Part shown: piece after piece, positions 1 through 10,725 of the stretch
How positions within the stretch are numbered: position 1 is the first letter of the stretch
How the letters are laid out: each line of letters opens with the position of its first letter
Virus genome (UHGV): UHGV-0134920
Length of the DNA stretch: 10,725 nucleotides
Reading direction: 5' to 3' (one strand)
Source of the DNA: a virus
The notes under the pieces: generated by a model
What the model was told of the DNA's origin: nothing
Seen by the model: only the letters and a program-made list of their open reading frames with translations
Databases searched by the model: none
Made by a program: the position numbers and the translations under genes

Positions 1-19
1 CGTGTGGAATCATATACAT

Positions 20-1261
20 ATGGCGAGAAAAACACCCCCATTAACCACGGTGCAGATCAAAGCAGCCAGACCAGCGGAAAAGGAATACACCCTACAGGAC
101 GGCGGAGGGCTTTTTCTCCTGGTCAAACCGTCCGGATCAAAACTCTGGCGATTTTCCTACTACCGGCCATCGGACAAAAAAAGAATATTGCTGAGTTTTG
201 GATCGCTTGATGATGTTTCCCTGGCTGATGCCAGAAAACGCCGTAGCGAGTACAGAGCGTTAATCAGTGCCGGAACTGACCCGCAGGGCCATGAGAAGAA
301 AAAACGAGAGGCAGAGGCCCGAAGACAAGGGAACACGTTCGAAAATGTGGCGGCGGCATGGTACCAGGTGAAAATCAGCCAGAATCTGGCCCCCAACACG
401 ATTAAAGACATCTGGCGATCGCTGGATAAATATGTATTCCCGTTCATCGGCAACACCCCAATAGACACCCTGACCGCTCGCAGGTTCGTTGAGGTGCTTA
501 CCCCCATCAAGGAGCGCGGCAACCTGGAAACACTCAAACGGGTTTTACAGCGCGTTAATGAGGTAATGGATTACGCCGCCAACAGTGGGCTGATTGATGC
601 CAATCCGGCTATGAATGTGCGTAAGGCGTTTCCCTCACCTGTAAAAAAACATATGCCAACAATCCGCCCCGAACAGCTGCCCGAGCTTATGCAGGCTTTA
701 TCAGTATCGGCAACAGAACGGCAGACCAGATTACTGATTGAATGGCAGTTACTGACCGTAACCCGTCCGGCCGAAGCGTCATCAACGCGGTGGGATGAAA
801 TCAACCTGGACGCGAAGCAATGGACGATACCTGCCGGACGCATGAAGATGCGCAGGGATCACGTTATCCCGCTTTCCGGTCAGGCTATGGCGGTACTGGA
901 GGCCATGAAACCAATCAGCCACCACCGCAATTACGTTTTCCCAAGTCTGAAAGACCCACAGCAGCCGATGAACAGCCAGACAGCTAACGCAGCATTGCGG
1001 CGTATGGGATTCGCTGGCGTGCTGGTGTCTCATGGATTACGCGCCATATTCAGCACAGCAGCGAACGAGGAAGGATTCGAGCCGGACGTAATAGAGGCGG
1101 CACTTGCCCACGTCGACACCAACGAAGTTAGACGGGCATACAACCGGAGCAACTACATAGAAAAACGCATCGTGCTGATGCGCTGGTGGGGCGAATTTGT
1201 CGAGGCTGCGGCGACGGGCGTAACCCTCGCCAGTGGTAAAAGGGGTATCCGAGCCGTGTAG
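20..1261 (+). CDS. int: tyrosine site-specific integrase (P4-type)
   Basis: Frame is open from position 2; first plausible start is ATG at 20 (MARKTPPLT...). N-terminus has the P4-type integrase pattern (LTxxQIKAAxPxEKEYxLxDGGGLxLLVKPSGSKxWRFxY). C-terminal catalytic region has HGLRAIFST (H-x-x-R) and RRAYNRSNY (Tyr nucleophile region). Stop TAG at 1259-1261. The att site would lie upstream of the window. Confidence 0.9.
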   Translation: MARKTPPLTTVQIKAARPAEKEYTLQDGGGLFLLVKPSGSKLWRFSYYRPSDKKRILLSFGSLDDVSLADARKRRSEYRALISAGTDPQGHEKKKREAEARRQGNTFENVAAAWYQVKISQNLAPNTIKDIWRSLDKYVFPFIGNTPIDTLTARRFVEVLTPIKERGNLETLKRVLQRVNEVMDYAANSGLIDANPAMNVRKAFPSPVKKHMPTIRPEQLPELMQALSVSATERQTRLLIEWQLLTVTRPAEASSTRWDEINLDAKQWTIPAGRMKMRRDHVIPLSGQAMAVLEAMKPISHHRNYVFPSLKDPQQPMNSQTANAALRRMGFAGVLVSHGLRAIFSTAANEEGFEPDVIEAALAHVDTNEVRRAYNRSNYIEKRIVLMRWWGEFVEAAATGVTLASGKRGIRAV

Positions 1262-1338
1262 CTGTACAGAAAACCAGTAAAAACTACGAAAACCATGTAA
1301 AACCGTCGTATAATTGCATCAAATTTAACGACAAGGCC

Positions 1339-1590
1339 GTGAAACATGAAACCGTTAAGATGCAAAAAAATATCAGATGCAATTGCGACGGGCTGCAACT
1401 GGCCCTGATGGTTCAGCATGAATTTTGGTCAACCTACGATCCGGAGGACAGGACGACGGCCCCATCAAAAAAACAGGTAGTAGATTTTCTGGTATCCCGT
1501 GGCGCTTCCAGAAATCTGGCGGTAAGTATTGATAAGGTCGTACGTCCGGCATCTATGAAGATCGGAGGCAGGCCCAAAAAATGGCGGTAA
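1339..1590 (+). CDS. hypothetical small protein (83 aa from GTG 1339; alternative ATG at 1360), basic C-terminus
   Basis: ORF in the int-alpA gap, followed immediately by an intrinsic terminator; no strong RBS and no recognisable family. Confidence 0.3.
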   Translation: MKHETVKMQKNIRCNCDGLQLALMVQHEFWSTYDPEDRTTAPSKKQVVDFLVSRGASRNLAVSIDKVVRPASMKIGGRPKKWR

Positions 1591-1600
1591 CAATCCTGGA

Positions 1601-1626
1601 AGCGGCAGAAATGCCGCTTTTTTTAT
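1601..1626 (+). terminator. rho-independent terminator
   Basis: Hairpin AGCGGCA-gaaa-TGCCGCT (1601-1617) followed by a T-run (tttttttata). Confidence 0.6.
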
Positions 1627-1651
1627 AATTCCATTTCAAATCATCAATATA

Positions 1652-1739
1652 AAAAACGGTGTATACCGTTTAAAAACGGTGGGAACTGTTTTTACCCATA
1701 TCCGATGATTTACCGTATTTGTCACCGGAATACACCGGA
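1652..1739. promoter_or_regulatory. repeat-containing control region upstream of alpA
   Basis: Direct repeat AAAAACGGTG at 1652-1661 and 1672-1681; dyad AACGGT-gtat-ACCGTT (1655-1670); direct repeat CACCGGA at 1723-1729 and 1733-1739; RBS-like AAGG at 1745-1748 before the ATG at 1758. Confidence 0.35.
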
Positions 1740-1757
1740 TTCACAAGGTAAATCACG

Positions 1758-1964
1758 ATGGAAGCAATCAGAAAAATTATCTTTCGCCAGGAAGTAAAAA
1801 AAATTATCCACATCAAGGCAGACAGCACGCTGCAAAGCATGATCAACGCCGGAGAATTTCCGCAGGGTTTTCGCGTTGGTTTACGCCGTCGCGGATGGTA
1901 TGAGGATGATGTGTTGGCCTGGCAGAAAGAACGCGAACAGGAAGCACGCGGAACGGCTGCTTAA
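1758..1964 (+). CDS. alpA: AlpA-family DNA-binding regulator / excisionase-like protein
   Basis: 68 aa; HTH region followed by the AlpA/Vis-type motif (GEFPQGFRVGLRRRGWYEDDVLAW); position right after int is typical. Stop TAA at 1962-1964. Confidence 0.8.
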   Translation: MEAIRKIIFRQEVKKIIHIKADSTLQSMINAGEFPQGFRVGLRRRGWYEDDVLAWQKEREQEARGTAA

Positions 1965-1996
1965 CGGGTATCACAGATATGACAAACACGAAAAAA

Positions 1997-2023
1997 GCGG
2001 CCCCGATATGGAGCCGCCTTTCT
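1997..2023. terminator. weak candidate bidirectional terminator between convergent alpA and minus-strand genes
   Basis: 5-bp GC stem GCGGC (1997-2001) / GCCGC (2013-2017), preceded by A6 (1991-1996) and followed by CTTTCT. Short stem, so weak. Confidence 0.25.
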
Positions 2024-2112
2024 GAACAATTAACCCGCTGCGCCTTATGTGTATGTGATCCCAAACATAAGCACGGGGATGATAGCCGCTATCAGGCTGG
2101 TGGGCAATGCAA

Positions 2113-2301
2113 TCAGTCTGGTTCAGTTCGTTGCCATACCTGCAATGAGCGCTTTTCCCTGTACTCTTTAAGGAATTGCTCAAGGGCAAAAGCACATGGC
2201 GCGAATCTTTCTGATTCATGCTCTATCTTTCTGCGCCGTCTTTTCCGTGCCGGTGATAATGTTTTGGTCAATTCTTTATCGGTCATTGTGTTGTCCTGCA
2301 T
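2113..2301 (-). CDS. doubtful small Arg/Lys-rich ORF (62 aa) downstream of the minus-strand regulator
   Basis: Sits in the only sizeable gap without a + strand gene (1965-2343), upstream of the candidate terminator on the minus strand. No convincing RBS; contains RKRRRRK. Confidence 0.2.
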   Translation of the reverse strand: MQDNTMTDKELTKTLSPARKRRRRKIEHESERFAPCAFALEQFLKEYREKRSLQVWQRTEPD

Positions 2302-2343
2302 AGCAATGCGCCGTAATACCTTACACCACGGCGCTGGTGATGG

Positions 2344-2649
2344 TTACTCCTGCTCTTTGGCCTTGCGGCGCTGTAGTTCTTCACGAGCGATGGCGATAAG
2401 TTGCCCGAGTTCTTCCGTAGCTTTAATACCAATTTTTTCCACTTGCGCCAATGCATCGAGAGAAGAAATCAGAGGATTTTCACTGCTTCCTTCTGCCTGG
2501 CGGCGGGCGATCTCCCCGCGCATGGCGGTTACTATGAATCCGGCGTTGCTTTCGCCGTCCAGTTTTACGGATTCCATGCCATCAAAAGCATCATGTGGGA
2601 TACGAATTGAAATCTGTTTTGATTTGTCGTTGATAGTGTTTTTTGCCAT
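2344..2649 (-). CDS. putative DNA-binding regulator (possibly ribbon-helix-helix), candidate island repressor
   Basis: 101 aa from ATG (reverse complement of 2647-2649) with GGAGAA RBS just upstream on the minus strand. N-terminal KQISIRIP segment is compatible with an RHH beta-strand. Divergent from the Icd/Ash/primase operon and adjacent to palindromic operators. The ORF-track start at 2688 is probably an upstream in-frame extension. Confidence 0.6.
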   Translation of the reverse strand: MAKNTINDKSKQISIRIPHDAFDGMESVKLDGESNAGFIVTAMRGEIARRQAEGSSENPLISSLDALAQVEKIGIKATEELGQLIAIAREELQRRKAKEQE

Positions 2650-2671
2650 GTGCATTCTCCTAAACAAAAGA

Positions 2672-2747
2672 TGTGATTCAGTATACACAAAAAAGAATCA
2701 CAAAAAACACTTGATCTGTGATTCAGTTGAATTTAATTTAAATCACA
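2672..2747. promoter_or_regulatory. divergent promoter/operator region with two related palindromic operators
   Basis: TGTGATTCAGT at 2672-2682 pairs with GAATCACA at 2695-2702; TGTGATTCAGT at 2717-2727 pairs with AATCACA at 2741-2747. GTATAC at 2681-2686 could give a minus-strand -10-like TATACT. The region lies between divergent start codons at 2649 (-) and 2837 (+). Confidence 0.6.
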
Positions 2748-2836
2748 CCTCAGTAAGAGGATGTAAACGACAACGCCCCGAACTGTTTGCGGCAGTAGCG
2801 GGGCGTCTAACCAAACCGTTAACAGGAGTAACGATT

Positions 2837-3034
2837 ATGGCTGGAACACAGCATACCCCACGTCTGGCGCACACACAAACTGCCTTTGTGTGGCGTTTTC
2901 TGGCACTGAGTGCCGGAGAATCTCAAATCATCCACGTAACCGCCTGGACGGAACGCGAAGCGCGTAGCCGTTGCCCGTCCGGTTGTGTTGCTGTATTCGC
3001 TGCCCGTATTCGCCAGGGGTCACATCATGCGTAA
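2837..3034 (+). CDS. Icd-like small protein (host cell division inhibitor-like family of P4-like elements)
   Basis: 65 aa; AGGAG RBS at 2824-2828; sequence FVWRF...TEREAR...ARIRQG recalled as the Icd-like signature (from memory, unverified). The upstream part of the 351-aa track ORF is rejected. Confidence 0.6.
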   Translation: MAGTQHTPRLAHTQTAFVWRFLALSAGESQIIHVTAWTEREARSRCPSGCVAVFAARIRQGSHHA

Positions 3035-3488
3035 AAACCGCTTGCAAAAAATTATCACGGGGCTGTATGCTTCCCCCGTCGCCCACATGGCGACCGGGTT
3101 TAGCAGCCTGAATACATCTGGCGGACAGCCGCCCACATCCGATAAGCGGTTTTTTTGTGTCCGTAAACCTACCCATACCCGCATTATGGCGGGGCGTAAC
3201 GGGGGAGCCTTTGTGCTCGCTGGTTTCCAGATGACCAGTCTGCTAACCCTGTTACGTCTCGCCACCATGTTTAGCAGCGTAGTAGCGAGACTCCTTAAAA
3301 TTCATCTGGGAGCCTTTCACATGGCTGTATTCGCACGCCCTTATTTTGTCTGGCGCTTTATGCAGTGCCTGACAGACAGTATTGCAATATTCACCGTTAC
3401 CGCTGCCACTGAGCGCGAAGCACGTGCACAGCTGCCGCACGCACATCTGATTTTTGTCGCCCGTATTCGTCAGGGGGTAGGCTTATGA
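3027..3488 (+). CDS. Ash-family-like protein with C-terminal Icd-like module
   Basis: ATG at 3027 overlaps the upstream stop by 8 nt. C-terminal ~55 aa (YFVWRFMQ...TEREARAQ...ARIRQG) are paralogous to the preceding 65-aa protein. An internal start near 3321 (MAVFARPYFVWRF) cannot be excluded. Stop overlaps the next start (ATGA at 3485-3488). Confidence 0.55.
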   Translation: MRKNRLQKIITGLYASPVAHMATGFSSLNTSGGQPPTSDKRFFCVRKPTHTRIMAGRNGGAFVLAGFQMTSLLTLLRLATMFSSVVARLLKIHLGAFHMAVFARPYFVWRFMQCLTDSIAIFTVTAATEREARAQLPHAHLIFVARIRQGVGL

Positions 3489-3715
3489 GCCAGGAAATCA
3501 CACTACAACAGGCAGCAGAACGCGCCCACCAAATCGAAGTTATTTGCGCACTGGCAGAGGATTACCCTGGCATGATGACCGACAGCGAATCAGGGGCAAT
3601 CATCGGCTTACTTAAACGCCTTAGCGGTGAGGTCTGCGTATTCCTGATCGATGAACAGGAAAGAAGAACGCTTATTTCTAACGAAAAAAAATGCGGAGGG
3701 GTACATGTGCAATAA
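3485..3715 (+). CDS. hypothetical protein (76 aa)
   Basis: Translationally coupled (ATGA overlap); CAGGGGG RBS-like sequence upstream; no recognisable family. Confidence 0.45.
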   Translation: MSQEITLQQAAERAHQIEVICALAEDYPGMMTDSESGAIIGLLKRLSGEVCVFLIDEQERRTLISNEKKCGGVHVQ

Positions 3716-3935
3716 AACCACACCGGACGCAGCAGAAGAAGCAATGCAAATACTGATACGTGCGCTCGTTGATGTTACCCACATGGTGGAGATTATGGAG
3801 AGAAAATCACAGTCGGAGCACGACAAAAGAAAACTTAAAACAATAAAAATAATTGCCAAAAACTCGCTGATAAAAGTTACAGACATCCTTAATGAGGACA
3901 TTAAAAGAATAAGGGAGAAAATTTGTGATGCATAA
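3705..3935 (+). CDS. hypothetical protein (76 aa), AT-rich gene
   Basis: ATG at 3705 preceded by GGAGGG (3696-3701); Lys/Glu-rich helical-looking protein; composition visibly more AT-rich than flanking genes. Confidence 0.45.
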   Translation: MCNKTTPDAAEEAMQILIRALVDVTHMVEIMERKSQSEHDKRKLKTIKIIAKNSLIKVTDILNEDIKRIREKICDA

Positions 3936-4155
3936 AATCCATTTTGAAGTATTAATCCACTCTGAAAACGCATTAATTAAAGCACGCGAAATGAATGCGT
4001 TGTTAATTAAATTAATTGAAGTGCCGGAAGGTGGCGAAGATCATTCATCATTAATGTTTGCCGCTGTTCAGACATTATTGACACCTGTTATTGATGAACT
4101 CAATAAGGCTATGGCAATTCACGAGAATAATAAAGCGCCCCACACCGGAGAATAA
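3928..4155 (+). CDS. hypothetical protein (75 aa), AT-rich gene
   Basis: ATG at 3928 overlaps the upstream stop at 3933-3935; AT-rich; no recognisable family. Confidence 0.45.
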   Translation: MHKIHFEVLIHSENALIKAREMNALLIKLIEVPEGGEDHSSLMFAAVQTLLTPVIDELNKAMAIHENNKAPHTGE

Positions 4156-4160
4156 AAATA

Positions 4161-4460
4161 ATGAAACTTAAATATTCTGGCTTAACTGCCAGTGGCAAAA
4201 CTCGCACTAAATTCATGCGCGGTGATATTTACCGCGACCAGTACGGCGGCACGGTAATGATTAAGGGCGTGGAGGAACGGCGCGTAACCTACCGTCGTGA
4301 AGGCTACGAATATGATTGCGTGATGCCTGTTTATCAGTTCGATCGTGATTTTTCTCTGGTGCAGGCCGTACCGCGTAACGTGCCCACCAGCAGGGAGAAA
4401 GCACGCGCCAATATTCAGGAAATAAAAAAGATGCTTAACGTATTCAGGGGTAAAAAATGA
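4161..4460 (+). CDS. hypothetical protein (99 aa)
   Basis: GGAG at 4146-4149 upstream; stop overlaps the primase start (ATGA at 4457-4460), indicating operon coupling with the replication gene. Confidence 0.5.
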   Translation: MKLKYSGLTASGKTRTKFMRGDIYRDQYGGTVMIKGVEERRVTYRREGYEYDCVMPVYQFDRDFSLVQAVPRNVPTSREKARANIQEIKKMLNVFRGKK

Positions 4461-6205
4461 AACTGGCACCGAACGTAAAAAAACAGCCACGCGGAATAAA
4501 ACACAAAGACACAGAGGTAATTATTTTCGCGGGTAGTGATGCCTGGTCGCACGCGAAACAATGGCAGGAGCAGGATGGCCCCGCATCCGGCGATAATGTG
4601 CCGCCTGTGTGGCTTGGGCCAAATCAGCTTGCCGAACTTGATGCACTGAAAATTGTTCCGGATGGAAAAAAACGCGTAAGGCTGTACCAGGCCGGAGAAC
4701 TGGATTTGGTGGAGACCAAAAAGATTGGTCAGAAGCTGGCGGCGGCAGATATTCAGGACGCAAATTTTTACCCCGAAGGAATGCACGTCCAGAAGTGTGA
4801 AAACTGGCGGCGCTATCTGAATGCTGAGCGTGAAAATATTGCCGCAGGGCTTACCATGCCGGAGCAGAAAAATACGCAACTGGCACAAATGGCAGACAGT
4901 GAGCGCGCACAGATGCTTGCTGGTCGATTTGATGGCGTTTGTGTGCATCCGGAAAGTGAAATCGTTCACGTATGGCGCGGCGGGGTATGGTGTCCGGTCA
5001 GCACAATGGAACTTAGCCGCGAAATGGTGGCGATCTATTCAGAGCACAGGGCCACTTTCAGCAAGCGCGTAATCAATAACGCCGTGGAAGCGTTAAAAGT
5101 TATTGCCGAACCAATGGGCGAGCCGTCCGGCGATTTGCTGCCGTTCGCCAATGGTGCGCTTGACCTGAAAACGGGGGAATTTTCCCCGCACACGCCGGAG
5201 AACTGGATCACCACGCACAACGGCATTGAGTACACGCCACCAGCACCAGGGGAGAATATCTGCGACAACGCGCCAAACTTTCATAAATGGCTTGAGCACG
5301 CAGCCGGAAAAGACCCGCGCAAGATGATGCGTATATGTGCCGCGCTGTACATGATTATGGCGAACCGGTACGACTGGCAGATGTTTATTGAGGCCACCGG
5401 AGACGGCGGGAGCGGCAAAAGTACATTCACCCACATCGCCAGCCTTTTAGCGGGGAAACAAAACACGGTAAGCGCGGAAATGACATCGCTTGATGATGCT
5501 GGTGGGCGTGCGCAGGTTGTCGGGAGTCGTCTTATCGTCCTGGCAGACCAGCCGAAATATACAGGCGAAGGCACGGGCATCAAGAAAATCACGGGCGGCG
5601 ACCCCGTGGAAATCAACCCGAAATATGAAAAGCGTTTCACTACGGTAATCAGGGCGGTGGTGCTGGCGACCAATAACAACCCGATGATATTCACCGAACG
5701 GGCCGGAGGCGTGTCACGTCGTCGGGTTATTTTCCGCTTCGACAATATCGTAAGCGAGGCAGAAAAAGACAGGGAGCTACCGGAAAAGATCGCGGCTGAA
5801 ATCCCAGTCATTATCCGCCGCTTGCTGGCGAACTTTACCGACCCTGAGAAGGCACGGGCTTTACTACTGGAACAGCGTGACGGTGATGAAGCTCTGGCAA
5901 TAAAGCAACAGACGGATCCGGTTATTGAGTTTTGCCAGTTCCTGAATTTTCTGGAGGAAGCGCGCGGCCTGATGATGGGTGGCGGTGGCGATTCAGTGAA
6001 GTACACGACCAGGAACAGCCTTTACCGCGTCTATCTGGCGTTTATGGCATACGCCGGAAGGAACAAGCCGCTAAACGTGGCTGAGTTCAGCAAAGCTATG
6101 AAGCCAGCGGCGAAAGTTTACGGGCATGAATATATTACGCGGAAAGTCAATGGAGTTACGCAGACTAACGCAATAACAACAGACGATTGCGACGCGTTTT
6201 TATAA
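4457..6205 (+). CDS. replication initiator, P4 alpha C-terminal-like SF3 helicase/NTPase (primase-helicase family)
   Basis: 582 aa; Walker A GDGGSGKST, Walker B-like RLIVLADQP and SF3 motif C VVLATNNNP. Followed immediately by an iteron array. A catalytic primase (toprim/AEP) domain cannot be confirmed by eye. Confidence 0.85.
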   Translation: MKLAPNVKKQPRGIKHKDTEVIIFAGSDAWSHAKQWQEQDGPASGDNVPPVWLGPNQLAELDALKIVPDGKKRVRLYQAGELDLVETKKIGQKLAAADIQDANFYPEGMHVQKCENWRRYLNAERENIAAGLTMPEQKNTQLAQMADSERAQMLAGRFDGVCVHPESEIVHVWRGGVWCPVSTMELSREMVAIYSEHRATFSKRVINNAVEALKVIAEPMGEPSGDLLPFANGALDLKTGEFSPHTPENWITTHNGIEYTPPAPGENICDNAPNFHKWLEHAAGKDPRKMMRICAALYMIMANRYDWQMFIEATGDGGSGKSTFTHIASLLAGKQNTVSAEMTSLDDAGGRAQVVGSRLIVLADQPKYTGEGTGIKKITGGDPVEINPKYEKRFTTVIRAVVLATNNNPMIFTERAGGVSRRRVIFRFDNIVSEAEKDRELPEKIAAEIPVIIRRLLANFTDPEKARALLLEQRDGDEALAIKQQTDPVIEFCQFLNFLEEARGLMMGGGGDSVKYTTRNSLYRVYLAFMAYAGRNKPLNVAEFSKAMKPAAKVYGHEYITRKVNGVTQTNAITTDDCDAFL

Positions 6206-6213
6206 TTTTTTGC

Positions 6214-6445
6214 AAAAGCCCTCTACCTCCTCTACCTGAAAGGAATAAATGCATATTATTCAATATGATAAGTGGGTAGATGGCCAGGTAGAAGGCTAAT
6301 AAAAACCCTCTACCTCTTCTACATGATTTTATCAATTCCAGGTAGACAGGTAGAGGTCTGGTAGAAGGGGATTAAAAGCCCTCTACCATGCTGAAAGGTG
6401 CGCCATTGCTGGATTTTTGCAGTGCTTGGTAGAAGGGGTAGAGGG
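6214..6445. repeat. iteron array, candidate replication origin
   Basis: CTCTACC at 6221-6227, 6230-6236, 6308-6314 and 6381-6387; reverse-orientation GGTAGA(G/A) at 6275-6280, 6287-6292, 6341-6346, 6349-6355, 6360-6365, 6428-6433 and 6437-6443. Longer unit AAAAGCCCTCTACC at 6214-6227 and 6374-6387, with a one-mismatch copy at 6301-6314. AT-rich stretch at 6241-6270. Confidence 0.6.
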
Positions 6446-6491
6446 AGGGAGGCACAACTCAAAACTTTTTAAACGAGGGGGGTAAAAATAA

Positions 6492-6806
6492 ATGCGCATA
6501 CATCAAAATAACTTAACAAACATATCAGCCGAAAACATGAATCAGGGGCGACAAATGGCCATAATTCACAGAGACAGAACACAGGCAAAATATAAAGCGT
6601 TAGACATGACAGAGCTTTCCCTAAAGGTGGCAATCAGAACGATAGACCGCCACACGCGGGAAGGATACGCGAAGGAACATCCCGACCTGATAAGCGCATT
6701 CATGACCACGGCGGCGGCAAACTTTGCCACGCTGACAGAACGGGAGATTGCCGAAGCGGAACAGGTAACAACCATCAACGTTAAAACCGGAGAGCAGACA
6801 GCATGA
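6492..6806 (+). CDS. hypothetical protein (104 aa)
   Basis: GAGGGGGG RBS at 6475-6482; stop overlaps the ssb start (ATGA at 6803-6806). Alternative internal starts at 6536 and 6555. Confidence 0.5.
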   Translation: MRIHQNNLTNISAENMNQGRQMAIIHRDRTQAKYKALDMTELSLKVAIRTIDRHTREGYAKEHPDLISAFMTTAAANFATLTEREIAEAEQVTTINVKTGEQTA

Positions 6807-7213
6807 CAGCACAGATAGCAGCTTACGGGCGGCTGGTGGACGACCCGCAGGTAAAACAGACCAGTAAGGGCACACCGATGACGCTGGCGCGTATGGCGGT
6901 ATCGCTGCCATGCAGCCAGGCACAGGATGGACAGGCGACGTTATGGCTATCGGTCATCGCATTTGGTAAGCAGGCCGACTTCCTGGCTAAACATCAAAAA
7001 GGCGACGTTGCCAGCGTATCCGGCACGATGCAGGTCAGCCAGTGGACCGGACAGAACGGGGAAACGCGGCAGGGCTGGCAGGTTATTGCAGACAGCGTAA
7101 TCAGTGCCCGTGCGGCACGTCCTGGCGGGAACAGACGCAAGACCACAGGCACACAGGGTAATCAGCCACCAGCGGGAGGCGATGCCCCTTACGGTGATGA
7201 TATTCCGTTCTGA
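6803..7213 (+). CDS. ssb: single-stranded DNA-binding protein
   Basis: 136 aa; OB-fold SSB pattern (AYGRLVDDPQVKQTSKG...WLSVIAFGKQADFLAKHQKGDVASVSGTMQVSQW), Gly/Pro/Gln-rich linker and acidic C-terminal tip ...GDDIPF typical of bacterial and phage SSBs. Confidence 0.85.
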   Translation: MTAQIAAYGRLVDDPQVKQTSKGTPMTLARMAVSLPCSQAQDGQATLWLSVIAFGKQADFLAKHQKGDVASVSGTMQVSQWTGQNGETRQGWQVIADSVISARAARPGGNRRKTTGTQGNQPPAGGDAPYGDDIPF

Positions 7214-7223
7214 GGGGGTGAGG

Positions 7224-7472
7224 ATGGTACATGACCGCATAGCGGAGGAACTCGAGGCAAAAGGCTTTTACCGGAGGGCGGCGGCACGATGGGGTGAAGT
7301 CATGCAACTGGTGGAGACAGACAAGGAACGGCATCAGGTTACGATGCGACGGCTGGAATGTTCCAGGAAGGCACAGAGGCCACCGGAGCCGCCAACGGAG
7401 AACTATGCAGACCTGAGAAATGCAGTAAATCGCACTTACGCAGACATGGGGCTGAGCAAATTAGCAGAGTAG
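7224..7472 (+). CDS. possible PerC-family-like transcriptional regulator (tentative)
   Basis: 82 aa from ATG 7224 (alternative GTG 7218). Motif EELEAKGFYRRAAARW resembles the conserved PerC/Pch segment as recalled. The N-terminal part of the 122-aa track ORF overlaps ssb out of frame and is rejected. Confidence 0.4.
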   Translation: MVHDRIAEELEAKGFYRRAAARWGEVMQLVETDKERHQVTMRRLECSRKAQRPPEPPTENYADLRNAVNRTYADMGLSKLAE

Positions 7473-7495
7473 GAATACCAGAACCACACCACACA

Positions 7496-7518
7496 GCCGG
7501 AGCAATCCGGCTTTTTTG
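7496..7518 (+). terminator. rho-independent terminator (first of two)
   Basis: GCCGG-agcaat-CCGGC hairpin followed by TTTTTTG. Confidence 0.5.
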
Positions 7519-7523
7519 CGCCC

Positions 7524-7566
7524 AAAAAAAGCCCGATAAGGTCAGAGGTGGCTTATCGGGCTTTTG
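7524..7566. terminator. bidirectional rho-independent terminator
   Basis: 10-bp stem GCCCGATAAG (7531-7540) / CTTATCGGGC (7552-7561), flanked by A7 upstream and TTTTG downstream. Confidence 0.6.
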
Positions 7567-7641
7567 CATATGAGGTTTTTTGGTGCACTGACACACATGA
7601 TCGGGATAATCATTTCATAATTTGCAACGCAACTCAATATC

Positions 7642-7696
7642 ATTGCACAAAATGCAATCATGATTATAATCATAACTGGATGAACATCCAGTTATG
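7642..7696 (+). promoter_or_regulatory. candidate sigma70-type promoter of the head operon overlapped by palindromic operator-like sites
   Basis: -35-like TTGCAC (7643-7648), 16-nt spacer, consensus -10 TATAAT (7665-7670). Palindromes ATTGCA-caaaa-TGCAAT (7642-7658), TGATTATAATCA (7661-7672) and perfect 12-bp arms CATAACTGGATG-aa-CATCCAGTTATG (7671-7696). Confidence 0.5.
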
Positions 7697-7726
7697 ATTT
7701 TTTAAGTCAAAGAGGAATTTCTTACT

Positions 7727-7933
7727 ATGGCTGAAGAGAAAAAAGGCGGTGTTTCGGTGTACATAAGCCCCGACATCGTGAAGGCGCTCAAGGAACGCCA
7801 CCAGCAGAACGTAAAAGCAGGCATTGCGGCAGGACTTGATCCGCTGGCGATGGTTGAGCCGTCAACAGGCTGGCAGGTACGCGCCTATTTACGCGCGGCG
7901 CTGGGTATGAATCAGGTTCACGGGGGTGAATAA
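7727..7933 (+). CDS. hypothetical protein (68 aa), first gene of the head operon
   Basis: AGAGGA RBS at 7711-7716; stop TAA overlaps the capsid gene ATG (7931-7935). Confidence 0.5.
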   Translation: MAEEKKGGVSVYISPDIVKALKERHQQNVKAGIAAGLDPLAMVEPSTGWQVRAYLRAALGMNQVHGGE

Positions 7934-8988
7934 TGACAGTAAAAGCAATAGCACTTAACACTAACCAGCTTTTTGCGTACCTGAATCGCGAGGATATTGC
8001 GGAATTTAAATTCAGTCCGCTGTTTACCGCGCTGTTTTTCCCGAACGTGGCGACATTCAACACACAGGACATCATGTTAGATAACCTGGATATTGAAGAA
8101 GTCACTATGTCGGCGTTTTGTTCGCCTATGGTGGGTAGCCAGGTTCAGCGCGATAAAGGGTACGAAACAAGCATTATTCGCCCTGGCTACATGAAGCCAA
8201 AACACGAAATCGATCCATTAAAAACAATAATGCGCATGGCTGGAGAAGATCCAGCACAGCTTAACGACCCTACCTACCGCCGTATGCGCCTGATTACTGG
8301 CAACATGCGCCGCCAGATAAACGCCATTAAAGCGCGCGAGGAATGGCTGGCGGTAAATGCGGTAACGACCGGAAAAAACATCATTGAGGGCGAAGGCATA
8401 GAGCGCTATGAAATCGACTGGAAGATACCGGAAAAAAACATCATAGAGCAGGCCGACGGTAAAAAATGGTCAGAGCAGGACAAAGACATACACGACCCAA
8501 TCTATGACATTGAGCTATACGCAGATCAGGCAGGTTGCCCCGCAAACGTCATGATTATGGGCGTTGATGTATGGCGCATGTTACGCAGCTTTAAAAAATT
8601 CCGTGAACTGTACGATCTCTCCCGTGGTTCAGAATCCGCCGCAGAGCTGGCATGTAAAAACCTGGGCGAAGTGGTGAGCTTTAAAGGCTATCTTGGTGAT
8701 CTGGCCCTTATCGTCTATTCCGGCAAATACACTGACAGCGACGGCACAGAAAAATATTTCCTTGAGCCTGATTTGCTGGTCCTGGGCAACACCAACAATA
8801 AAGGGCTGGTGGCCTATGGTGCGATTATGGAACAGGAAGCGGTAAGAACGGGCGCAACGCAAAACATGTTTTACCCGAAAAACTGGATTGAGGACGGCGA
8901 TCCGGCGATTGAGTACGTGCAGACGCACAGCGCACCGCAGCCGGTTCCGGCAGATATTCGCAAATTTGTTACCGTCAAAATTGGTTAA
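7933..8988 (+). CDS. major capsid protein, lambda gpE family
   Basis: 351 aa; colinear similarity to lambda gpE as recalled (FKFSPLF..LFF; RPGYMKPKHEIDP; EDPAQLNDPTYRRMRLITGNMR; KGYLGDLALIVYSGKY; VLGNT; YPKNW; SAPQPVPAD). Confidence 0.9.
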   Translation: MTVKAIALNTNQLFAYLNREDIAEFKFSPLFTALFFPNVATFNTQDIMLDNLDIEEVTMSAFCSPMVGSQVQRDKGYETSIIRPGYMKPKHEIDPLKTIMRMAGEDPAQLNDPTYRRMRLITGNMRRQINAIKAREEWLAVNAVTTGKNIIEGEGIERYEIDWKIPEKNIIEQADGKKWSEQDKDIHDPIYDIELYADQAGCPANVMIMGVDVWRMLRSFKKFRELYDLSRGSESAAELACKNLGEVVSFKGYLGDLALIVYSGKYTDSDGTEKYFLEPDLLVLGNTNNKGLVAYGAIMEQEAVRTGATQNMFYPKNWIEDGDPAIEYVQTHSAPQPVPADIRKFVTVKIG

Positions 8989-9000
8989 CGGGGGGATTCT

Positions 9001-9336
9001 ATGGACACTCCATACATTGAGTTATTTGCAGGCAGTCAGCAGGTATCCACGACGCTGGTACATTTTGCCGCTGATGCTGGCGTTATTCAGGAATTTACCC
9101 CGCTGATGCTGGCGGACAATGGCGAGTTTAAGCCGTGGGATGGTCAGGAATCTGGCAAGGCTGTTTATCTGACTTCGTACCCCGTGGACACGTCAAAGCA
9201 GAAATCAGCACAGTGTTACAAGACGGGGATATTTAATATCGCCGCCGTAAACTGGCCTGAGAGCGCCGACACTGACGCGAAAAAATGCGCCGCCTTTGCG
9301 GGTTCTGGCGTATCCGTTCAGCCGCTGGCGCGATAA
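9001..9336 (+). CDS. head decoration protein, lambda gpD family
   Basis: 111 aa; matches to lambda gpD as recalled (TPLMLAD, KPWDG, YKTGIFN, WPESADTDAKKCAAFAGSG). Confidence 0.85.
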   Translation: MDTPYIELFAGSQQVSTTLVHFAADAGVIQEFTPLMLADNGEFKPWDGQESGKAVYLTSYPVDTSKQKSAQCYKTGIFNIAAVNWPESADTDAKKCAAFAGSGVSVQPLAR

Positions 9337-9348
9337 GCAGGGGAAACG

Positions 9349-9762
9349 ATGGCAACGAATGAAAGCATCATGGCGCTACCGCTGGCGAGTAAATTTAAAG
9401 CAGAAGCGCGGGCAATGGCTGACAGAGGTTTATCAACCTACGAGGCCGTATATCAACTCAACAAACTGGAAGAACAGGACAAGCCGCGCGCTGATGCGAT
9501 TATGGCGCTTCATGAGCATAAAGACTATCAGCCGCTGTTACGTGCAATGGCAAACGTGCCATGTATTAGCGTCGATAATGCTCGTGAAATCCTGAACATG
9601 ACCATAGAGCAGGAGCGCCCAAAGGTTGCACCAGAGCTTACCGCAGCCTTTGAAAACTTTATGGACATGCACAGCCCGCAAGCCGTATCAGCTGGCATGG
9701 CGTACGATGGCAGAAACCAGGGCGATGACGGCGACATCGATCGCATACTGAAAACCATCTGA
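9349..9762 (+). CDS. hypothetical protein (137 aa), last gene of the head operon
   Basis: CAGGGGAAA RBS-like sequence upstream of ATG 9349; acidic; followed by a strong terminator; no recognisable family. Confidence 0.55.
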   Translation: MATNESIMALPLASKFKAEARAMADRGLSTYEAVYQLNKLEEQDKPRADAIMALHEHKDYQPLLRAMANVPCISVDNAREILNMTIEQERPKVAPELTAAFENFMDMHSPQAVSAGMAYDGRNQGDDGDIDRILKTI

Positions 9763-9768
9763 GACAAG

Positions 9769-9792
9769 GCCGGAGAAATCCGGCTTTTTTTT
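9769..9792 (+). terminator. rho-independent terminator
   Basis: GCCGGA-gaaa-TCCGGC hairpin followed by T8 (9785-9792). Confidence 0.8.
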
Positions 9793-9824
9793 ACGGGTCC
9801 TTTCCGGCATATGGACCCGTTACG

Positions 9825-9858
9825 GGGCGGCGACCTCGCGGTTTTTCGCTATTTATGA
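9825..9858. other. lambda-type cos site (cosN core plus conserved flank)
   Basis: GGGCGGCGACCT at 9825-9836 equals the lambda 12-nt cohesive end as recalled. The next 22 nt CGCGGTTTTTCGCTATTTATGA (9837-9858) differ from the recalled lambda left-end CGCGGGTTTTCGCTATTTATGA at one position. Lies ~135 bp upstream of a Nu1-like gene, as in lambda. Confidence 0.7.
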
Positions 9859-9930
9859 GCCTTTTCAGGGGGGTGGTGGTGGTTTTGTTGTTTGCTCTAT
9901 CTTTATGAATGAAAAGGGAAAGATGCAAAC

Positions 9931-9968
9931 AATACACCAACCTGAAGCAGTAATTAAGTTGGTGTATT
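9931..9968. promoter_or_regulatory. 11-bp perfect inverted repeat abutting the terS start (candidate cosB/TerS-binding or translational control element)
   Basis: AATACACCAAC (9931-9941) and GTTGGTGTATT (9958-9968) separated by 16 nt; ends 1 nt before the ATG at 9970. Confidence 0.4.
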
Positions 9969-9969
9969 A

Positions 9970-10512
9970 ATGAAATCGCACCTGATGAACAAAAAAAACA
10001 TGGCGAAAAGCTGCCGTGTAAGTGCGACAGCGTTCGACAAGTGGGGAGTGACTCCCGTTGAACGTAAAGGCCGTGAGGCGTTTTACGATGTTGCCAGCGT
10101 GATAGACAATAGGGTTAACAATGCAATTAGCCAGCTTACAAACGACAAAGGCGATATTGATGATGATGAACTCTTACGAGTCAGGATCAGATTACTGACA
10201 GCACAGGCGGAGGCGCAGGAACTTAAAAACGAGCGCGATCGCGGTGACGTGATCGATACTGAGTTTTGCCTGTACGCGCTTTCAAAGCTGGCGAGTCAGA
10301 TTTCATCAATCATGGACAGCCTCCCGCTTACTATGCAAAGGAGCTTCCCACAGATTACCCCCGCCATGCTGGATAGGCTTAAAAGGGAAGTGGTTAAAGC
10401 CTGTAATGCCAGTGCCAGAGTTGCCGACAACCTCCCACAGATACTGGCTGATTACTTGAAAGAAACAACCGGAAACGTACCGGAAAAGTTGCAGCCGAAT
10501 AAAGATAAGTAA
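9970..10512 (+). CDS. terS: terminase small subunit, lambda Nu1-like with divergent N-terminal DNA-binding domain
   Basis: 180 aa (alternative start ATG 9985, MNKKN..., aligns better with the Nu1 N-terminus MEVNKKQ). C-terminal two thirds are similar to lambda Nu1 as recalled (RLLTAQAEAQELKNERDRGDVIDTEFCLYALSKLASQISSIMDSLPLTMQRSFPQ versus RLTRAQADAQELKNARDSAEVVETAFCTFVLSRIAGEIASILDGLPLSVQRRFPE). N-terminal ~55 aa are much less conserved. Confidence 0.8.
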   Translation: MKSHLMNKKNMAKSCRVSATAFDKWGVTPVERKGREAFYDVASVIDNRVNNAISQLTNDKGDIDDDELLRVRIRLLTAQAEAQELKNERDRGDVIDTEFCLYALSKLASQISSIMDSLPLTMQRSFPQITPAMLDRLKREVVKACNASARVADNLPQILADYLKETTGNVPEKLQPNKDK

Positions 10513-10523
10513 CGTAGTACGCT

Positions 10524-10725
10524 ATGACTGAATCCGAAATACTGCGATTAATCCGCCGCGTCTCTGGAATCAGCCAGCAGGCTGACGAACAGACCACGCA
10601 GCCGGACAGCGTGACAGCCGAAAACTATGCGCGTGTTGTTGCTGAGGTGATGCGCCGTGATGGTATAGAACTTAATGGCGTGGATATGCGCAACATACGA
10701 ACCAGAGTTCTTGAGTTGCTGGCCT
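10524..10725 (+). CDS. hypothetical protein, 5' partial (runs off the window)
   Basis: ATG at 10524, 12 nt after the terS stop; open to the window end (MTESEILRLIRRVSGISQQADEQ...). No resemblance to the lambda gpA N-terminus as recalled. Confidence 0.45.
   Translation, partial: MTESEILRLIRRVSGISQQADEQTTQPDSVTAENYARVVAEVMRRDGIELNGVDMRNIRTRVLELLA

Follow-up and report, generated by a model that had tools for sequence, protein, structure and literature searches.

UHGV-0134920, a probable Gram-negative PICI of the EcCICFT073/EcCIED1a family with lambda-type capsid genes, cos site and small terminase

The virus genome UHGV-0134920, analysed here over its whole length of 10,725 nucleotides (the window), is very probably (about 0.9) some 10.7 kb of an E. 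coli phage-inducible chromosomal island (PICI) of the classical Gram-negative kind, belonging to the EcCICFT073/EcCIED1a family and the tRNA-Pro/yejM attachment group. All five PICI core components of SatelliteFinder (int, regulator, pri-rep, capsid gene and terS) are present. The layout is real yet already published. Similar islands, for which a reading made from the sequence alone (the sequence-only reading) had proposed a search, include EcCICFT073; TerS-bearing islands had already been catalogued. Its statement that PICIs encode no major capsid protein is wrong for Gram-negative PICIs, given that the capsid (c1499) and decoration (c1500) genes of EcCICFT073 were reported in 2018 (PMC6092414) and that 21 of 29 reference islands carry a capsid gene.

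The closest complete E. coli relatives have islands of ~11.2 kb, of which the window represents almost all, and 61 complete E. coli genomes hold collinear islands spanning at least 80% of it. The L001 and L002 islands are flanked by tRNA-Pro/yejM on one side and by yejO/narP on the other. They are bounded by the att repeat TTTTAGTTATACGTTT(A/G)GTTATACGG, the copies of which lie 11.1-11.3 kb apart and agree with the att core published for EcCIED1a.1 and EcCIATCC25922 except for a 2-nt GT indel. Neither att copy lies within the window, and thus its integration site is inferred from relatives with a 98% identical integrase. The right-hand repeat and the island size, which the earlier reading proposed to look for, could be located in these relatives: the island ends ~0.7 kb past the window, at the att repeat adjoining yejO/narP, and no portal, protease, tail or lysis genes were found up to that point. 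The island is modular: at cspD-clpS, an island that has another integrase carries this capsid module, 100% identical in DNA.

These limits bear on whether the window could be the terminal part of a lambdoid prophage, ordinary or decaying, as its gpE-, gpD- and Nu1-type genes and lambda cos site might suggest. We consider this extremely improbable, and the core-flanked islands of ~11.2 kb in complete genomes rule it out, supporting the satellite proposed in the sequence-only reading. The gene order is capsid, decoration, scaffold, cos and TerS, whereas all recovered lambdoid prophage loci run Nu1-A-W-B-C-D-E; capsid precedes decoration in the satellite loci. Between 7480 and 10725 there is no DNA similarity to phages except for ~80 bp at cos, and the genes are under purifying selection rather than in decay.

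The GC content falls from 0.59 to about 0.46-0.47 across 7480-7700, where terminators are also predicted, and an assembly chimera of a satellite backbone with phage head genes would leave such a junction. The chance of this is vanishingly small: single alignments to three complete genomes are continuous across it (including window 3925-9870 with L001, and 7265-9866 with CFT073 at 95.4% DNA identity), and L061 has the same layout there. Collinearity with finished genomes rules the chimera out, and the concern raised earlier about this junction is thereby settled.

The probable PICI opens with a tyrosine integrase gene at 2-1261 (Pfam Phage_integrase 5.7e-29, Phage_int_M and Arm-DNA-bind_3; all features but the origin are on the plus strand unless noted). 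Its start is annotated at window position 20 in relatives, and the yejM/proL islands L001 and L002 encode an integrase 98% identical to it. The gene at 1758-1964 encodes a putative HTH regulator or excision factor that we call AlpA-like, based on a Pfam AlpA score of 17.6 bits (under the cut-off of 21), 28% identity to EcCICFT073 AlpA (E 2e-7) and the shared alpA position; it is 100% identical to its Nissle island counterpart. A YlcI/YnfO-family gene (NF041551, 4.1e-18) lies on the opposite strand at 2344-2688, and is annotated at the matching place in L002, L061 and L063.

Two Icd-like coding segments follow. The first, at 2885-3034, was matched on the translation of 2690-3034 (NF033153 3.4e-17, domain at about 2885-3016), and the second, at 3345-3488, forms the end of the open reading frame 2985-3488 (NF033153 2.8e-13, domain at about 3345-3473). 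Between them lie a C4 antisense RNA gene of the P1/P7 immI type (3182-3269; Rfam RF01695, 72.7 bits, gathering score 45, full model covered) and a c4-a1b1-like target element of this RNA (3065-3114; RF03163, E 1.3e-9, with 45.5 bits just under the gathering score of 46.7). The placement of a C4 antisense RNA upstream of an Icd-like gene is an addition of the present analysis. Four small early genes at 3485-4460 (76, 94, 76 and 99 aa) belong to PHROG families of unknown function; the last, of 99 aa, is DUF4222 (PF13973, 5.3e-24).

The replication module begins with Pri-Rep, a primase and SF3-type helicase initiator at 4457-6205 (D5_N 4.1e-15, DUF5906, Pox_D5). A replication origin at 6214-6445 has iterons, with six exact copies of CCTCTACC in both orientations, all within 6220-6444, against a chance expectation of 0.13 in the whole window. 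Downstream are a conserved hypothetical gene annotated in every relative (phrog_1231, 3.5e-49; 6492-6806), the single-stranded DNA-binding protein SSB (PF00436, 1.7e-16; 6803-7213) and an accessory PerC-family regulator (PF06069, 2.1e-35; 7224-7472). Predicted terminator hairpins at 7495-7565 close the early and replication operon, with a T run after the terminator-like site at 7495-7512, and a perfect inverted repeat at 7527-7565. The backbone described by the sequence-only reading is borne out for int, the AlpA-like gene, both Icd-like genes, the primase-helicase with iterons and SSB. The Ash-like gene is not, as Ash has no Pfam or NCBIfam match in the window and ash is present in one relative only as a pseudogene.

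The integrase, AlpA-like and Icd-like genes and the C4/CI-type antisense RNA would also suit a P4-like satellite, and Pri-Rep falls just short of the cut-off of the P4-family primase model TIGR01613 (106.9 bits against 108.7). We find that assignment very unlikely: no Sid, Psu, Delta or Epsilon homologue was detected among the ORFs searched with Pfam, PHROGs and NCBIfam, the cos site is of the lambda type and not the P2/P4 type, and Pri-Rep shares 90% identity with its counterpart in EcCICFT073, a PICI.

The capsid operon is preceded at 7614-7699 by a predicted promoter-like site (7614-7643) and a hairpin (7668-7699) that is perfect over 14-15 bp, has a T run and folds as RNA at -22.8 kcal/mol (z -3.9). 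The first gene (7727-7933) encodes a 68-aa homologue of c1498 (phrog_3255, 8.4e-37) that is 98.5% identical to the CFT073 copy, has no match in the phage collection and does not resemble lambda gpW. The gene ends on a stop codon that overlaps the start codon of the capsid gene. The lambda gpE-type major capsid protein (7933-8988; PF03864, 1.1e-49) is 43% identical to gpE over the full length and 95% identical to c1499. The gpD-type head decoration protein (9001-9336; PF02924, 1e-17), a c1500 homologue, is 37% identical to gpD. Both genes had been recognized from the sequence alone, and these matches uphold them.

To this pair we add a Nu3-type assignment for the gene after the decoration gene (9349-9762), a c1501 homologue whose 137-aa product matches phrog_1999 (6.3e-65) and the C-terminus of phrog_53 (1.2e-10). 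Over residues ~46-119 it matches the C-termini of Nu3-type scaffolds (hhalign probability 96.9%, E 1.7e-10), lambda Nu3 residues 117-200 match phrog_1999 (2.7e-26), and the protease/scaffold ORF of phage 204576 ends in a stretch 39% identical to this protein. A predicted terminator (9766-9787) follows the operon. The present analysis further adds that the capsid genes are under purifying selection, with dN/dS of 0.12-0.14 for the capsid protein, 0.08-0.30 for the decoration protein and 0.13-0.26 for the scaffold homologue, close to the 0.07-0.13 of int, pri and ssb. The capsid module is maintained by selection, though no phenotype has been found for it.

Capsid, decoration and scaffold are shell proteins in lambda, and their homologues stand together in this module. 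One could therefore imagine a hybrid, capsid-forming satellite in which these and the 68-aa protein form a shell kit complete in itself; a natural helper would provide portal, protease, TerL and tails, and the satellite-encoded shells might be smaller. In keeping with this, the module genes are intact and selected, the module is whole in 592 of the 598 E. coli genomes that carry it, and the capsid-then-decoration pair is kept in a second satellite lineage at just 53-55% identity, although the scaffold homologue is missing there. No phage in the collection has a capsid protein more than 48% identical to this one, which points to a satellite lineage of long standing rather than to a gene captured recently. 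On the other hand, portal, protease, head-tail adaptor/connector and TerL are missing, so no shell could form autonomously. With EcCICFT073, whose module proteins are 93-99% identical, and lambda, the DNA packaged was all of phage size, and deletion of c1499 or c1500 left transfer and interference unchanged (PMC6092414, PMC6739421). Four island copies of about 11.3 kb would make about 45 kb, which would fit a normal lambda head. A point for the hybrid is that the published negatives came from islands named c1501::tetA or c1499::cat; judging by these names, all tested EcCICFT073 derivatives had a marker inside the capsid module. On balance we consider the hybrid unlikely, and the capsid-forming strategy put forward in the sequence-only reading has no positive evidence.

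The classical PICI reading also accommodates the packaging region. The cos site (9796-9870) aligns with the lambda, CFT073 and Nissle cos and comprises a cosQ-like ACGGGTCCTTTCCGG, cosN and a conserved right flank; the cosN GGGCGGCGACCT at 9825-9836 is an exact lambda match, and the flank alignable with lambda is about 75 bp. A candidate cosB (9871-9969), specific to the TerS cassette, has the inverted repeat AATACACCAAC at 9931-9941 and 9958-9968. The Nissle island has an identical copy, and the cosB of EcCICFT073 and that of lambda are both unrelated to it. The adjoining gene (9970-10512) encodes a full-length Nu1-type small terminase, TerS (PF07471, 2.3e-23), so that a lambda-type cos with TerS, as proposed earlier, is confirmed. 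TerS is 35% identical to Nu1 over residues 6-166, reaching near the C-terminus, and 46% identical to N15 gp1; comparison with RppA gave no similarity. In lambda, the C-terminal end of Nu1 binds the large terminase gpA. TerS may similarly recruit a helper TerL, and may bind the candidate cosB. The cosB and specificity gene switch jointly, the window and Nissle having one cosB with terS, and CFT073 a different cosB with rppA. The 5' part of a conserved 93-aa gene (phrog_1561; 10524-10725) runs off the window, aligning with L001 18133-18334; its CFT073 counterpart is the gene after rppA. E. coli PICIs of the TerS type have no known helper phage, and the two TerS-bearing islands tested in 2018 had poor or nil transfer from native strains (PMC6092414).

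The sequence itself shows the gene content, the cos site, the iterons, where the island ends in its relatives, and that the capsid genes are under purifying selection. We propose the following life cycle. A lambdoid helper phage would turn on the early operon headed by AlpA, and Int with AlpA would excise the island. Pri-Rep, aided by the island SSB, would fire the iteron origin at 6214-6445 and produce concatemers. The second operon would then yield the 68-aa protein, gpE-type capsid, gpD-type decoration protein and Nu3-type scaffold homologue; any role of these in the cycle is our inference. The island TerS would bind the island-specific cosB beside the lambda-identical cosN and recruit the helper large terminase, with island DNA cut, packaged and the heads joined to helper tails. 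In EcCICFT073, Int, AlpA and Pri-Rep/ori function have been demonstrated, and lambda and phi80 package via cos (PMC6092414, PMC6739421); Pri-Rep and capsid-module proteins are 90-99% identical between the two islands, AlpA just 28%.

EcCICFT073 (Fillol-Salom et al., 2018, ISME J, PMC6092414; 2019, Mol Cell, PMC6739421) shares the window's order: int, alpA, Icd-like, DUF4222, pri-rep, ori, SSB and PerC, then 68-aa, capsid, decoration, 137-aa, cos, specificity gene and 93-aa gene. It differs in its integrase and attachment site (ycfD-phoQ, the window being of the yejM group) and in its diverged AlpA, and no C4 RNA was detected in it. Besides RppA and a cosB of its own, it carries a second cos in inverted orientation; in the window there is only one cos, next to another cosB and a full-length TerS of the Nu1 type. 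Within the yejM-luxR att group (Table S1 of PMC6092414), EcCIED1a.1, EcCIATCC25922 and the island of E. coli Nissle 1917 have the attachment repeat and chromosomal site in common with the window, and 98% identical integrases. TerS of the Nissle island is 100% identical over 174 aa and its cosB is identical, but its replication module is more diverged (Pri-Rep 90%, SSB 72%), its early small-gene block differs and, unlike the window, it keeps a second, inverted cos.

The capsid-forming PICIs, or cf-PICIs (EcCIEDL933; bioRxiv 10.1101/2022.09.08.507074), resemble the window in the int-alpA-rep backbone and in having their own capsid and TerS genes, but add protease, portal, head-tail connectors, HNH and TerL, and so make whole heads. 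With portal, protease and TerL absent, the window does not belong to this group. Among staphylococcal PICIs, SaPIbov5 Ccm is likewise a satellite-borne homologue of a helper capsid protein. CpmB of SaPI1, also staphylococcal, is a short alternative scaffold with the capsid-binding C-terminus of the helper scaffold, and has a layout comparable to the 137-aa Nu3-like protein. Ccm and CpmB redirect capsid size, whereas the E. coli module showed no such effect with lambda. The window has none of lambda A, W, B, C, FI and FII, and its scaffold homologue is not nested in a protease gene as in lambda. The shared parts, with E at 43%, D at 37% and Nu1 at 35% identity, Nu3 by profile comparison and an identical cosN, stand in reversed order: E, D, Nu3-like, cos, Nu1.

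A collinear element that spans at least 80% of the window is present in 61 complete E. coli genomes. Its position in S1-CAM-02-A and Nissle 1917 is between tRNA-Pro/yejM and yejO/narP, and the last complete gene of the window is followed there only by a gene for a 93-aa protein and then by the att repeat. The element is bounded by a 26-37 nt direct repeat, TTTTAGTTATACGTTT(A/G)GTTATACGG, with copy spacings of 11,139 and 11,257 bp. Save for a 2-nt GT indel, this repeat is the published att core of the yejM-luxR PICI group (EcCIED1a.1, EcCIATCC25922). The relatives thus measure 11.1-11.3 kb from att repeat to att repeat, with core genes on their flanks; the window itself has no att site inside it. 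Portal, protease, large terminase, tail and lysis genes are absent both among the window ORFs and from the islands of S1-CAM-02-A and Nissle 1917.

The att-bounded island of about 11 kb in these relatives, free of all those genes, bears out the sequence-only reading in taking this DNA to be a satellite rather than the end of a prophage. The gene order is also incompatible with a lambdoid prophage, which would run Nu1-A-W-B-C/Nu3-D-E-FI-FII and continue into tail and lysis genes, whereas the order here is E-D-Nu3-like-cos-Nu1 and then nothing more. An assembly chimera at 7480-7700, which the same reading had raised against itself, is excluded, as the region is spanned by one alignment to each of three finished genomes.

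Nearly the whole window is coding, on the plus strand. The integrase at one end has Pfam integrase domains and is the first gene of the island in relatives. The regulator that follows (1758-1964) scores 17.6 bits against Pfam AlpA, under the cut-off of 21, which makes its assignment as AlpA weak; it is nonetheless 28% identical to the AlpA of the published E. coli PICI EcCICFT073 (E 2e-7), which it matches in position. The primase-helicase carries D5_N, DUF5906 and Pox_D5 domains (Pfam), is 90% identical to the Pri-Rep of EcCICFT073 and is followed by an origin with repeats, in which the iteron CCTCTACC occurs in six exact copies, all inside 6220-6444 (whole-window expectation 0.13). An SSB and a PerC-family protein (Pfam) are present, as are a gpE-type major capsid protein (PF03864, 1.1e-49; 95% identical to c1499 of EcCICFT073), a gpD-type decoration protein (PF02924, 1e-17) and a Nu1-type small terminase (PF07471, 2.3e-23). 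The gene set first read from the sequence is thus real in its integrase, primase-helicase, iterons, SSB, capsid, decoration, cos and TerS components, with AlpA weak; two Icd-like domains were found in the window and Ash was not confirmed there. The small early genes gave no defence-system match in PADLOC.

A P1 immI-type cassette lies within the island at 3065-3488. It comprises a c4-a1b1-like target element at 3065-3114, which at 45.5 bits falls slightly short of the gathering score, a C4 antisense RNA at 3182-3269, which at 72.7 bits exceeds its gathering score of 45, and an Icd-like coding segment. Two copies of the cassette are found in the yejM/proL island L001, the closest overall relative; EcCICFT073, the Nissle island and L061, an island of E. 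coli AVS0542, gave no match. The cassette is therefore variable, and a role for C4 RNA as a general PICI repressor is ruled out. Our literature searches found no paper linking C4 RNA to PICIs.

From the perspective of classification, the PICI core used by SatelliteFinder consists of an integrase, a regulator, a primase-replicase, a capsid-morphogenesis gene and a small terminase (de Sousa 2023), and complete "Type A" PICI elements were found in E. coli with this tool. The window appears to hold all five components, the regulator being assigned from its sub-threshold AlpA score and 28% identity. Judged against the Gram-negative PICI definitions of Fillol-Salom 2018 and SatelliteFinder Type A (de Sousa 2023), the element has a terminal integrase, a primase-replicase with a repeat origin, a capsid homologue and a small terminase. 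It lacks tail, lysis, portal and TerL genes, and its size falls within about 8-15 kb with its own att, the latter judged from relatives. A P4-like satellite was considered and rejected: Sid, Psu, Delta and Epsilon have no match in Pfam, PHROGs or NCBIfam, and cosN is of the lambda rather than the P2 type.

The arrangement is that of a standard Enterobacterial PICI and has already been published, so the architecture itself is nothing new. The sequence-only reading had started from the premise that PICIs encode no major capsid protein. This premise fails, as a later paper counts 21 capsid-gene carriers among 29 reference Gram-negative PICIs, and c1499 and c1500 were named capsid protein and head decoration protein in 2018 (PMC6092414). 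The suggested novelty of the layout falls with it, given that EcCICFT073 and the SatelliteFinder core describe the same architecture. Helper-induced excision, replication and high-frequency transfer have been demonstrated for EcCICFT073 only.

The capsid operon (7727-9762) is preceded by a promoter-like site (7614-7643) and by a perfect 14-15 bp hairpin followed by a T run (7668-7699), about 20 nt ahead of the operon start. The hairpin region has a predicted RNA fold of -22.8 kcal/mol (z -3.9), and the hairpin may serve either as an operator or as a promoter-proximal terminator, the latter requiring read-through. The first protein of the operon has the same length as lambda gpW, 68 aa, but is not similar to it, and nothing in the phage collection matches it.

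The 2018 paper (PMC6092414, Table S2) leaves the 137-aa protein at the end of the operon (9349-9762) without a function. This protein matches phrog_1999 at 6.3e-65 and also the C-terminus of a protease-scaffold family in PHROGs; residues 117-200 of lambda Nu3 match the same phrog_1999 (2.7e-26). In phage 204576, the protease/scaffold ORF directly upstream of the gpD homologue matches Nu3, and its end is 39% identical to the 137-aa protein. A profile-profile comparison with hhalign gave 96.9% probability (E 1.7e-10). Direct BLASTP against lambda gpC/Nu3 was not significant, and the homology is visible only via the intermediate phage protein, the PHROG profiles and hhalign. A search of PDB sequences gave no meaningful match, and phmmer over the full library added only three distant relatives. 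On these profile matches the 137-aa protein is a Nu3-type scaffold homologue. Some RefSeq copies are named "phage head-tail connector protein", but the capsid-module proteins have no NCBIfam match, so that this name is traceable to no model; the profiles favour the Nu3-type scaffold instead. The module thus comprises capsid, decoration and scaffold homologues, with neither portal nor protease.

No phage capsid protein in the collection exceeds 48% identity to that of the window, and phage likeness at the DNA level is restricted to about 80 bp at cos. Together, these observations indicate that the capsid module is an old satellite lineage. Pairwise dN/dS values are 0.12-0.14 for the capsid gene, 0.08-0.30 for the decoration gene and 0.13-0.26 for the scaffold homologue. 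They are similar to those of int, pri and ssb, which argues that the capsid-module genes are maintained by selection. In L061 (10001-12036), a capsid module whose DNA is 100% identical to that of the window belongs to an island that has another integrase and lies at cspD-clpS. The element is thus modular, in keeping with its first description as a mosaic, and whole modules move between PICIs of different integration sites.

A scan of species-representative genomes with the single capsid protein found nothing. A profile scan of these genomes recovered mostly lambdoid prophages and lambda contamination, and only four satellite loci. Every prophage locus recovered has the order Nu1-A-W-B-C-D-E. 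In the satellite loci the capsid gene is followed by the decoration gene, with TerS next in two of the four, and half of them are nested in a lambdoid prophage, with its homologues of lambda D and E on either side. These two, from Cedecea (L007) and Kosakonia (L042), fit the published helper-embedded PICIs, for which the helper capsid gene is the integration site. This second satellite lineage (L006, L007, L008 and L042) is without the 68-aa gene and has, after the decoration gene, a protein of 127-129 aa that replaces the Nu3-like scaffold. The L008 copy of this protein has an AlpA domain (Pfam), and the copies of the other three look similar to it by eye.

Several other database matches are of a different nature. 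ON470596, a 19.9 kb "phage" with a capsid protein 44% identical to that of the window, is not a satellite; it is part of a myovirus whose head genes resemble those of lambda. Lambda head genes at 100% protein identity occur in unrelated species-representative assemblies (L013, L017, L019-L023 and others; Neobacillus, Oceanobacillus, Shewanella, Leeuwenhoekiella, Pseudomonas). Such contigs in unrelated taxa most likely represent contamination with laboratory lambda DNA. Short contigs of Kitasatospora, Bradyrhizobium and others have lambda-gpE-like matches. On a Logan contig (P0030), capsid (PF03864) and decoration (PF02924) domains are fused in one predicted protein of 463 aa, probably because the 12-nt gap that separates the two genes was misread in sequencing.

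Whether the module builds capsids is a separate question. Capsid-forming PICIs (cf-PICIs) carry portal, protease, connectors, HNH and TerL; the window, in contrast, has none of them among its ORFs, the prohead protease and head-tail adaptor/connector included. The island is not capsid-forming in the cf-PICI sense, and the capsid-forming strategy proposed from the sequence alone finds no positive evidence. With EcCICFT073 and lambda, all packaged DNA was phage-sized, and deletion of c1499 or c1500 left interference and transfer unchanged (PMC6092414). The derivatives used in these experiments bear the names c1501::tetA and c1499::cat (PMC6092414), c1501 being the 137-aa scaffold homologue. By name, then, every tested island was marked inside the capsid module, in the scaffold gene or with the capsid gene replaced, and neither the absence of a phenotype nor the phage-sized DNA was ever obtained from an island with an intact module. 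We consider it unlikely, at odds of roughly one in six, that the module is a shell-assembly kit which, with the right natural helper, yields satellite-encoded and possibly smaller shells on the helper portal. If true, such a hybrid strategy would be intermediate between classical PICIs and cf-PICIs, and it could have escaped notice because the tested EcCICFT073 derivatives all carried their markers inside the module. In the literature searched, no paper gives the capsid, decoration or 137-aa genes of PICIs a function. The remaining value of the system lies in three lambda-type shell proteins that are under purifying selection, yet for which no phenotype has been found.

Part of the interest of the island also lies in TerS-type cos packaging. 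The lambda cohesive-end sequence GGGCGGCGACCT has a single, exact occurrence in the window (9825-9836), and about 75 bp around cosN align with lambda cosQ/cosN. TerS is full-length, 35% identical to Nu1 (residues 6-166) and 46% to N15 gp1; a search of PDB sequences gave no meaningful match. The C-terminal end of lambda Nu1 binds the large terminase. Most likely, the island TerS would read its own cosB, perhaps at the AATACACCAAC inverted repeat (9931-9968), and would then recruit the helper TerL. The layout is seen in a sizeable share of complete E. coli genomes: of 5426, 769 carry the TerS cassette and 598 the capsid module. The catalogued EcCIRM12579 also has an internal match to a probe that spans most of cosB together with terS (9880-10515). 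TerS-bearing E. coli PICIs (EcCIIHE3034, EcCI18098) were noted in 2018, with poor transfer from their native strains. In L001, the slot between the 137-aa and 93-aa genes (17470-18133) has neither TerS nor Rpp; apart from an AT-rich stretch without a convincing ORF, it contains just an inverted copy of cos. This is a third state of the cassette.

The closest published system is EcCICFT073, the right end of which reads PerC, 68 aa (c1498), capsid (c1499), decoration (c1500), 137 aa (c1501), RppA and 93 aa. DNA identity between the two is 95.4% over window 7265-9866, and the four proteins of the capsid module match at 93-99% identity. Similarity ends at 9866 and picks up again at 10524. Between these points EcCICFT073 has another cosB, rppA and an inverted second cos, whereas the window and Nissle 1917 share an identical cosB and a 180-aa TerS. 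BLASTP found no significant similarity between TerS and RppA, and with a Nu1-type TerS in the rppA position the element is not an Rpp-type PICI like EcCICFT073 in the strict sense, where Rpp enters a heterocomplex with the helper TerS. It follows that cosB varies along with the specificity protein, whereas cosN remains identical to that of lambda. The swapping of a cosB and TerS cassette with a cosB and Rpp cassette amounts to a natural experiment in packaging specificity.

Follow-up and report, generated by a model that had tools for sequence, protein, structure and literature searches.

A divergent promoter region with two operator-like palindromes and a candidate ribbon-helix-helix repressor in an EcCICFT073-type phage satellite

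The window, the whole stretch of 10,725 nucleotides of viral DNA analysed here, is an E. coli phage satellite, an EcCICFT073-type phage-inducible chromosomal island (PICI). It is syntenic gene for gene with EcCICFT073 in NC_004431.1 and with the JE86 element, and it has the layout of Gram-negative PICIs, in which int, alpA, a regulatory zone, primase, SSB and late genes follow each other in one direction over about 10–15 kb. The family libraries were searched with the first ten early ORFs, and the late ORFs, which include a capsid gene, a head-decoration gene and others syntenic with EcCICFT073, were judged from the annotation of homologous elements. Neither the ORF list of the window nor the annotation of these elements contains sid, delta or psu, and by its gene content the element does not appear to be a canonical P4. 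The AlpA-like helix-turn-helix gene (1758–1964, + strand) scores 17.6 bits with PF05930 (cutoff 21), matches PHROG excisionase/regulator families and occupies the alpA position of EcCICFT073, where the gene is annotated as a helix-turn-helix transcriptional regulator. AlpA is the known activator of EcCICFT073-type islands; EcCICFT073 depends on it, and its induction has been explained by AlpA alone, with no repressor needed (PMC6092414).

Downstream of alpA, on the minus strand, lies the regulator gene (2344–2649), which encodes a protein of 101 aa from an ATG at 2649 and has a Shine–Dalgarno sequence, AGGAGA (2656–2661, − strand), 7 nt upstream of that codon. The protein is a member of the YlcI/YnfO family: residues 9–50 score 65.7 bits with the NCBIfam model YlcI_YnfO_N (NF041551, DUF3950; cutoff 30), and hhalign aligns the protein to YlcI of E. 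coli K-12 with an E value of 3.5e-4. The YlcI/YnfO family (DUF3950) is uncharacterised. The gene is also found in cf-PICIs, and EcCICFT073 carries a 59-aa form without the C-terminal helix, of which we found no discussion in the searchable literature. That literature lists the gene only as an accessory 'prophage-associated protein' (PMC13612085).

The AlphaFold2 model of the monomer has an extended segment (residues 1–18) followed by helices at 19–28, 35–54 and 59–100, which form an N-terminal domain of ribbon-helix-helix (RHH)-like appearance at about residues 9–54 and a long C-terminal helix at 59–100. The N-terminal strand and the two helices are accompanied in the sequence by R16-I-P-H-D and by G32-E-S34, the latter matching the G-x-S/T/N turn of RHH proteins. 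This signature, hydrophobic-x-hydrophobic-R-hydrophobic-P-x-D/E with a G-x-S turn, is in the style of Arc and Mnt. The predicted base-contacting residues of the strand are Q12, S14 and R16. The best structural matches of the regulator are RHH antitoxins, and a Foldseek search of the PDB with the model gave no usable match. All RHH families in Pfam stay below their cutoffs (PSK_trans_fac, 16.5 bits, cutoff 28.3), a comparison of profiles with P22 Mnt gives no significant match (hhalign, E 0.15), and a profile search of the PDB returned just a weak match, in the helix-hairpin-helix domain of Hef (E 0.015). The initial annotation had suggested a possible RHH fold for the 101-aa protein; the model, the structural matches and the family search point to an RHH-like N-terminal domain, the pairing of strands being beyond a monomer model. 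An antiparallel two-stranded sheet in the dimer that binds in the major groove is favoured indirectly, by the joint variation of strand residues and half-sites described below.

The regulator gene had been described as the only clearly minus-strand gene, which does not hold. It is followed on the minus strand by orf62 (2113–2301), the second gene of the leftward unit, encoding a basic protein of 62 aa with the motif SPARKRRRRK that matches phrog_21027 at 1.6e-15, and then by a strong intrinsic terminator with a 14-bp stem and T6 (1991–2023, − strand, read 2023→1991; the + strand tail, CTTTCT, is weak). PGAP, the NCBI annotation pipeline, annotates the 62-aa ORF in L124 and L126, and its calls include an element that shares the window's regulator gene and intergenic region letter for letter. 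Such an arrangement recalls a type II toxin–antitoxin pair, in which the regulator would be an RHH antitoxin, the 62-aa protein the toxin, and the palindromes of the intergenic region purely autoregulatory for the pair. The small downstream gene on the same strand, the RHH antitoxins among the structural matches and a palindrome over the regulator's own −10 all fit this arrangement. However, the 62-aa gene is present in many loci and not in all; it is missing from 17 of the 19 loci of one class and from most loci of the other genera, with the exception of Phytobacter (L010), which has a different 95-aa ORF downstream. The ORF matched no family in Pfam or NCBIfam, toxin families included. Moreover, the distal palindrome lies on the divergent early promoter, and it is the Icd-like operon that is conserved as the regulator's partner, rather than the gene downstream. 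We therefore consider a toxin–antitoxin pair quite unlikely.

The plus strand opposite these genes contains a stop-free frame of 351 codons (1979–3034), which starts 15 nt past the alpA stop, crosses orf62, the regulator gene and both palindromic sites in antisense orientation, and ends as Icd-like gene 1. This frame raises the question of whether the minus-strand ORF is only the shadow of a real long gene, with the palindromes inside its coding sequence. In 99 of 101 loci the early-strand frame antisense to the regulator gene and the sites is stop-free, PGAP sometimes annotates part of it as an Icd-like pseudogene, and phrog_29966 reaches upstream of the Icd domain. However, substitutions are conservative in the minus frame only, with a mean BLOSUM62 value of −0.13 against −1.06 in the plus frame, the latter being like that of non-coding frames; by these values, the plus frame shows no amino-acid constraint. 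Members of the family that lie elsewhere, such as K-12 ylcI, are read in the minus frame with no plus frame continuing past the gene. The model of the regulator is confident and fold-like, and its ATG is preceded by a good Shine–Dalgarno sequence. A shadow ORF is thus highly improbable, and we treat the minus-strand ORF as the gene. The plus frame itself resembles, by analogy, P4 eta/kil, and the P4 account summarised in PMC10111431 provides the precedent of a late promoter that transcribes through eta.

The intergenic gap between the regulator ORF and the start of Icd-like gene 1 at 2837 measures 187 bp, in agreement with the earlier estimate of about 190 bp, and both of the related palindromes that had been reported there are present. 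They are 31 bp long, TGTGATTCAGTATACACAAAAAAGAATCACA at 2672–2702 and TGTGATTCAGTTGAATTTAATTTAAATCACA at 2717–2747. The pattern TGTGATT-N17-AATCACA, with up to two mismatches, matches the 10.7 kb just at these two places, where 0.04 matches are expected by chance, and none of 200 shuffles gave two matches. In the proximal candidate operator O1 (2672–2702, no strand assigned), the half-sites are TGTGATTC at 2672–2679 and GAATCACA at 2695–2702; in the distal candidate operator O2 (2717–2747, no strand assigned), they are TGTGATTC at 2717–2724 and AAATCACA at 2740–2747. The four half-sites, of 8 bp each, are separated centre to centre by 23, 22 and 23 bp, and exact copies of the 8-mer TGTGATTC in the window are confined to the palindrome region. 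The sites exist and are not a product of chance, and their position relative to the conserved promoter boxes is fixed.

Each palindrome covers the core of a putative promoter. The −10 hexamer assigned to the leftward regulator promoter, TATACT (2680–2685, − strand), falls within the spacer of O1 and reads TATAnT in most specificity classes; this promoter has no recognisable −35, and the promoter scan of the window did not flag its −10. For the rightward early promoter, the assigned −35 hexamer is TTGATC (2711–2716, + strand), which is TTGAC(A/C/G) in most relatives and has an anchor, GTCAAG, conserved across classes. Its −10, TAATTT (2734–2739, + strand), lies under O2, which also covers the promoter spacer. 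This pair of boxes is a poor consensus match in the window and was not flagged by the scan. The homologous promoter was called in relatives, with scores of 10/12 in L045 (TTGACA-17-TAAAGT) and 9/12 in L003 (TTGACG-17-TAACAT). The early transcript would begin with a conserved GC-rich leader hairpin (2773–2806, + strand) that has an 8-bp outer stem, an inner stem and no U-tract; RNAalifold recovered 6 of its pairs, 2 of them with compensatory changes, a recovery limited by gaps in the alignment. The repeated sites thus overlap the putative divergent promoters between the regulator gene and the early operon, the architecture of an immunity switch of the lambda OR / P22 immI type, which supports the two palindromes as operators to which the 101-aa protein would bind.

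To see how the sites vary, we compared the window with about 120 related loci from E. coli, Citrobacter, Enterobacter, Xenorhabdus, Photorhabdus, Erwinia, Pantoea, Lelliottia and Phytobacter, which keep its intergenic scaffold and in nearly all of which the Icd-like gene is the divergent neighbour. The N-terminal strand of the regulator occurs in 11 variants, each with its own motif repeated 3–5 times every 22–23 bp, at about −120, −98, −75, −53 and −30. Strand positions 12–15 are among the most variable of the protein, and R16, P18 and helix B hardly vary. Identical strands are paired with identical half-sites across genera, with diverged spacers between the sites. In Citrobacter L123, the regulator gene is about 98% identical to that of the window from codon 24 on and differs in the first 23 codons; all four half-sites carry GTTTC in place of the GATTC of the window, and the promoter boxes are retained, so that strand and sites appear to have been exchanged together. 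Part of the association between strand and site is due to linkage, since the strand-coding region and the operators are adjacent. The joint change nevertheless supports a repressor–operator switch with separate specificity classes. Classes differ in how the inner half-sites are oriented, a point against the model in that it demands a flexible oligomer.

The same comparison bears on whether the repeats are replication-origin iterons, or a recombination or packaging site bound by another protein. The repeats number four to five, recur every 22–23 bp, or roughly two turns of the helix, and are separated by AT-rich spacers, all of which an origin could account for. However, the motif tracks the N-terminal strand of the regulator and not a replication protein: beside regulator-plus-operator regions 98–100% identical to that of the window (JE86, L124, 100%; L001, 98%), the replication gene is of three different kinds and encodes a D5/P4 primase, a DUF927 primase or a RepA helicase. 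The repeats alternate with conserved −35 and −10 boxes, and PICI origins have been placed downstream of pri-rep (PMC6092414). The chance that the repeats are iterons or a site of this kind is very small, and the operator reading is retained.

Of 5426 complete E. coli genomes, 675 contain DNA like the regulator region, and in 324 of the 675 the match extends over at least 80% of its length. Islands may share a cell: two islands of one class (L076 and L077) are found in a single genome, and a different genome has two that belong to different classes (L039 and L095). A rule by which no two islands of a genome share a class was dropped, given L076 and L077. We also abandoned the notion of helper phages carrying short homologues that would poison the repressor through mixed dimers, since tblastn searches of 50,697 phage records with the 101-aa protein and with a 61-aa short-form relative gave no matches.

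A second regulatory layer lies in the early operon. Its first gene, Icd-like gene 1 (2837–3034, + strand; 65 aa; NF033153 at 5e-18), is nested as the C-terminal part of the frame 1979–3034. Its stop is overlapped (ATGCGTAA) by the start of a second long frame (3027–3488, + strand), which spans all of the following RNA elements and ends as Icd-like gene 2, with a nested start at 3321. These elements are a candidate C4 target element a1/b1 (3065–3114, + strand; RF03163, 45.5 bits, gathering score 46.7), an isrK-like element that ends in a terminator with a U-run (3078–3156, + strand; RF01394, 36.8 bits, gathering score 50) and a C4-type antisense immunity RNA (3182–3269, + strand). The last matches the full-length model RF01695 at 72.7 bits (E 5e-13), above the gathering score of 45, as in P4/P1-type RNA immunity, and is directly followed by a b2-like TTTAGCAGC at 3270–3278. 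The initial annotation had suggested a repressor–operator switch that would differ from P4-type RNA immunity. The C4 RNA, its candidate target and the terminator are all in the early operon, so that the window seems to carry both layers, protein–operator and RNA. What stands of the earlier proposal, besides the RHH-like domain, is its operator-like part, namely palindromes on the core of two back-to-back promoters whose sequence co-varies with the N-terminal strand over about 120 loci; a replacement of RNA immunity does not hold. The C4 RNA was found in 11 of 118 related loci (about 9%) with an nhmmer profile, blastn having overlooked diverged copies. Across the family, the RNA layer appears to be optional and the protein–operator layer constant.

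Taken together, these features make the 101-aa YlcI/YnfO-family protein probably the maintenance repressor of this EcCICFT073-type satellite. We infer the repression, the oligomeric state and the inducing signal alike, as well as the DNA binding and the sign of the regulation. In the proposed mechanism, the N-terminal RHH-like domain would dimerise and its paired strands, through Q12, S14 and R16, would read the 8-bp half-site TGTGATTC. The long C-terminal helix would link dimers so that four half-sites 22–23 bp apart become occupied. Binding to the distal pair (2717–2747) would cover the spacer and −10 of the early promoter and keep the Icd-like/primase operon off, and binding to the proximal pair (2672–2702) would cover the −10 of the regulator's leftward promoter and provide autoregulation. 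Transcripts that escape would meet a second barrier in the C4 antisense RNA, the a1/b1 target and the terminator (3065–3269), as in P1 immI and P4.

The sites could instead serve a protein that acts mainly as an activator or Cro-like modulator and tunes the two promoters after induction, with quiescence arising from the lack of AlpA and from C4 termination. AlpA was sufficient for the published induction of EcCICFT073 (PMC6092414), whose form of the regulator has no C-terminal helix. Lacking a −35, the regulator promoter may need activation, and the distal site would lie at about −47 to −74 from the putative leftward start, a typical position for an activator. Set against this, the sites overlap the −10 and spacer of the early promoter, and in some classes its −35, the usual position for occlusion, and the regulator gene is divergent from the early operon and outside it. 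Furthermore, since C4 is missing from about 90% of the related loci, nothing else visible there would hold the operon off. We regard an activator or modulator as unlikely and prefer a maintenance repressor.

How such a repressor would be overcome is less certain. Helper-triggered AlpA might drive rightward transcription, accompanied by translation, from alpA along the stop-free frame 1979–3034. The transcript would be antisense to the repressor gene and would traverse the operators and the RNA barrier, comparable to that of the P4 late promoter through eta. With the repressor gene antisense within this eta-like frame, AlpA-driven transcription and translation would converge on it and silence it, sweep across the operators and overcome the C4 terminator. 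We put this forward tentatively, as a possibility that may well prove wrong. If true, one convergent-transcription switch would account for both quiescence and AlpA-dependent induction.

The published model for Gram-negative PICIs is activation by AlpA. If the 101-aa protein is a repressor, it would supply the master repressor so far missing for this satellite class, as well as a testable handle on the silence of the islands and on their waking by helper phages. The specificity classes would explain how several islands share a cell without cross-talk and would amount to a set of small orthogonal repressor–operator pairs. It would also give the E. coli K-12 family YlcI/YnfO (DUF3950) a function.

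Finally, we compared the window with known systems. In P4 (vis, eta/kil, PLE, CI RNA, seq sites), as summarised in PMC10111431, a long frame with an early promoter inside it likewise comes after an alpA/vis homologue, a short gene is nested at its C-terminal end, and open frames enclose RNA elements of the CI/C4 type. However, the internal promoter of P4 is constitutive and its immunity purely RNA-based, whereas the internal promoter of the window bears candidate protein operators and the eta-like frame encloses the putative repressor gene in antisense orientation; the window lacks sid, delta and psu. P1/P7 immI (C4 RNA, icd, ant; C1 operator Op51) shares the C4 RNA and, putatively, a1/b1-type targets upstream of an Icd-like gene (RF01695, RF03163), and a protein repressor's operator at the operon promoter is the first layer there, as is putatively the case here. 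The difference is that the candidate repressor of the window is an unrelated RHH-like protein encoded beside the operon, with no ant gene and with C4 in about 9% of related loci.

Like Stl/Rpr, the master repressors of Gram-positive PICIs, the regulator is encoded by a leftward gene divergent from the excision/replication operon, and a helper phage is presumed to lift quiescence. Stl/Rpr are larger helix-turn-helix proteins. In the window, int and alpA are upstream and point rightward, and no helper-protein partner of the regulator is known. The NikR-type RHH tetramers offer an analogy of geometry only: two RHH dimers are held apart on a central domain, and the half-sites are about two helical turns apart. 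The NikR site is GTATGA-N16-TCATAC and that of the window TGTGATT-N17-AATCACA. Unlike NikR, the regulator has an unrelated oligomerisation domain and no evident metal site. From P22 immI (Mnt, Arc, ant operon, sar antisense RNA), the window differs by the lack of detectable sequence homology (hhalign, E 0.15), by four to five half-sites 22–23 bp apart across its family where P22 has one operator of 17–21 bp, by specificity classes and by an operon that encodes Icd-like proteins and primase in place of an antirepressor. The strand motif x-R-hydrophobic-P-x-E/D and the G-x-S turn resemble those of Arc and Mnt. As in P22 immI, a small RHH-type repressor candidate with a C-terminal oligomerisation helix would be divergent from the operon it controls, the operator would overlap back-to-back promoters, and an antisense RNA would act in the region.

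The window carries an integrase gene (2–1261), an AlpA-like helix-turn-helix gene (1758–1964) and, downstream of the latter, two leftward genes, the regulator (2344–2649) and orf62 (2113–2301). Two Icd-like genes and several small ORFs are followed by a DUF4222 gene, a D5/P4-type primase gene (4457–6205) and genes for SSB, the major capsid protein and a head-decoration protein, among others. This layout is, gene for gene, that of EcCICFT073, the prototype E. coli phage-inducible chromosomal island (PICI), which we placed at NC_004431.1 1377930–1388654 between roxA and phoQ. Therefore, the window is a PICI and not canonical P4; no sid, delta or psu is seen among its ORFs or in the annotated homologous elements. 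A capsid-forming PICI (cf-PICI) also holds a regulatory module 98% identical to that of the window, and 675 of 5426 complete E. coli genomes contain DNA resembling 2344–2836. Two copies of AAAAACGGTG, 21 bp from each other, lie upstream of alpA (1652–1682, + strand); the first forms part of the inverted repeat AAACGGTGTATACCGTTT, and the repeats are candidate sites of autoregulation by AlpA. In the relatives L005, L008 and L021, the Rfam int-alpA RNA motif lies between int and alpA.

The initial annotation regarded the regulator as the only clearly minus-strand gene, which is not the case, since the 62-residue orf62 lies downstream of it on the same strand. A strong minus-strand terminator (2023→1991) follows orf62, which PGAP annotates in elements identical or nearly identical to the window across this ORF. 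Its product is very basic, with an SPARKRRRRK motif (phrog_21027), and it is co-transcribed with the regulator. The two genes are unlikely to form a toxin–antitoxin pair: many related loci have orf62, in one of four sequence variants, but others lack it, and it has no match in Pfam or NCBIfam, toxin families included.

The regulator ORF encodes 101 residues from an ATG at 2649, with AGGAGA 7 nt upstream. A GTG at 2688, the alternative start of the ORF finder, would fall within an operator and is not used by PGAP. By sequence, the protein belongs to the YlcI/YnfO family only (NCBIfam NF041551, 65.7 bits against a cutoff of 30), and its full-length match in PHROGs is to a family without an assigned function. 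The family is small (75 matching clusters among 1.84 billion representatives) and exists in a long form of about 100–118 residues and a short form of about 55–65 residues, which matches residues 1–57 only. Functional work on YlcI, YnfO or DUF3950 was absent from the literature that we searched, and in a 2026 survey the gene appears in cf-PICIs solely as 'prophage-associated protein' (PMC13612085).

The RHH fold, first put forward as a possibility, is likely, but not proven. The AlphaFold2 monomer (pLDDT 78) shows an extended segment (1–18), helices at 19–28 and 35–54 and a single long helix (59–100), and the signatures I-S-I-R-I-P-H-D and the G-E-S turn correspond to F-N-L-R-W-P-R-E and G-R-S in Arc. 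However, no RHH Pfam model matched the regulator at cutoff, the profile comparison with Mnt was not significant and a Foldseek search of the PDB with the model gave no usable match. Arc contacts bases through Q9, N11 and R13; by analogy, the base-contacting residues of the regulator would be Q12, S14 and R16. In the C-terminal helix, L60, L64, L67, I73, G74, I81, L84 and L92 are conserved. Residues 67–81 (window about 2407–2451) read L-x-x-V-E-K-I-G-(I/V)-K-A-x-E-E-(L/I), with I73 and G74 invariant; they recall a helix-hairpin-helix motif, and the helix-hairpin-helix domain of Hef was a weak match in a PDB profile search (E 0.015). In the AlphaFold2 model, this region is one straight helix.

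The switch gene is also present, unremarked, in EcCICFT073, where it encodes a 59-residue YlcI/YnfO protein (L126 8473–8652, minus strand; NC_004431.1 1380473–1380652). It differs from the long form by a clean in-frame deletion of 126 nt, apparently between two CGCCGC repeats, which removes the C-terminal helix; the intergenic region retains two copies of GGTGTGGCCCAC, spaced by 23 bp, within the shared promoter scaffold. The 64-residue product of K-12 ylcI (L122 8252–8446, minus strand) consists of the RHH domain only. The K-12 gene and nohD, which encodes the terminase small subunit, are divergent and flank the DLP12 cos site, so the family is also found at the packaging end of lambdoid prophages.

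The intergenic stretch 2650–2836 has the minus-strand ORF on one side and the first + strand early gene on the other. The two palindromes described initially are indeed present here, both 31 bp long: the proximal one at 2672–2702, TGTGATTCAGTATACACAAAAAAGAATCACA, and the distal one at 2717–2747, TGTGATTCAGTTGAATTTAATTTAAATCACA. With two mismatches or fewer allowed, TGTGATT-N17-AATCACA matches the 10.7-kb window at these two sites only (chance expectation 0.04), and none of 200 dinucleotide-preserving shuffles contained two matches. Exact copies of the half-site TGTGATTC in the window are confined to this intergenic region, and the four 8-mer half-sites are separated by 23, 22 and 23 bp from centre to centre. 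The early promoter boxes of the window, TTGATC (−35, 2711–2716) and TAATTT (−10), are weaker than those of the relatives L045 and L003, and a promoter scan did not flag the early promoter in the window. Most of the closest relatives have TTGACC as the −35 box, and TTGATC may be a down-mutation in this copy. In the early leader, a GC-rich hairpin (2773–2806, + strand) lies about 26 nt past the inferred start and is found in all related loci with some compensatory changes (GCCCCG/CGGGGC versus GCCCGG/CCGGGC; AGTG/CACT versus ACTG/CAGT); a U-tract is lacking, and Rfam gave no match. A small hairpin (2817–2833, + strand; CGTTA-ACAGGAG-TAACG) presents the Shine–Dalgarno sequence of Icd-like 1 (2837–3034) in its loop, with equivalents of different sequence in other leader variants.

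We compared about 120 loci encoding relatives of the regulator, comprising nine from one-genome-per-species collections of eight other genera, about 110 from IMG/VR and several from annotated genomes. All share one scaffold which, in the orientation of the regulator, runs from the distal pair through GTCAAG, a T-run, the proximal pair with TGTGTATAnT in its spacer and a Shine–Dalgarno sequence to the ATG. GTCAAG is the reverse complement of an opposite-strand TTGAC −35 box, and a TAAnnT −10 box lies inside the distal site, 17 or 18 bp beyond it. The promoter scan recovered this promoter independently in L045 (TTGACA-17-TAAAGT, 10/12) and L003 (TTGACG-17-TAACAT, 9/12), in each case as the sole sigma-70-like site of the region. 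In nearly all loci, the first early-strand gene is Icd-like and lies 174–217 nt from the regulator.

The N-terminal strand of the regulator occurs in 11 variants. When the most frequent intergenic 8-mer was sought blindly for each variant, a different motif emerged every time, in three to five copies at about −120, −98, −75, −53 and −30 from the ATG, among them TGTGATTC with KQISIR, TGTAAGAC with QSLTAR, TGTGTTTC with QLTTVR, GTGAGATA with QMTTIR, GTGTGTAT or GTGTGCAT with QLKNIR and QIKNVR, GTGGTATT with QQLNAR and TGGGATTC with QQINAR. The QLTTVR–TGTGTTTC pairing is held in E. coli, Citrobacter, Xenorhabdus and Photorhabdus despite diverged spacers. The clearest case is the Citrobacter locus L123, whose DNA is about 98% identical to that of the window from codon 24 to the stop. 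Codons 1–23 differ, as do the half-sites, all four of which have switched jointly from GATTC to GTTTC, whereas the −35 and −10 boxes are those of the window. Linkage alone would make a strand variant and its adjacent DNA travel together, but not introduce the same change at every repeat with the promoter boxes fixed. Among 115 family members, positions 12–15 are among the most variable, whereas S10, R16, P18 and helix B hardly vary. These comparisons support a true link between strand residues and half-sites. Several classes (L002–L121) have a fifth half-site at about −120, past the early promoter start, which is absent from the class of the window.

The repeats might instead be origin iterons, but this is improbable, as the motif varies with the regulator rather than with the replication protein. 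Regulator regions 98–100% identical to that of the window (100% in the JE86 element, L124; 98% in L001) adjoin three different replication genes, encoding a D5/P4 primase in the window, a DUF927 primase in L001 and a RepA-family helicase in L124. The modules of these elements are extensively shuffled (window 4457–6205 compared with L001 and L124).

From sequence comparison throughout, we infer a repressor–operator switch in which RHH dimers would bind each half-site and the C-terminal helix would bridge dimers over about 23 bp, a dimer-linking geometry known from NikR. The orientation of the inner half-sites varies by class, with head-to-head pairs in some and two direct then two inverted half-sites in those with K-N strands; thus, the tether would need to be flexible. 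A second caveat is the EcCICFT073 protein, which lacks this helix although its half-sites are retained. Occupation of the distal pair (2717–2747) would mask the spacer and −10 box of the rightward promoter and repress the Icd-like/primase operon, and the proximal pair (2672–2702) would mask the −10 box TATACT (2685→2680) of the regulator's own promoter, giving autoregulation. The predicted transcription starts face away from each other, with about 73 bp between them, an arrangement also seen at lambda OR. We consider it less likely that the regulator acts mainly as an activator or Cro-like modulator.

The switch had been expected to differ from the RNA-based immunity of P4; on the contrary, a full-length C4 antisense RNA lies on the early strand at 3182–3269 (RF01695, 72.7 bits, E 5e-13). 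Rfam also places a putative a1/b1 target element at 3065–3114 (45.5 bits, just under the gathering score of 46.7) and an isrK-like element ending in GCGGTTTTTTT at 3078–3156 on this strand, and a b2-like TTTAGCAGC lies directly 3′ of C4. Thus, RNA immunity of the P1/P4 type is located downstream of the protein-controlled promoter. C4 and isrK matches had already been seen in Gram-negative PICIs (PMC10111431). The constant feature among the loci is the protein–operator layer; the RNA module is optional, being found in 3 of 20 related loci with Rfam and 11 of 118 with an nhmmer profile, scattered over several classes.

The + strand frame of Icd-like 1 is stop-free from 1979 to 3034. It begins 15 nt past the alpA stop, runs antisense to orf62 and the regulator gene and crosses the AT-rich operator region; the remaining two + frames contain 18 and 19 stops over the same interval. 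A stop-free frame over the leader, the operators and the entire antisense regulator gene is found in 99 of 101 related loci, covering all classes, and reaches 100–720 nt farther in those loci; in EcCICFT073, 1101 nt are open upstream of the Icd-like start. In the control, K-12 ylcI, the antisense frame is stop-free within the gene, but the intergenic region is full of stops. The regulator frame and the open antisense frame share third codon positions, and the mean BLOSUM62 score of substitutions is −0.13 in the former versus −1.06, near that of non-coding frames, in the latter. Since substitutions are conservative in the regulator frame only, the regulator is the protein under constraint, and the antisense frame is simply kept free of stops; the same values contradict the regulator being a shadow ORF. 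A second open frame (3027–3488), whose start overlaps the Icd-like 1 stop (ATGCGTAA), contains a1/b1, the terminator and C4; its end is formed by Icd-like 2, with a nested ATG at 3321. In all 12 C4-bearing loci, the open frame through C4 ends in an Icd-like domain.

The long frame 1979–3034 resembles P4 eta, described in PMC10111431 (citing Forti et al., 1999) as a long gene coupled to vis, the alpA homologue. The eta gene contains the internal early promoter and CI RNA, has kil nested within it and, when translated from the late promoter, prevents termination. AlpA is switched on by the helper and is sufficient for EcCICFT073 induction (PMC6092414). Because the frame layout matches P4 vis-eta/kil, we propose, with lower confidence, an induction route by AlpA-driven readthrough. 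Rightward transcription driven by AlpA and accompanied by translation would read through the weak terminator tail of the + strand (1991–2023) and would pass the repressor gene antisense, then the operators and then the RNA barrier.

In the journals accessible without subscription, we found no later paper naming a master repressor of Gram-negative PICIs. Sequence comparison suggests a switch of an ordinary type built from an uncharacterised family, in which specificity classes are combined with C4 RNA immunity and antisense nesting in an eta-like open frame. The closest systems include P22 immI, where an antisense RNA accompanies a divergent RHH repressor with an oligomerisation tail, P1 immI, where C4 and icd are controlled via a protein operator, and P4 vis-eta/kil-CI, whereas Stl/Rpr of Gram-positive PICIs is close in function only.

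Follow-up and report, generated by a model that had tools for sequence, protein, structure and literature searches.

A free-standing Icd-like gene and a P1/P4-type antisense RNA cassette in the probable early-operon control region of a Gram-negative phage-inducible chromosomal island

Described antisense RNA switches and the layout of the locus

The immI operon of phages P1 and P7 reportedly runs in the order a1 b1, c4, a2 b2, icd and ant (Citron and Schuster, 1990). C4 RNAs are described as stable molecules of about 77 nt that are processed from a longer transcript, with RNase P acting at the 5' end, and proteins of the phage_ICD_like family are expected to inhibit host cell division when expressed. 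In P4, translation of the long eta/kil reading frame prevents Rho-dependent termination. The P4 immunity region comprises seqA, the CI RNA, seqC and the nested genes eta and kil; it has an internal constitutive promoter, Kil is the truncated form, Eta is coupled to the upstream gene and its translation prevents termination (Forti et al., 1999, J Bacteriol 181:5225, summarized in PMC10111431). The translation of an ORF overlapping a C4-like RNA is likewise coupled to an antirepressor gene in Gifsy-1 of Salmonella (PMC4825925). PMC10111431 further reports Rfam C4 and isrK matches in several Gram-negative phage-inducible chromosomal islands (PICIs) and helper-embedded PICIs, in the variable zone that separates alpA from the replication genes; a role in immunity is proposed for them there.

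We analyzed a stretch of viral DNA of 10,725 nt (UHGV-0134920; hereafter the window) whose positions 2837-3488 probably control the early (replication) operon in a Gram-negative PICI, through a first Icd-like gene (icd1) and an RNA cassette in a P4/P1-like switch. The locus is a variant of the P1/P4 antisense-RNA switch, not a new protein fusion. Its features are the following (L numbers below denote related loci):

2344-2649, minus strand: YlcI/YnfO-family gene, divergent; candidate protein repressor of the rightward operon
2672-2749, strand not assigned: operator-like repeats, TGTGATTCAGT at 2672 and 2717 on the plus strand and at 2692-2702 on the minus strand, with AATCACA near 2741-2749
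2837-3034, plus strand: icd1, free-standing 65-aa Icd-like gene that opens the rightward operon
3002-3019, plus strand: GCCCGTATTCGCCAGGGG, left copy of the 18-nt repeat; encodes ARIRQG and contains a putative Shine-Dalgarno (SD) sequence for ATG 3027
3027-3488, plus strand: long ORF, 153 aa from the first ATG, running through the RNA cassette into an Icd-like end; P4 eta analogue
3042-3071, plus strand: candidate internal constitutive promoter, TTGCAA-N18-TATGCT; analogue of P1 P51b and P4 PLE
3065-3121, plus strand: upstream target region, with a1 TTAGCAG (3100-3106) in a hairpin loop and b1 CATCTGG (3115-3121)
3127-3156, plus strand: terminator-like hairpin followed by seven T, at the position of the isrK/seqA terminator
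3182-3269, plus strand: C4-type antisense (immunity) RNA; full-length match to Rfam RF01695 (72.7 bits, gathering 45, E 5e-13)
3271-3314, plus strand: downstream target region, with a2 TTAGCAG (3271-3277) and b2 CATCTGG (3303-3309)
3321-3488, plus strand: icd2, nested 55-aa Icd-like gene; counterpart of P1 icd and P4 kil
3459-3476, plus strand: right copy of the 18-nt repeat, GCCCGTATTCGTCAGGGG; putative SD for the next gene
3485-3715, plus strand: gene for a 76-aa protein, with an ATGA overlap with icd2; position of P1 ant and P4 epsilon

We propose that these features would form two modules. In the first, icd1 would be the promoter-proximal gene behind an operator-rich region facing the YlcI/YnfO-type repressor gene. 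The second would be a 457-bp cassette of the P1 immI/P4 cI type between the two 18-mers, with the candidate promoter, a1/b1, the terminator-like hairpin, C4, a2/b2 and icd2, itself coupled to the next gene, in that order. The YlcI/YnfO gene matches NCBIfam NF041551 (65.2 bits) and, on residues 13-113, PHROG 6522; it likely starts at ATG 2649 rather than GTG 2688 and occupies the same position in related islands L161, L163 and L165. The operator-like repeat has eight matches in the window (2.4 expected), three of which cluster in the divergent control region together with inverted repeats I1 and I7, and these repeats would bind the repressor. At the other end of the locus, the 76-aa product matches only PHROG 1478, a family of unknown function (100.4 bits), with no match in Pfam or NCBIfam and no Ant, BRO or KilA domain. 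In L165, an orthologue of its gene comes after a single Icd gene.

Compared with the annotated records of P1 and P7 (NC_005856, AF503408), the window is colinear through a1b1, c4, a2b2, icd and the overlapping next start, with indels of 1 and 2 nt, and the P1 record annotates a1, b1, c4, a2, b2, icd and P51b at positions that align with the window. The blastn identity of positions 3090-3279 to the c4 loci of both phages is 75-79% at the DNA level, covering a1b1, c4 and a2, and order and spacing are equal. The likeness extends to the position of the promoter -10, to b2 lying over the icd ribosome-binding site and to the TTATGA shared by the icd stop and the next start. The b element differs, however, being CATCTGG here, GTTAGTG in P1 and GATTGTG in P7. 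Unlike P1, the locus has no C1 operator, keeps the frame through c4 open rather than closed, carries an extra Icd-like gene upstream and continues into the gene for the 76-aa protein instead of the antirepressor Ant.

The layout also resembles that of P4, in which a long ORF starts in an overlap with the preceding gene and runs across a terminator-bearing target site and a C4-family RNA to an Icd-like end; in both, an internal start serves the Icd-like peptide, and the next gene begins in an overlap with its stop codon. The P4 CI RNA scores 74.9 bits against Rfam C4 within the long ORF 8168-8812, and P4 Kil scores 76.1 bits against NCBIfam NF033153. The two systems differ in the upstream coupling partner (an Icd-like gene here, an alpA/ORF88 homologue in P4), in the length of the frame (153 aa against 197-199), in the spacing from target site to RNA, which is much shorter here, and in a match to Pfam Phage_ASH that only the P4 frame has. 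Furthermore, as a capsid-gene-bearing PICI whose primase is of the D5_N/DUF5906 type, the island is not a P4-type element. With isrK-orf45-anrP of Gifsy-1 the locus would share a short terminated RNA with an upstream target site and a processed RNA of about 80 nt under a small ORF coupled to the next gene (PMC4825925). The Rfam isrK model aligns to 3078-3156, although with a sub-threshold score (36.8 bits against a gathering cutoff of 50), and, in contrast to Gifsy-1, the ORF ends Icd-like and no antirepressor gene follows. Several features described below are absent from the available part of PMC10111431: a free-standing Icd-like gene ahead of the cassette, joints of 18 nt, double cassettes in tandem and the diversity of b' classes.

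The C4-type RNA and its target sites

The candidate RNA has the form of its family, a long closing stem and two hairpins, and covariation supports it: half of the base pairs (13/26) carry compensatory changes in an alignment of 21 sequences that includes the P4 CI RNA. The predicted fold has a minimum free energy of -46.1 kcal/mol (z = -6.2) and exposes b' (CCAGATG, 3227-3233) in the loop of hairpin 2, leaving a' (CTGCTAA, 3240-3246) unpaired. Both target pairs, a1/b1 and a2/b2, are exact complements of a' and b' and align with the elements of the same name annotated in P1, and the upstream pair scores 45.5 bits against the Rfam model c4-a1b1 (E 4.6e-9), just under its gathering cutoff of 46.7. 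On the downstream side, the predicted duplex between b' and b2 (3302-3314; 13 bp, -22 kcal/mol) covers the putative SD of icd2 (GGGAG, 3308-3312). The correspondence between RNA and targets is general: a' and b' match all four targets exactly in 131 of 133 unique related loci, which fall into about 23 b' classes, and substitution of a foreign b' class as a control left an exact match in 0.5% or less. At the level of sequence, these comparisons demonstrate an RNA gene with its predicted structure, the exact match of a' and b' to both target pairs and the position of b2 over the predicted ribosome-binding site of icd2.

The signals expected to surround the RNA are fainter. The terminator-like hairpin is weak (6-bp stem, -6.5 kcal/mol) and lies in a region conserved in P1 and P7; the isrK model (RF01394) passes its threshold in L157, L027, L057, L078, L118 and P4. 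The -10 of the candidate internal promoter aligns with the annotated P1c4/P51b -10 (TATAGT), at equal spacing to CCGTCG, and L003 and L004 keep TTGATC-N18-TATGAT at the same position with a diverged spacer. With 8/12 consensus matches, this putative promoter at 3042-3071 falls under the threshold of the promoter scan, as does the upstream promoter, and the scan for promoters and terminators returned nothing useful.

We also considered whether a degenerate C4 remnant lies upstream of icd1 and rejected this candidate, as Rfam finds a single C4 in the window at E <= 1; in Type A relatives, a C4 is present upstream of the first Icd gene. No C4 target sites were found in icd1. A third target was considered at CGTCTGG (2861-2867) in that gene, which could pair with b' through one G-U; this sequence is unchanged in L161, whose b' is CTACAGT, and is therefore not a target. 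In the E. coli loci examined, the RefSeq annotation has no RNA gene at the position of the cassette and names the frame "Icd-like protein".

The long reading frame across the cassette

The preliminary description had read the 153-aa ORF as an Ash-like protein fused to an Icd-like module. Its "Ash-like" N-terminal part (codons 1-98, positions 3027-3320) instead overlies the antisense-RNA immunity cassette, with the C4-type RNA gene and its four target sites. Nor is the Icd-like end an addition to such frames; it is an intrinsic part of Ash/Eta-type frames, as in P4, where eta ends in Kil. The frame is thus canonical and not a new protein fusion, because P4 eta spans the CI RNA and ends in Kil, and Pfam Ash is that same stretch of eta: the P4 frame matches PF10554 with 59.7 bits over the part that covers the CI RNA. 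The window frame shows no match to this family (gathering 26 bits) at E <= 1, and the homologous frames of L017, L027 and L157 show none at E <= 10, so that direct Pfam Ash membership was rejected for the window frame and for the Budvicia, Aeromonas and P4-like E. coli frames. The labels "Ash" in Pfam and "transcriptional repressor" in PHROG appear to descend from an obsolete "cI protein" ORF of P4. The window ORF is labelled "Icd-like protein" by PGAP, and among the matches listed 2 of 120 homologues are named "ash family protein" by NCBI.

The long frame is closed in most P1-like phage loci. Every satellite-type locus compared keeps it open in the same phase, as does P4, and its layout is that of P4 eta; we therefore rejected the idea that it is merely a spurious call. 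We consider it unlikely that positions 3035-3320 are never translated, as in P1, so that the open frame would be an accident of a conserved RNA and only the 55-aa icd2 product would be made. The P1 and P7 homologues, with in-frame stops and an icd start that aligns with 3321, speak for this reading, as does the better conservation of the RNA region compared with the flanking coding sequence. By our own estimate, a frame with random b-site sequences would stay open in about 80% of cases without selection, and its openness across some 14 b' classes is, taken alone, only weakly significant. Against it, the overlapping junction ATGCGTAA (3027-3034) and its SD are kept despite sequence change, appearing in L003 and L004 as ATGGATAA with AGGAGG. 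Indel pairs restore the frame in the alignment of related loci, with a -1 indel at b1 compensated by a +1 indel further downstream, and deeply divergent satellites, P4 among them, share the open frame. Nonsense mutations in P4 eta also lead to premature termination (Forti et al., 1999, summarized in PMC10111431).

Quite improbable, in our assessment, is a true two-domain protein with an Ash-like N-terminal and an Icd-like C-terminal part, in which the RNA gene would be merely embedded and the N-terminal part could be functional, perhaps as an effector that is toxic or aborts infection. Such a protein would account for the frame being open in the satellite-type loci and P4, for PGAP and other pipelines calling one protein and for its 292 clusters of homologues. 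Yet codons 1-98 have no Pfam or PHROG match and no codon periodicity: their variable columns distribute over the three codon positions as 12/16/11, without the third-position excess of icd2 (12/15/28), in a comparison of related sequences that has modest power (39 and 55 variable columns) and is informative only within clades, being saturated on the whole satellite set. The most variable residues of this stretch are exactly the a and b sites, which change together with the RNA loops. In addition, some 40 codons of L003 lie in another frame, a local change through which alone this locus stays open. Across lineages the same nucleotides occupy three phases, C4 being offset from icd by 0, 1 or 2, and most P1-like loci have the frame closed. 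The transposon insertions and gene removal described in a preprint would destroy the RNA gene as well.

The reading we prefer, a P1/P4-like switch, would assign the long frame a different task. By analogy with P1 and P4, the internal promoter would yield, in the repressed state, an untranslated leader that is processed into C4, and C4 would pair with a2/b2, block translation of icd2 and cause transcription to stop before the replication genes. Once the upstream promoter fires, ribosomes would translate icd1, restart at ATG 3027 and read the eta-like frame across the entire RNA cassette. Their passage would override the RNA block, and expression would reach icd2 and the downstream genes. The frame over the cassette would then be kept open for the sake of being translated and not for the protein that it encodes.

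Conserved joints, paralogous Icd-like modules and stacked control

The preliminary description had also proposed that a 65-aa protein and the end of the next one are paralogous, and this holds, as do the coordinates of the first gene (ORF 2837-3034). Pairwise BLASTP aligns residues 17-61 of the 65-aa protein with residues 107-150 of the 153-aa product (23/45 identities, 51%; E = 1e-11), and the two share the pattern FVWRF...TEREAR...ARIRQG. Both pass the 25-bit cutoff of NCBIfam NF033153 (phage_ICD_like), with 64.8 bits for icd1 and 53.8 bits for the 55-aa form of icd2; the 153-aa ORF scores 49.9 bits in a match confined to residues 107-149. The SD of icd1 is AGGAG (2824-2828). The start of icd2, ATG 3321, aligns with the annotated start of P1 icd, and an ATG is present at this position in all loci compared at this point. 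An alternative start at ATG 3267 was rejected, as P1 has no ATG there and its icd start aligns with 3321.

The nearly identical 3' stretch noted earlier is likewise real. The two 18-mers (GCCCGTATTCGCCAGGGG and GCCCGTATTCGTCAGGGG) agree at 17/18 positions (94%), lie 457 nt apart as the left and right borders of the cassette and each precede an overlapping ATG. CAGGGG stands 7-9 nt before the ATG that overlaps the stop codon in both copies (8 nt upstream of ATGCGTAA at the end of icd1; the icd2 stop overlaps the next start in TTATGA, 3483-3488), and it is therefore reasonable to read the 18-nt stretch as a putative ribosome-binding site of the next gene. The arrangement, retained across the clade with changes in sequence, also suggests coupling between icd1 and the start of the long ORF. 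In related loci, the 18-nt 3' end is kept on otherwise different Icd bodies.

Related islands indicate that the two Icd-like genes can travel separately. Most of the related E. coli islands have the first Icd gene alone and lack an RNA cassette, and orthologues of icd1 itself occur singly and without C4 in L162, L163 and L165; of 886 E. coli genomes that match the 3' half of icd1, 69 have it joined to a1b1. By contrast, icd2 is always found with the C4 cassette. Starting at position 3453, the window shares 98.9% identity with L165, in which one Icd gene is directly joined to the 76-aa gene of the window. Two full RNA cassettes stand in tandem in L003, L057, L078 and L118, and in L003, the sole relative in which loops were compared, the loop sequences of the two cassettes differ.

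The tandem duplication proposed in the preliminary description stands as far as two paralogous modules side by side are concerned and falls as a simple local event, for the first copy occurs alone. That a division-inhibitor gene was duplicated locally and its copies diverged toward different host or helper targets is very doubtful: a distance of 460 nt does separate the modules, whose 3' ends are nearly the same, the P1 record describes Icd as reversibly inhibiting cell division and whole cassettes are truly tandem in some relatives, yet the copies are 51% identical against 94% for the 18-mers, so that recombination at the shared joint fits better than duplication and divergence, and icd1 orthologues are widespread singly without C4 while icd2 always accompanies it. 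As part of the explanation that we hold probable as a whole, cassette exchange at the conserved 3' ends would have united the paralogues icd1 and icd2.

The succession of a leader Icd gene, presumably repressed by a protein, and an RNA cassette, and the double cassettes of the relatives, point to stacked control modules. We tentatively extend this to a two-key switch, a possibility to which we give limited credence, in which an Icd-like gene with the ARIRQG/SD/overlapping-start end would serve as a portable joint for stacking control modules of the early operon. A protein lock (the promoter controlled by the YlcI/YnfO-type repressor, with icd1) would then precede an RNA lock (C4 with icd2), relatives L003, L057, L078 and L118 would carry two RNA locks in series, and the arrival of translation from the first Icd gene would signal the release of the second lock. 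If this were true, the diversity of b' classes would set cross-repression among co-resident satellites and P1-like phages.

Antisense-RNA immunity is already known from P1, P7 and P4 and has been reported for Gram-negative PICIs, and the value of the present analysis is mainly corrective, at the level of annotation. The approximately 23 co-varying b' classes suggest that the system is modular and diversifies in specificity, and it may determine mutual silencing among satellites and phages.

Icd-like frames and the RNA cassette beneath codons 1-98

The island is a Gram-negative PICI with genes for an integrase, an AlpA-like protein, a D5_N/DUF5906 primase, SSB, PerC, lambda-type capsid E, decoration protein D and Nu1. 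Read from its first listed start, the PerC-family transcriptional activator gene (7104-7472(+), 121 bits) begins inside the 3' portion of the SSB gene (6803-7213); its real start is probably further downstream. Two overlapping ORFs, icd#1 and a long frame whose nested end is icd#2, passed the NCBIfam model NF033153, the long frame at residues 107-149 only. Pairwise alignment of their Icd-like parts (23/45 identities, E 1e-11) confirmed the paralogous pattern proposed in a preliminary description. The near-identical 3' stretch noted there was also borne out by an 18-mer at the end of both ORFs (3002-3019 and 3459-3476; 17/18 identical); in both cases the ATG that comes next shares bases with the stop codon. 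The proposed fusion of an Icd-like module to an Ash-like protein did not stand, however: codons 1-98 of the long frame overlie a C4 antisense RNA and behave as RNA sequence, and Ash/Eta-type frames intrinsically include an Icd-like end, as in the P4 layout. An Rfam scan of the window gave three matches within these codons, listed here with the target sites and their complementary segments (a' and b'):

2837-3034 (+), 65-aa ORF (icd#1)
3027-3488 (+), 153-aa ORF (long frame)
3065-3114, a1/b1 target motif, Rfam 45.5 bits, below the gathering score of 46.7
3078-3156, isrK, Rfam 36.8 bits, below the gathering score of 50
3100-3106, a1, upstream of the RNA, exact complement of a'
3115-3121, b1, upstream of the RNA, exact complement of b'
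3182-3269, C4 antisense RNA, Rfam 72.7 bits, gathering score 45
3227-3233, b' (CCAGATG), loop of hairpin 2 in the predicted fold
3240-3246, a' (CTGCTAA), unpaired in the predicted fold
3271-3277, a2, downstream of the RNA, exact complement of a'
3303-3309, b2, downstream of the RNA, exact complement of b'

Positions 3090-3279 are 75-79% identical to the c4 loci of phages P1 and P7 (blastn), whose annotated records are colinear with the window over a1 b1, a terminator-like hairpin, c4, a2 b2, icd and TTATGA with the next start. The ATG at 3321 aligns with the P1 icd start codon and TATGCT at 3066-3071 with the -10 of the P1 promoter P51b. The predicted C4 RNA fold has an energy of -46.1 kcal/mol (z = -6.2), and the computed b'-b2 duplex, extendable to 13 bp (-22 kcal/mol), covers the GGGAG Shine-Dalgarno of ATG 3321.

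Target complementarity and specificity classes

Comparison loci were retrieved from one-genome-per-species contigs and viral contigs with a pattern that left a' and b' free. Exact 7-mer complements of a locus's own a' and b' were present on both sides of the RNA in 131 of the 133 unique loci whose flanks were long enough, an agreement that spans about 23 b' classes; when another class was substituted as a control, 0.5% or less matched. Within the window clade, sequences 90-98% identical elsewhere change b1/b'/b2 jointly or a1/a'/a2 jointly. When 21 sequences, the P4 CI RNA among them, were aligned, compensatory changes affected 13/26 stem pairs. Together, these sequence patterns argue that the RNA system of the window is functional, with its own island specificity (b = CATCTGG). 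The three a sites change together, from TTAGCAG/CTGCTAA/TTAGCAG to TTGACAG/CTGTCAA/TTGACAG (the window versus L052, L078 and L002), in sequences otherwise about 93-98% identical. Both of these a alleles occur in free combination with many b' classes, pointing to a combinatorial specificity.

C4-type RNAs with matching up- and downstream targets are common in Acinetobacter (L007, L009-L015, L018-L036, mostly Acinetobacter genomes). HMM searches detected no Icd-like domain downstream of the RNAs in these loci, which may mean that C4 controls another leader gene there. In Aeromonas rivuli, an Rfam int-alpA RNA (RF02996, 59.4 bits; L027, 491-559) shares the island with a C4 cassette; this RNA had no Rfam match in the window at E <= 1.

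The long frame and the P4 precedent

Several features suggest that the N-terminal stretch of the long frame behaves like RNA sequence. The phase of C4 relative to the Icd frame is 0, 1 or 2, depending on the lineage, stops just upstream of icd close the frame in most P1-like loci, and P1 and the window differ by 1- and 2-nt indels. Variable columns by codon position number 12/16/11 in codons 1-98 versus 12/15/28 in icd#2 (window clade only, a and b sites left out of the N-terminal stretch), and codons 1-98 had no match in Pfam or PHROGs. The frame is nevertheless open in all satellite-type loci listed. These span the window clade and P4-like islands that have a toprim primase, as well as elements from Budvicia and Aeromonas. 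Further downstream, a +1 indel compensates for the -1 indel at b1 and, in L003, the segment between both indels is read in another frame that is still open.

Phage P4 provides a precedent that resolves this conflict. Its CI RNA is the Rfam C4 match (8420-8507(-)), seqA corresponds to the isrK and a1b1 matches (8615-8705(-)), and both lie within a long ORF (8168-8812(-)). Kil is the last 65 residues of this ORF (76.1 bits on the Icd-like model) and the part overlying the CI RNA is the Pfam Ash family (PF10554, 59.7 bits). In P4, a constitutive promoter within eta gives a terminated transcript that yields CI, Kil is the truncated form, and full-length Eta, coupled to the gene before it, is translated only from an upstream promoter; translating Eta keeps transcription from terminating (Forti et al., 1999, as summarised in PMC10111431). 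The Gifsy-1 isrK-orf45-anrP locus has a related mode of working (PMC4825925). Thus, by analogy with the P4 layout, 3027-3488 is the eta analogue and icd#2 its nested kil/icd analogue. The P4 record (NC_001609, L164) keeps an obsolete CDS, 'cI gene product (AA 1-137)' (8168-8584(-)), labelled 'transcriptional repressor'; its Pfam Phage_ASH match covers residues 21-84, the part that lies over the CI RNA. Both Icd copies of the window match PHROGs 1743 and 6196, whose label is also 'transcriptional repressor', probably inherited from this CDS.

The sequence establishes the RNA gene together with its targets, and that b2 pairing occludes the ribosome-binding site of icd#2. Extrapolating from P1 and P4, an internal promoter would lie at 3042-3071, and C4 would block icd#2 translation with polarity on the replication genes. 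Firing of the repressor-controlled upstream promoter would override the block, as ribosomes move from icd#1 into the long frame.

Joints, cassette architectures and annotation

The copy number of the Icd-like module, a question raised in the preliminary description, varies in related islands, with both a single Icd without C4 and tandem cassettes occurring. L163 and L165 have the window's YlcI/YnfO gene and control region, and a single Icd-like gene coupled directly to the downstream small genes; Rfam found no C4 in either. The single Icd of L165 ends ARIRQGVGL, and the window from 3453 onward is 98.9% identical to this locus. Therefore, the 457-bp cassette sits between two copies of the conserved Icd 3' joint, an arrangement best explained by recombination at the joint. 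Of 5426 complete E. coli genomes, 886 contain a match to the icd#1 3' half, but it is joined to a1b1 in only 69; at least 80% of 3027-3488 is present in 184. Type B architectures, including the window, have one C4, and Type A (L003, L057, L078, L118) two complete cassettes in tandem. The Type A cassettes (target site, C4, Icd-like gene) are about 480 nt apart. In L003 (C4 cassettes at 2779-2866 and 3259-3347), the sole locus with both copies compared, the loop sequences differ; in the first cassette the loop is AGTCCTTACAGT, with ACTGTAAGGA as target sequence over the cassette's own SD.

In E. coli 2018-166 (L004, 2996-3446), the upstream Icd copy has downstream-type sequence (FTWRFMQCL...) and the downstream copy is truncated, which looks like a recombination product of two Icd copies at the shared 3' joint. 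The icd#1 5' leader has an 8-bp GC-rich hairpin (ACGCCCCG...CGGGGCGT, 2773-2806), downstream of the operator region and upstream of the SD; no T-run follows it. In the phase of icd#1, an open frame of 351 codons (1979-3034(+)) crosses the opposite-strand YlcI/YnfO gene. It may have arisen by chance or be left over from a longer eta/Bro-type frame; in L165, PGAP calls an 'icd-like protein, partial' upstream, overlapping the YlcI/YnfO gene.

C4 and isrK matches in Gram-negative PICIs are already published (PMC10111431). Relative to the available text of that paper and a limited literature search, the extra leader Icd gene in its role of coupling partner, the 18-nt joints, double cassettes in tandem and the breadth of b' classes appear to be undescribed. 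In E. coli RefSeq loci (L001, L002, L003, L004, L157-L161), the PGAP name for the frame that spans the RNA cassette is 'host cell division inhibitor Icd-like protein', and none of them has C4 annotated as an ncRNA. In L003, the frame is marked 'frameshifted' and a 1653-nt 'Icd-like' ORF is called across the first C4 copy. The most useful outcome of the analysis is the correction of this annotation.

Follow-up and report, generated by a model that had tools for sequence, protein, structure and literature searches.

[quoted passage not shown]

The AT-rich stretch upstream of the replication gene of UHGV virus genome UHGV-0134920 is an ordinary segment of an already familiar type of element and, as it stands, demonstrates no new mechanism. 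We analyzed 10,725 nucleotides of this genome (referred to as the window), which are an E. coli phage-inducible chromosomal island (PICI) of the EcCICFT073/EcCIED1a type. An icd-like ORF, three small genes (orf1, orf2, and orf3), rgdR, and the primase gene form one early operon (3485 to 6205) downstream of a C4/CI-type RNA (Table 1). A sequence-only reading of this DNA had described a cluster of small unknown ORFs. The description holds for orf2 and orf3, which are uncharacterized and lie in a variable stretch, but not for the third ORF, which its domain and orthology identify as an orthologue of RgdR, an already known regulator. The cluster also begins one gene earlier than 3705, with orf1 in the same array. 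We favor, as the probable overall explanation, that these are regular early-operon genes and that orf2 and orf3 encode small modulators.

Table 1. Positions of the genes, RNA elements, and exchangeable block in the window
Feature	Coordinates	Strand	Description
a1/b1 targets and isrK-like leader	3065..3156	+	RF03163, 45.5 bits (gathering 46.7); RF01394, 36.8 bits (gathering 50)
C4/CI-type antisense immunity RNA	3182..3269	+	Rfam RF01695, 72.7 bits (gathering 45)
icd-like ORF	3267..3488	+	NF033153 phage_ICD_like, E 2.4e-13
orf1	3485..3715	+	76-aa acidic small protein; phrog_1478, E 8e-29; first optional member of the coupled array
orf2	3705..3935	+	76-aa slightly basic predicted alpha-hairpin protein; phrog_5146, E 4.5e-8
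Exchangeable AT-rich haplotype block	3736..4129	.	394 bp; blastn homology break
orf3	3928..4155	+	75-aa acidic predicted alpha-hairpin protein; phrog_2196, E 5.5e-10, residues 1-69 of 75
rgdR	4161..4460	+	99-aa basic DUF4222 regulator; PF13973 and orthology to ECs1581
Primase/replicase (D5_N, DUF5906)	4457..6205	+	Pfam; distal gene of the coupled chain

Windowed GC content bore out the claim that two ORFs of about 75 aa are more AT-rich than the rest. The 451 bp from 3705 to 4155 had a GC content of 0.375 (37.5%) versus a window mean of 0.50 (standard deviation of 0.045 for windows of 451 bp). This is the lowest-GC stretch of the window; only 1.7% of 451-bp windows reach a value as low, and the whole-window minimum falls within it. 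The GC and GC3 values were 0.377 and 0.40 for orf2 and 0.368 and 0.33 for orf3, compared to 0.47 to 0.59 and 0.46 to 0.63 for the remaining 16 genes. The rgdR gene, at a GC content of 0.477, is not AT-rich.

The proposed translational coupling into the early operon was likewise found. The icd-like stop codon overlaps the orf1 start as ATGA, orf1 and orf2 overlap by 11 nt, orf2 and orf3 overlap by 8 nt (GTGATGCATAA), a spacer of 5 nt separates orf3 from rgdR, with a GGAG within the last orf3 codons, and rgdR overlaps the primase gene as ATGA. The G-rich Shine-Dalgarno sequences of orf2, orf3, and rgdR each sit in the preceding gene. Within the cluster, promoter-like and terminator-like sites showed no excess over chance. 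The dN/dS ratios ranged from 0.16 to 0.58 across orf2, orf3, and rgdR (0.35 to 0.48 for orf2 and 0.16 to 0.30 for orf3), and the reading frame and length of orf2 and orf3 are kept among alleles that are 30 to 40% identical. Judged by these measures, all three are genuine genes under purifying selection. A 121-aa ORF on the opposite strand (3608 to 3973) was rejected as a gene because stop codons interrupt it in other alleles.

The sequence-only reading had recognized no protein family in this cluster, but orf2 and orf3 fall into two PHROG families and the 99-aa ORF is a DUF4222 protein. The Pfam profile PF13973 (cut-off of 27 bits) matched residues 17 to 68 of the latter with a score of 84 bits (E 5.3e-24). 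The protein has a pI of 10.05, its R20-G21-D22 motif is intact, and Q27 and K35 are kept. It is 93% identical to the protein encoded on O-island 51 (OI-51, CP-933C) of enterohemorrhagic E. coli (EHEC) O157:H7, where the gene holds the same position and has the same ATGA overlap onto the island replicase gene. The RgdR protein of EHEC (ECs1581) binds DNA nonspecifically, activates LEE1, and represses motility, and residues important for its activity, including the RGD motif and K35, have been reported (PMC3378721). All six residues reported for ECs1581 are present in the OI-51 protein. The window RgdR differs from ECs1581 by seven substitutions (S6, A10, R45, D61, V69, N72, and V73). A10, R45, and D61 are common to the inactive ED1a variant, while the disabling C20 and N35 of ED1a are absent. 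By its residues, the window protein is probably an active RGD/K35 variant, which is worth knowing because RgdR ties E. coli PICIs to EHEC virulence regulation. Scanning one genome per species with the RgdR motifs retrieved only Shigella flexneri and Escherichia albertii. Among complete E. coli genomes, roughly 1,200 are rgdR positive.

The families of orf2 and orf3, phrog_5146 and phrog_2196, have no assigned function and occur almost exclusively in Escherichia islands. Both are found in EcCICFT073- and EcCIEDL933-type PICIs, with full-length profile matches for orf2 and orf3, and synteny places both genes at equivalent sites in the Nissle/CFT073-type, CE10, and O157 islands. As in the phrog_5146 family, orf2 lies between icd/orf1 and orf3. 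This family comprises 291 clusters at 90% identity, and all 120 organism-named clusters among the matches listed were from Escherichia/Shigella. Its N-terminal helix is conserved (PDAxxxxxxxLxxAL), with P7, D8, A9, L17, A20, and L21 invariant in 63 sequences. An exhaustive HMMER search for the orf3 family returned only 15 representatives, in which the named clusters were from E. coli and one Yersinia enterocolitica, with one weak plant match. The 80-aa gene of O157 OI-51 is connected to orf3 through the Nissle allele. The upstream gene orf1 is 54% identical to a 63-aa O157 homologue.

Searches of NCBIfam and Pfam with orf2 and orf3 gave no match above threshold, and sequence searches of the PDB gave none. 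A HepT-like match (E 0.027, below the cut-off) arose on an over-long 94-aa version and was disregarded. Structure prediction, which the first description had proposed as a check, yielded alpha-hairpins: the AF2 models of orf2 (pLDDT 88) and orf3 (pLDDT 79) place helices at residues 9 to 34 and 38 to 75 and at residues 6 to 30 and 38 to 69, respectively. Foldseek comparisons with the PDB and BFVD were not informative, as all matches were helical hairpins of a generic kind (best E 0.08). Although both are alpha-hairpins, orf2 and orf3 were rejected as paralogues on the basis of their sequences (hhalign probability of 1%). In 50,697 GenBank phages, tblastn matched neither orf2 nor orf3 and gave a single weak Klebsiella match for RgdR; given this nearly empty result, the three genes seem to belong to islands and not to sequenced phages.

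We then compared 89 rgdR-anchored loci, which are not independent (many IMG/VR contigs derive from E. coli isolates). The order of the small genes was fixed and their presence varied: orf1 was found in 27 loci and the orf2 family in 68, and the orf3 family lay directly upstream of rgdR in 88. All 88 orf3 alleles had a GC content of 0.37 to 0.43, and the median identity was 0.41 for orf3 versus 0.85 for RgdR. Its presence in 88 of the 89 loci and the AT-richness of all its alleles mark orf3 as a core positional gene and not as cargo; by this census, only orf2 is optional among orf2, orf3, and rgdR. Since its AT-richness is common to deeply diverged alleles, this composition appears to be an old family trait rather than a sign of recent insertion. 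The stretch is thus genuinely variable, with orf2 optional and the block exchangeable, but the description of the ORFs as inserted was not confirmed, orf3 being core.

The window carries the minority, AT-rich haplotype of orf2-orf3, one of two main alternatives. Homology detected by blastn to the Nissle and NCCP13983 islands ends at 3733 to 3735 and restarts at 4130, and the intervening block shares no detectable homology at the DNA level with the commoner haplotype of Nissle/CFT073-type islands. At the protein level, the orf2 and orf3 alleles are 31 to 40% and 36% identical to the Nissle-type alleles, respectively. The orf2 allele of the window is rare, AT-rich, and K-rich, and it was found in 43 of 5,426 complete E. 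coli genomes. The block is flanked by CACACCGGA at 3719 to 3727 and 4141 to 4149, a direct repeat of 9 to 10 nt, and CACCGGA occurs at both block edges in 43 of 68 loci. We counted 4 pairs of 10-nt repeats versus an estimated expectation of about 0.7 in 1.2 kb, which we read as chance level.

Several of these observations would fit a different account, in which orf2 and orf3 are recent, foreign, moron-like cargo for anti-phage defense, anti-defense, or helper interference. Small acidic proteins produced early by mobile elements are often anti-defense factors. The GC content of the two genes lies 12 to 13 points under the window mean, with a correspondingly low GC3 (0.33 to 0.40), the block shares no DNA homology with its commoner counterpart and has repeats at its flanks, and its orf2 allele is rare. 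Nevertheless, we consider this account unlikely. The near-universal presence of orf3 and the AT-richness of all its alleles despite their deep divergence indicate an ancestral composition, and the flanking repeat does not exceed the chance level in 1.2 kb. Neither gene has a promoter or terminator of its own above chance, and the predicted hairpins of about 75 aa carry no catalytic motifs. None of the families in PADLOC-DB 2.0 matched orf1, orf2, orf3, or RgdR at an E value of ≤0.1. Moreover, the defense hotspots reported for these elements occupy other sites: in PICIs they lie downstream of pri, and in P4 they are close to cos (PMC11364771). These results lend no support to defense-type cargo, although orf2 and orf3 may act in helper interference or anti-defense.

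It is also improbable that orf3 serves RgdR or the replication module as a dedicated partner, for example, as an acidic antagonist or chaperone of the basic DNA-binding protein or as an antitoxin-like protein, the pair acting as one unit. Such a partnership would account for the strict adjacency of orf3 and rgdR in 88 of the 89 loci, their 5-nt spacer being conserved, and for their opposite charges at pH 7 (-4.9 for orf3 versus +10.5 for RgdR). The pair also holds its position whichever replicase follows (D5-type primase, AAA_25, or DUF927). However, RgdR alone complemented a T3S defect in trans with no reported toxicity (PMC3378721), and the gap in identity between RgdR (0.85) and orf3 (0.41) is unexpected for tightly coevolving partners. 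In addition, the conserved C terminus of orf3 (HTGE) coincides with the rgdR Shine-Dalgarno sequence, and its conservation may therefore reflect a constraint at the nucleotide level. Highly improbable is the view that the stretch acts at the DNA or RNA level (as a patch for H-NS silencing, an origin of replication, or an RNA structure), its ORFs being incidental: its low GC content and AT-rich palindromes (TTAATTAA) would agree with it, but dN/dS is well below 1, frame and length are conserved among 30 to 40% identical alleles, Rfam had no match within 3705 to 4460, the H-NS high-affinity motif showed no enrichment (12 matches versus 11 expected, one in the region), and an origin here was rejected because the iterons sit at 6214 to 6445, downstream of the primase gene.

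Within our preferred explanation of regular early-operon genes, orf2 and orf3 would be small dimerizing, protein-binding modulators produced at island derepression; we infer this role, as opposed to enzymes or defense systems, with low confidence. Their deep allelic diversity beside conserved neighbors suggests a variable partner. By analogy with P4 epsilon, which derepresses the helper by binding its repressor, the most plausible candidate for this partner would be a protein of a helper or competitor phage, and not RgdR or a conserved host protein. The pattern of orf3, which accompanies rgdR in 88 of 89 islands while being far more diverged than its neighbors, is that expected of a gene facing a variable partner, for example, a helper phage. 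The orf3 type did not track the replicase type in the census or the packaging module in four islands, which offers no support for a helper specificity acting in morphogenesis.

A bolder proposal, which we hold to be unlikely, is that all E. coli PICIs share a specificity module with deeply diverged alleles, made up of the orf3 family and its linked orf2 or NISC partners. If so, the small alpha-hairpin proteins of the module would act like P4 epsilon or in a related manner, binding regulators of helper or competitor phages, or would join RgdR in antagonizing a nucleoid protein; the two haplotypes would then represent specificity classes, determining the range of phages that an island can exploit or resist. 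Our literature search found no description of orf2 or orf3. These apparently unstudied hairpin genes are a cheap and well-defined target in the established EcCICFT073-lambda/phi80 system.

Upstream of the operon are RNA elements that may govern it. The score of the a1/b1 targets falls just below the gathering threshold in the window and is 46.8 in L001, a 99% identical island. The isrK-like leader has a terminator at its end, consisting of a hairpin (about 3127 to 3156) and a U7 run behind it. The a' and b' segments of the C4 RNA gave their best duplexes at 3064 and 3090, and a duplex search for a2/b2 targets gave no confident assignment. The domain of the icd-like ORF starts at about 3322, and the in-frame ATG at 3267 gives a product of 73 aa. 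Following the biology of P1 and P4, the C4/CI-type RNA would silence the gene chain while the island is resident, and through the tight coupling a single upstream decision would govern all genes as far as the primase. Many related islands with the small ORFs (Nissle, O157, and others) lack the C4 RNA at the gathering score, and RNA gating is therefore no general requirement.

This arrangement resembles two known systems. In the immI operon of P1/P7 (c4 antisense RNA, icd, and ant), as in the window, the C4 RNA and a1/b1 are followed by a coupled icd-like ORF; downstream, P1/P7 have an antirepressor, whereas the window has the small hairpin proteins, rgdR, and the primase instead. The window also matches the order of the P4 left operon (Vis/AlpA, CI RNA, epsilon, orf151, orf106, and alpha), its small ORFs occupying the position of epsilon-orf151-orf106. 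The likeness is one of position and not of membership: the P4 proteins epsilon, orf151, and orf106 show no similarity to the window ORFs (best blastp E 0.13 to 0.9), and psu, delta, and sid of P4 are found neither in the window nor in L001. In P4, RF01695 has a single site, within the annotated cI region. Overlaps of 8 nt between small ORFs and an isrK-like leader occur in both P4 and the window.

From its sequence, the window belongs to the EcCICFT073/EcCIED1a type of Escherichia coli phage-inducible chromosomal islands (PICIs; PMC6092414). This assignment is based on its set of features, tabulated below, on an island of E. coli strain 300033, located at tqsA (ydgG) and 99% identical to the window over the 1.2 kb tested, and on the late module of the window, which is the same as that of the Nissle 1917 island. 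CTCTACC/GGTAGAG iterons, in both orientations around an AT-rich spacer 3' of the primase gene, mark the predicted PICI-type replication origin.

Positions of genes and sites in the island
Feature	Position	Strand
Tyrosine integrase gene	2-1261	
AlpA-type regulator gene	1758-1964	
YlcI/YnfO-family gene, divergently transcribed	2344-2688	minus
Icd-like ORFs	2837-3034 and 3027-3488	
a1/b1 target motif	3065-3114	
isrK-like leader	3078-3156	
C4 antisense RNA (RF01695)	3182-3269	plus
Small-ORF run	between Icd-like ORFs and primase	
orf1	3485-3715	plus
orf2 (76 aa)	3705-3935	plus
orf3 (75 aa)	3928-4155	plus
99-aa ORF (rgdR)	4161-4460	plus
D5_N/DUF5906 primase	4457-6205	
Iteron origin (predicted)	6214-6445	
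SSB, lambda E-like capsid and D-like decoration genes		
PerC-family gene	7224-7472	plus
cos-like site	9787-9870	
Nu1-like small terminase gene	9970-10512	

The three ORFs between orf1 and the primase gene lie exactly where the sequence-only reading had placed them, and windowed GC calculation bore out the AT richness it had seen in the first two. The GC content is 0.377 for orf2 and 0.368 for orf3 (GC3, 0.40 and 0.33), with 0.47 to 0.59 (GC3, 0.46 to 0.63) for the remaining 16 genes of the window. The 451 bases from 3705 to 4155 have a GC content of 0.375 against a window mean of 0.50 (standard deviation, 0.045) and contain the whole-window minimum; only 1.7% of 451-base windows are as low. 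The 99-aa ORF is not AT-rich (GC, 0.477). The translational coupling proposed by the same reading was also found: orf1 and orf2 overlap by 11 nt, and orf2 and orf3 by 8 nt. The 99-aa ORF follows orf3 after a 5-nt gap, with GGAG within the final orf3 codons, and overlaps the primase start as ATGA. Promoter-like and terminator-like sites showed no excess over shuffled sequence. Between alleles 3 to 27% apart in protein sequence, dN/dS was 0.35 to 0.48 for orf2, 0.16 to 0.30 for orf3, and 0.23 to 0.58 for the 99-aa ORF, and frame and length are held even between alleles of 31 to 40% identity. By these ratios and the preserved length and frame, all three are genuine genes. A long ORF on the opposite strand (3608-3973) was rejected as a gene, as stop codons break its frame in other alleles.

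By sequence, the 99-aa ORF encodes RgdR. Its product scores 84 bits with the Pfam DUF4222 model (cut-off, 27) and is 93% identical to the 99-aa DUF4222 protein of O-island 51 (CP-933C), which is located at roxA/pepT in O157:H7. The gene for that protein occupies the same place in its island and overlaps the replicase gene there. The earlier statement that none of these proteins belongs to a recognized family was therefore wrong for this ORF. The O-island 51 protein carries D10, R20, Q27, K35, H45, and R61, the residues of ECs1581 (PMC3378721); the window protein differs at three of these positions (A10, R45, and D61) but retains R20-G21-D22, Q27, and K35. Flockhart et al. found ECs1581/RgdR to be an activator of LEE1 and type III secretion, a repressor of motility, and a nonspecific DNA-binding protein, and showed that a C20R change suffices to activate the inactive ED1a variant (PMC3378721). 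Every E. coli PICI analyzed by Fillol-Salom et al. encodes RgdR (PMC6092414). RgdR is a small nucleoid-type DNA-binding regulator, and its reported effects (LEE up, motility down, Congo red binding up) appear to resemble relief of H-NS control. RgdR is already known; the families of orf2 and orf3 have been catalogued but not studied, and the element that carries them is of a familiar type. Besides rgdR, the island has a second candidate virulence-regulator gene, which encodes a transcriptional activator of the PerC family (PF06069; E = 6e-36).

We anchored a census on rgdR, comprising 89 loci (the window, 12 from assembled genomes, and 76 IMG/VR contigs), and classed the ORFs upstream of rgdR by family profiles. 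Gene order is constant: icd, then the optional genes O61 (61 aa), orf1, N121 (121 aa), orf2, N121 again, and NISC (73 to 77 aa), followed by orf3 and rgdR, with one to six small genes between icd and rgdR. An orf3-family gene lies directly 5' of rgdR in 88 of the 89 loci, and orf2 is present in 68 (orf1, in 27). Homology links the 80-aa gene 5' of rgdR in O157 to the Nissle orf3 allele (E = 2e-8) and that allele in turn to orf3 of the window. Among 5,426 complete E. coli genomes, 1,203 contain the rgdR region, 195 the window orf3 allele group, and 43 the window orf2 allele. The cluster forms part of a single coupled early operon; its members are RgdR, a near-universal, rapidly diverged hairpin protein (orf3), and an optional one (orf2). 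The fixed-order array of variable content and the universal orf3-rgdR adjacency are descriptive results and reveal no new mechanism.

Orf3 and RgdR might constitute a dedicated pair, as their genes are adjacent and their charges opposite. RgdR, however, works alone in trans (PMC3378721), and the two genes diverge at very unlike rates, the median pairwise identity being 0.41 among distinct orf3 proteins and 0.85 for RgdR. Another rival reading is that the cluster is recently inserted cargo for defense or anti-defense. Against this, orf3 is universal, and its GC content is low in all 88 members (0.37 to 0.43; GC3, 0.36) despite that median identity, so low GC is evidently a long-standing, ancestral property of the family. 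Moreover, PADLOC gave no match, and the published defense hotspots lie elsewhere (PMC11364771). The orf2 alleles range in GC from 0.37 to 0.53, with the window allele at the low end. A role of the AT-rich stretch at the DNA or RNA level is opposed by the dN/dS values, the location of the origin elsewhere, and the lack of any motif or Rfam signal.

Two main haplotypes were seen, orf2 (types 0/1)-NISC-orf3 (type 0) and orf2 (type 2)-orf3 (type 1), the latter being that of the window. In blastn comparisons with the Nissle and NCCP13983 islands, homology of about 99% ends at 3733-3735 and resumes at about 89% from 4130; in place of the intervening 394 bp, those islands have unrelated blocks, about 0.6 and 1.0 kb in length. 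The direct repeat CACACCGGA (3719-3727 and 4141-4149) flanks this exchangeable AT-rich block, and CACCGGA occurs at both block edges in 43 of the 68 loci having orf2 and orf3; a single 10-nt repeat within 1.2 kb is at chance level. The orf3 type showed no dependence on replicase type or, in four islands, on the packaging module (lambda E/D and Nu1 in the window and Nissle; HK97 type in CE10 and O157). In locus L020, an orf3 allele (2501-2728) joins a CE10-like N-terminal half to a window-like C-terminal half (compared with the window and L003), which indicates recombination inside the gene. In one genome (L009, 2326-2775), a frameshift at the orf1/orf2 overlap fuses both into a 149-aa ORF. At most early-operon gene boundaries, a G-rich motif, often CAGGGG(G), lies 5 to 8 nt 5' of the next ATG (3470-3488, 3693-3707, 3912-3930, and 4445-4459; same junctions in L002 to L015). 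It falls within the last codons of the preceding gene (protein C termini, …RQGxx* and …RGKK*) and could be a modular junction, at once Shine-Dalgarno sequence and recombination linker.

Orf2 and orf3 each match a PHROG of unknown function, phrog_5146 (E = 4.5e-8) and phrog_2196 (E = 5.5e-10), respectively; NCBIfam gave no match, and Pfam gave none above threshold. The upstream orf1 matches phrog_1478. Orf2 and orf3 showed no detectable relation to each other. Their close relatives are without exception from Escherichia or Shigella. A profile of divergent orf2 alleles gave 291 clusters at 90% identity, and the 120 listed with an organism name are all from these genera. An exhaustive HMMER search with the orf3 profile against 1.84 billion representatives found 15 proteins: the named clusters are from E. 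coli and one Yersinia enterocolitica, several are nameless, and one is a weak plant match. No match was obtained by tblastn against GenBank phages or by sequence searches of the PDB. The structure prediction that had been suggested yielded two-helix hairpins (AlphaFold pLDDT, 88 for orf2 and 79 for orf3), for which Foldseek returned only generic hairpins from PDB and BFVD (best E = 0.08). Most of the small proteins, orf3 included, are acidic (net charge, -3 to -7); RgdR is strongly basic, and the window orf2 slightly so. Position, size, fold, the lack of enzymatic features, and deep allelic divergence beside conserved neighbors tentatively suggest that orf2 and orf3 are small dimerizing, protein-binding modulators. 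Their target would be a variable partner, such as a helper- or competitor-phage protein, as with P4 epsilon.

Upstream, Rfam identified a C4 antisense RNA (72.7 bits; gathering score, 45), its a1/b1 target motif, and an isrK-like leader ending with a hairpin and a U7 run. The C4 a' and b' segments form their best duplexes with the a1 and b1 sites. The C4 model has a single match in P4, which falls within the annotated cI region; just upstream of it is the leader matched by the isrK model. The P4 order is Vis (ORF88), the cI/CI-RNA region, epsilon (annotated as "helper derepression protein"), orf151, orf106, and the alpha primase, with 8-nt overlaps at the cI/epsilon and epsilon/orf151 junctions. 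Given this order and the shared Rfam matches, the small ORFs of the window correspond in position to epsilon, orf151, and orf106 in a P4-like left operon and lie 3' of an RNA immunity element of the P4/P1 type. The C4 RNA of P1 blocks translation of icd, causing Rho-dependent termination before ant, and the CI RNA of P4 leads to premature termination. An uninterrupted series of coupled ORFs, reaching from icd to the primase, is in keeping with control of this type. Upon derepression of the island, the cluster genes would be expressed together with the primase.

The C4 RNA, its targets, and the leader terminator all lie within a 153-aa ORF called "Icd-like" or "Ash" by annotation pipelines. In view of these elements and of the same Rfam matches in the P4 cI/CI region, most of this ORF is probably noncoding. 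Translation from an in-frame ATG at 3267 would yield an Icd-like protein of 73 aa (3267-3488); this start codon lies in a b1-like sequence, TGTTTAGCAGC (3268-3278), where the C4 RNA has its 3' edge. TGTTTAGCAGC may be a b2 site, but it did not stand out by duplex energy, and the a2/b2 sites could not be placed. The Nissle, O157, and several other related islands have no C4 match at the gathering score. Among otherwise similar islands the module is optional, being present with a long "Ash" ORF 5' of icd and absent elsewhere at that score (L002, L005, L006, L008, L009, L012, L013, L015, and L019 compared with L001, L003, L004, L017, L024, and L025). A 351-aa open frame (1979-3034, plus strand) spans the interval from alpA to icd and overlaps ylcI on the minus strand; in RefSeq, parts of it are annotated in related islands as an Icd-like pseudogene. 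Finally, just 5' of the Nu1-like small terminase gene, an 80-nt stretch that matches phage 21 and its relatives in their cos/terminase-binding region (83 to 96% identity) is probably the cos site of the island.

Follow-up and report, generated by a model that had tools for sequence, protein, structure and literature searches.

The intergenic stretch 6206-6491 of the virus genome UHGV-0134920 is very probably the replication origin of a phage-inducible chromosomal island (PICI) of the EcCICFT073 type. The window, that is, the whole stretch of DNA that was analysed, is 10,725 nt long. An initial annotation, made from the letters of the DNA, had proposed a satellite origin bound by its own initiator, and this reading is supported both by a P4-type winged helix in the adjacent Rep protein and by homology to EcCICFT073. 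The literature already covers this type of origin, with its position and its combination of iterons and AT-rich DNA, and includes a test of a close relative; the finding is thus genuine but unremarkable. Two minor points appear to be new: the existence of two origin subtypes that co-vary with two binding-domain residues (with one exception), and a layout that resembles ori plus crr of phage P4.

The island and its iteron array

The window is a complete EcCICFT073-type PICI of E. coli, and all of its substantial genes lie on the + strand. Its main features, apart from the origin itself, are as follows.

2-1261, + strand: tyrosine integrase (int)
1758-1964, + strand: weak AlpA-like ORF (17.6 bits against a cut-off of 21)
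1979-3034, + strand: 351-aa ORF, with an Icd-like domain limited to the C-terminus (residues 303-346)
4161-4460, + strand: DUF4222 protein
4457-6205, + strand: Rep (Pri-Rep), 582 aa, with D5_N, an SF3-type P-loop helicase (DUF5906) and a predicted C-terminal origin-binding domain
5864-6202, + strand: winged-helix part of rep, predicted to bind the origin (Rep residues 470-582; 1KA8 matches and AlphaFold2 model)
6080-6082 and 6089-6091, + strand: codons of the subtype-specific Rep residues A542 and S545
6492-6806, + strand: first gene past the origin, hypothetical (phrog_1231), its start codon and Shine-Dalgarno sequence conserved with CFT073
6803-7213, + strand: SSB
7224-7472, + strand: PerC
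7933-8988, + strand: lambda gpE-like capsid protein
9001-9336, + strand: gpD-like decoration protein
9825-9836: exact lambda-type cosN 12-mer GGGCGGCGACCT, 134 bp upstream of the Nu1-like ORF
9970-10512, + strand: Nu1-like protein (Phage_Nu1, E 2e-23)

A length of about 10 kb, an integrase, unidirectional genes, a helper-type cos site and a packaging gene are all present, and the match to an alpA-type regulator is weak. EcCICFT073 itself, the prototype PICI of Gram-negative bacteria, was located in the CFT073 chromosome (locus L006, 17931-28655), where the gene order is the same as in the window and where a capsid-like gene (c1499) and a decoration-like gene (c1500) are likewise found. Near-identical or related islands occupy several E. 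coli sites, for example the cspD/clpS interval and tRNA-Pro by yejM. According to PMC6739421, EcCICFT073 has two cos sites and encodes an Rpp protein by which the helper TerS is redirected; the window carries, beside the exact cosN, a copy with one mismatch inside rep (5593-5604). Short Icd-like genes or pseudogenes are annotated in related islands at the position of the ORF at 1979-3034, which may therefore be a fusion or an over-extended frame.

The region between rep and the gene at 6492 is organized as follows.

6220-6236, + strand: left iteron pair, two direct copies of CCTCTACC (6220-6227 and 6229-6236; column entropy 0.00-0.03 bits among 64 origins)
6237-6274: AT-rich spacer, presumed DNA-unwinding element, 24% GC (core 6241-6270: 20%)
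6275-6294, - strand: two inverted iterons facing the left pair, GGTAGATG (6275-6282) and GGTAGAAG (6287-6294)
6307-6322, + strand: iteron CCTCTACC (6307-6314) and degenerate CTTCTACA (6315-6322)
6341-6367, - strand: three inverted iterons, GGTAGACA (6341), GGTAGAGG (6349) and GGTAGAAG (6360)
6380-6387, + strand: iteron CCTCTACC, opening a candidate crr-like half (46 and 55 bp to the next pair)
6392-6412: conserved non-iteron block CTGAAAGGTGCGCCATTGCTG, from the conservation profile
6428-6444, - strand: right-hand inverted pair, GGTAGAAG (6428-6435) and GGTAGAGG (6437-6444)
6460-6474: invariant block CAAAACTTTTTAAAC beyond the last iteron pair

The 10.7-kb window contains 11 copies of the hexamer TCTACC, every one of them within the 221 bp from 6222 to 6442. 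The + strand carries four (6222, 6231, 6309, 6382) and the - strand seven (6275, 6287, 6341, 6349, 6360, 6428, 6437), while a twelfth site is degenerate (TCTACA, 6317-6322); along the array the orientations read ++ AT -- ++ --- + --. Six of the array copies extend to CTCTACC and nine to YTCTACC. The first 8-bp iteron begins 15 bp beyond the end of the rep stop codon at 6205, and some 50 bp separate the end of the array from the next conserved start codon (6492). The earlier description of about eleven copies of CTCTACC or its complement within some 230 bp, directly downstream of the initiator gene, is thus borne out, as is a longer repeated unit, AAAAGCCCTCTACC, which is present in exact form at 6214 and 6374 and with one mismatch (AAAAACCCTCTACC) at 6301. 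So, too, is an AT-rich stretch at 6241-6270, where the GC content is 20% compared to 50% across the window. Only three 30-mers of the window are less stable than that at 6243-6273, whose dG of -31.6 departs by about 3 sd from the mean of -42.8 (sd 3.6).

Repeats of this kind could in principle belong to a host-wide intergenic family, serve as a packaging (cos/pac) site or be a chance cluster, but the probability of these readings is negligible, as only the repetitiveness itself speaks for them. By chance, 2.6 copies of TCTACC are expected in the whole window, and none of 200 dinucleotide-preserving shuffles reached the observed 11. The exact cosN is 3.4 kb away from the array, next to the Nu1-like gene. 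A common intergenic repeat family of the host, named in the initial annotation as the finding that would count against an origin, was looked for and did not emerge: the region is present in 565 of 5426 complete E. coli genomes, with a median of one per genome, always on the chromosome and beside a primase-family gene. A survey of 177 kb of E. coli DNA showed no further TCTACC cluster, and in 85 kb of the CFT073 chromosome outside the island the hexamer has a density of 0.2 per kb, with at most 2 per 250 bp. A structured RNA was also considered and rejected; no Rfam family accounts for the array, the sole hit being a plant miRNA model at E 0.48.

Comparison with known origins

Origins of PICIs from Gram-negative bacteria (E. 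coli) lie directly 3' of pri-rep and have an AT-rich region between two iteron sets (PMC6092414, Fillol-Salom 2018). In the window, the array likewise lies directly 3' of pri-rep, and the iterons at 6220-6236 (+,+) and 6275-6294 (-,-) bracket a spacer of 20-24% GC. The intergenic region is 75% identical to its CFT073 counterpart over 93% of the query, with TCTACC cores at matching offsets. When the rep-ori region of EcCICFT073 was cloned into a temperature-sensitive plasmid, colonies formed at 44 °C (PMC6092414, Fig. 2b); in the same assay the rep mutant gave 0 colonies, and deletion of ori gave significantly fewer, abolition not being reported (PMC6092414). Given a Rep protein that is 90% identical, a homologous intergenic region and this published test in CFT073, the array can be considered an allele of a published and tested origin type.

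The resemblance to EcCICFT073 extends to the same island architecture and to the 11 TCTACC cores, which stand at nearly the same offsets with the AT-rich spacer following the first pair. The two origins differ, however, in several details. Immediately 5' of the core, the window has CY and CFT073 has TR. The fourth site has offset 65- in the window (inverted and shifted) but 77+ in CFT073, and the window has one additional copy, at 6341. Finally, Rep residues 542/545 are A/S in the window and N/G in CFT073.

A second reading would make the repeats mainly a transcriptional operator, bound by Rep or a different protein of the island, either for the SSB/PerC/capsid operon or for auto-regulation, with no origin function. 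The array is indeed placed between two co-oriented genes, about 50 bp short of the next start codon, and initiators often auto-regulate via their own iterons. Against this, no sigma-70-like promoter or terminator is predicted on the + strand from 5900 to 6900, a 20%-GC spacer surrounded by twelve sites of both orientations is the layout of an origin rather than of an operator, and the homologous region of CFT073 acts as an origin (PMC6092414). A purely regulatory array is therefore highly improbable, though a regulatory side-role of Rep binding is possible. The SSB gene downstream of the array counts in favour of the origin reading.

Other replicons offer partial parallels to an origin at this position. 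Plasmid iterons of the RepA/pi type (pPS10, R6K, RK2, F) are direct repeats of about 17-22 bp, and their initiators are non-helicase WH1-WH2 proteins that depend on DnaA and on DnaB-DnaC. The general plan is shared with such plasmids, in that the element encodes its own initiator and has repeated binding sites beside an AT-rich unwinding element, but the sites of the island are of 6-8 bp and occur in both orientations, and its initiator is itself an SF3 helicase. A DnaA-dependent origin was rejected, as the region 6150-6550 has no DnaA box. In the SaPIs, origins consist of 6-12 short iterons right after rep, with an AT-rich centre and no fewer than 2 iterons to either side, facing opposite ways (PMC9371898), and Rep is a hexameric helicase that loads itself and binds these iterons through a C-terminal winged helix. 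The window array has this SaPI-type organization of penta- or hexanucleotide iterons, and its Rep resembles SaPI Rep in having an SF3-like helicase core, which matches PriRep5, and a winged helix at the C-terminus. It differs from the SaPI origins in that no DNA homology is detectable, the array is longer and tripartite, the host is Gram-negative and the origin-binding domain is of the P4 type.

The Rep initiator

The Pfam domains of Rep are D5_N, DUF5906 (the SF3 P-loop core) and Pox_D5. Its 90% identity to EcCICFT073 Pri-Rep is interrupted mostly in the first ~140-150 residues, where the divergence is concentrated. A search of solved structures related the helicase core to SaPI5 PriRep5 (PDB 7OLA, E 2.6e-14), while residues 486-574 matched the phage P4 origin-binding domain 1KA8 with phmmer (E 2.6e-5). 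The C-terminal domain belongs to a small family, with 62 clusters among 1.84 billion representatives. As a homologue search with full-length Rep returned only E. coli proteins at least 98% identical, the C-terminal cluster representatives were used for modelling, in an alignment of 22 sequences that represent 50% clusters. The resulting AlphaFold2 model of the C-terminal domain has a pLDDT of 85.9, and its sole significant fold match in the PDB is again 1KA8 (E 6e-8, TM 0.85, rmsd 1.8 Å). Rep is a helicase-initiator with a winged helix of the P4 alpha origin-binding type, and binding of the iterons by this domain is predicted from homology.

Residues 1-~140/150 of Rep gave no match to a primase family (Toprim or Prim-Pol), and the similarity to P4 alpha begins at residue 141. 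With no recognizable primase domain at the N-terminus, priming is left unexplained, and host DnaG may be needed. The database name 'DNA primase family protein' is perhaps misleading, given this primase-less N-terminus (4457-4876).

From these features a course of replication can be proposed. Induction of the island by a helper phage would lead to production of Rep (4457-6205), whose C-terminal winged helix, judging from homology, would bind the 8-bp CYTCTACC iterons. The iteron groups converge, the first of them bracketing the 20%-GC spacer, as is seen in the sequence. By analogy with SaPI Rep (PMC9371898) and P4 alpha, Rep would melt the spacer at 6237-6274 and load itself as hexameric SF3-type helicase rings, one on each side; the first two iteron pairs converge on the spacer, an orientation that agrees with oppositely directed loading of two rings. 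Replication would then yield concatemers to be packaged from the cos site at about 9825.

Conservation, subtypes and the layout of phage P4

Complete E. coli genomes and 80 IMG/VR contigs provided 64 distinct origin sequences, and all of these have 9-12 TCTAC cores at almost fixed offsets. The mean column entropy of the hexamers is 0.30 bits, compared to 0.75 bits for the other columns in 6210-6450 (Mann-Whitney p = 3.6e-9). Two blocks that are not iterons, CTGAAAG..GCGCCATT.CTG (6392-6412) and CAAAACTTTTTAAAC (6460-6474), are conserved to about the same degree as the iterons. Among the 64, the inverted iteron at 6341-6346 (GGTAGAC) is found only in the window and its 99.5%-identical twin (L001).

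More distant relatives retain the arrangement with a different repeat. A scan of species-representative genomes for Rep gave 3 loci, two of them distant relatives, and the proteins of Serratia aquatilis (L008), Morganella morganii (L009) and the induced element vB_KppS-Ant (L099) are 41-52% identical to Rep. In all three, an array follows rep immediately, and the number, order and orientation of sites are retained together with the AT-rich spacer, but TCTACC is replaced by TGTTCAC or TGTTCAT. Such a concerted change of all copies as the initiator diverges is the hallmark of sites to which an initiator binds. In Pasteurella phage Pmp8, which encodes a Rep homologue of 33% identity, no iteron array occurs in the 436 bp after that gene (L100, 2665-3100), where there is a single TGTTCAC. 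The Pmp8 origin is perhaps elsewhere, or the linear record is perhaps cut at that point.

Within E. coli, the origins fall into two subtypes. Subtype A, that of the window, has iterons CYTCTACC at offsets 0+ 9+ 53- 65- 87+ 96+ 127- 138- 160+ 206- 215-. Subtype B, found in CFT073 and Nissle 1917, has TRTCTACC at offsets 0+ 9+ 55- 77+ 88+ 97+ 128- 139- 161+ 207- 216-; here the second inverted iteron (6287 in the window) is swapped for a + strand copy about 10 bp further on. Over the last 117 codons of rep, fixed differences between the subtypes occur only at residues 542 (A/N) and 545 (S/G), and both are non-synonymous. In the AlphaFold2 model these residues are in the first turn of the third helix, just ahead of the beta wing. 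Of 69 distinct combinations of origin and Rep, 38 pair subtype A with A542/S545, 30 pair subtype B with N542/G545, and one is an exception. This sole recombinant (L057, IMGVR_UViG_3300029303_000153) joins a subtype B origin to the subtype A residues A542/S545, and could reflect natural hybridization, cross-compatibility or chimeric metagenome assembly. The association with subtype jumps at codon 541, and several synonymous sites from there downstream to the stop show almost the same strength of association (r2 up to 0.90). This means that linkage is inseparable from co-adaptation, and the co-variation is no proof of specificity.

Phage P4 provides the other comparison, using the ori, crr and alpha data annotated in GenBank X51522. 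The origin-binding domain of alpha (1KA8) shares its fold with that of Rep, and the helicase part is 40% identical, but alpha has an N-terminal primase part that is absent from Rep. In P4, the array immediately 3' of alpha is crr, and ori is 4.5 kb away; the window array thus occupies the position of crr. The sites of P4 ori (0+ 10+ 54- 75+ 86+ 96+) are nevertheless laid out much like the first six of CFT073 (0+ 9+ 55- 77+ 88+ 97+), with an AT-rich spacer at the same place in P4 ori, Serratia, Morganella and vB_KppS-Ant. The last three sites are spaced like a crr unit (+, 44 bp, -, 9 bp, -) and have an A-run/T-run motif beyond them; the distances are 44 and 53 bp in the crr unit and 46 and 55 bp in the window. 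A motif of A and T runs similar to CAAAACTTTTTAAAC also follows the last inverted pair in P4 crr, Serratia and Morganella. On the other hand, the P4 type I iterons are TGTTCACC while the core in the window is TCTACC, and P4 has separate ori and crr, both required and crr duplicated, where the window has one contiguous array. At the level of DNA, neither P4 ori nor crr resembles the window significantly (z below 1), and only the layout is conserved.

These similarities also bear on whether the array is only a crr-like, cis-acting enhancer bound by Rep, with strand opening and initiation at another site. The P4 array at the same position is crr, so that position alone is no proof of initiation, and the second half of the window array has the spacing of a crr unit. 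However, the whole island is contained in the window, and it has no other TCTACC hexamer or second cluster. In addition, the first half is laid out like P4 ori, AT-rich spacer included, its counterparts in relatives align to P4 ori, and the rep-ori fragment of CFT073 was by itself sufficient for replication (PMC6092414). An enhancer with no initiation of its own is accordingly very unlikely, and an origin remains the preferred reading.

Among relatives with the P4 iteron, alignment to P4 ori gave z = 12.7 and 22 for the first half of the array, and alignment to the crr unit gave z = 5.6 and 9.7 for the second. The two layouts stand side by side after rep in Serratia (4268-4567) and vB_KppS-Ant (2653-2950), with the iteron TGTTCAC(C), and this suggests that PICI-type origins may be fused versions of ori plus crr. 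A more comprehensive proposal is that the PICI origin is a compact fusion of an ori-like half (6220-6322) and a crr-like half (~6341-6474), and that CYTCTACC with A542/S545 and TRTCTACC with N542/G545 form matched specificity groups. As a combined statement this is tentative, and is somewhat doubtful at present.

The array marks the cis-acting site for amplification of the island after induction by a helper phage. Since origins of this type are published, and a replicon with 90% identity has been tested, the finding adds little to what is known of them. It is of relevance to the annotation of satellites and to the engineering of PICIs as delivery vehicles. The co-variation of the subtypes and the ori-plus-crr layout are small leads that could guide specificity-swap experiments. 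Matched specificity groups, if real, would allow co-resident islands to replicate independently of each other.

Follow-up and report, generated by a model that had tools for sequence, protein, structure and literature searches.

Results

The 10.7-kb window (the whole stretch analysed, 10,725 nt, UHGV-0134920) is an Escherichia coli phage-inducible chromosomal island (PICI) of the EcCICFT073 type. Such islands characteristically occupy ∼10–11 kb at a chromosomal site. Pfam and PHROG matches recovered the PICI gene set in its order, with int, alpA, a primase/replication gene, capsid and decoration homologues, Rpp, and a cos site, and the main landmarks are as follows.

2–1261: integrase (int)
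1758–1964: AlpA-like regulator
4457–6205: D5-type primase
6803–7213: SSB
7224–7472: PerC-family protein, by equivalence to the annotation of related locus L001 (the list of open reading frames gives 7104–7472)
7727–7933, + strand: first gene of the operon, a 68-aa protein (phrog_3255, c1498-like), function unassigned
7933–8988, + strand: lambda-E-like major capsid homologue (Pfam, PHROG)
9001–9336, + strand: D-like head decoration protein (Pfam, PHROG)
9349–9762, + strand: Nu3/C-like protein (Pfam, PHROG)
9766–9787: terminator closing the capsid-homologue operon (terminator scan)
9825–9836: lambda cosN cohesive-end 12-mer, GGGCGGCGACCT
9970–10512: Rpp, a Nu1-like small terminase (TerS-like)

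The cosN 12-mer is followed, still before Rpp (window 9766–9870), by sequence that resembles the left end of the lambda genome. EcCICFT073 itself, which lies between roxA and phoQ in NC_004431.1, matches the window in gene order and is nearly base-for-base identical to it upstream of the 68-aa ORF, perfect dyad included; there, too, promoter and dyad precede the island's own 68-aa ORF and capsid homologue. When positions 7470–7960 were used as a query, matches were found in 598 of 5,426 complete E. coli genomes (∼11%). Elsewhere in the window, a full-length match to the C4 antisense RNA of P1/P7 type (Rfam RF01695; 72.7 bits, with the gathering score at 45) lies on the + strand at 3182–3269, a region where related loci annotate Icd-like cell-division-inhibitor genes.

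For comparison we assembled ∼100 related loci. They came from E. coli chromosomes, from IMG/VR by two pattern scans, from a protein-guided scan, and from looking up diverged homologues of the 68-aa ORF; scans of a collection of species-representative genomes gave nothing useful. Once duplicates are merged, the intergenic region is represented by 55 distinct variants and a longer region by 85, and as the neutral yardstick we used the nucleotide diversity (π) of the adjacent genes at their 4-fold degenerate sites, 0.174. A single architecture is common to all E. coli loci with this operon. The PerC-family gene that lies between SSB and the promoter is less constant, being adjacent in 53 of the 94 loci with at least 900 bp of upstream sequence. 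In Nissle 1917 the gap of ∼415 bp between SSB and the 68-aa ORF carries no annotated gene (cf. L107:7787–8203), in two further loci without the PerC gene (L100 and L101) AT-rich sequence lies directly upstream of terminator t2 (below), and in some loci a PerC homologue is found downstream of the operon instead. We considered the PerC-family protein as a dedicated activator and rejected it, as the promoter is unchanged where the gene is missing (e.g., Nissle 1917).

The features between the PerC-family gene and the 68-aa ORF are listed below.

7495–7517, + strand: intrinsic terminator t1, after the PerC-family gene, with a stem at 7495–7512 and a T-run (terminator scan, RNA fold)
7527–7570: terminator t2, stronger than t1, with an A-run before the stem and a T-run after it (inverted-repeat search, fold)
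7609–7627, + strand: conserved upstream block AATCATTTCATAATTTGCAA, at ∼−69 to −51
7642–7658: ATTGCA-N5-TGCAAT dyad, overlapping the −35 and the spacer
7643–7648, + strand: −35 hexamer TTGCAC, of which TTGC is invariant
7665–7670, + strand: −10 hexamer TATAAT, within a 14-bp palindrome at 7660–7673
7668–7699, + strand: full 15+15 inverted repeat, which if wholly transcribed would form a terminator-like hairpin abutting the T6 run
7674–7693: predicted LexA operator (SOS box) AACTGGATGAACATCCAGTT, ∼−4 to +16 of the predicted start
7698–7703, + strand: T6 run in the 5′ leader (π 0.008)
7710–7717, + strand: ribosome-binding site AAGAGGAA of the first gene, nearly invariant

Positions 7570–7726 are predicted to be the sigma-70 promoter of the morphogenesis-gene operon (68-aa ORF, E-like, D-like, and Nu3-like genes). 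The preliminary description had already taken this region for the capsid operon promoter with a consensus −10, and the comparison bears this out, with π in TATAAT at 0.008 as against 0.174 at 4-fold degenerate sites. The arrangement TTGCAC, 16 bp, TATAAT is conserved across orthologous regions: five lineages retain TTGC-N2, the 16-bp spacer, and TA(T/A)AAT (E. coli; Salmonella, L096; Pluralibacter, L098; the diverged loci L102, L104, and L164–166; and the chimeric locus L003), the −10 being TAAAAT in the L102 type. A simple promoter scan missed this promoter, whose −35 agrees with the consensus at 3 of 6 positions, and offered TTCATA-18-TATCAT in its place, the −10 of which (TATCAT, 7638–7643) is not conserved (π 0.21–0.36). 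Transcription is predicted to start near G7678 ± 2. Upstream, t1 and t2 fold together at −36 kcal/mol, and t2 is possibly bidirectional. The block at 7609–7627 is nearly invariant (π ∼0.01 vs. 0.174 at the neutral sites) and is kept in Salmonella, in Pluralibacter, and in the L102-type lineages that lack the box; a search of the window found no second copy of it in the island. This block probably binds a further factor; candidates for its role are an activator site and an UP-like element.

All three palindromes of the preliminary description were found where it had placed them. TGATTATAATCA occupies 7661–7672 and extends to the 14-bp palindrome ATGATTATAATCAT at 7660–7673, around TATAAT. The large dyad, given as CATAACTGGATG-aa-CATCCAGTTATG at 7671–7696, is present but had been drawn too short, as its true arms are 15 nt long and 100% complementary about a 2-nt spacer (7668–7682/7685–7699). 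No other inverted repeat in the window is as long, and the longest that arose by simulation was 11 nt in 60 first-order Markov runs of the window and 12 nt in 60 runs matched to the AT-rich local base composition. The two small palindromes are about as frequent as chance predicts, with three 12-bp palindromes in the window (2.95 expected), one of 14 bp (0.8 expected), and seven 6-N5-6 dyads (2.9 expected). Neither is a robust candidate for an operator, because ATTGCA-N5-TGCAAT, although kept in most lineages, is disrupted in L007 and in L003, and Salmonella lacks the 12-bp palindrome.

The perfect 15-nt arms are allele-specific and not a family trait, since variation in the region peaks in the outer left arm. 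Among the 85 distinct longer-region variants, π is 0.32–0.52 at positions 7673–7675 and 0.00–0.18 at their pairing partners 7692–7694, and 22 of the 55 intergenic variants have a G.A mismatch at 7673:7694. What does not vary is the core of the dyad, CTGGAT-N4-ATCCAG at 7676–7691 (π 0.000 for CTGGAT and 0.019 for ATCCAG).

This core has the geometry of an SOS box, with CTG-N10-CAG in the 20-bp site AACTGGATGAACATCCAGTT and an A/T-rich centre, and the box begins 4 bp downstream of the conserved TATAAT, over a start site that is itself predicted. Scored with a symmetrised matrix built from 18 published E. coli SOS boxes (Table 4, PMC3009722), 7674–7693 is the top match of the window at 20.2 bits, within the leave-one-out range of the 18 known boxes (6.6–27.6), and none of 2,000,000 random 20-mers reached that score. 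When a heterology-type index was recomputed from these 18 boxes, the site received 7.0 (0.3–9.3 for the boxes themselves), which lies between uvrB/ruvA (ruvA 6.5) and dinB/polB/dinG (dinG 9.3). The site is thus quantitatively similar to established SOS boxes. On the other side, boxes with CTGG/CCAG arms are of the weaker class. LexA had been excluded in the preliminary description on the ground that the arms are CTGG/CCAG, but this exclusion was mistaken, since ruvA (CGCTGGATATCTATCCAGCA), cho (CACTGGATAGATAACCAGCA), and uvrB (...ATCCAGTA) of E. coli share these arms (PMC3009722) and since the site has the CTG-N10-CAG spacing and, by its score, falls midway among the validated boxes.

The box is also conserved. 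CTG and CAG are invariant in the 55 variants as well as in two other genera, the 4 nt at the centre change but are mostly A/T, and 54 of the 55 distinct E. coli variants score 16–22 bits, the exception carrying a 1-nt insertion; the scores in Salmonella and Pluralibacter are 18.1 and 17.7 bits. The substitutions 7682 G→A, 7683 A→T, and 7688 C→A each raise the LexA score, and those at 7682 and 7688 also break the dyad, whereas substitutions in the flanks lower the score slightly. The 7688 C→A change (ATCCAG→ATACAG), seen in L012, L066, L072, L078, and L080 beside clearly different upstream sequences, breaks the core of the hairpin yet shifts the box toward the LexA consensus; its presence in differing backgrounds suggests recurrence or recombination. 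Matches of at least 15 bits in the 957 kb of fetched loci are confined to this promoter and to the islands' int–alpA intergenic region, and the promoter box and an int-proximal box are the sole matches of at least 11 bits in 22 kb around EcCICFT073.

The int-proximal box of the window, AGCTGTACAGAAAACCAGTA at 1260–1279, is its second-best match (16.9 bits) and lies directly after the int stop, upstream of a TATAAT (1309–1314), a small unannotated ORF (1339–1590, with no match in Pfam or PHROG), and a terminator (1598–1621). LexA-like boxes between int and alpA recur in several island lineages (L002:3393 and 3504; L107:2074; EcCICFT073, L190:9289, 18.1 bits). The arms of AGCTGTACAGAAAACCAGTA are CTGT/CCAG. 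The two boxes therefore have only LexA-consensus features in common, which speaks against recognition of the CTGGAT palindrome by an island-specific protein.

A diverged lineage (loci L102, L104, and L164–166) keeps the promoter, the T-run, and the ribosome-binding site but has neither box nor hairpin. LexA control is therefore not universal among these islands, and the persistence of the T-run without the hairpin shows that it is a feature of the leader and not a terminator tail. The box of Pluralibacter is displaced 11 bp downstream relative to that of E. coli. An imperfect 12-bp tandem duplication (AACTGAATTTTT / AACTGGATGTTT; Pluralibacter gergoviae, L098:2930–2975) shifts it by about one helical turn from the −10, and the hairpin then directly abuts the T-run. 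Locus L003 (E. coli JNEC-KY176, 4000–4330) is a one-off recombinant found in a single genome, in which the portable module running from t2, which marks its 5′ edge, to ACTGG (7679) is followed by the leader of an HK97-type capsid-forming island; the junction ACTGG|TGCC falls inside the left half of the box, and the right half is deleted. Because the shared module stops at ACTGG, the portable unit ends at the predicted start. We rejected L003 as proof that capsid-forming islands share this promoter, since it is a single recombinant genome. The capsid-forming island CP-933C/OI-51 has a different promoter and no box. The one SOS transcriptome that we found for a relevant island (EDL933 with ciprofloxacin, PMC11125564), in which capsid RNA changed −1.8-fold, was set aside as counter-evidence: it concerns CP-933C/OI-51 and is thus uninformative here.

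Discussion

We consider it somewhat probable (roughly 55%) that the core of the large palindrome is a LexA site and that the capsid operon is derepressed by the SOS response, like operon I of the staphylococcal pathogenicity islands (SaPIs). RNA polymerase would use TTGCAC (7643–7648), the 16-bp spacer, and TATAAT (7665–7670) and would initiate near G7678, and a LexA dimer on 7674–7693, spanning ∼−4 to +16, would block initiation. DNA damage would activate RecA, LexA would cleave itself, and the operon would be derepressed at a time that would coincide with the induction of SOS-inducible lambdoid helper prophages. The preliminary description had put the promoter under a dimeric factor. With a dyad over the predicted start, occlusion by a dimeric repressor is indeed the most economical explanation, and it was in leaving LexA out that the earlier account went wrong. 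The signal sensed would then be the host SOS response, LexA binding and SOS inducibility being what we infer for the predicted operator.

Some features of the site speak against this reading. Its symmetry is far above that of real SOS boxes, and beyond the 20-mer, at 7673:7694 and 7671:7696, compensatory changes have arisen independently at least four times, which LexA binding alone does not account for. A rival explanation is that the inverted repeat acts mainly as RNA, with the hairpin of 7668–7699 and its U6 forming an intrinsic terminator or attenuator. It would halt transcripts that begin at an upstream start or that read through from the early operon (replication/PerC), and the capsid genes would come on only once termination is overcome. 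The terminator scan does flag the repeat (14 pairs and a T-run), its fold is stable (−17.7 kcal/mol, z −6.3), and a hairpin of −9 to −22 kcal/mol is formed by every variant, those of Salmonella and Pluralibacter included; the Pluralibacter hairpin is next to the T-run, with no part of it reaching back to the −10. Outside the LexA 20-mer, pairs also show compensatory or wobble paths, from T-A through T.G to C-G, and twice to G-C, at 7673:7694, and from C-G to T-A at 7671:7696, together with many states that are uncompensated. Double changes were found at three pairs and none of 500 shuffles reached the observed covariation score, and further compensations occur in L145, L152, L155, and L163, but this is to be read beside the 22 of 55 variants mismatched at 7673:7694 and the unequal diversity of the arms, the outer left being hypervariable and the right not. 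The hairpin resembles Rho-independent terminators and attenuators in having a stable stem followed directly by six T, yet it differs from them in that the stem is A-U rich, with 4 G-C among its 14 pairs and an A-U base, and in that its 5′ arm lies over the −10 of its own promoter. Because of this overlap in E. coli and Salmonella, transcripts of the only conserved promoter begin inside the hairpin and do not contain both arms. The upstream TATCAT is not conserved, for which reason we also rejected a layout of the lambda PR′/Q type (upstream promoter, sigma-dependent pause at TATAAT, terminator). Read-through from upstream could contain both arms, but it must first pass the two strong terminators that already stand 100–200 bp upstream. 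The T-run and ribosome-binding site survive in the lineages without a hairpin, and 7688 C→A breaks a central G-C pair while lifting the LexA score in differing upstream backgrounds. Rfam gave no credible family in 7450–7800 (best 22 bits against a gathering score of 208). A mainly RNA-based function is thus unlikely. The stability of the hairpin in all variants and the compensatory paths nevertheless lead us to retain a secondary role as a possibility, in which the extension of the dyad to 15 nt would act as a hairpin terminator that insulates the operon from early-operon read-through, beside its main function.

Another explanation, that of the preliminary description, is an operator for a dimeric regulator encoded by the satellite or its helper, which would couple the capsid genes to helper infection. 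A palindromic operator across the start site is the usual arrangement for phage repressors, several small DNA-binding candidates are encoded by the island (AlpA-like, YlcI/YnfO-family, and PerC-family proteins), and at least one more factor is indicated by the conserved block upstream. However, neither the dyad nor that block has a second copy in the element, the PerC gene is not constantly adjacent, and nothing similar to the promoter turned up in 50,697 phage records: a sensitive blastn of 7566–7730 against them gave marginal matches of at most 40 bp, all downstream of the dyad, so that we rejected a helper-phage origin of the operator and found nothing to favour the sensing of helper infection that had been proposed. 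The 68-aa product was likewise considered, as a ribbon-helix-helix autorepressor, and rejected. Its AlphaFold model (pLDDT 73) is a β-hairpin with two helices, which fits no DNA-binding fold and found no fold match in the PDB at E below 1, and its N-terminus, including the N-terminal strand, is alike in lineages with and without the dyad. With such a regulator, both the match to the LexA matrix and the differently armed second box would have to be coincidence, and we regard it as improbable. It is very improbable that the palindromes have no regulatory role at all, as would be the case if the promoter were constitutive and the symmetry came from AT-rich sequence, the near-palindromic TATAAT, or a past palindromic duplication. 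Such an origin would suit the chance frequency of the small palindromes, the allele-specific nature of the long perfect arms, and a perfect −10 suggestive of a strong promoter, but it leaves unexplained why the CTGGAT-N4-ATCCAG core is invariant while its neighbours and the 4-fold sites vary, why it is kept in three genera, and why simulations never approached an inverted repeat of 15 nt.

The preferred reading, a LexA operator, can be compared with known sites and systems. Like the ruvAB and cho boxes, the site has CTG-N10-CAG with a comparable score and index, and its CTGGAT/ATCCAG arms are identical to those of ruvA; in contrast to them, the predicted site is near-symmetric (9+9 of 10+10 positions) within a 15+15 inverted repeat, and its centre is GAAC and not alternating A/T. 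Among mobile elements, coliphage 186 tum and the Gifsy antirepressors are switch genes under LexA control. The same is described for the P1 promoter of GIL01 (PMC4551915). In all of these, as predicted here, a mobile element uses host LexA directly as a damage sensor, but they concern early switch or antirepressor genes and not an operon of structural genes, so the box at 1260–1279 would be the closer analogue.

The nearest parallel to the capsid promoter is SaPI operon I, the packaging module, which is LexA-controlled (Ubeda et al. 2007, PMID 17581119, as summarised in PMC5052747). There, as predicted here, a satellite operon for morphogenesis or packaging is under the host SOS repressor, and its expression, which does not depend on the island's master regulator, is timed to coincide with induction of the helper prophage by the SOS response. 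The sequences and genes are unrelated, however, the Gram-positive LexA motif being itself a different sequence, and LexA control in the present case is a prediction. The operon also differs in content, since it encodes homologues of lambda E, D, and Nu3, and because the terminator and cos site precede Rpp, that gene may fall outside the operon of the LexA box. LexA control of a packaging-type operon is thus known in staphylococcal satellites, and we found no report of it for those of E. coli: LexA occurs in the reference list only of three E. coli island papers (PMC6092414, PMC6739421, and PMC10530653), and two preprints on capsid-forming islands and the EcCIMP1 paper are silent on the promoter of this operon. 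In EcCIMP1, a different island, DNA damage alone does not induce alpA, whereas the helper does (PMC11773190), and any LexA input would therefore be an extra layer and not the master switch. We tentatively suggest, although with more doubt than conviction, that islands of the EcCICFT073 family read the SOS response directly at two sites, the int-proximal box and the capsid-operon promoter, in parallel with helper-dependent activation by AlpA, and that the capsid element serves twice, in DNA as an operator for LexA and in RNA as a terminator hairpin that insulates the operon.

Among Gram-negative phage-inducible islands EcCICFT073 serves as the reference, and we found no description of how its late (capsid-homologue) genes are controlled. 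Deletion of c1499 or c1500 does not relieve its interference with lambda (PMC6092414). If LexA does not bind, an unusually long and partly co-varying promoter palindrome needs another explanation. If it does, a lexA(Def) host or mutated boxes would provide a handle on the function of the capsid and decoration homologues, and quinolones and other SOS inducers are predicted to switch these genes on. Should the SOS response be read at both sites, DNA-damaging antibiotics would prime the morphogenesis genes of the satellite even without a helper, convergently with SaPI operon I. A true LexA operator at this promoter would thus extend the rule of a packaging module under SOS control from the SaPIs to an unrelated, Gram-negative lineage of satellites.

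Follow-up and report, generated by a model that had tools for sequence, protein, structure and literature searches.

A conserved lambda-type capsid cassette with a candidate free-standing scaffold gene in a probable EcCICFT073-family PICI

Introduction

According to published work, 21 of 29 reference PICIs carry an MCP gene. The cassette arrangement described here is an already known trait of Gram-negative PICIs (PMC10111431), not a new discovery. As far as the available text of PMC6092414 goes, helper-dependent induction, packaging and transfer have been demonstrated experimentally for EcCICFT073 only; the same text reports that deletion of c1499 or c1500 left transfer and interference unchanged, that the packaged DNA of the marked island was phage-sized only on gels, and that no small capsids were seen. 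In the accessible portions of PMC6739421, where genes of the region were expressed singly from pBAD, c1503 alone blocked lambda, and plating of lambda or phi80 was not reduced by the others. A c1498-c1501::cas9 island was still moved by phi80, and the region was called an adaptable module, in the sections available of PMC10530653. The strains named in these partial sources are c1501::tetA, c1499::cat or c1498-c1501::cas9, with the module disrupted in every EcCICFT073 derivative and the tetA marker of the founding experiments lying within the scaffold gene c1501. The TerS-bearing E. coli PICIs IHE3034 and 18098 hardly transferred in a published test available in part (helpers unknown).

Results

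Island identity and gene content

The window, which is the whole 10,725-nt stretch of virus genome UHGV-0134920 analysed here, has the backbone of a PICI, with genes for an integrase, a candidate AlpA-like regulator, a primase, SSB and PerC. The integrase (2-1261; Phage_integrase, 6e-29, with Arm-DNA-bind_3) lies at one end and is co-oriented with most genes. The AlpA-like ORF (1758-1964) scores 17.6 bits against Pfam Phage_AlpA (E=0.0035; cut-off 21) and matches the PHROG "excisionase and transcriptional regulator" at 5.5e-7, and the primase (4457-6205) matches D5_N, DUF5906, Pox_D5 below threshold, and phrog_864 DNA primase at 1e-169. A helper-packaging device, consisting of a lambda-type cosN and a Nu1-type TerS, is also present. 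Window and EcCICFT073 carry, in the same order, PerC, the 68-aa gene, MCP, decoration protein, the 137-aa gene, cos, a packaging gene and the 93-aa gene (Table 1), and the EcCICFT073 head block, in a second CFT073 assembly, is 94.5% identical in DNA to that of the window. The window is almost certainly a classical Gram-negative PICI of the EcCICFT073 family, and positions 7727-9762 are its conserved four-gene capsid cassette of the c1498-c1501 type. Three of the cassette proteins are satellite-specific paralogues of helper head proteins; the fourth has no known function.

Table 1. Features of the capsid cassette and the adjoining packaging region (window coordinates)
Coordinates	Strand	Feature	Basis
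7495..7518	+	Intrinsic terminator after PerC-like gene	Stem 7495-7512 and T-run
7527..7565	.	Second hairpin, A-run on one side, T-run on the other	Read as bidirectional terminator
7643..7670	+	Sigma-70-type head-operon promoter	-35 TTGCAC 7643-7648, 16-nt spacer, perfect -10 TATAAT 7665-7670
7674..7693	.	LexA-box-like operator AACTGGATGAACATCCAGTT (CTG-N10-CAG)	Directly 3' of -10 box
7727..7933	+	68-aa protein (c1498 position of EcCICFT073)	Translationally coupled to MCP gene
7933..8988	+	Lambda gpE-type MCP, 351 aa (c1499 orthologue)	Pfam Phage_cap_E
9001..9336	+	gpD/SHP-type head decoration protein, 111 aa (c1500 orthologue)	Pfam HDPD
9349..9762	+	Putative free-standing mini-scaffold, 137 aa (c1501 orthologue)	Homology to phage 21 scaffold C-terminus
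9766..9795	+	Strong intrinsic terminator closing head operon	Stem-loop 9766-9787, then 8 T
9796..9858	+	Lambda-type cosQ/cosN, 12-nt cohesive end GGGCGGCGACCT at 9825-9836	Lambda alignment
9859..9969	+	Island-specific cosB-like region, inverted repeat ATACACCAAC...GTTGGTGTAT just before terS	Diverges from lambda cosB
9970..10512	+	Nu1-type small terminase (TerS), 180 aa	Pfam Phage_Nu1, 2e-23
10524..10725	+	5' part of conserved 93-aa gene, running off window	Matches L001 93-aa protein

Neither the window nor the related islands contained a portal, protease, TerL, tail or lysis gene. The first-pass annotation had argued that the rest of the head machinery might be absent, while allowing that the missing genes could lie downstream; the window stops at 10725 inside a gene, as it would if an ordinary complete prophage head module continued just past its end with portal, protease, scaffold and TerL. 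However, in EcCICFT073 and four other related E. coli islands, which between them occupy four insertion sites, the element stops 0.3-1.3 kb past the 93-aa gene and host genes follow (clpS, a yejO-type autotransporter gene or phoQ); the head module of one such island is 100% identical to that of the window. The remainder of the window is PICI backbone. The prophage reading, which is left with almost no probability, is effectively refuted, and the absence of the other head genes stands, since the related islands stop soon after TerS and the 93-aa gene. In Nissle, direct repeats 11,257 bp apart bracket the island and are read as its ends. With its extent extrapolated from related islands beyond the window's end at 10725, the island would measure about 11 kb, within the 10-20 kb PICI range, and it presumably exploits lambdoid helpers whose heads are of the lambda or 21 type.

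Shell proteins and cassette layout

The four cassette ORFs form a single tightly packed unit with a terminator on either side, in which the stop codon of the 68-aa gene and the start codon of the MCP gene overlap (TAATG). Positions and family matches confirm that the gpE-like gene precedes the gpD-like gene. Both lambda-type shell proteins exceed their Pfam thresholds and match solved structures. The MCP scores 169.7 bits against Phage_cap_E (E=1e-49; cut-off 22.9), is 43% identical to lambda gpE (PDB 7VI9, E=6e-82) and matches PDB 3BQW nearly residue for residue (E=2e-228), an entry that we take to be CFT073 protein c1499. The decoration protein scores 64.7 bits against HDPD (E=1e-17; cut-off 29.1), is 37% identical to lambda gpD and matches phage 21 SHP (PDB 1TD0) at E=6e-13.

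Full-length matches to the MCP among 50,697 phage records reach at most 48% identity, against 66% for a Salmonella island MCP, which suggests a satellite clade of the protein. Island and helper MCPs are about 45% identical, and their decoration proteins about 43%; whether the island MCP co-assembles with helper portal or MCP at about 45% identity is uncertain. A scan for MCP relatives in one genome per species confirmed none, which suggests that close relatives are limited to a few Enterobacteriaceae, and the context from other genera was obtained through homologues of the 68-aa protein.

The 137-aa and 68-aa proteins

Both small flanking ORFs had been taken as anonymous, which holds for the 68-aa protein, for which no function was found, and fails for the 137-aa protein, which is scaffold-like. 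The latter contains two "IMAL..RAMA..A..IL" repeats followed by a C-terminal F-x-x-F-M-x-x-H-S-P-x-A-V motif, and over 83 aa it is 39% identical to the C-terminal end of the phage 21 scaffolding protein (E=7e-12). Further matches are to a phage-21-type scaffold by hhalign (probability 96%, E=1.5e-9), the C-terminus of phrog_53 (1e-10) and that of the CFT073 helper gpC (37% identity, E=2e-10). Library-wide phmmer also matched Nu3-like proteins at E of about 3e-5. Lambda Nu3 itself was not matched significantly (BLASTP E=3.5; hhalign probability 5%); direct homology to it was dropped in favour of homology to the phage-21-type scaffold only. Sequence comparison thus points to a new free-standing homologue of the C-terminal part (80 residues) of a phage-21/Nu3-type scaffold, and its predicted role is to bind the MCP and direct prohead assembly. 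It departs from the classical Nu3/gpC layout, as it is not in frame within the 3' part of a protease gene and is not about 200 aa long: its gene stands alone downstream of the decoration gene, on an island that has no protease gene.

Its AF2 monomer is all-helical and of low confidence (pLDDT 49.6), which makes the model unfit for a fold search. The PGAP label "phage head-tail connector protein" was rejected, there being no Pfam or NCBIfam model behind it. The orthologue c1501 of EcCICFT073 is likewise 137 aa long, the gene in this position is much shorter in Salmonella and Pluralibacter islands, and natural 93-aa deletion variants are found in E. coli. The 68-aa protein belongs to phrog_3255 (no known function) and has homologues in Enterobacteriaceae islands only; its AF2 model (pLDDT 74), in which two helices come after a short N-terminal beta-hairpin, gave no significant match in a fold search.

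In the absence of portal, protease, TerL and completion genes, any shell of island MCP depends on those of the helper. The proposal that portal, protease and scaffold would all be co-opted from the helper stands for portal and protease but does not necessarily hold in full for the scaffold, of which the island has its own homologue, and the "capsid-allele replacement" strategy that the first-pass annotation had built upon it is unproven.

Promoter, operator and terminators

The operon had been described as having its own promoter and terminators on both flanks, and both points are borne out. Upstream, the terminator after the PerC-like gene folds at -12.6 kcal/mol, with none of 200 shuffles folding as well, and is conserved in five of six islands; the second hairpin (-23.4 kcal/mol, z = -4.9, 0 of 200 shuffles as stable) is nearly invariant in six islands and is read as separating the head operon from the replication module. 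The downstream terminator has a 9-bp GC-rich stem (-16.3 kcal/mol). The promoter follows a TTGCNN-16 nt-TATAAT layout common to the E. coli, Salmonella and Pluralibacter islands, and was missed by the consensus scan because its -35 box matches at only three of six positions. Taken whole, the promoter and terminator scan showed no enrichment over shuffles, so the regulatory sites are supported by conservation and not by counts. No match to 7473-7730 was found by blastn among the 50,697 phage records.

The predicted LexA site scores 21.5 bits, a value reached by none of 300 shuffles, with a matrix built from E. coli SOS boxes whose own median is 20.1; a weaker site lies at 1260-1279. It is the top match of the whole island in four E. 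coli islands, one Salmonella island and one Pluralibacter island with differing flanks, and the occurrence of both promoter and LexA-box-like operator in islands of Salmonella enterica and Pluralibacter gergoviae is new. A full-text literature search returned no description of LexA control of these islands, and the two EcCICFT073 papers name LexA in their reference lists only.

The site lies within a palindrome (7668-7699) that folds stably as RNA (-17.7 kcal/mol, z = -7) with a T-run next to it, and it had been possible to read this hairpin as a terminator. A terminator or attenuator here, or an operator for an island regulator in place of LexA, would leave the operon switched by helper or island; a PerC-family regulator gene lies directly upstream, and the modelled strand-helix-helix 68-aa protein could conceivably bind DNA, although no fold match supports this. 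The left arm of the palindrome, however, extends into the -10 box, and RNA transcribed from this promoter would therefore lack the full stem; the Nissle, S1-CAM, Salmonella and Pluralibacter islands show uncompensated changes in the outer arms, and only the core CTGGAT-N4-ATCCAG is conserved between islands; CTGGAT-N4-(A/G)TCCAG is kept even where it has shifted by 12 nt; and the matrix score is on a par with genuine SOS boxes. We consider this alternative doubtful and prefer an operator to a terminator as the reading of the hairpin. A mimic of Q antitermination (a lambdoid pR'/qut/tR' unit) was likewise dropped in favour of an operator, given the lack of phage matches to 7473-7730 and the overlap of the hairpin with the -10 box.

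Packaging region

The cosN region has 33 of 34 bases in common with lambda positions 1-34 and no second exact cosN occurs in the window; a terminator-like match at 9823-9838 is this lambda-type cosN instead. The cosQ part of 9796..9858 is a putative assignment based on the right end of lambda, and 9859..9969 is inferred from its position to have a cosB-like function. TerS is 35% identical to lambda Nu1, its best phage match being N15 gp1 (46%). The first 67 codons of the 93-aa gene (phrog_1561, no assigned function) are visible at 10524-10724, and the islands L001, L002, L003, L007 and L008 all have it as their final gene. Neither the TerS-like nor the 93-aa protein has a sequence match in the PDB. 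In EcCICFT073 the slot of TerS is held by RppA (c1503, 144 aa in the RefSeq annotation), which we take to be a separate gene; an RppA identity was rejected for both the TerS-like and the 93-aa protein. Both islands have a lambda-type cosN, two in EcCICFT073 versus one here. Related islands that match the rest of the window adjoin tRNA-Pro or cspD/clpS, whereas EcCICFT073 adjoins phoQ.

Conservation and selection

Of 5426 complete E. coli genomes, 598 carry the block, among them Nissle 1917, CFT073, ATCC 25922 and O157:H7 strains, and 592 of the 598 occurrences are full-length. The MCP (dN/dS about 0.13), decoration (about 0.1) and 137-aa (about 0.2) genes are under purifying selection, which is a new observation, and the four cassette ORFs are intact in all six islands compared. 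These data bear on the view that the cassette, inherited from a more complete ancestor such as a cf-PICI-like element or a prophage, has no current role and has become a dispensable relic or "adaptable" cargo slot. Such a view accords with the survival of transfer after deletion and full replacement and with the name that the authors gave the region (PMC10530653), both as given in the available parts of the papers. It also accords with the Pluralibacter relative, in which a frameshift splits the MCP gene, showing that the gene can decay, and with the shortened genes in the 137-aa position of Salmonella and Pluralibacter islands and the 93-aa deletion variants in E. coli. Selection on three of the four genes, intact ORFs in six islands and the preponderance of full-length blocks speak against a relic, as do a satellite MCP clade kept across genera at 66% identity and a promoter and operator conserved in three genera; moreover, the published tests, so far as their accessible text describes them, used backgrounds in which c1501 or c1499 was already disrupted. 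We regard a relic as unlikely.

Discussion

Proposed role of the cassette

We propose that the cassette would act as its own transcription unit under a sigma-70 promoter and a putative LexA-type operator, a combination from which derepression is expected by the SOS signal that induces the helper prophage. The MCP and mini-scaffold would build lambda-type shells on helper portal and protease, or join helper shells; the co-evolved decoration protein would stabilise these shells after expansion; and helper TerL, steered by the island Nu1-like TerS, would cut island concatemers at the lambda-type cos. A PICI capsid cassette with this proposed mechanism is, on balance, the probable explanation overall, and the shell-building role in particular is offered tentatively, as plausible but somewhat short of probable. 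The decoration protein of lambda binds only an assembled, expanded gpE-type lattice, and the co-inheritance of matched MCP, decoration protein and scaffold, with a lattice-specific decoration protein, argues for real shells. For the same reason, and with no cargo gene or targeting partner present, an encapsulin-like compartment was rejected. Helper capsids alone suffice for transfer, which makes the cassette accessory and its benefit quantitative or helper-dependent.

Alternatively, the island MCP and scaffold might poison the heads of lambdoid phages, helper and non-helper alike, by co-assembly or act as decoys, protecting host and island. PICIs commonly encode interference or defence downstream of the replication origin (PMC6092414, available in part), helper interference is known for Ccm, the MCP homologue of SaPIbov5, and SOS-timed expression would coincide with prophage induction. 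In the available text of the EcCICFT073 studies, however, loss of c1499 or c1500 gave no relief of lambda interference and single genes except c1503 left lambda and phi80 plating unreduced from pBAD, and a cognate decoration protein is hard to reconcile with a pure poison; we judge this decidedly improbable.

A more specific form of the shell-building role, a "half capsid kit", would have the island produce, upon SOS induction, its own lambda-type shells, perhaps small or monomer-sized, with helper portal and protease, and fill them by means of its TerS and helper TerL. This we find quite unlikely. Such a role could have been missed, since the EcCICFT073 derivatives named in the accessible sources carried c1501::tetA, c1499::cat or c1498-c1501::cas9. 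At about 11.26 kb, one island equals 23% of the lambda genome, and four copies (93%) would thus fit a normal head.

The cassette is retained, intact and under purifying selection, by roughly one complete E. coli genome in nine, and engineers use the region as a cargo slot. If its capsid role is true, replacing it might cost engineered PICI "drones" performance, and the reading of phage-satellite particles in E. coli populations would be affected. The candidate scaffold homologue, the cross-genus SOS-type operator and the marker inside the scaffold gene make the puzzle of a coat protein in a satellite that lacks portal and protease experimentally approachable.

Comparison with known systems

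The lambda and phage 21 heads have homologous MCP, decoration protein, scaffold C-terminus, cosN and Nu1, at identities of only 35-48%. Gene order differs, the island having E-D-scaffold where lambda and phage 21 have scaffold-D-E (C/Nu3-D-E), and their scaffold is nested in the protease gene, whereas that of the island is short and free-standing. The island is without lambda genes A, W, B, C, FI and FII, and its module has its own predicted LexA-type promoter, in contrast to the Q-dependent late transcription of lambda.

Among satellites, Ccm of SaPIbov5 is likewise an MCP paralogue encoded by a cos-packaged PICI, with no sequence relationship to the island MCP. Ccm steers helper MCP into small capsids, whereas marked EcCICFT073 showed none in the available text. 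Ubeda is said to have reported in 2007 that SaPI operon I (morphogenesis) is under LexA control; for the island operon such control is predicted. The helper-embedded PICI 11capE (Mageeney et al., PMC10111431) is an island of this kind and likewise has a capsid gene of the gpE family; in a further resemblance to it, the Salmonella relative L011 directly follows a truncated GpA_ATPase gene. 11capE lies inside a helper gene, whereas the relatives fetched for the window lie at chromosomal sites.

The island shares with cf-PICIs (EcCIEDL933 type) a PICI backbone, capsid-forming genes of its own and TerS. cf-PICIs have the full set of MCP, protease, portal, connectors, HNH, TerS and TerL and form their own small capsids, whereas the island carries shell proteins (MCP, decoration protein and mini-scaffold) and TerS only, which places it outside that class. 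A half capsid kit, if true, would place the island midway between classical PICIs and cf-PICIs, and a cassette that builds or modifies capsids would bridge capsid-stealing and capsid-making satellites.

Layout and ends of the island

The genes of the window are co-oriented and form a single 10.7-kb element, in which a four-gene head cassette follows an integrase, a primase, and an SSB gene. The element is mosaic: the clpS-adjacent island of E. coli AVS0542 has the same head module (100% identity), the integrase/primase part is closest to tRNA-Pro-adjacent islands, and the best full-length match among E. coli genomes reaches only 94% identity over 85% of the window. Two long overlapping ORFs (1979-3034 and 2985-3488) share the terminal motif TEREAR..ARIRQG; related islands are annotated here with genes for Icd-like cell-division inhibitors and with an "ash family" pseudogene, and the two ORFs are probably spurious, lying over duplicated short Icd-like genes. 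The PerC-family gene immediately 5' of the cassette, with its own terminator between, is un-annotated at that place in the Nissle 1917 island.

Features of the window and of related islands (window positions unless a locus handle is given)
Feature	Position	Details
Tyrosine integrase	2-1261	
AlpA-like HTH protein	1758-1964	
Small Icd-like and DUF4222 genes		between AlpA-like protein and primase in the gene list
D5_N/P4-type primase	4457-6205	
SSB	6803-7213	
PerC-family regulator	about 7224-7472	2e-35
Two hairpin plus T-run terminators	7495-7518, 7527-7565	between PerC gene and cassette
Cassette promoter	7643-7670	-35 TTGCAC, 16-nt spacer, perfect -10 TATAAT
LexA-box-like site	7674-7693	AACTGGATGAACATCCAGTT, directly 3' of -10
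Head cassette	7727-9762	68-aa ORF, 351-aa (MCP), 111-aa (decoration), 137-aa ORF
Strong terminator	9766-9795	3' of 137-aa gene
Lambda-type cos	9825-9858	33/34 positions identical to lambda bases 1-34, including 12-nt cohesive end GGGCGGCGACCT
Nu1-type TerS (180 aa)	9970-10512	Phage_Nu1 2e-23; 35% to lambda Nu1; best phage match N15 gp1, 46%
137-aa gene, AVS0542 island	L008:4850-5263	proteins P0032-P0066 share inconsistent NCBI naming
144-aa gene, CFT073 island	L007:2660-3094	taken to be RppA (c1503)
Second, inverted cosN	L002:18351-18362; L003:18057-18068; L007:3298-3309; L008:6192-6203	Nissle 1917, S1-CAM-02-A, CFT073, and AVS0542 islands
Split MCP, Pluralibacter gergoviae	L009:10207-11260; L010:7785-8838	179-aa and 170-aa ORFs in two independent assemblies

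Because the window stops at 10725, the island ends were read from related islands in complete E. coli genomes. Every compared island ends after TerS (or its substitute) and a conserved 93-aa gene (phrog_1561), whose first 67 codons lie within the window and the rest beyond its end. The next annotated gene past the 93-aa gene is clpS in AVS0542 (0.8 kb) and N10 (1.3 kb), an autotransporter pseudogene at the yejO position in Nissle 1917 (0.7 kb), yejO in S1-CAM-02-A (0.9 kb), and phoQ in CFT073 (0.55 kb). The Nissle island is bracketed by 26-nt direct repeats 11,257 bp apart, which we read as its ends. None of these five islands has a gene for portal, protease, TerL, connector, tail, or lysis functions. 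The alternative raised in the first-pass annotation, an ordinary complete head module with portal, protease, scaffold, and TerL genes immediately downstream, therefore does not occur.

Satellite copies of three head proteins

The 351-aa and 111-aa proteins were assigned to Phage_cap_E (E=1e-49) and HDPD, the lambda head decoration family (E=1e-17), confirming the order noted first, MCP gene before decoration gene, with no portal or protease gene near the pair. Lambda gpE shares 43% identity with the MCP, which agrees almost residue for residue with crystal structure 3BQW ("putative capsid protein of prophage"). The decoration protein is nearest to phage 21 SHP and shares 37% identity with gpD. 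The 68-aa stop and MCP start overlap (TAATG), and the following two intergenic gaps are 12 nt each. Fold and family searches with the 68-aa protein (phrog_3255) gave no match.

The 137-aa protein, which corresponds to c1501 (137 aa), had been listed as a small unknown ORF, and scaffold among the functions that might be co-opted from the helper; by homology to the phage 21 scaffold, that function need not come wholly from the helper. Residues 49-131 align to the C-terminal 80 residues of the scaffolding protein of phage 21, its Nu3 equivalent (39% identity, E=7e-12; hhalign against the phage 21-type scaffold, probability 96%, E=1.5e-9). Against the CFT073 helper, its partner in the experimentally paired system, c1501 aligns with the C-terminus of gpC (37%, E=2e-10). 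PHROG 53 "head maturation protease" matches through its C-terminal end only (1e-10), and an exhaustive phmmer search of 1.8 billion representatives returned, besides orthologues, two Nu3-like repeat proteins (E about 3e-5). Lambda Nu3 itself has no detectable similarity to the protein, and the AF2 model of the 137-aa protein was of too poor quality for use. By these homologies we class the protein as scaffold-like. Its sequence shows the repeat "IMAL..RAMA..A..IL" twice, and its C-terminus bears a FENFMDMHSPQAV motif. Natural 93-aa variants (P0058, P0060, P0062) lack exactly residues 21-64, one internal repeat, the deletion being bordered by the repeated RAMA motif. Its name under the NCBI pipeline varies between genomes, from "hypothetical protein" to "phage head-tail connector protein", and Pfam/NCBIfam models give the latter name no support. 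Together, the MCP, decoration, and scaffold homologies indicate that three head proteins of the helper have satellite copies on the island. Their order is E-D-scaffold, the reverse of the scaffold-D-E order in phages.

Among 50,697 phage records, no full-length MCP match exceeds 48% identity to the island MCP. Against their CFT073 helper counterparts, the island MCP and decoration protein show 45% and 43% identity, and a Salmonella island MCP is 66% identical to that of the window, which points to a satellite-specific MCP clade. All four cassette ORFs are intact across six islands, where dN/dS is about 0.13 for the MCP, 0.1 for the decoration protein, and 0.2 for the 137-aa protein, showing selection on the cassette; changes in the 68-aa gene are too few for judgement. 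The block occurs in 598 of 5426 complete E. coli genomes and is full-length in 592 of those. By these comparisons, the satellite copies are old and maintained. A rival reading, that the cassette is a dispensable relic or cargo slot, is compatible with the Pluralibacter relative, whose split MCP shows that decay occurs, and with the replacement of c1498-c1501, termed an "adaptable module", by cas9, after which phi80 still delivered the island (Ibarra-Chavez et al. 2020, PMC10530653); the intact frames and low dN/dS speak for maintenance.

Further genes of the Pluralibacter island, 3' of an Rpp/Nu1-like HTH protein, include a 194-aa Lambda_tail_I-like gene and several small ones, which may be a tail-interference defence. 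The Salmonella relative (L011:157-1284, 1309-2541) lies directly 3' of a truncated GpA_ATPase (large terminase) gene, has a third head gene of only 68 aa, and looks like a helper-embedded PICI of the type reported by Mageeney et al.

A predicted SOS-controlled transcription unit

The cassette has its own promoter, as first annotated, within a stretch of 200 bp 5' of the cassette that is nearly invariant in six islands. Terminators had been placed on both sides, and this stands for two ahead of the cassette and one behind; a further "terminator", the hairpin at 7668-7699, is reread as a predicted LexA-type operator from its matrix score and cross-island conservation, making the cassette a putative SOS-derepressed unit. 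With a weight matrix built from E. coli SOS boxes, the LexA-box-like site within it scores 21.5 bits (true-site median 20.1; ruvAB-type CTGG..CCAG boxes about 20; 0/300 shuffles reach 21.5), and is the top match island-wide in four E. coli islands and in the Salmonella (GACTGGATAAATATCCAGAT, 17.6 bits) and Pluralibacter (AACTGGATGTTTGTCCAGTT, 19.8 bits, 12-nt shift) islands. Of the longer palindrome, the core is kept and the outer arms vary between islands. The operator could instead be of a non-LexA type. A full-text literature search gave no description of LexA control for EcCICFT073-type islands, and the two EcCICFT073 papers cite LexA in their reference lists only. Set beside this are the score and conservation of the site, and we prefer the LexA-type reading. 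A second, weaker LexA-box-like site, AGCTGTACAGAAAACCAGTA at 1260-1279 (16 bits, >95th percentile of shuffles), sits at the integrase stop codon, 5' of regulatory genes, and has a Nissle counterpart (L002:9260, 17 bits).

The window has a single lambda-type cosN (9796-9858), which accounts for one "terminator-like" scan hit, with a diverged cosB-like stretch 3' of it. In four related islands, a second, inverted cosN lies between TerS/RppA and the 93-aa gene, a pair matching the cos1 and cos2 reported for EcCICFT073. The slot between cos and the 93-aa gene holds either the Nu1-type TerS or the 144-aa gene, and cassettes beside the two alternatives share 94.5% DNA identity.

Proposed function and relation to EcCICFT073

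On induction of a lambdoid helper, SOS derepression would yield the MCP, mini-scaffold, decoration protein, and coupled 68-aa protein. The conserved C-terminus of the mini-scaffold is the part expected to contact coat protein, and the decoration protein would serve a purpose only once its cognate MCP has assembled into an expanded lattice. From these two features, it is simplest to suppose that satellite proteins form shells, or join shells, using helper portal, protease, FI/W/FII, and tails. Helper TerL would cut at cos, guided by the island TerS. By size arithmetic, 11.26 kb is 23% of the lambda genome and four copies are 93%, so the island would fit multimer packaging in normal heads; packaging of single copies would call for a far smaller shell.

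The CFT073 locus is EcCICFT073, which is the prototype of Gram-negative PICIs. Fillol-Salom et al. (2018, PMC6092414) assign it a "putative capsid protein (c1499)" and a "head decoration protein (c1500)"; single deletion of either left lambda interference and transfer unchanged, and packaged DNA was phage-sized. An MCP gene occurs in 21 of 29 reference Gram-negative PICIs and is not required for transfer (Mageeney et al. 2023, PMC10111431). Published transfer data show that the cassette can be dispensed with when lambda, phi80, or the CFT073 prophage is the helper, and any benefit must be quantitative, helper-specific, or ecological. A role in interference or defence is a further alternative, against which stands the unchanged interference of the single mutants. 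Interference and packaging are the task of c1503, RppA (PMC6739421). The single mutants (Table 1, PMC6092414) were made in a c1501::tetA background, the standard derivative as written there (another being c1499::cat), and the notation suggests that tetA inactivates c1501; if so, no experiment with these derivatives compared an intact with a deleted cassette. Sizing of packaged DNA, in a passage that does not name the marked derivative, may be limited in the same way.

Of the interpretation first proposed, the lack of head machinery is borne out by the related islands and that of a scaffold is not, a scaffold fragment being present; capsid replacement by the satellite MCP is unproven. The cassette is very common and under selection, and its function is now sharply testable. 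The arrangement is already described as part of EcCICFT073-type PICIs. The window differs from EcCICFT073 in having a Nu1-type TerS in the slot of RppA, and TerS-bearing E. coli PICIs were barely transferred by resident prophages according to PMC6092414. The predicted SOS control of the cassette is functionally like that of the LexA-controlled SaPI operon I.

Follow-up and report, generated by a model that had tools for sequence, protein, structure and literature searches.

A lambda-type cos site followed by a candidate cosB and an island terS, probably the packaging site of an EcCICFT073-type phage-inducible chromosomal island

Background

Phage-inducible chromosomal islands (PICIs) spread virulence and defence genes among enterobacteria, and the competition for packaging decides which phages can carry them. 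The island EcCICFT073 is packaged in a lambda- and phi80-dependent way by means of a cos site in which phage-like cosQ and cosN sequences are combined with a different cosB and with an island-encoded specificity factor, Rpp (PMC6092414, PMC6739421). The concept that an island joins phage cutting signals to a recognition part of its own has as such been published in 2018, 2019 and 2022. The TerS-encoding PICIs IHE3034 and 18098, which are comparable to the island described here at least in encoding a TerS, yielded at most 40-110 transductants per ml from their native strains (PMC6092414). In the literature that we searched, this 2018 paper was the only one found to name TerS-type E. coli PICIs, and no experimental description of the TerS-type cassette was found. 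A satellite-encoded TerS is also known from the pac-type staphylococcal PICIs (SaPI TerS; Ubeda 2007 and Chen 2015, as cited in bioRxiv 10.1101/2022.09.08.507074).

The recognition half of cos has been studied in the lambda-like phages. Its R3, R2 and R1 elements have the same orientations in lambda, 21 and the Monarch prophage (PMC9026076, PMC4669245). In N15, GAGGTTGTTGTT at bp 48-59 serves as R3, and the yield drops approximately 100-fold when its GTTGTT motif is scrambled (PMC4669245). The terminase of lambda or 21 does not package N15-specific DNA (PMC4669245), which is the property that a satellite would need.

Here, we analysed a stretch of 10,725 nucleotides of viral DNA (UHGV virus genome UHGV-0134920; further called the window), compared its cos region with those of phages and related islands, and mapped the variation among 55 distinct cassettes of the same type. 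The window is an uncharacterised TerS-type variant of the published concept, and we consider it probable that positions 9795-9969 are the cos site of an EcCICFT073-type PICI that works by a two-part mechanism including its own TerS.

Results

Based on its open reading frames and their Pfam matches, the window is a PICI of about 11 kb of the EcCICFT073 type, encoding int, alpA, a P4-type primase, SSB and PerC next to a gpE-like capsid and a gpD-like decoration gene, while no terL, portal, tail or lysis genes were found among the same matches. The unidirectional gene order, the replication module, a length within 10-20 kb and a dedicated att site are likewise those of Gram-negative PICIs of this type, and relatives of the island are elements of about 11 kb located at tRNA-Pro/yejM. 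Up to position 9865 the island is collinear with, and 95% identical to, EcCICFT073. Three other identities were rejected: a capsid-forming PICI (cf-PICI), as only the gpE-like and gpD-like genes and terS are present and an own terL, HNH, portal, protease and head-tail connectors are absent; a P4-like element, on gene content; and an intact lambdoid prophage left end, given the PICI setting and the absence of gpA and of lambda R sites. The 137-aa ORF upstream of cos had no Pfam or PDB match. The block formed by the capsid, decoration and 137-aa genes is closed by an intrinsic-terminator-like hairpin with a T-run (9766-9792, plus strand; 9-pair stem with 5 G-C pairs), directly upstream of cosQ.

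The original prediction placed the lambda cohesive-end 12-mer GGGCGGCGACCT at 9825-9836 (plus strand), which can be read directly from the sequence. It is the sole exact copy in the window, for which we calculated a chance expectation of about 0.001 in 10.7 kb on both strands; three sites in the window match it with at most two mismatches. The 22 nucleotides to its right (CGCGGTTTTTCGCTATTTATGA, 9837-9858, plus strand), claimed to match lambda with one substitution, indeed align with lambda +13 to +34 except for a G to T change at 9842, a position that is polymorphic (G, T, A or C) among the 55 cassettes. The cosQ sequence GGGTCCT, the packaging-termination signal of lambda-like phages, in which it is highly conserved (PMC4669245), lies at 9795-9801 (plus strand), from -30 to -24 relative to the nick, ungapped with respect to the lambda spacing and retained in 54 of the 55 cassettes; it had escaped the earlier reading of the sequence. 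The 23-nt spacer between cosQ and cosN (9802-9824, plus strand) is identical to that of the lambdoid phage PhiR5_1, and at least 15 variants of it occur among related islands. By analogy with lambda, the predicted nicks are at 9824/9825 (top strand) and 9836/9837 (bottom strand). None of the 55 cassettes deviates at cosN positions 1-5 or in the flanking CG, with -1 to +5 and +14 showing no variation, and positions 6-12 vary except for 11; such a left/right asymmetry of variation is known for lambda-like cosN (PMC4669245). The region has the make-up of a lambda-like cos, with the 12-mer, the CG flanks and the conserved left half of cosN and with cosQ about 30 bp before the nick. A second, phage-type cos was detected in the window neither by motif scan nor by blastn.

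To the right of this half the resemblance to lambda ends, as had been proposed: reading 9837-9969 by eye, we did not find the R-site core CGTTTCC/GGAAACG. The G/T tract GGGGGGTGGTGGTGGTTTTGTTGTTTG reported in this region exists, with its coordinates corrected from 9867-9893 to 9868-9894. The description of a divergent cosB side holds in so far as the region is unlike lambda, but it is not a novel sequence type; it resembles the N15/Monarch class. The R3-like block (9868-9895, plus strand) consists of a G-run, (GGT)4 at 9872-9883 (+48 to +59) and TTGTTGTTT at 9885-9893 (+61 to +69), and nearly every position from 9875 to 9892 is at least 90% conserved in the 55 cassettes. Similar R3-type blocks are found in Enterobacter and Citrobacter PICIs (GGTGGTGGTGTTGTT) and in L095 (GGTGG...GTTGTTGTTT). 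A 29-bp spacer (9896-9924, plus strand) with an invariant TATGAAT at 9904-9910 separates it from the R2-like element (9925-9946, minus strand), which contains ACACCAACC (9934-9942), is 78% complementary to 9878-9895 of the R3-like block over 18 nt, and has as its core ACACCAACCTGAA (9934-9946). In the spacer, the best 13-mer agrees with the IHF consensus WATCAANNNNTTR at fewer than 7 of its 9 defined positions. The R1-like element (9957-9968, plus strand) is a weaker R-like element and overlaps the likely ribosome-binding region of terS. R3 forward, R2 reverse and R1 forward are the orientations expected of such blocks, which also lie in the expected places beside terS, the R3-like block at the usual distance from cosN, and have no IHF consensus between the first two of them. 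A remote rR2 site of the N15 style was not found within terS.

The invariant run of 13 nt formed by ACACCAACCTGAA stands against a background of 54% invariant non-coding and 34% invariant third-codon positions. Judged on sequence, the constancy of cosQ and of cosN positions 1-5, the variation at cosN positions 6-12 (11 excepted) and the conservation of the R3-like block and of ACACCAACCTGAA above the third-codon background match what would be expected of functional elements. The right half resembles a tripartite cosB of the N15/Monarch class and not of the lambda/21 class. TGGTG occurs in all three R-like elements of the window's family at the place where the N15 type has TGTTG, R3 is not GAGGTTGTTGTT at bp 48-59, the N15-identical TTGTTGTTT lies 9 bp farther from cosN than in N15, and the TerS recognition helix differs at 2 of 9 positions; cosB and TerS are relatives of the N15/Monarch class, probably with a distinct specificity. 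The cos1 cosB of EcCICFT073 was rejected as a deletion product of the window cosB (local alignment score of 12 versus a shuffle mean of 13.5). Only a reverse-complement (ACC)n/(GGT)n match between the two stood out, with a score of 22 that equals the best of 500 shuffles, all of them scored for the forward comparison.

The R2-like and R1-like elements coincide with the left and right arm of an 11-bp inverted repeat (AATACACCAAC at 9931-9941 and GTTGGTGTATT at 9958-9968) that is 100% complementary and ends 1 nt before the ATG at 9970, in line with the first description. The perfect repeat is limited to 19 of the 55 cassettes and is thus not what is conserved here. In the remaining cassettes 7-8 of the 11 positions pair, the differences all lying on the right without any compensation on the left; the perfect repeat is lineage-specific and only the left arm is conserved. 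Instead of paired TerS sites, the repeat might be an RNA hairpin masking the ribosome-binding site of terS and exerting translational control, which could coexist with the explanation that we prefer. The RNA of this region folds at -19.5 kcal/mol (z = -3.7 versus shuffles), with its 3' arm ending 1 nt before the start codon. We nevertheless hold this to be unlikely, as the uncompensated changes just described speak against a maintained stem, the sequence-invariant left arm suits recognition by a protein better than pairing, the arms lie approximately 95 bp apart in N15-type PICI cos sites, and no Rfam family matched at the repeat. A sigma-70-like promoter for terS was not found.

The terS gene (9970-10512, plus strand) encodes a 180-aa small terminase subunit of the Nu1 family, presumed to be the packaging-specificity factor of the island. 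It matches Pfam Phage_Nu1 at E=2.3e-23 (83 bits versus a cut-off of 30), is predicted to have the N-terminal winged helix-turn-helix of that family, and aligns over its full length with lambda Nu1 at 35% identity. A profile of TerS matches lambda TerS (6HN7_B, E=0.005, residues 6-84), while a single-sequence search of the PDB gave nothing meaningful. The predicted secondary structure is a helix, a helix, two single beta-bridge residues and a helix. An AlphaFold2 model built on 14 aligned sequences reached a pLDDT of 53.5, which is low, so that a winged-helix fold is assigned from sequence homology together with the secondary-structure prediction. The terS gene is intact and under purifying selection, the mean column identity being 0.96 at both the first and the second codon position and 0.85 at the third.

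The two ends of the protein have different relatives. The best phage matches of the N-terminal domain are N15 gp1 (55.7% over residues 5-65; recognition helix VSATAFDKW versus ISVQAFDKW in N15) and the Pseudomonas D3-like phages (about 59%), and at E<0.1 N15 was the single E. coli phage to match, with no hits to phages of the lambda, 21 or PhiR type. The C-terminal domain has its nearest counterparts among the Nu1 proteins of lambdoid E. coli phages (PhiR5_1 58%, PhiR12 53%, N15 41% and lambda 40%), and the central segment LTAQAEAQELKNERD is strongly conserved with Nu1 of lambda, 21 and PhiR5_1. As far as its sequence tells, TerS is a natural mosaic of a short-wing DNA-binding domain of the N15/D3 class and an E. 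coli lambdoid Nu1-like C-terminal domain. No cognate helper emerged from a collection of 50,697 phage records, none of which has a C-terminal domain more than 58% identical. A literature search for the PhiR phage series returned nothing. In the TerS proteins of Enterobacter and Citrobacter PICIs the DNA-binding domain is 77-79% identical and the last 40 residues are 28-32% identical, and the best phage matches of their C-terminal domain (44-46%) do not indicate a helper either.

By blastn, EcCICFT073 matches the window at 6627-9865 (95.3%) and at 10524-10725 (88%), and nothing matches in between. This cassette of cosB and specificity factor (9866-10523, plus strand) is the sole part of the packaging region that is non-homologous to EcCICFT073, and its slot is occupied there by the cosB of cos1, rppA and an inverted cos2. 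Rpp accounts solely for the islands that carry rpp, and the TerS-type cassette was found, at 80% or more of its length, in 763 of 5,426 complete E. coli genomes (14%, or about one in seven), among which that of the probiotic strain Nissle 1917. In the contexts examined it always lies in a PICI setting, never beside gpA remnants, and terL never follows terS. CosB and terS are inherited jointly, in a single cassette of which the DNA-binding domain hardly varies, and different upstream modules in other islands join it precisely at cosQ. The island of Nissle has an extra, inverted second cos, the R repeats of which, when we compared them, looked similar to the ones in the 21-type prophage of CFT073. 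The TerS family appears to be largely confined to Escherichia and Shigella, with relatives of 57-60% identity in Enterobacter and Citrobacter; a scan of contigs with the TerS alignment, taking one genome per species, found no relative.

Discussion

That a conserved cleavage site with altered recognition would serve the packaging of a satellite, as the original prediction had it, is supported by the satellite setting, by the adjacent full-length Nu1-family TerS and by the experiments on EcCICFT073. From the observed sequence anatomy, homologies, conservation pattern, genomic context and distribution we infer TerS binding at the blocks, a TerS-TerL interaction, the cut positions and independence of the helper TerS. 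The left half, which runs from cosQ through the spacer and cosN to about 34 bp beyond the latter, would be the substrate of a helper gpA-type TerL, which would make the 12-nt staggered cut in cosN and terminate packaging, while the island TerS would bind its own cosB and recruit this TerL to the lambda-type cosN. Island DNA would be selected by the N-terminal winged-helix domain, and the PhiR5_1/PhiR12 Nu1-like C-terminal domain would dock on the helper TerL. Helper terminase activity could in this way be redirected to island concatemers with the helper TerS being dispensable, unlike in the Rpp system. We counted against this mechanism that the recognition helix differs from that of N15, that TTGTTGTTT is shifted, that the spacer lacks an IHF consensus and is just 29 bp long, that no cognate helper emerged from the phage collection, that the structural model is of low confidence, and that the TerS-encoding PICIs IHE3034 and 18098 transferred at low rates (PMC6092414).

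The sister island suggests another mode, demonstrated for Rpp (PMC6739421), in which the island TerS hetero-oligomerises with the helper TerS via the central helices, the mixed complex reads cosB and the helper TerS is still needed for TerL. The conservation of LTAQAEAQELKNERD makes such mixed oligomers plausible, and a C-terminal domain just 40-58% identical to known phage Nu1 proteins would fit as well. This mode appears improbable to us, since TerS is full-length and aligns with Nu1 to its end, whereas Rpp, at 144 aa, is missing the 30-40 C-terminal residues to which TerL binding is attributed (PMC9026076), and since its DNA-binding domain is only 19% identical to that of RppA and the TerS profile misses RppC in the PDB. 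We rate it as more improbable still that the cos is read directly by a helper TerS of N15/Monarch-class specificity, the island terS being redundant or mainly interfering with the helper. The related islands L010, L011 and L001, which lack terS and rpp, do carry an N15-identical R3 (GGTTGTTGTTTAAT at +51 to +64) and two more copies in the R2/R1 arrangement, and PICIs therefore do employ cosBs of the phage type with no specificity factor encoded in cis; the prophage-like second cos of the Nissle island points the same way. In the window, which has no such second cos, the TGGTG motifs and the two helix differences suggest a separate specificity, and the co-inheritance of cosB with terS and its near-invariant DNA-binding domain speaks against this reading.

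The poor transfer of the TerS-type islands tested in 2018 (PMC6092414) and the lack of an identified helper might also be taken to mean that the region is a decaying remnant, a captured lambdoid prophage left end that no longer functions. This is very hard to reconcile with a terS kept intact by purifying selection, with the conservation, among 55 distinct cassettes and in more than one genus, of cosQ, of the left half of cosN and of the blocks in cosB, with the presence of the cassette in 14% of complete E. coli genomes, and with its constant PICI context away from any gpA remnant, and we give it hardly any weight.

Returning to the proposed adaptor function of TerS, we tentatively suggest, as an idea that may well prove wrong, that the packaging-specificity cassettes of E. 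coli PICIs are interchangeable modules exchanged at cosN, the one in the window consisting of a matching tripartite cosB and a chimeric TerS adaptor, in which an N15-class DNA-binding domain is joined to a TerL-docking tail suited to the helper and which bypasses the helper TerS, and that cos itself, possibly via terminase cutting, is a hotspot of shuffling. Junctions exactly at cosQ/cosN, together with the many spacer variants and the cos-bounded inversions in related islands, would mean that cos is a recombination hotspot. If true, the chimeric TerS adaptor would give cos satellites a third option, besides Rpp and a copied helper cos. If TerS works as proposed, the helper range would be set by compatibility with TerL and not with TerS, nature would provide a modular TerS of which the recognition and motor-docking domains evolve separately, and a compact orthogonal cos/TerS pair would become available for engineering lambda-based packaging and delivery.

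Comparison with known systems

The closest described system is cos1 with RppA of EcCICFT073 (Fillol-Salom et al. 2018 ISME J, PMC6092414; 2019 Mol Cell, PMC6739421; Murialdo & Feiss 2022, PMC9026076). Both islands share a backbone that is 95% identical up to +41 of cos, an identical cosQ-cosN spacer, a cosN flank one base apart, phage-type cutting signals beside a non-phage cosB, a specificity factor gene directly downstream and, next to it, a common 93-aa ORF. They differ in the factor itself, a 180-aa full-length Nu1 homologue with a C-terminal domain here versus the 144-aa RppA without it, the two being 19% identical across the DNA-binding domain; no Rpp homologue (about 144-153 aa, with a TerS-like DNA-binding domain and without a TerL-binding C-terminus) was found here. 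Three R-like elements make up the window cosB, while for cos1 only one R3 (ACCACCACC, +55 to +63) has been proposed, the inverted second cos is missing here, and the dependence on the helper TerS is predicted to differ.

With the N15/Monarch prophage group (Feiss et al. 2015, PMC4669245) the window shares a short-wing TerS DNA-binding domain (55.7% over residues 5-65), a GTTGTT-containing R3 element beside a lambda-like cosN and an R3/R2/R1 arrangement as in Monarch. It departs from N15 in its recognition helix (VSATAFDKW/ISVQAFDKW), in TGGTG versus TGTTG, in the greater distance (by 9 bp) of TTGTTGTTT from cosN, in the lack of an IHF consensus, of a remote rR2 in terS and of a following terL, and in a TerS C-terminal domain that is nearer to E. 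coli lambdoid Nu1 than to N15 gp1.

The SaPIs likewise encode a TerS homologue, which, according to the source cited above, reads the satellite packaging site and uses the helper TerL; they package by headful (pac), their TerS belongs to an unrelated family, and they have Ppi as a separate inhibitor. The window island, in contrast, pairs a lambda-type cos, predicted to give 12-nt ends, with a TerS of the Nu1 family, and it yielded no Ppi homologue. Finally, P4, SaPIbov5 and the helper-embedded PICI 11capE (PMC10111431) also place a helper-type cos inside a small satellite, but they carry the whole helper cos, including its recognition part, without an own specificity factor, whereas the helper-like parts of the window are cosQ, cosN and the cosN flank only.

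An EcCICFT073-type island with a different cos-terS cassette

The window contains genes for an integrase (2-1261), AlpA (1758-1964), a P4-type primase (4457-6205), SSB (6803-7213), PerC, a gpE-family capsid protein (7933-8988), a gpD-family decoration protein (9001-9336), a 137-aa protein with no assigned function (9349-9762) and a 180-aa Nu1-family TerS (9970-10512), after which a 93-aa ORF begins (10524). Strains including E. coli Nissle 1917 have the same ~11 kb element between tRNA-Pro/yejM and yejO/narP, and it lacks terL as well as portal, tail and lysis genes. We located the model PICI EcCICFT073 in the CFT073 genome. The window is collinear with it, and blastn between the two gave 95.3% identity over 6627-9865, 88% over 10524-10725 and nothing between, so that the window represents an EcCICFT073-type island with one differing cassette (9866-10523). 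In this slot EcCICFT073 carries the cosB of cos1, rppA (144 aa) and an inverted cos2, whereas the window has another cosB and a full-length terS. At ≥80% of its length, the cassette is found in 763 of 5,426 complete E. coli genomes.

Two other modules of the island were noted. The Rfam C4 antisense RNA (RF01695) is matched at 3182-3269 (+) with 72.7 bits (E=5e-13), in a region where relatives are annotated with Icd-like cell-division-inhibitor genes. It looks like a P1/P7-type immunity module within a PICI. The lambda gpE-family capsid and gpD-family decoration genes (7933-9336) are the island's own; their EcCICFT073 homologues, c1499 and c1500, were reported to be dispensable for transfer and interference.

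The cutting signals are lambda-like

The lambda cohesive-end 12-mer GGGCGGCGACCT is read directly at 9825-9836, as had been predicted, and is the sole exact copy in the window, where we calculate a chance expectation of ~0.001 per 10.7 kb on both strands; with up to 2 mismatches allowed, three sites are found. Alignment likewise bears out the predicted match of some 22 nt to its right, 9837-9858 corresponding to lambda +13 to +34 with a single change (G to T at 9842), at a base that is polymorphic among related elements. Missed by the original prediction was cosQ, GGGTCCT at 9795-9801, which aligns at exactly the lambda distance from the nick and is separated from cosN by a 23-nt spacer identical to that of the lambdoid phage PhiR5_1.

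For comparison, 78 IMG/VR loci and several E. coli genome loci with this terS were reduced to 55 distinct cos-terS cassettes. cosQ is kept in 54 of them. Positions 1-5 of cosN and the flanking CG are invariant and positions 6-12 (except 11) are variable (e.g. GGGCGTCAGGCG, GGGCGGAAGGCG, GGGCGGCAGACG), a pattern that is the functional asymmetry of cosN reported for lambda-like phages (PMC4669245). Together with at least 15 variants of the cosQ-cosN spacer across related cassettes, this half-variable cosN suggests that exchange with helpers at cos is frequent. A second cos is absent from the window, as judged by the 12-mer scan and by blastn against EcCICFT073. The primase gene contains GGGCGGCGACCC at 5593-5604 (+), one mismatch from cosN and shared with EcCICFT073 (L007 21384); no cosQ was seen beside it, and it is probably a coding-sequence coincidence.

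The recognition region resembles an N15/Monarch-type cosB

Read by eye, 9837-9969 contains no copy of the lambda R-site core (CGTTTCC/GGAAACG). The G/T-rich tract predicted here is present, at 9868-9894 and not, one base off, at 9867-9893. Among the 55 cassettes, the block TGGTGGTGGTTTTGTTGTT is ≥90% conserved at nearly all positions, and both TATGAAT (9904-9910) and the 13-nt run ACACCAACCTGAA (9934-9946) are invariant, against a background of only 54% invariant non-coding and 34% invariant third-codon positions. The predicted 11-bp perfect inverted repeat was confirmed as well (arms 9931-9941 and 9958-9968, ending 1 base before the ATG at 9970). Its perfect form occurs in 19 of the 55 cassettes; the others retain 7-8 of 11 pairs, and because the right arm varies and the left arm has no compensating change, the conserved feature is the left arm as a sequence and not the hairpin.

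A repeat search also paired the G/T block (9878-9895) with the left-arm region (9925-9942) as an 18-nt inverted pair of 78% complementarity. Combined with the inverted repeat, this yields three related elements, forward, reverse and forward, of which the R2-like and R1-like each read GGTTGGTGTATT on their own strand. The order of these putative elements is that of the R3-R2-R1 rule in lambda, 21 and Monarch (PMC9026076, PMC4669245). The window has (GGT)4 at +48 to +59 from the nick in lambda numbering and then TTGTTGTTT at +61 to +69; the N15 left end reads GAGGTTGTTGTTTAAT at +48 to +63, and Feiss et al. mapped N15 R3 to bp 48-59, where scrambling GTTGTT (bp 54-59) reduced the yield ~100-fold (PMC4669245). 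Given this mapped R3 and the window blocks at +48 to +69, the G/T-rich tract most likely represents R3 of a cosB related to those of N15/Monarch. It is not identical to that of N15: N15-type R elements contain TGTTG and all three of the window TGGTG. The recognition helix of TerS differs too (VSATAFDKW versus ISVQAFDKW in N15), a suggestive co-variation of site and helix. Neither an IHF consensus between the R3-like and R2-like blocks nor an N15-like remote rR2 was found.

In three otherwise near-identical cassettes (L019, L021 and L023, equivalents of 9866-9897), the G-run and the (GGT)n copy number differ by ≥3 nt, which could reflect repeat slippage or homopolymer-like sequencing error. In lambda, the cosN-R3 spacing tolerates changes of 1-2 bp only.

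TerS is a mosaic

TerS aligns over its full length with lambda Nu1 (35% identity, E=1e-34), although its wing is 5 residues shorter and its linker is shorter too, as in N15 gp1. Searching its halves separately against 50,697 phage records revealed clearly split affinities, indicative of a mosaic. The best phages for the N-terminal 71 residues were Pseudomonas D3-like (~59%) and N15 gp1 (55.7%), none of lambda, 21 or PhiR type being matched at E<0.1, and those for the C-terminal 87 residues were PhiR5_1 (58%), PhiR12 (53%), N15 (41%) and lambda (40%). Enterobacter/Citrobacter PICIs have the same capsid-decoration-regulator-terS arrangement and retain a GGTGGTGGTGTTGTT block in the R3 position. 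Their TerS is 77-79% identical to that of the window in the DNA-binding domain, but identity falls to 28-32% over the final 40 residues. Across the family, the DNA-reading end thus remains with its site, and it is the C-terminal end that changes. The C-terminal ~40 residues of lambda Nu1 are the proposed TerL-binding domain (PMC9026076). As this end of the window TerS is nearest to Nu1 of E. coli lambdoid phages, including the PhiR5_1 that shares its spacer, we infer that it tracks the TerL of local helpers. Over the 55 cassettes the mean column identity of terS is 0.96 at both the first and the second codon position and 0.85 at the third, which indicates purifying selection.

Other cos arrangements in related islands

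In islands with neither terS nor rpp (L001 17533-18068, L010 1546-2081), two inverted cos sites flank a ~600-bp segment that lies in opposite orientations in the two strains (98% identity; blastn 22-619 versus 617-20), pointing to recombination or cut-and-rejoin between the copies. Orphan PICI cos sites at L010 (+) 1546, L011 (+) 1531 and L001 (-) ~18068 have the R3 of N15 (GGTTGTTGTTTAAT at +51 to +64) and two further copies (GGTTGTTGTAT) in R2/R1 orientation ~95 bp apart; those of L001 and L010 have neither a TerS nor an Rpp gene beside them, and that of L011 lies in the cos2 slot, adjoining an Rpp-sized (146-aa) ORF. Here satellites appear to have borrowed cosBs of the Monarch type. The Nissle 1917 island (L002) has an extra inverted cos2 at ~16362 (-), between terS and the 93-aa ORF, with CATGTCGG-type R repeats that in our comparison resemble those of CFT073's resident 21-type prophage, whereas in the window, which lacks it, the terS stop is followed after only 11 bp by the next ATG. 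Enterobacter/Citrobacter-type contigs (L092-L094) apparently carry helper-embedded PICIs inside a lambdoid prophage major capsid gene, with a lambda-type cos and a 170-aa TerS of the same family; the published helper-embedded 11capE was described as lacking terS (PMC10111431).

Discussion

Most likely, packaging would start after helper-driven induction and replication, with island TerS dimers binding the R3-like and R2-like (and R1-like) blocks. For the steps after TerS binding we reason from homology and published work on EcCICFT073 and lambda/N15: the C-terminal domains of TerS would bring in a helper gpA-type TerL, which would nick at 9824/9825 and 9836/9837, and packaging would run to the right, across terS and on around the concatemer, to be terminated by cosQ and cosN of a later copy. 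Island TerS would compete with helper TerS for TerL. Lambda or 21 terminase does not package N15 DNA (PMC4669245), and since these terminases do not recognise an N15-type cosB, helper TerS would ignore the island.

We considered two other routes, namely an Rpp-like hetero-complex for which helper TerS is still needed and a helper of N15/Monarch specificity using this cos directly. The inverted repeat might act as an RNA hairpin, and it does fold at -19.5 kcal/mol (z = -3.7), but its pairing is not conserved and we disfavour this role. We also disfavour a dead remnant, against which the conservation of the cassette speaks.

Fillol-Salom et al. found that the cos sites of EcCICFT073 have a lambda-like cosQ/cosN and miss the phage cosB, that lambda and phi80 transfer plasmids bearing them when cloned, that cos1 is required for transfer, and that a complex of RppA and helper TerS reads the cos1 cosB and not the phage cosB (PMC6092414, PMC6739421). 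On the strength of these experiments, the original prediction of a satellite combining helper-type cutting signals with private recognition is correct and already published in principle. Murialdo and Feiss proposed the Rpp site at +48 to +65, the R3 position (PMC9026076). The Rpp-type cos1 (L007, +54 to +65) has (ACC)3-4, the exact reverse complement of the window (GGT)4 (9872-9883), at near-equal distance from cosN; this 11-nt match scores 22, no higher than the best of 500 shuffles, which were scored for the forward comparison. The DNA-binding domains of the window TerS and RppA are unrelated in sequence. A TerS homologue was noted in 2018 in some E. coli PICIs and not in EcCICFT073, and two TerS-encoding islands tested then gave hardly any transfer (PMC6092414). 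Our literature search found no publication on the cos or mechanism of TerS-encoding E. coli PICIs, and the TerS-type version is the undescribed part in the literature searched. The TerS-type cassette offers specialists in PICIs and terminases a good lead for experiments, without being a surprise. A PICI cos that pairs cutting signals of helper type with its own recognition module is a known kind of system, and the cosB class is related to one known from phages; what appears new is the full-length chimeric Nu1-type TerS replacing Rpp, the tripartite anatomy of cosB, the cassette boundaries at +41 and the terS stop, and the prevalence of the cassette.

Follow-up and report, generated by a model that had tools for sequence, protein, structure and literature searches.

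The open reading frame at positions 9970 to 10512 of the window (the whole stretch of 10,725 nucleotides analyzed here) is a full-length small terminase of the lambda Nu1 family that is encoded by an E. coli phage satellite beside the satellite's own cos site. The most economical function of this protein would be to redirect the large terminase (TerL) of a helper phage onto the island cos, because the gene is island-encoded, lies next to its own cos in the slot occupied by rppA in a related island, and has no close counterpart among phage TerS proteins. We consider it probable that TerS does so directly. Judging from sequence, the gene is essentially the same as terS of the published island EcCIIHE3034. 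Satellites were already known to carry genes of this sort, and the system is not a new one in kind.

A full-length small terminase of the Nu1 family

The terS ORF is real (+ strand, ATG start, 180 aa), and its product matches Pfam family Phage_Nu1 (PF07471) with 83 bits at a cut-off of 30 (E=2.3e-23, aligned aa 33-148) as well as the PHROG 57 family "terminase small subunit" (phrog_57; E=2.9e-53, aa 1-175). Comparison of the TerS family profile with lambda Nu1 using hhalign gave an end-to-end alignment (6-166 on 3-180) with a probability of 99.9% and E=3e-31, which bears out the Nu1-like small terminase proposed in the initial annotation. The domain order is common to both proteins, but they are only 35-38% identical overall, and island TerS has a DNA-binding domain of another class and a shorter linker. 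When the PDB was searched with the TerS family profile, the top match was lambda TerS 1-101 (6hn7_B, E=0.007), with 1j9i reaching only E=0.88; lambda TerS was reached by the family profile only, whereas a phmmer search with the single TerS protein stayed at noise level. NCBIfam contained no match for TerS or for the small ORFs beside terS. In the NCBI annotation, the gene carries the label "terminase small subunit".

Domain pattern of TerS

The protein can be divided into the following parts:

aa ~5-50: winged helix-turn-helix (HTH) of the N15 class, fold predicted
aa 51-70: short acidic linker
aa 71-125: conserved helical core
aa 126-166: variable C-terminal segment, presumed to dock TerL
last 14 aa: tail at the TerS end, found in the E. 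coli lineage only

Identity to lambda Nu1 amounts to 36% over aa 1-50, 55% over the core (49-59% to lambda-type TerS in general), and 32% between the last 41 alignable residues (aa 126-166) and the last ~40 of Nu1, so that the C-terminal segment has diverged as far as the N-terminus. In lambda Nu1, gpA is bound by this last stretch of ~40 residues, and binding of the TerL N-terminus by the C-terminal ~40 residues is a trait expected of Nu1-family proteins. The initial annotation had described the C-terminal two thirds as Nu1-like and the TerL-docking half as retained, but the likeness is confined to the middle third, and the presumed docking segment turned out to be the least conserved part of the protein: It is about 30-32% identical to each of lambda, N15, and 21 and, with 53% mean pairwise identity, the most variable region within the satellite-only TerS clade. 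Since this corresponds to the level seen between lambda and 21, docking on lambda gpA is not assured; the packaging specificity of phage 21 is reported to differ from that of lambda (PMC4669245). Within the segment, F126, P127, K138, A144, N146, P156, L159, and Y162 are invariant across lambda, N15, PhiR5_1, and the E. coli satellites, and a P..L..Y motif is common to lambda, N15, and PhiR5_1 while being absent from 21.

The N-terminus does diverge from lambda Nu1 as initially noted, but it is neither foreign nor the product of a swap. Against the DNA-binding domain of phage N15 gp1, the alignment needs no gaps and shows 59-61% identity, the AFDKWG recognition-helix motif is invariant between island TerS and N15-class domains, and with 83% mean pairwise identity this domain is the most conserved region of the satellite-only clade. 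By homology, the N-terminus of TerS is a winged HTH of the phage N15 class, with the fold itself being predicted: AlphaFold2, run on a 24-sequence family alignment, returned a poor model (pLDDT 57, pTM 0.29) in which the N-terminus proceeds from a helix-turn-helix over a beta wing to a helix at pLDDT <50 for this region. N15 gp1 nevertheless differs from island TerS in that it is followed by its own TerL, which the island lacks, and in that its C-terminus is of lambda type (80% identical to Nu1, compared to 32% for island TerS).

A natural domain swap is found in a Superficieibacter satellite, in whose TerS the satellite DNA-binding domain is joined to a C-terminal half of lambda type (85% identity to Nu1 over aa 100-125 and 66% over aa 126-166). 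Such a combination would be expected if C-terminus and helper TerL have to fit each other, and it suggests this part of the protein as a helper-matching module.

The island and its exchangeable packaging cassette

Islands were classified as Gram-negative PICIs of the EcCIIHE3034 / EcCICFT073 type by an int-alpA-pri/rep gene order, a length of about 10-11 kb, and the lack of tail, lysis, or TerL genes. All of these traits were found in the window, which is an EcCICFT073-like PICI that encodes an integrase, AlpA, a D5_N/DUF5906 primase, SSB, PerC, and homologues of capsid protein E and decoration protein D, in agreement with the original view of terS as an island gene. Relatives of the island are bounded by a ATGATAGTTAT repeat at cspD-clpS. 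No TerL gene is located beside terS in the window or in any annotated E. coli relative, whereas the phage homologues of TerS are overlapped by a TerL ORF of 642-656 aa; the missing TerL gene marks terS as a satellite copy. The relevant part of the island is organized as follows:

7933-9762, + strand: head-gene module, upstream of cos
7933-8988, + strand: lambda gpE-like capsid protein (PF03864, E=1e-49)
9001-9336, + strand: gpD-like decoration protein (PF02924, E=1e-17)
9349-9762, + strand: 137-aa ORF with weak likeness to a head-maturation protease/scaffold C-terminus
9866-10523, + strand: exchangeable specificity cassette of cosB and terS, delimited by blastn against EcCICFT073
10524-10725, + strand: downstream ORF (phrog_1561), truncated where the window ends (full-length relatives have 93 aa)

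The assignments in the head-gene module also drew on phrog_1999 and phrog_53. The phrog_1561 ORF, for which neither Pfam nor NCBIfam contained a match, is conserved after terS-type as well as rppA-type cassettes. A scan for sigma-70 promoters and terminators detected no terS promoter and, after the upstream ORF, a terminator-like hairpin at 9766-9787, with counts at the level of shuffled sequence in both cases.

The flanks of the cassette are 95% (6627-9865) and 88% (10524-10725) identical to EcCICFT073 by blastn. Homology breaks at about bp 41 past the nick, and terS precisely replaces rppA in a slot that in EcCICFT073 is filled by cosB, rppA, and an inverted second cos. The cassette of cosB and terS is most likely a functional alternative to the EcCICFT073 cassette of cosB and rppA.

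A private cosB between the nick and terS

Directly upstream of terS, the island carries a cos site of its own with cosQ, cosN, and an R-element cosB (9872-9968):

9794-9808, + strand: cosQ-like element CGGGTCCTTTCCGGC
9825-9836, + strand: cosN cohesive-end sequence GGGCGGCGACCT, identical to the lambda left end
9872-9895, + strand: R3-like cosB element, (GGT)4 then TTTGTTGTTTGC, bp 48-71 from the nick
9925-9942, - strand: R2-like inverted copy of the R3-like element, 29 bp downstream of R3
9958-9968, + strand: R1-like element in direct orientation, abutting the terS start codon

The sequence of the cosQ-like element and its distance to cosN are identical in a lambda-type helper prophage, PhiR5_1, EcCICFT073, and all satellites compared, and its presumed role is taken from the lambda cos literature (PMC9026076). 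Similarly, cosN is invariant across an alignment of 8 satellites. While cosQ, cosN, and the cohesive end are therefore the same as those of lambda, the island cosB lacks the lambda R sequences.

Instead, an invariant block GGTGGTGGT-TTGTT-TT is found at bp 51-68 across genera (at least 4, with satellites of Escherichia, Enterobacter/Citrobacter, Kosakonia, and Superficieibacter), whereas the surrounding cosB diverges. GGTGGTGGT occurs a single time in the window at 0.04 copies expected by chance. The R3-like element has the same position as N15 R3 GAGGTTGTTGTT, which was placed at bp 48-59 by N15 genetics and, like the island element, is composed of G-T triplets (PMC4669245). However, N15 R3 reads GAG(GTT)3 and is the single R3 of the N15 cosB, while the island element consists of (GGT)4 and GTTGTT, with the latter half displaced by 9 bp away from the nick relative to N15; in lambda, the spacing of R3 is critical (PMC4669245). 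GTTGTT-rich DNA always precedes TerS genes of the N15 class.

The R2-like core AATACACC(A/C)AC(C/T)TG is conserved in Escherichia, Kosakonia, and Superficieibacter satellites, and the inverted repeat formed by the R3-like and R2-like elements (I1) is complementary at 14/18 positions, which was equalled in 1/300 shuffles. Together with 9931-9941, the R1-like element at 9958-9968 constitutes a perfect 11-bp inverted repeat, a length reached by 0/300 shuffles, that as RNA is predicted to fold into a hairpin of -16 kcal/mol (z = -3.7); in other variants, conservation of its right arm is only partial. Three R elements with an inverted middle copy have also been described for Monarch-type prophages (Feiss et al. 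2015, PMC4669245). We suggest the G/T-triplet R elements at 9872-9968 as candidate binding sites of TerS.

Distribution of terS-type cassettes

Among 5426 complete E. coli genomes, 793 harbor a terS of this type (with an intact ORF at >=80% coverage in 791), including Nissle 1917 and many O157:H7 strains, and a TerL gene was never found under the match. A gene of the rppA/B type is present in 110 of the same genomes, which makes a strategy other than Rpp the commoner one. All homologues with at least 54% identity reside in satellites without TerL, comprising PICIs at cspD-clpS and tRNA-Pro as well as helper-embedded PICIs inside prophage genes E and B, while those at or below 46% identity are TerS proteins of phages, whose genes overlap a TerL gene. 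The initial annotation had considered that near-identity to a phage Nu1 would make the protein an ordinary phage TerS, but this possibility is ruled out: The best match in 50,697 phage genomes, N15, reaches only 46%, and no E. coli genome searched has a TerL gene adjacent to island-type terS.

The clade extends over at least 5 genera with the layout always being int-alpA-pri-capsid-decoration-cos-terS, and conservation of the DNA-binding domain and of the cosB motif points to purifying selection. Two helper-embedded relatives (TerS 82-87% identical) are located inside prophages in which both Nu1 and gpA match their lambda counterparts at 99% identity.

Comparison with published islands and other packaging systems

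EcCIIHE3034 and EcCI18098 had already been stated to "encode TerS", and their transfer after resident-prophage induction was very low with no helper known (Fillol-Salom et al. 2018, ISME J, PMC6092414); on these islands, the study covers the presence of terS and the very low transfer only, without domain analysis, cosB definition, helper, or mechanism. Likewise, terS is among the PICI core genes of SatelliteFinder, where it is called "responsible for redirecting the packaging". The idea of a redirecting island TerS, raised in the initial annotation, was therefore preceded by both. In the literature that we searched, with subscription journals thinly covered, no cos-type PICI TerS has been studied experimentally. 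The window's island has the same layout as EcCIIHE3034, its relatives share the cspD-clpS integration site, and the TerS proteins are identical at 175/180 positions, but it differs in the last 5 TerS residues and has no inverted second cos right after terS.

Membership in the Rpp family, which had been left open initially, is ruled out. BLASTP of TerS against RppA yielded no similarity (E=1.4), hhalign of the TerS family against Rpp gave a probability of 0.07%, and the TerS family profile did not match 6hlk/RppC in the PDB, whereas the CFT073 ORF matches 6hlk at 5e-31. Rpp proteins have about 144-153 aa and no TerL-binding C-terminal tail (PMC9026076), while the 180 aa of island TerS include a full Nu1-type C-terminal region. 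What both share is the genomic slot immediately downstream of a PICI cos on a 95%-identical backbone (EcCICFT073; Fillol-Salom et al. 2019, PMC6739421) and the presumed purpose of island-specific cosB recognition. In addition, the island GGTGGTGGT at bp 51-59, when reverse-complemented, is exactly the R3 core ACCACCACC that the Rpp-type islands have at bp 55-63.

In concept, the same arrangement is known from TerS(S) of the pac-type staphylococcal SaPIs, a satellite TerS homologue that uses the helper TerL and recognizes the satellite genome only (Ubeda et al. 2007, as summarized in PMC6739421 and PMC6092414). However, TerS(S) belongs to an unrelated protein family and serves headful (pac) packaging, whereas our island is of the cos type, its nick site being defined and its cosB carrying R elements; a Ppi-like partner is not known for it.

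Proposed mechanism and alternative explanations

We propose that induction of the island by a lambdoid helper would be followed by island replication and production of TerS. The N15-class winged-helix domain may then bind the G/T-triplet R elements of the private cosB, i.e., the R3-like element 48-71 bp from the nick, the inverted R2-like copy, and the R1-like copy at the start codon, which the helper's own Nu1 would not be able to read. At the same time, the helical core and the C-terminal segment would dock the helper large terminase (gpA type) on the adjacent cosN and cosQ. Island concatemers would consequently be cut and then packaged in helper-derived heads.

Full-length TerS might instead operate in the manner of Rpp, with its core co-assembling with helper Nu1, the tail of the latter bringing gpA, and the mixed oligomer reading the island cosB but no longer that of the helper. 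Rpp itself forms heteromers with helper TerS and requires it (PMC6739421, PMC9026076), terS occupies the rppA slot, and the core of TerS is its best conserved part compared to lambda-type TerS, while its C-terminus shows poor conservation relative to Nu1 from those lambda-terminase prophages that host island relatives. We nevertheless regard this mode as unlikely, since the protein has no sequence relationship to Rpp and has kept a full-length alignable Nu1 C-terminus with its eight invariant residues from F126 to Y162. Furthermore, the import of a lambda-type C-terminal half by the Superficieibacter satellite is sensible only if that half is used.

It is more doubtful still that island packaging is independent of TerS and that the protein protects the host population as a decoy by titrating helper TerL or binding helper DNA unproductively. 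Interference is commonly mediated by PICI genes of this region (PMC6739421), and the very poor transfer of the published TerS-type islands (PMC6092414) would fit such a role. Yet every satellite examined keeps, beside terS, a dedicated and conserved cosB whose R-like elements are canonically spaced relative to a perfect cosN; a pure decoy would have no need of it. The lack of a TerL gene and an annotation reading merely "terminase small subunit" could also be taken to mean that terS is a non-functional remnant of a degraded lambdoid prophage, but this explanation is effectively refuted by the intact ORF in 791/5426 genomes, the constant satellite layout across genera, and the signs of purifying selection on the DNA-binding domain and the cosB motif. 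Direct redirection of helper TerL by TerS is the reading that we prefer, although the divergent C-terminus, the very low transfer of the published TerS-type islands, and the shifted GTTGTT half of the R3-like element count against it.

As a more speculative extension to which we give little credence at present, TerS and Rpp cassettes could have a private R element in common, with TerS both redirecting and interfering and its C-terminus recombining to fit different helpers. Mixed oligomers of island TerS and Nu1, formed via the conserved core, might in this scenario poison helper packaging like Rpp does. If all this were true, the TerS class found in 793 genomes, and not Rpp, would dominate the packaging hijack of enterobacterial PICIs and helper-embedded PICIs. 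Among Gram-negative PICIs, experiments have so far worked out packaging redirection for Rpp only.

The island offers several handles for such work, including the candidate binding site at 9872-9895 with its inverted copy at 9925-9942 and a DNA-binding domain of the N15 class for which genetics already exist, and it could be of use in designing PICI-based delivery vehicles whose packaging specificities are orthogonal. Natural helper candidates are those prophages in which close relatives of the island physically reside and whose terminase is lambda-identical. The phage C-termini nearest to that of TerS belong to PhiR5_1 and PhiR12 (48-52% over 50 aa, with PhiR5_1 being closest at 52%), yet the embedded relatives are located in lambda-terminase prophages.

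The island and its packaging module

The window is a Gram-negative PICI, and in strain N10 the island is located between cspD/yljB and clpS. In what follows, positions in cosB are counted in bp from the cosN nick, and R3, R2 and R1 are candidate TerS-binding elements named after those of lambda.

Features of the island, in window coordinates
2-1261, integrase
1758-1964, AlpA
4161-4460, DUF4222 protein
4457-6205, D5_N/DUF5906 primase
6803-7213, SSB
within 7104-7472, PerC-like regulator (PF06069, E=2e-35)
7933-8988, gpE-like capsid protein
9001-9336, gpD-like decoration protein
9349-9762, 137-aa ORF (phrog_1999)
9794-9808, cosQ-like element
9825-9836, cosN, GGGCGGCGACCT, identical to lambda
9872-9883, (GGT)4, bp 48-59
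after (GGT)4, up to 9895, TTTGTTGTTTGC
9925-9942, inverted R3-like copy (14/18 positions, reached in 1/300 shuffles)
9931-9941 with 9958-9968, perfect 11-bp inverted repeat (reached in 0/300 shuffles)
9970-10512, + strand, terS (180 aa)
10524 to the window end (10725), conserved small ORF (phrog_1561)

The PerC-family transcriptional activator domain lies just upstream of the head-gene module, in a gene annotated with 249 bp in relatives, and the island's late genes (capsid-cos-terS) may be under its control. The 137-aa ORF also has a weak match to head-maturation protease/scaffold proteins, in their C-terminal part (phrog_53, positions 494-567 of 583); its slot holds a 114-127-aa AlpA-like HTH protein in the terS-type islands L011, L013, L016 and L005.

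A Nu1-family small terminase with a conserved N-terminus

The terS product scores 83 bits against Pfam Phage_Nu1 (cut-off 30, aa 33-148), and its match to PHROG 57 (“terminase small subunit”, E=2.9e-53) spans the whole protein. Its family profile aligns with lambda Nu1 end to end, residues 6-166 pairing with 3-180 (hhalign, 99.9%, E=3e-31). By BLASTP, it is 46% identical to gp1 of phage N15, 35% to lambda Nu1 and 33% to the 21-like TerS of CFT073 prophage 4. The initial annotation had left open whether the protein belongs to the Rpp family, and this is ruled out: RppA reaches only E=1.4 by BLASTP, hhalign gives Rpp a probability of 0.07%, and RppC is not found among the PDB matches of the family profile, the top one being lambda TerS 1-101 (6hn7_B, E=0.007).

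Identity of the window TerS to lambda Nu1 and N15 gp1 by region
aa 1-50: 36% to lambda Nu1, 59% to N15 gp1
aa 51-70: 10% to lambda Nu1, 25% to N15 gp1
aa 71-125: 55% to lambda Nu1, 51% to N15 gp1
aa 126-166: 32% to lambda Nu1, 32% to N15 gp1

Good conservation with lambda Nu1 is thus limited to the middle third and does not extend over the C-terminal two thirds, as had been proposed. Residues 126-166, which pair with the final ~40 residues of Nu1, i.e., its TerL-binding part (literature summarized in PMC9026076), have diverged from lambda as much as the N-terminus. The N-terminus is homologous to the DNA-binding domain of the N15 class rather than an unrelated replacement, and it is probably folded as a winged-HTH. 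Its motif is LLNK..MA.S..(V/I)S..AFDKWGV.PV...GRE.F(Y/F)DV, and this type of N-terminus is also present in N15 and in the TerL-adjacent TerS of Pseudomonas, an unclassified Enterobacterales genome, Glaciecola and Thalassotalea. The AlphaFold model is poor (pLDDT 57) and contains a helix-turn-helix, a beta wing, a helix and then long helices. At the other end, the window-type C-terminus has the ending ...P..L..Y(L/I).(E/Q), which is common to the TerS of lambda, N15, PhiR5_1 and PhiR12 and absent from 21-type TerS in our C-terminus comparison; the nearest phage C-terminus is that of PhiR5_1 (52% over 50 aa).

A satellite-only clade

Database homologues of the window TerS form an E. coli group (74-99% identical) and a second tier from Enterobacter, Citrobacter and related genera (57-60%), and the context is a satellite in every case. 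These are PICIs at cspD-clpS (L001, L013), one beside tRNA-Pro/yejM (L016), and helper-embedded PICIs, either within gene E (capsid) of lambdoid prophages (L005-L008, Kosakonia L017) or within gene B (portal; E. coli L011 and L012). Homologues of at most 46% identity are phage TerS; where they come from bacterial genomes, their genes overlap a TerL ORF of 642-656 aa. Of 5426 complete E. coli genomes, 793 carry the 3' part of terS; a Nissle derivative is among them, as are many O157:H7, O145 and O103 strains. In none of the genomes searched does a “terminase large subunit” annotation lie under the match. An rppA/B-type gene, counted at blastn sensitivity with RppC-type genes left out, is found in 110 of the 5426, a 7:1 ratio in favor of terS.

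Satellite TerS proteins agree best with one another in the DNA-binding domain (83% mean pairwise identity), and aa 126-166 are among their least conserved residues (53%); in the E. coli group alone, the values are 92% and 71%. The TerS of a Superficieibacter satellite (L018 4001-4501) is a mosaic, a natural chimera. In its N15-class DNA-binding domain it has 85% identity to other satellites and 35% to lambda; its identity to lambda Nu1 is 85% over aa 100-125 and 66% over aa 126-166. This composition is suggestive of recombination with nu1 of a helper. Family conservation and this mosaic together point to a constant DNA-binding domain and cosB combined with an exchangeable TerL-facing end. The initial annotation had rightly noted a TerS with resemblance to Nu1 and had its conserved and variable ends the wrong way round.

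The elements in gene E (Enterobacter/Citrobacter-type contigs L005-L008 and Kosakonia L017) carry the same capsid-decoration-cos-terS module as the window, and behind them come a truncated Phage_cap_E ORF and FI, FII, Z, U and V; in L005-L008, FRG-domain and DUF3892 genes come after terS.

Candidate R elements in the island cosB

The element GGTGGTGGT (window 9872-9880 region, bp 51-59) occurs at a single place in the window, with 0.04 copies expected by chance. Across 8 aligned satellites, and likewise in the loci of Kosakonia and Superficieibacter, GGTGGTGGT-TTGTT-TT (bp 51-68) is an invariant block within a cosB that diverges on either side of it. The genetically defined R3 of N15, GAGGTTGTTGTT, lies at bp 48-59, with bp 54-59 mattering most (PMC4669245); the satellite element shares its position and G-N-T triplet character and holds a 10/13 match to it, shifted by 9 bp. 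GTTGTT-rich DNA also precedes every N15-class phage TerS retrieved. Together, the R3-like element, its inverted copy and the 11-bp repeat give a candidate arrangement of R3, inverted R2 and R1, an order resembling that of lambda cosB and of the “Monarch” group, which has N15-type R sequences according to Feiss et al. (PMC4669245). Similarity to lambda R sequences is absent from the window cosB beyond bp ~33.

As RNA, the 11-bp repeat is predicted to fold into a hairpin that stops 1 nt short of the terS start codon (window 9920-9985, -16 kcal/mol, z = -3.7), and the same stretch contains no clear Shine-Dalgarno sequence. The right arm (9958-9968) is only partially conserved in other variants. 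The repeat may thus act in DNA, as R elements, or in translation control.

Exchange with the rppA cassette

The layout of EcCICFT073 (L002) matches that of the window except for a 144-aa ORF after cos, which is Rpp (match to RppC structure 6hlk at 5e-31). By blastn, the two islands are 95% identical over 6627-9865; homology ends ~41 bp past the cosN nick and is back at 10524 with 88% identity, so that cosB with terS (9866-10523) and cosB with rppA are alternative cassettes on one backbone. For Rpp-type PICIs, an Rpp-binding R3 core has been proposed at bp 55-63 (PMC9026076); in EcCICFT073 (L002 7612-7620) it reads ACCACCACC, the exact reverse complement of the satellite GGTGGTGGT. The 11-mer GGTGGTGGTGT, in inverted orientation, is common to Enterobacter/Citrobacter satellites and EcCICFT073.

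Directly after both cassette types follows the conserved phrog_1561 ORF, 11 bp behind terS in the window and 93 aa in its full-length form (L001 12825-13106), with no Pfam or NCBIfam match. Its presence behind either cassette suggests a function tied to packaging or interference, independent of the specificity protein. A second, inverted cosQ-cosN copy (cf. window 9794-9858) lies downstream of rppA in EcCICFT073 (L002 8275-8339) and downstream of terS in EcCIIHE3034 (L023 10045-10110); none follows terS within the sequenced part of the window.

Relation to published islands

EcCIIHE3034 and EcCI18098 have been listed at cspD-clpS by Fillol-Salom et al. 2018 (PMC6092414), who state that the two “encode TerS”, in contrast to EcCICFT073 and the O42 element, and who saw no more than very low transfer when prophages were induced; the IHE3034 TerS is identical to that of the window at 175 of 180 residues. 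SatelliteFinder (PMC10085698) counts terS among its PICI core markers and describes it as “responsible for redirecting the packaging”. Object and idea are therefore already known, and the window TerS belongs to a known kind. The strategies that overviews give for the packaging of satellites are shared cos sites, pac-type SaPI TerS plus Ppi, and Rpp; a characterized cos-type satellite TerS is absent from them, and we found no experimental study of one in the literature searched. The putative N15-class DNA-binding domain, the conserved cosB elements of TerS-type islands, the relation of the terS cassette to rppA, the modular C-terminus and the prevalence of terS over rppA/B in complete E. coli genomes appear to be undescribed there.

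Proposed packaging mechanism and possible helpers

An island-encoded TerS with altered DNA specificity, as initially annotated, is a real feature. The comparisons establish its homology, the pattern of conservation over its domains, the cassette structure, where the motifs lie and how conserved they are, and the restriction of the clade to satellites; DNA binding, TerL docking and interference we infer. On the reading that we moderately favor, its N15-class domain would bind the R elements of the island cosB and the protein would bring helper TerL to the lambda-type cosN and cosQ, with helper Nu1 presumably unable to read this cosB. The main rival is an Rpp-like mode, in which the island TerS would co-assemble with helper Nu1 through the core that the two proteins have in common; we consider it unlikely.

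As to possible helpers, close island relatives sit inside portal gene B of prophages in E. coli 23CRST007 (L011) and AHB4 (L012; L014 and L015 are the upstream loci), with TerS 82-87% identical to that of the window. Their host prophages have a Nu1 99% or nearly identical to lambda, a gpA 99% identical and a lambda-type cosB. These embedded relatives and the C-terminal ending fit a lambda-like TerL partner without proving one. In both loci, the island's own terS and private cosB lie a few kb from the lambda-type cos of the helper.

Follow-up and report, generated by a model that had tools for sequence, protein, structure and literature searches.

The closest described systems are EcCICFT073, a phage-inducible chromosomal island (PICI) of E. 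coli CFT073, and EcCIEDL933 (CP-933C), a capsid-forming PICI (cf-PICI). Of the EcCICFT073 genes located after ori, each cloned in pBAD18 and expressed, c1503 (rppA) was the only one to inhibit lambda; the set of clones included c1505, which is thus among the non-inhibitors (PMC6739421). The N-terminal DNA-binding domain of Rpp acts as a mimic of that of TerS (PMC6739421). In the transfer assays made with this island, the derivative c1504-07::cat (strain JP13413) is called 'wt' and serves as the reference (PMC10530653). Fillol-Salom et al. 2018 (PMC6092414) had already pointed out that some E. coli PICIs encode a TerS. EcCIEDL933 makes its own capsids and terminase, and all mutants of its packaging module abolish transfer, except for 'hypothetical gene 1792', where transfer is severely reduced.

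We analysed a stretch of 10,725 nt of viral DNA (UHGV-0134920, hereafter the window), and especially its last ORF, orf93. As judged from the sequence, the element in the window is a Gram-negative PICI. In such islands the genes of int, alpA and a primase point the same way, a cos/packaging module follows the replication genes, and tail and lysis genes are missing. The window encodes an integrase of the tyrosine type, AlpA, a D5/P4-type primase, PerC, capsid protein E, decoration protein D, Nu1 and a cos, all recognised from sequence alone, and we found no tail or lysis gene in its 10,725 nt. An SSB was assigned via the annotation of relatives. The morphogenesis genes are of the lambda type and all on the + strand. 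They include a gpE-like major capsid protein (7933..8988; Pfam Phage_cap_E, E 1e-49; 46% identity with the capsid protein of a lambdoid prophage), a gpD-like head decoration protein (9001..9336; Pfam HDPD, E 1e-17), and a 137-aa protein of the c1501 family (9349..9762; phrog_1999) that is related to the C-terminus of gpC. The latter is similar to lambdoid S49 peptidases, i.e., it matches residues 416-493 of a gpC-type S49 protease (the Nu3 scaffold-like region; 39%, E 3e-11) and positions 494-567 of the 583 of phrog_53. The island seems, from these matches, to encode capsid, decoration and scaffold-like proteins, and neither portal nor protease.

The packaging region follows. A lambda-type cos (9793..9868, + strand), comprising cosQ, cosN and the start of cosB, was identified by alignment with the cos of a CFT073 lambdoid prophage and with cos1 and cos2 of EcCICFT073. 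It contains the exact cohesive-end 12-mer GGGCGGCGACCT at 9825-9836. Next comes a TerS of 180 aa (9970..10512, + strand), which is Nu1-like, as the preliminary description had it (Pfam Phage_Nu1, E 2.3e-23; phrog_57, E 2.9e-53), and 33% identical to the Nu1 homologue of a CFT073 lambdoid prophage. Since the island has a cos and its own TerS but no TerL, it must use the gpA-like TerL of a helper phage. This type of TerS-encoding island therefore depends on the helper's TerL.

Some other features of the window deserve mention. Its cos is single and located upstream of terS, and many relatives, including EcCICFT073, have a second, inverted cos in a spacer of 255-300 bp that runs from terS or rppA to orf93 (e.g., L002:12793-12804 and L004:23298-23309, both on the - strand). 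The sequence GGGCGGCGACCC at 5593-5604 (+ strand), inside the primase gene, has one mismatch to the cosN 12-mer and is probably there by chance. Three terminator-like hairpins lie on the + strand, at 7495-7512 after PerC, at 7668-7699 before the capsid genes, and at 9766-9787, the last one with a T-run and placed between the capsid genes and cos/terS. Their presence in a rightward operon suggests that the expression of the late genes needs read-through or separate promoters. A C4 antisense RNA (Rfam RF01695) was matched at 3182-3269 (+ strand) with 72.7 bits (gathering score 45), and the ORFs downstream of it are annotated in relatives as Icd-like cell-division inhibitors, an arrangement that resembles the c4-icd immunity-like module of P1/P7.

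The preliminary description reported that another ORF starts 12 nt after terS and is truncated by the window, and our analysis agrees with it. The stop codon TAA of terS (10510-10512) and the ATG of orf93 (10524-10526) are separated by 11 nt, the ATG beginning at the twelfth base. No earlier start is possible, as a TAG lies in frame at 10515-10517. From the ATG on, 67 codons remain open up to the end of the window (10524..10725, + strand), with the translation MTESEILRLIRRVSGISQQADEQTTQPDSVTAENYARVVAEVMRRDGIELNGVDMRNIRTRVLELLA. In the relatives that we opened, the complete gene has 93 codons, and full-length orthologues are found at L001:12625-12906, L002:12869-13150, L004:23374-23655 (c1505 of EcCICFT073), and L091:14480-14761 (WP_000133425.1 of EcCIEDL933). 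The translated part is the same as the 93-aa protein P0041 in 66 of the 67 residues, as the L001 orthologue in 61 of the 67, and as c1505, itself 93 aa long, in 58 of the 67 (about 87%). The primers listed in Table S5 of PMC6739421 place the insert of pBAD18-c1505 at L004:23317-23690, which identifies the orthologue as c1505. The last 26 residues and the repeats that follow the gene are outside the window, and what we say about them is drawn from relatives. From these, one would expect 26 more codons past the window, a protein tail ...YxWKKPERLRR, and then a TAA that opens TAACNGGTTGAT. Behind it there would be non-coding DNA with many hairpins, over several hundred bp to about 1.2 kb, followed by attR and the chromosome (on the yejO or tRNA-Pro side, provided that the integrase match to L010 holds), and no TerL.

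The gene occupies the right end of these islands. It is the final annotated gene before the chromosome in L001, L002 and L010. The L001 island, which has 95% nucleotide identity to the window, is integrated between yljB/cspD and clpS, the L002 island adjoins tRNA-Ile/mug, and the L010 island, whose integrase is the same as that of the window, is between tRNA-Pro/yejM and yejO. The islands of these relatives have ~11 kb, and the att repeats that bound them are about 11.3 kb apart. In L001 the core att repeats are at 2844-2864 and 14120-14140, and arm-type repeats lie close to each end. Hence, orf93 ends about 1.2 kb before attR.

In lambda, the gene at this position encodes gpA. The preliminary description stated that the N-terminus of the ORF does not resemble gpA, and proposed to compare the complete protein with the families of TerL, HNH endonucleases and Rpp. 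We made these comparisons with the complete orthologues, and none of the families matched. TerL proteins are ~550-650 aa long and combine two domains, a Walker A/B ATPase at the N-terminus and an RNase H-like nuclease at the C-terminus. The product of orf93 has 93 aa and lacks both domains, it has no Pfam match (E up to 1), be it to TerL of the lambda gpA or of the HK97 Terminase_1 type, and hhalign gave a probability of 0.04% for its relation to the gpA-like TerL of a CFT073 lambdoid prophage. It shares with lambda gpA and the lambdoid TerL (~640 aa) just the map position, i.e., after Nu1 and to the right of cos. Furthermore, in cf-PICIs it is encoded by a separate gene behind a real TerL. 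HNH endonucleases have a beta-beta-alpha-metal fold, an H-N-H motif, and usually Cys/His zinc ligands. The single His of orf93, the absence of Cys and the all-helical model (see below) argue that it is not such a nuclease. None of 19 family members had a Pfam match, and cf-PICIs carry a separate HNH gene.

Rpp (redirecting phage packaging) proteins have 144-153 aa, an N-terminal DNA-binding domain that mimics TerS and a C-terminal dimerisation region, and they block lambda when expressed. Like orf93, RppA and RppC are small proteins encoded by Gram-negative PICIs, and they share its gene neighbourhood. Yet, Rpp occupies the position of terS whereas orf93 lies downstream, and lambda is blocked by Rpp but reportedly not by the c1505 clone. 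Together with the length of 93 aa and a probability of 0.1% in hhalign against RppA, this led us to reject orf93 as an Rpp.

The ORF is a real gene and not a chance ORF, as can be told from its 969 homologues, from the full-length match to phrog_1561, and from the purifying selection acting on it. It belongs, by sequence, to the phrog_1561 / c1505 family: the L001 orthologue matches phrog_1561, a family of unknown function, over residues 1-93 of 93 (E 1.1e-55). The stretch encompassing terS and orf93 (9900-10725, megablast) is present in 1,386 of 5,426 complete E. coli genomes, where the two genes are annotated as 'terminase small subunit' and 'hypothetical protein'. An exhaustive search of 1.84 billion representative proteins gave 37 representatives of orf93, the named ones being from E. 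coli/Shigella, Citrobacter and Salmonella, i.e., a narrow enterobacterial family, and no annotated distant relative among them. The scan of species-representative genomes found one locus, in Shigella. We found no match by tblastn in 50,697 phage genomes, nor with phmmer and the family profile in Pfam, NCBIfam, PADLOC and PDB.

The dN/dS was 0.10-0.30 in nine out of ten pairwise comparisons; the tenth, between the window and L002, gave 0.80 from just seven substitutions. It is very improbable that there is no functional protein at all, i.e., that the ORF is the by-product of conserved DNA or RNA elements or the decayed remnant of a terminase. This reading would account for the lack of a functional annotation anywhere, for a 3' end that overlaps a repeated DNA motif and for a 5' end within a strong predicted hairpin (both described below). 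However, it fits poorly with the low dN/dS, with the hhalign result against TerL, and with the behaviour of distant homologues. Those of differing length keep a complete ORF and the same C-terminal motif down to 43% identity. The Citrobacter homologue, with this identity, retains W-K-K-P-[E/D]-R-L-R through synonymous changes of the codons of the tail (AAG to AAA, CCG to CCA, CGG to AGG, and TTG to CTG).

The junction between the two genes is compact. The 11-nt spacer (10513..10523, + strand), also found in L001, has no obvious Shine-Dalgarno sequence. A predicted RNA stem (10444..10577, + strand) surrounds the stop codon of terS and the start of orf93. It is closed by a perfect inverted repeat of 10 bp, CTGGCTGATT (10444-10453) and AATCAGCCAG (10568-10577), with one arm in the 3' end of terS and the other in codons 15-18 of orf93, and it contains additional helices. 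The RNA of positions 10440-10600 folds with -48.2 kcal/mol (z -4.86, none of 200 shuffles being as stable), and the junctions where orf93 follows TerL or RppA are not so stable (z -0.6 and +0.3). Because the gap is so short, a Shine-Dalgarno is missing and a stable predicted hairpin hides the start codon, orf93 is in this compact form probably made through translational coupling to terS. Both arms of the repeat are invariant in relatives, and the hairpin could also follow from coding constraints on the two arms.

We then scored the upstream neighbour of orf93 in a sample of 80 IMG/VR loci carrying it. The neighbour was a Nu1-like TerS in 30 loci, with gaps of 11 nt (6 loci), 73 nt (3) or 254-256 nt (21), an HK97-type TerL in 27 (gap of 13-14 nt), RppA in 14 (279-299 nt), and none of these in nine. 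Most of the TerS-type spacers of 254-256 nt hold the inverted second cos. The window has the 11-nt form, which is common to 6 of the 30 TerS-type loci, and is thus syntenic with the family in having orf93 directly after a terminase-type gene. The 27 TerL loci are cf-PICIs, e.g., L014 has the order portal, connectors, HNH, P27-type TerS, TerL, orf93, phoQ. EcCIEDL933, the prototype of this type of island, is arranged in the same way. None of the 80 loci encodes a lambda-gpA-like TerL, and the complete orf93 has 93 aa and closes the island, in line with the earlier suggestion that the island lacks a TerL of its own. More divergent homologues are found in islands without recognisable packaging genes, behind an unrelated 153-aa gene in Citrobacter and, in E. 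coli, flanked by PerC and a Q-antiterminator homologue. Hence, a gene that follows TerS, TerL, RppA or none of these is a backbone gene closing the rightward operon, not a surrogate of TerL. The gene after terS is neither a cryptic nor a novel terminase partner, but an already annotated and uncharacterised backbone gene of a known family of satellites. No matter which terminase-related gene comes before it, orf93 ends the rightward morphogenesis/packaging operon in enterobacterial PICIs.

The preliminary description also suggested that the ORF encodes a packaging partner that replaces TerL. This part was not supported: the same protein (at least 85% identical) is encoded 13-14 nt after a true HK97-type TerL in capsid-forming PICIs, after RppA in EcCICFT073, and in islands lacking recognisable packaging genes. 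A generalised version holds that orf93 is a packaging accessory, which would bias the helper's machinery towards the DNA of the island by binding to the cos region, the portal or a component of the terminase. We regard it as unlikely, in spite of several features that speak for it. A TerS, Rpp or TerL is directly upstream of orf93 in 71 of the 80 loci, with a gap of 11-14 nt in the compact TerS form and in every cf-PICI, the gene is absent from bona fide phage genomes, and the invariant tail at the C-terminus is of the kind typical of peptides for protein docking. However, the Nu1-like TerS, RppA and HK97-type TerL with which practically the same protein is associated differ in type from one another, the sequence of orf93 does not co-vary with the type of partner, we detected no similarity between it and its three upstream partners, and some islands with orf93 have none of the three.

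The published work on EcCICFT073 points in the same direction. EcCICFT073 and the window both have the capsid, decoration and 137-aa genes and a cos (cos1 in the former) upstream, with orf93 as the last gene. They differ in the gene before it, which is rppA (144 aa) in EcCICFT073 and a full Nu1-like terS in the window, and in the junction, i.e., a spacer of ~280 bp with the inverted second cos in the former and the 11-nt gap without cos2 in the latter. The recombineering arms of c1504-07::cat map to L004:23075-23103 and L004:24002-24061, which means that the deleted segment is L004:23104-24001. The positions of the arms imply that this island lacks cos2, c1505 and most of the downstream repeats. 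It is nevertheless the transfer-proficient reference, from which it follows that, in the laboratory, transfer by lambda and phi80 does not require c1505. This weighs against orf93 as a replacement of TerL and as a packaging accessory, as does the absence of an effect of c1505 overexpression on lambda. Since the deletion also takes most of the array, any cis-regulatory role would be dispensable under the same conditions. Conversely, because the laboratory 'wild-type' constructs of EcCICFT073 lack orf93, any role it plays would have been missed.

The EcCIEDL933 orthologue has the same family, length and C-terminal motif. It starts 13 nt past an HK97-type TerL that the island itself encodes, and is the final island gene ahead of phoQ; the capsids and terminase of this island are its own, whereas the window encodes just TerS and lambda-type capsid genes. 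Gene 1792 of EcCIEDL933 was considered as a possible orthologue and rejected, because the locus tags probably place it at a 60-aa ORF flanked by HNH and terS, with orf93 at about 1795. The anchors are RS08600, which is EDL933_1767, and EDL933_1785, which is a 74-aa ORF recognised by the 406-nt gap upstream of it when PerC is left unannotated. Gene 1792 is most likely the 60-aa ORF at L091:12159-12341, a position that we infer to within plus or minus one gene. With 1792 placed there, its transfer phenotype does not bear on orf93. The orf68 located upstream of the capsid gene in the window was compared with the 74-aa ORF and found to be unrelated.

Could orf93 be an effector directed at the host or at phages? 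Such a protein would interfere with non-helper phages or modulate the host, and would be a quasi-universal cargo of the right end. The flanks of the packaging modules of PICIs are variable and expected to hold immunity genes (10.1101/2025.02.11.637232), and orf93 is specific to satellites, which is in accordance with this possibility. Yet, it has no match in PADLOC, it belongs to the conserved backbone and not to the variable cargo, and c1505 is among the clones that do not inhibit lambda. We thus consider a role as effector improbable.

Of the full-length relatives of the protein that were aligned, all except one have the tail YxWKKP[E/D]RLRR, and the alignment also shows a conserved helical core. 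The AlphaFold2 model (pLDDT 68) has helices at residues 3-14, 28-45 and 52-82, with a disordered variable linker; a Foldseek search with this model, which is of medium confidence, found nothing with E <0.1 in PDB and BFVD. The front of the protein is acidic and helical, and Arg and Lys abound in the long helix and the C-terminal third.

In relatives, the stop codon TAA of orf93 opens a motif, TAAC[CT]N[GA][CT]TGA (TAACYNGYTGAT), which is found at the stop codon in 43 of the 53 loci with downstream sequence and recurs one to seven times further downstream in a strand-specific way. L001 has four exact copies, against 0.03 expected, and in all fetched loci there are 191 copies on the + strand versus 13 on the - strand. 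Behind each copy lies a hairpin, and the changes in its inner stem are compensatory (CCTCA/TGAGG, CGCC/GGCG, CCCCC/GGGGG). These arrays, all outside the window, are located at L001:12904-13400, L004:23653-23830, L091:14759-15180 and L007:10316-10470, and are conserved in PICIs and cf-PICIs, including EcCIEDL933. The search of the repeat region in Rfam gave no family. We considered whether the TAAC...TGAT repeats are arm sites of the integrase, and rejected it: the arm-type repeats (two copies of GGTGTAGTTAAT) are located elsewhere, and the downstream repeats are conserved across islands with different integrases.

On balance, we think that the ORF in the window is the 5' two-thirds of an orthologue of c1505/WP_000133425, a backbone gene that may have an accessory role in nucleic-acid transactions at the right end of the island, and not a terminase partner. 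Our best guess at its function, tentative and of low confidence, is that of a non-essential accessory or regulatory factor that may bind nucleic acids. This is suggested by the long helix rich in Arg and Lys of the predicted model, the near-invariant tail and the array of motifs and hairpins downstream. Between this role and that of a packaging adaptor, we favour the former, again with low confidence. The likely target would be the conserved array of TAACYNGYTGAT and hairpins that starts, in relatives, at the gene's own stop codon, and binding to it may modulate the fate of transcripts or of DNA at the right end of the island.

Lambda N and HK022 Nun act with nut sites, where a small Arg-rich protein is encoded beside a repeated linear motif and a variable hairpin. 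The architecture of orf93 and its array may be analogous, although the Arg-rich part is C-terminal in orf93, and we take the likeness as a lead and not as a classification. A bolder proposal is that orf93 and the 'TAACYNGYTGAT plus hairpin' array form a previously undescribed regulatory module common to classical and capsid-forming PICIs, to which we give little credence. The Arg-rich C-terminal helix and the WKKPERLRR tail would then bind structured RNA, or single-stranded DNA, and control read-through, stability or priming at the right end, in the direction of the cargo genes and, once the island is excised and circular, through attP into int.

The gene is one of the few conserved PICI genes without an assigned function, and is present in the model islands of both classical PICIs and cf-PICIs. 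Its conserved tail and the structured repeats downstream are the sole unexplained elements, and offer handles for testing what orf93 does. Two further observations concern the region beyond the gene. The downstream array includes a second type of unit, which contains GCGCAAAATTGCGC. In L007 (10738-11130), as well as in L008 and L009, which are PICIs without capsid or terS genes, a Q-antiterminator homologue (PF06530) is encoded a few hundred bp past the orf93 homologue and its array.
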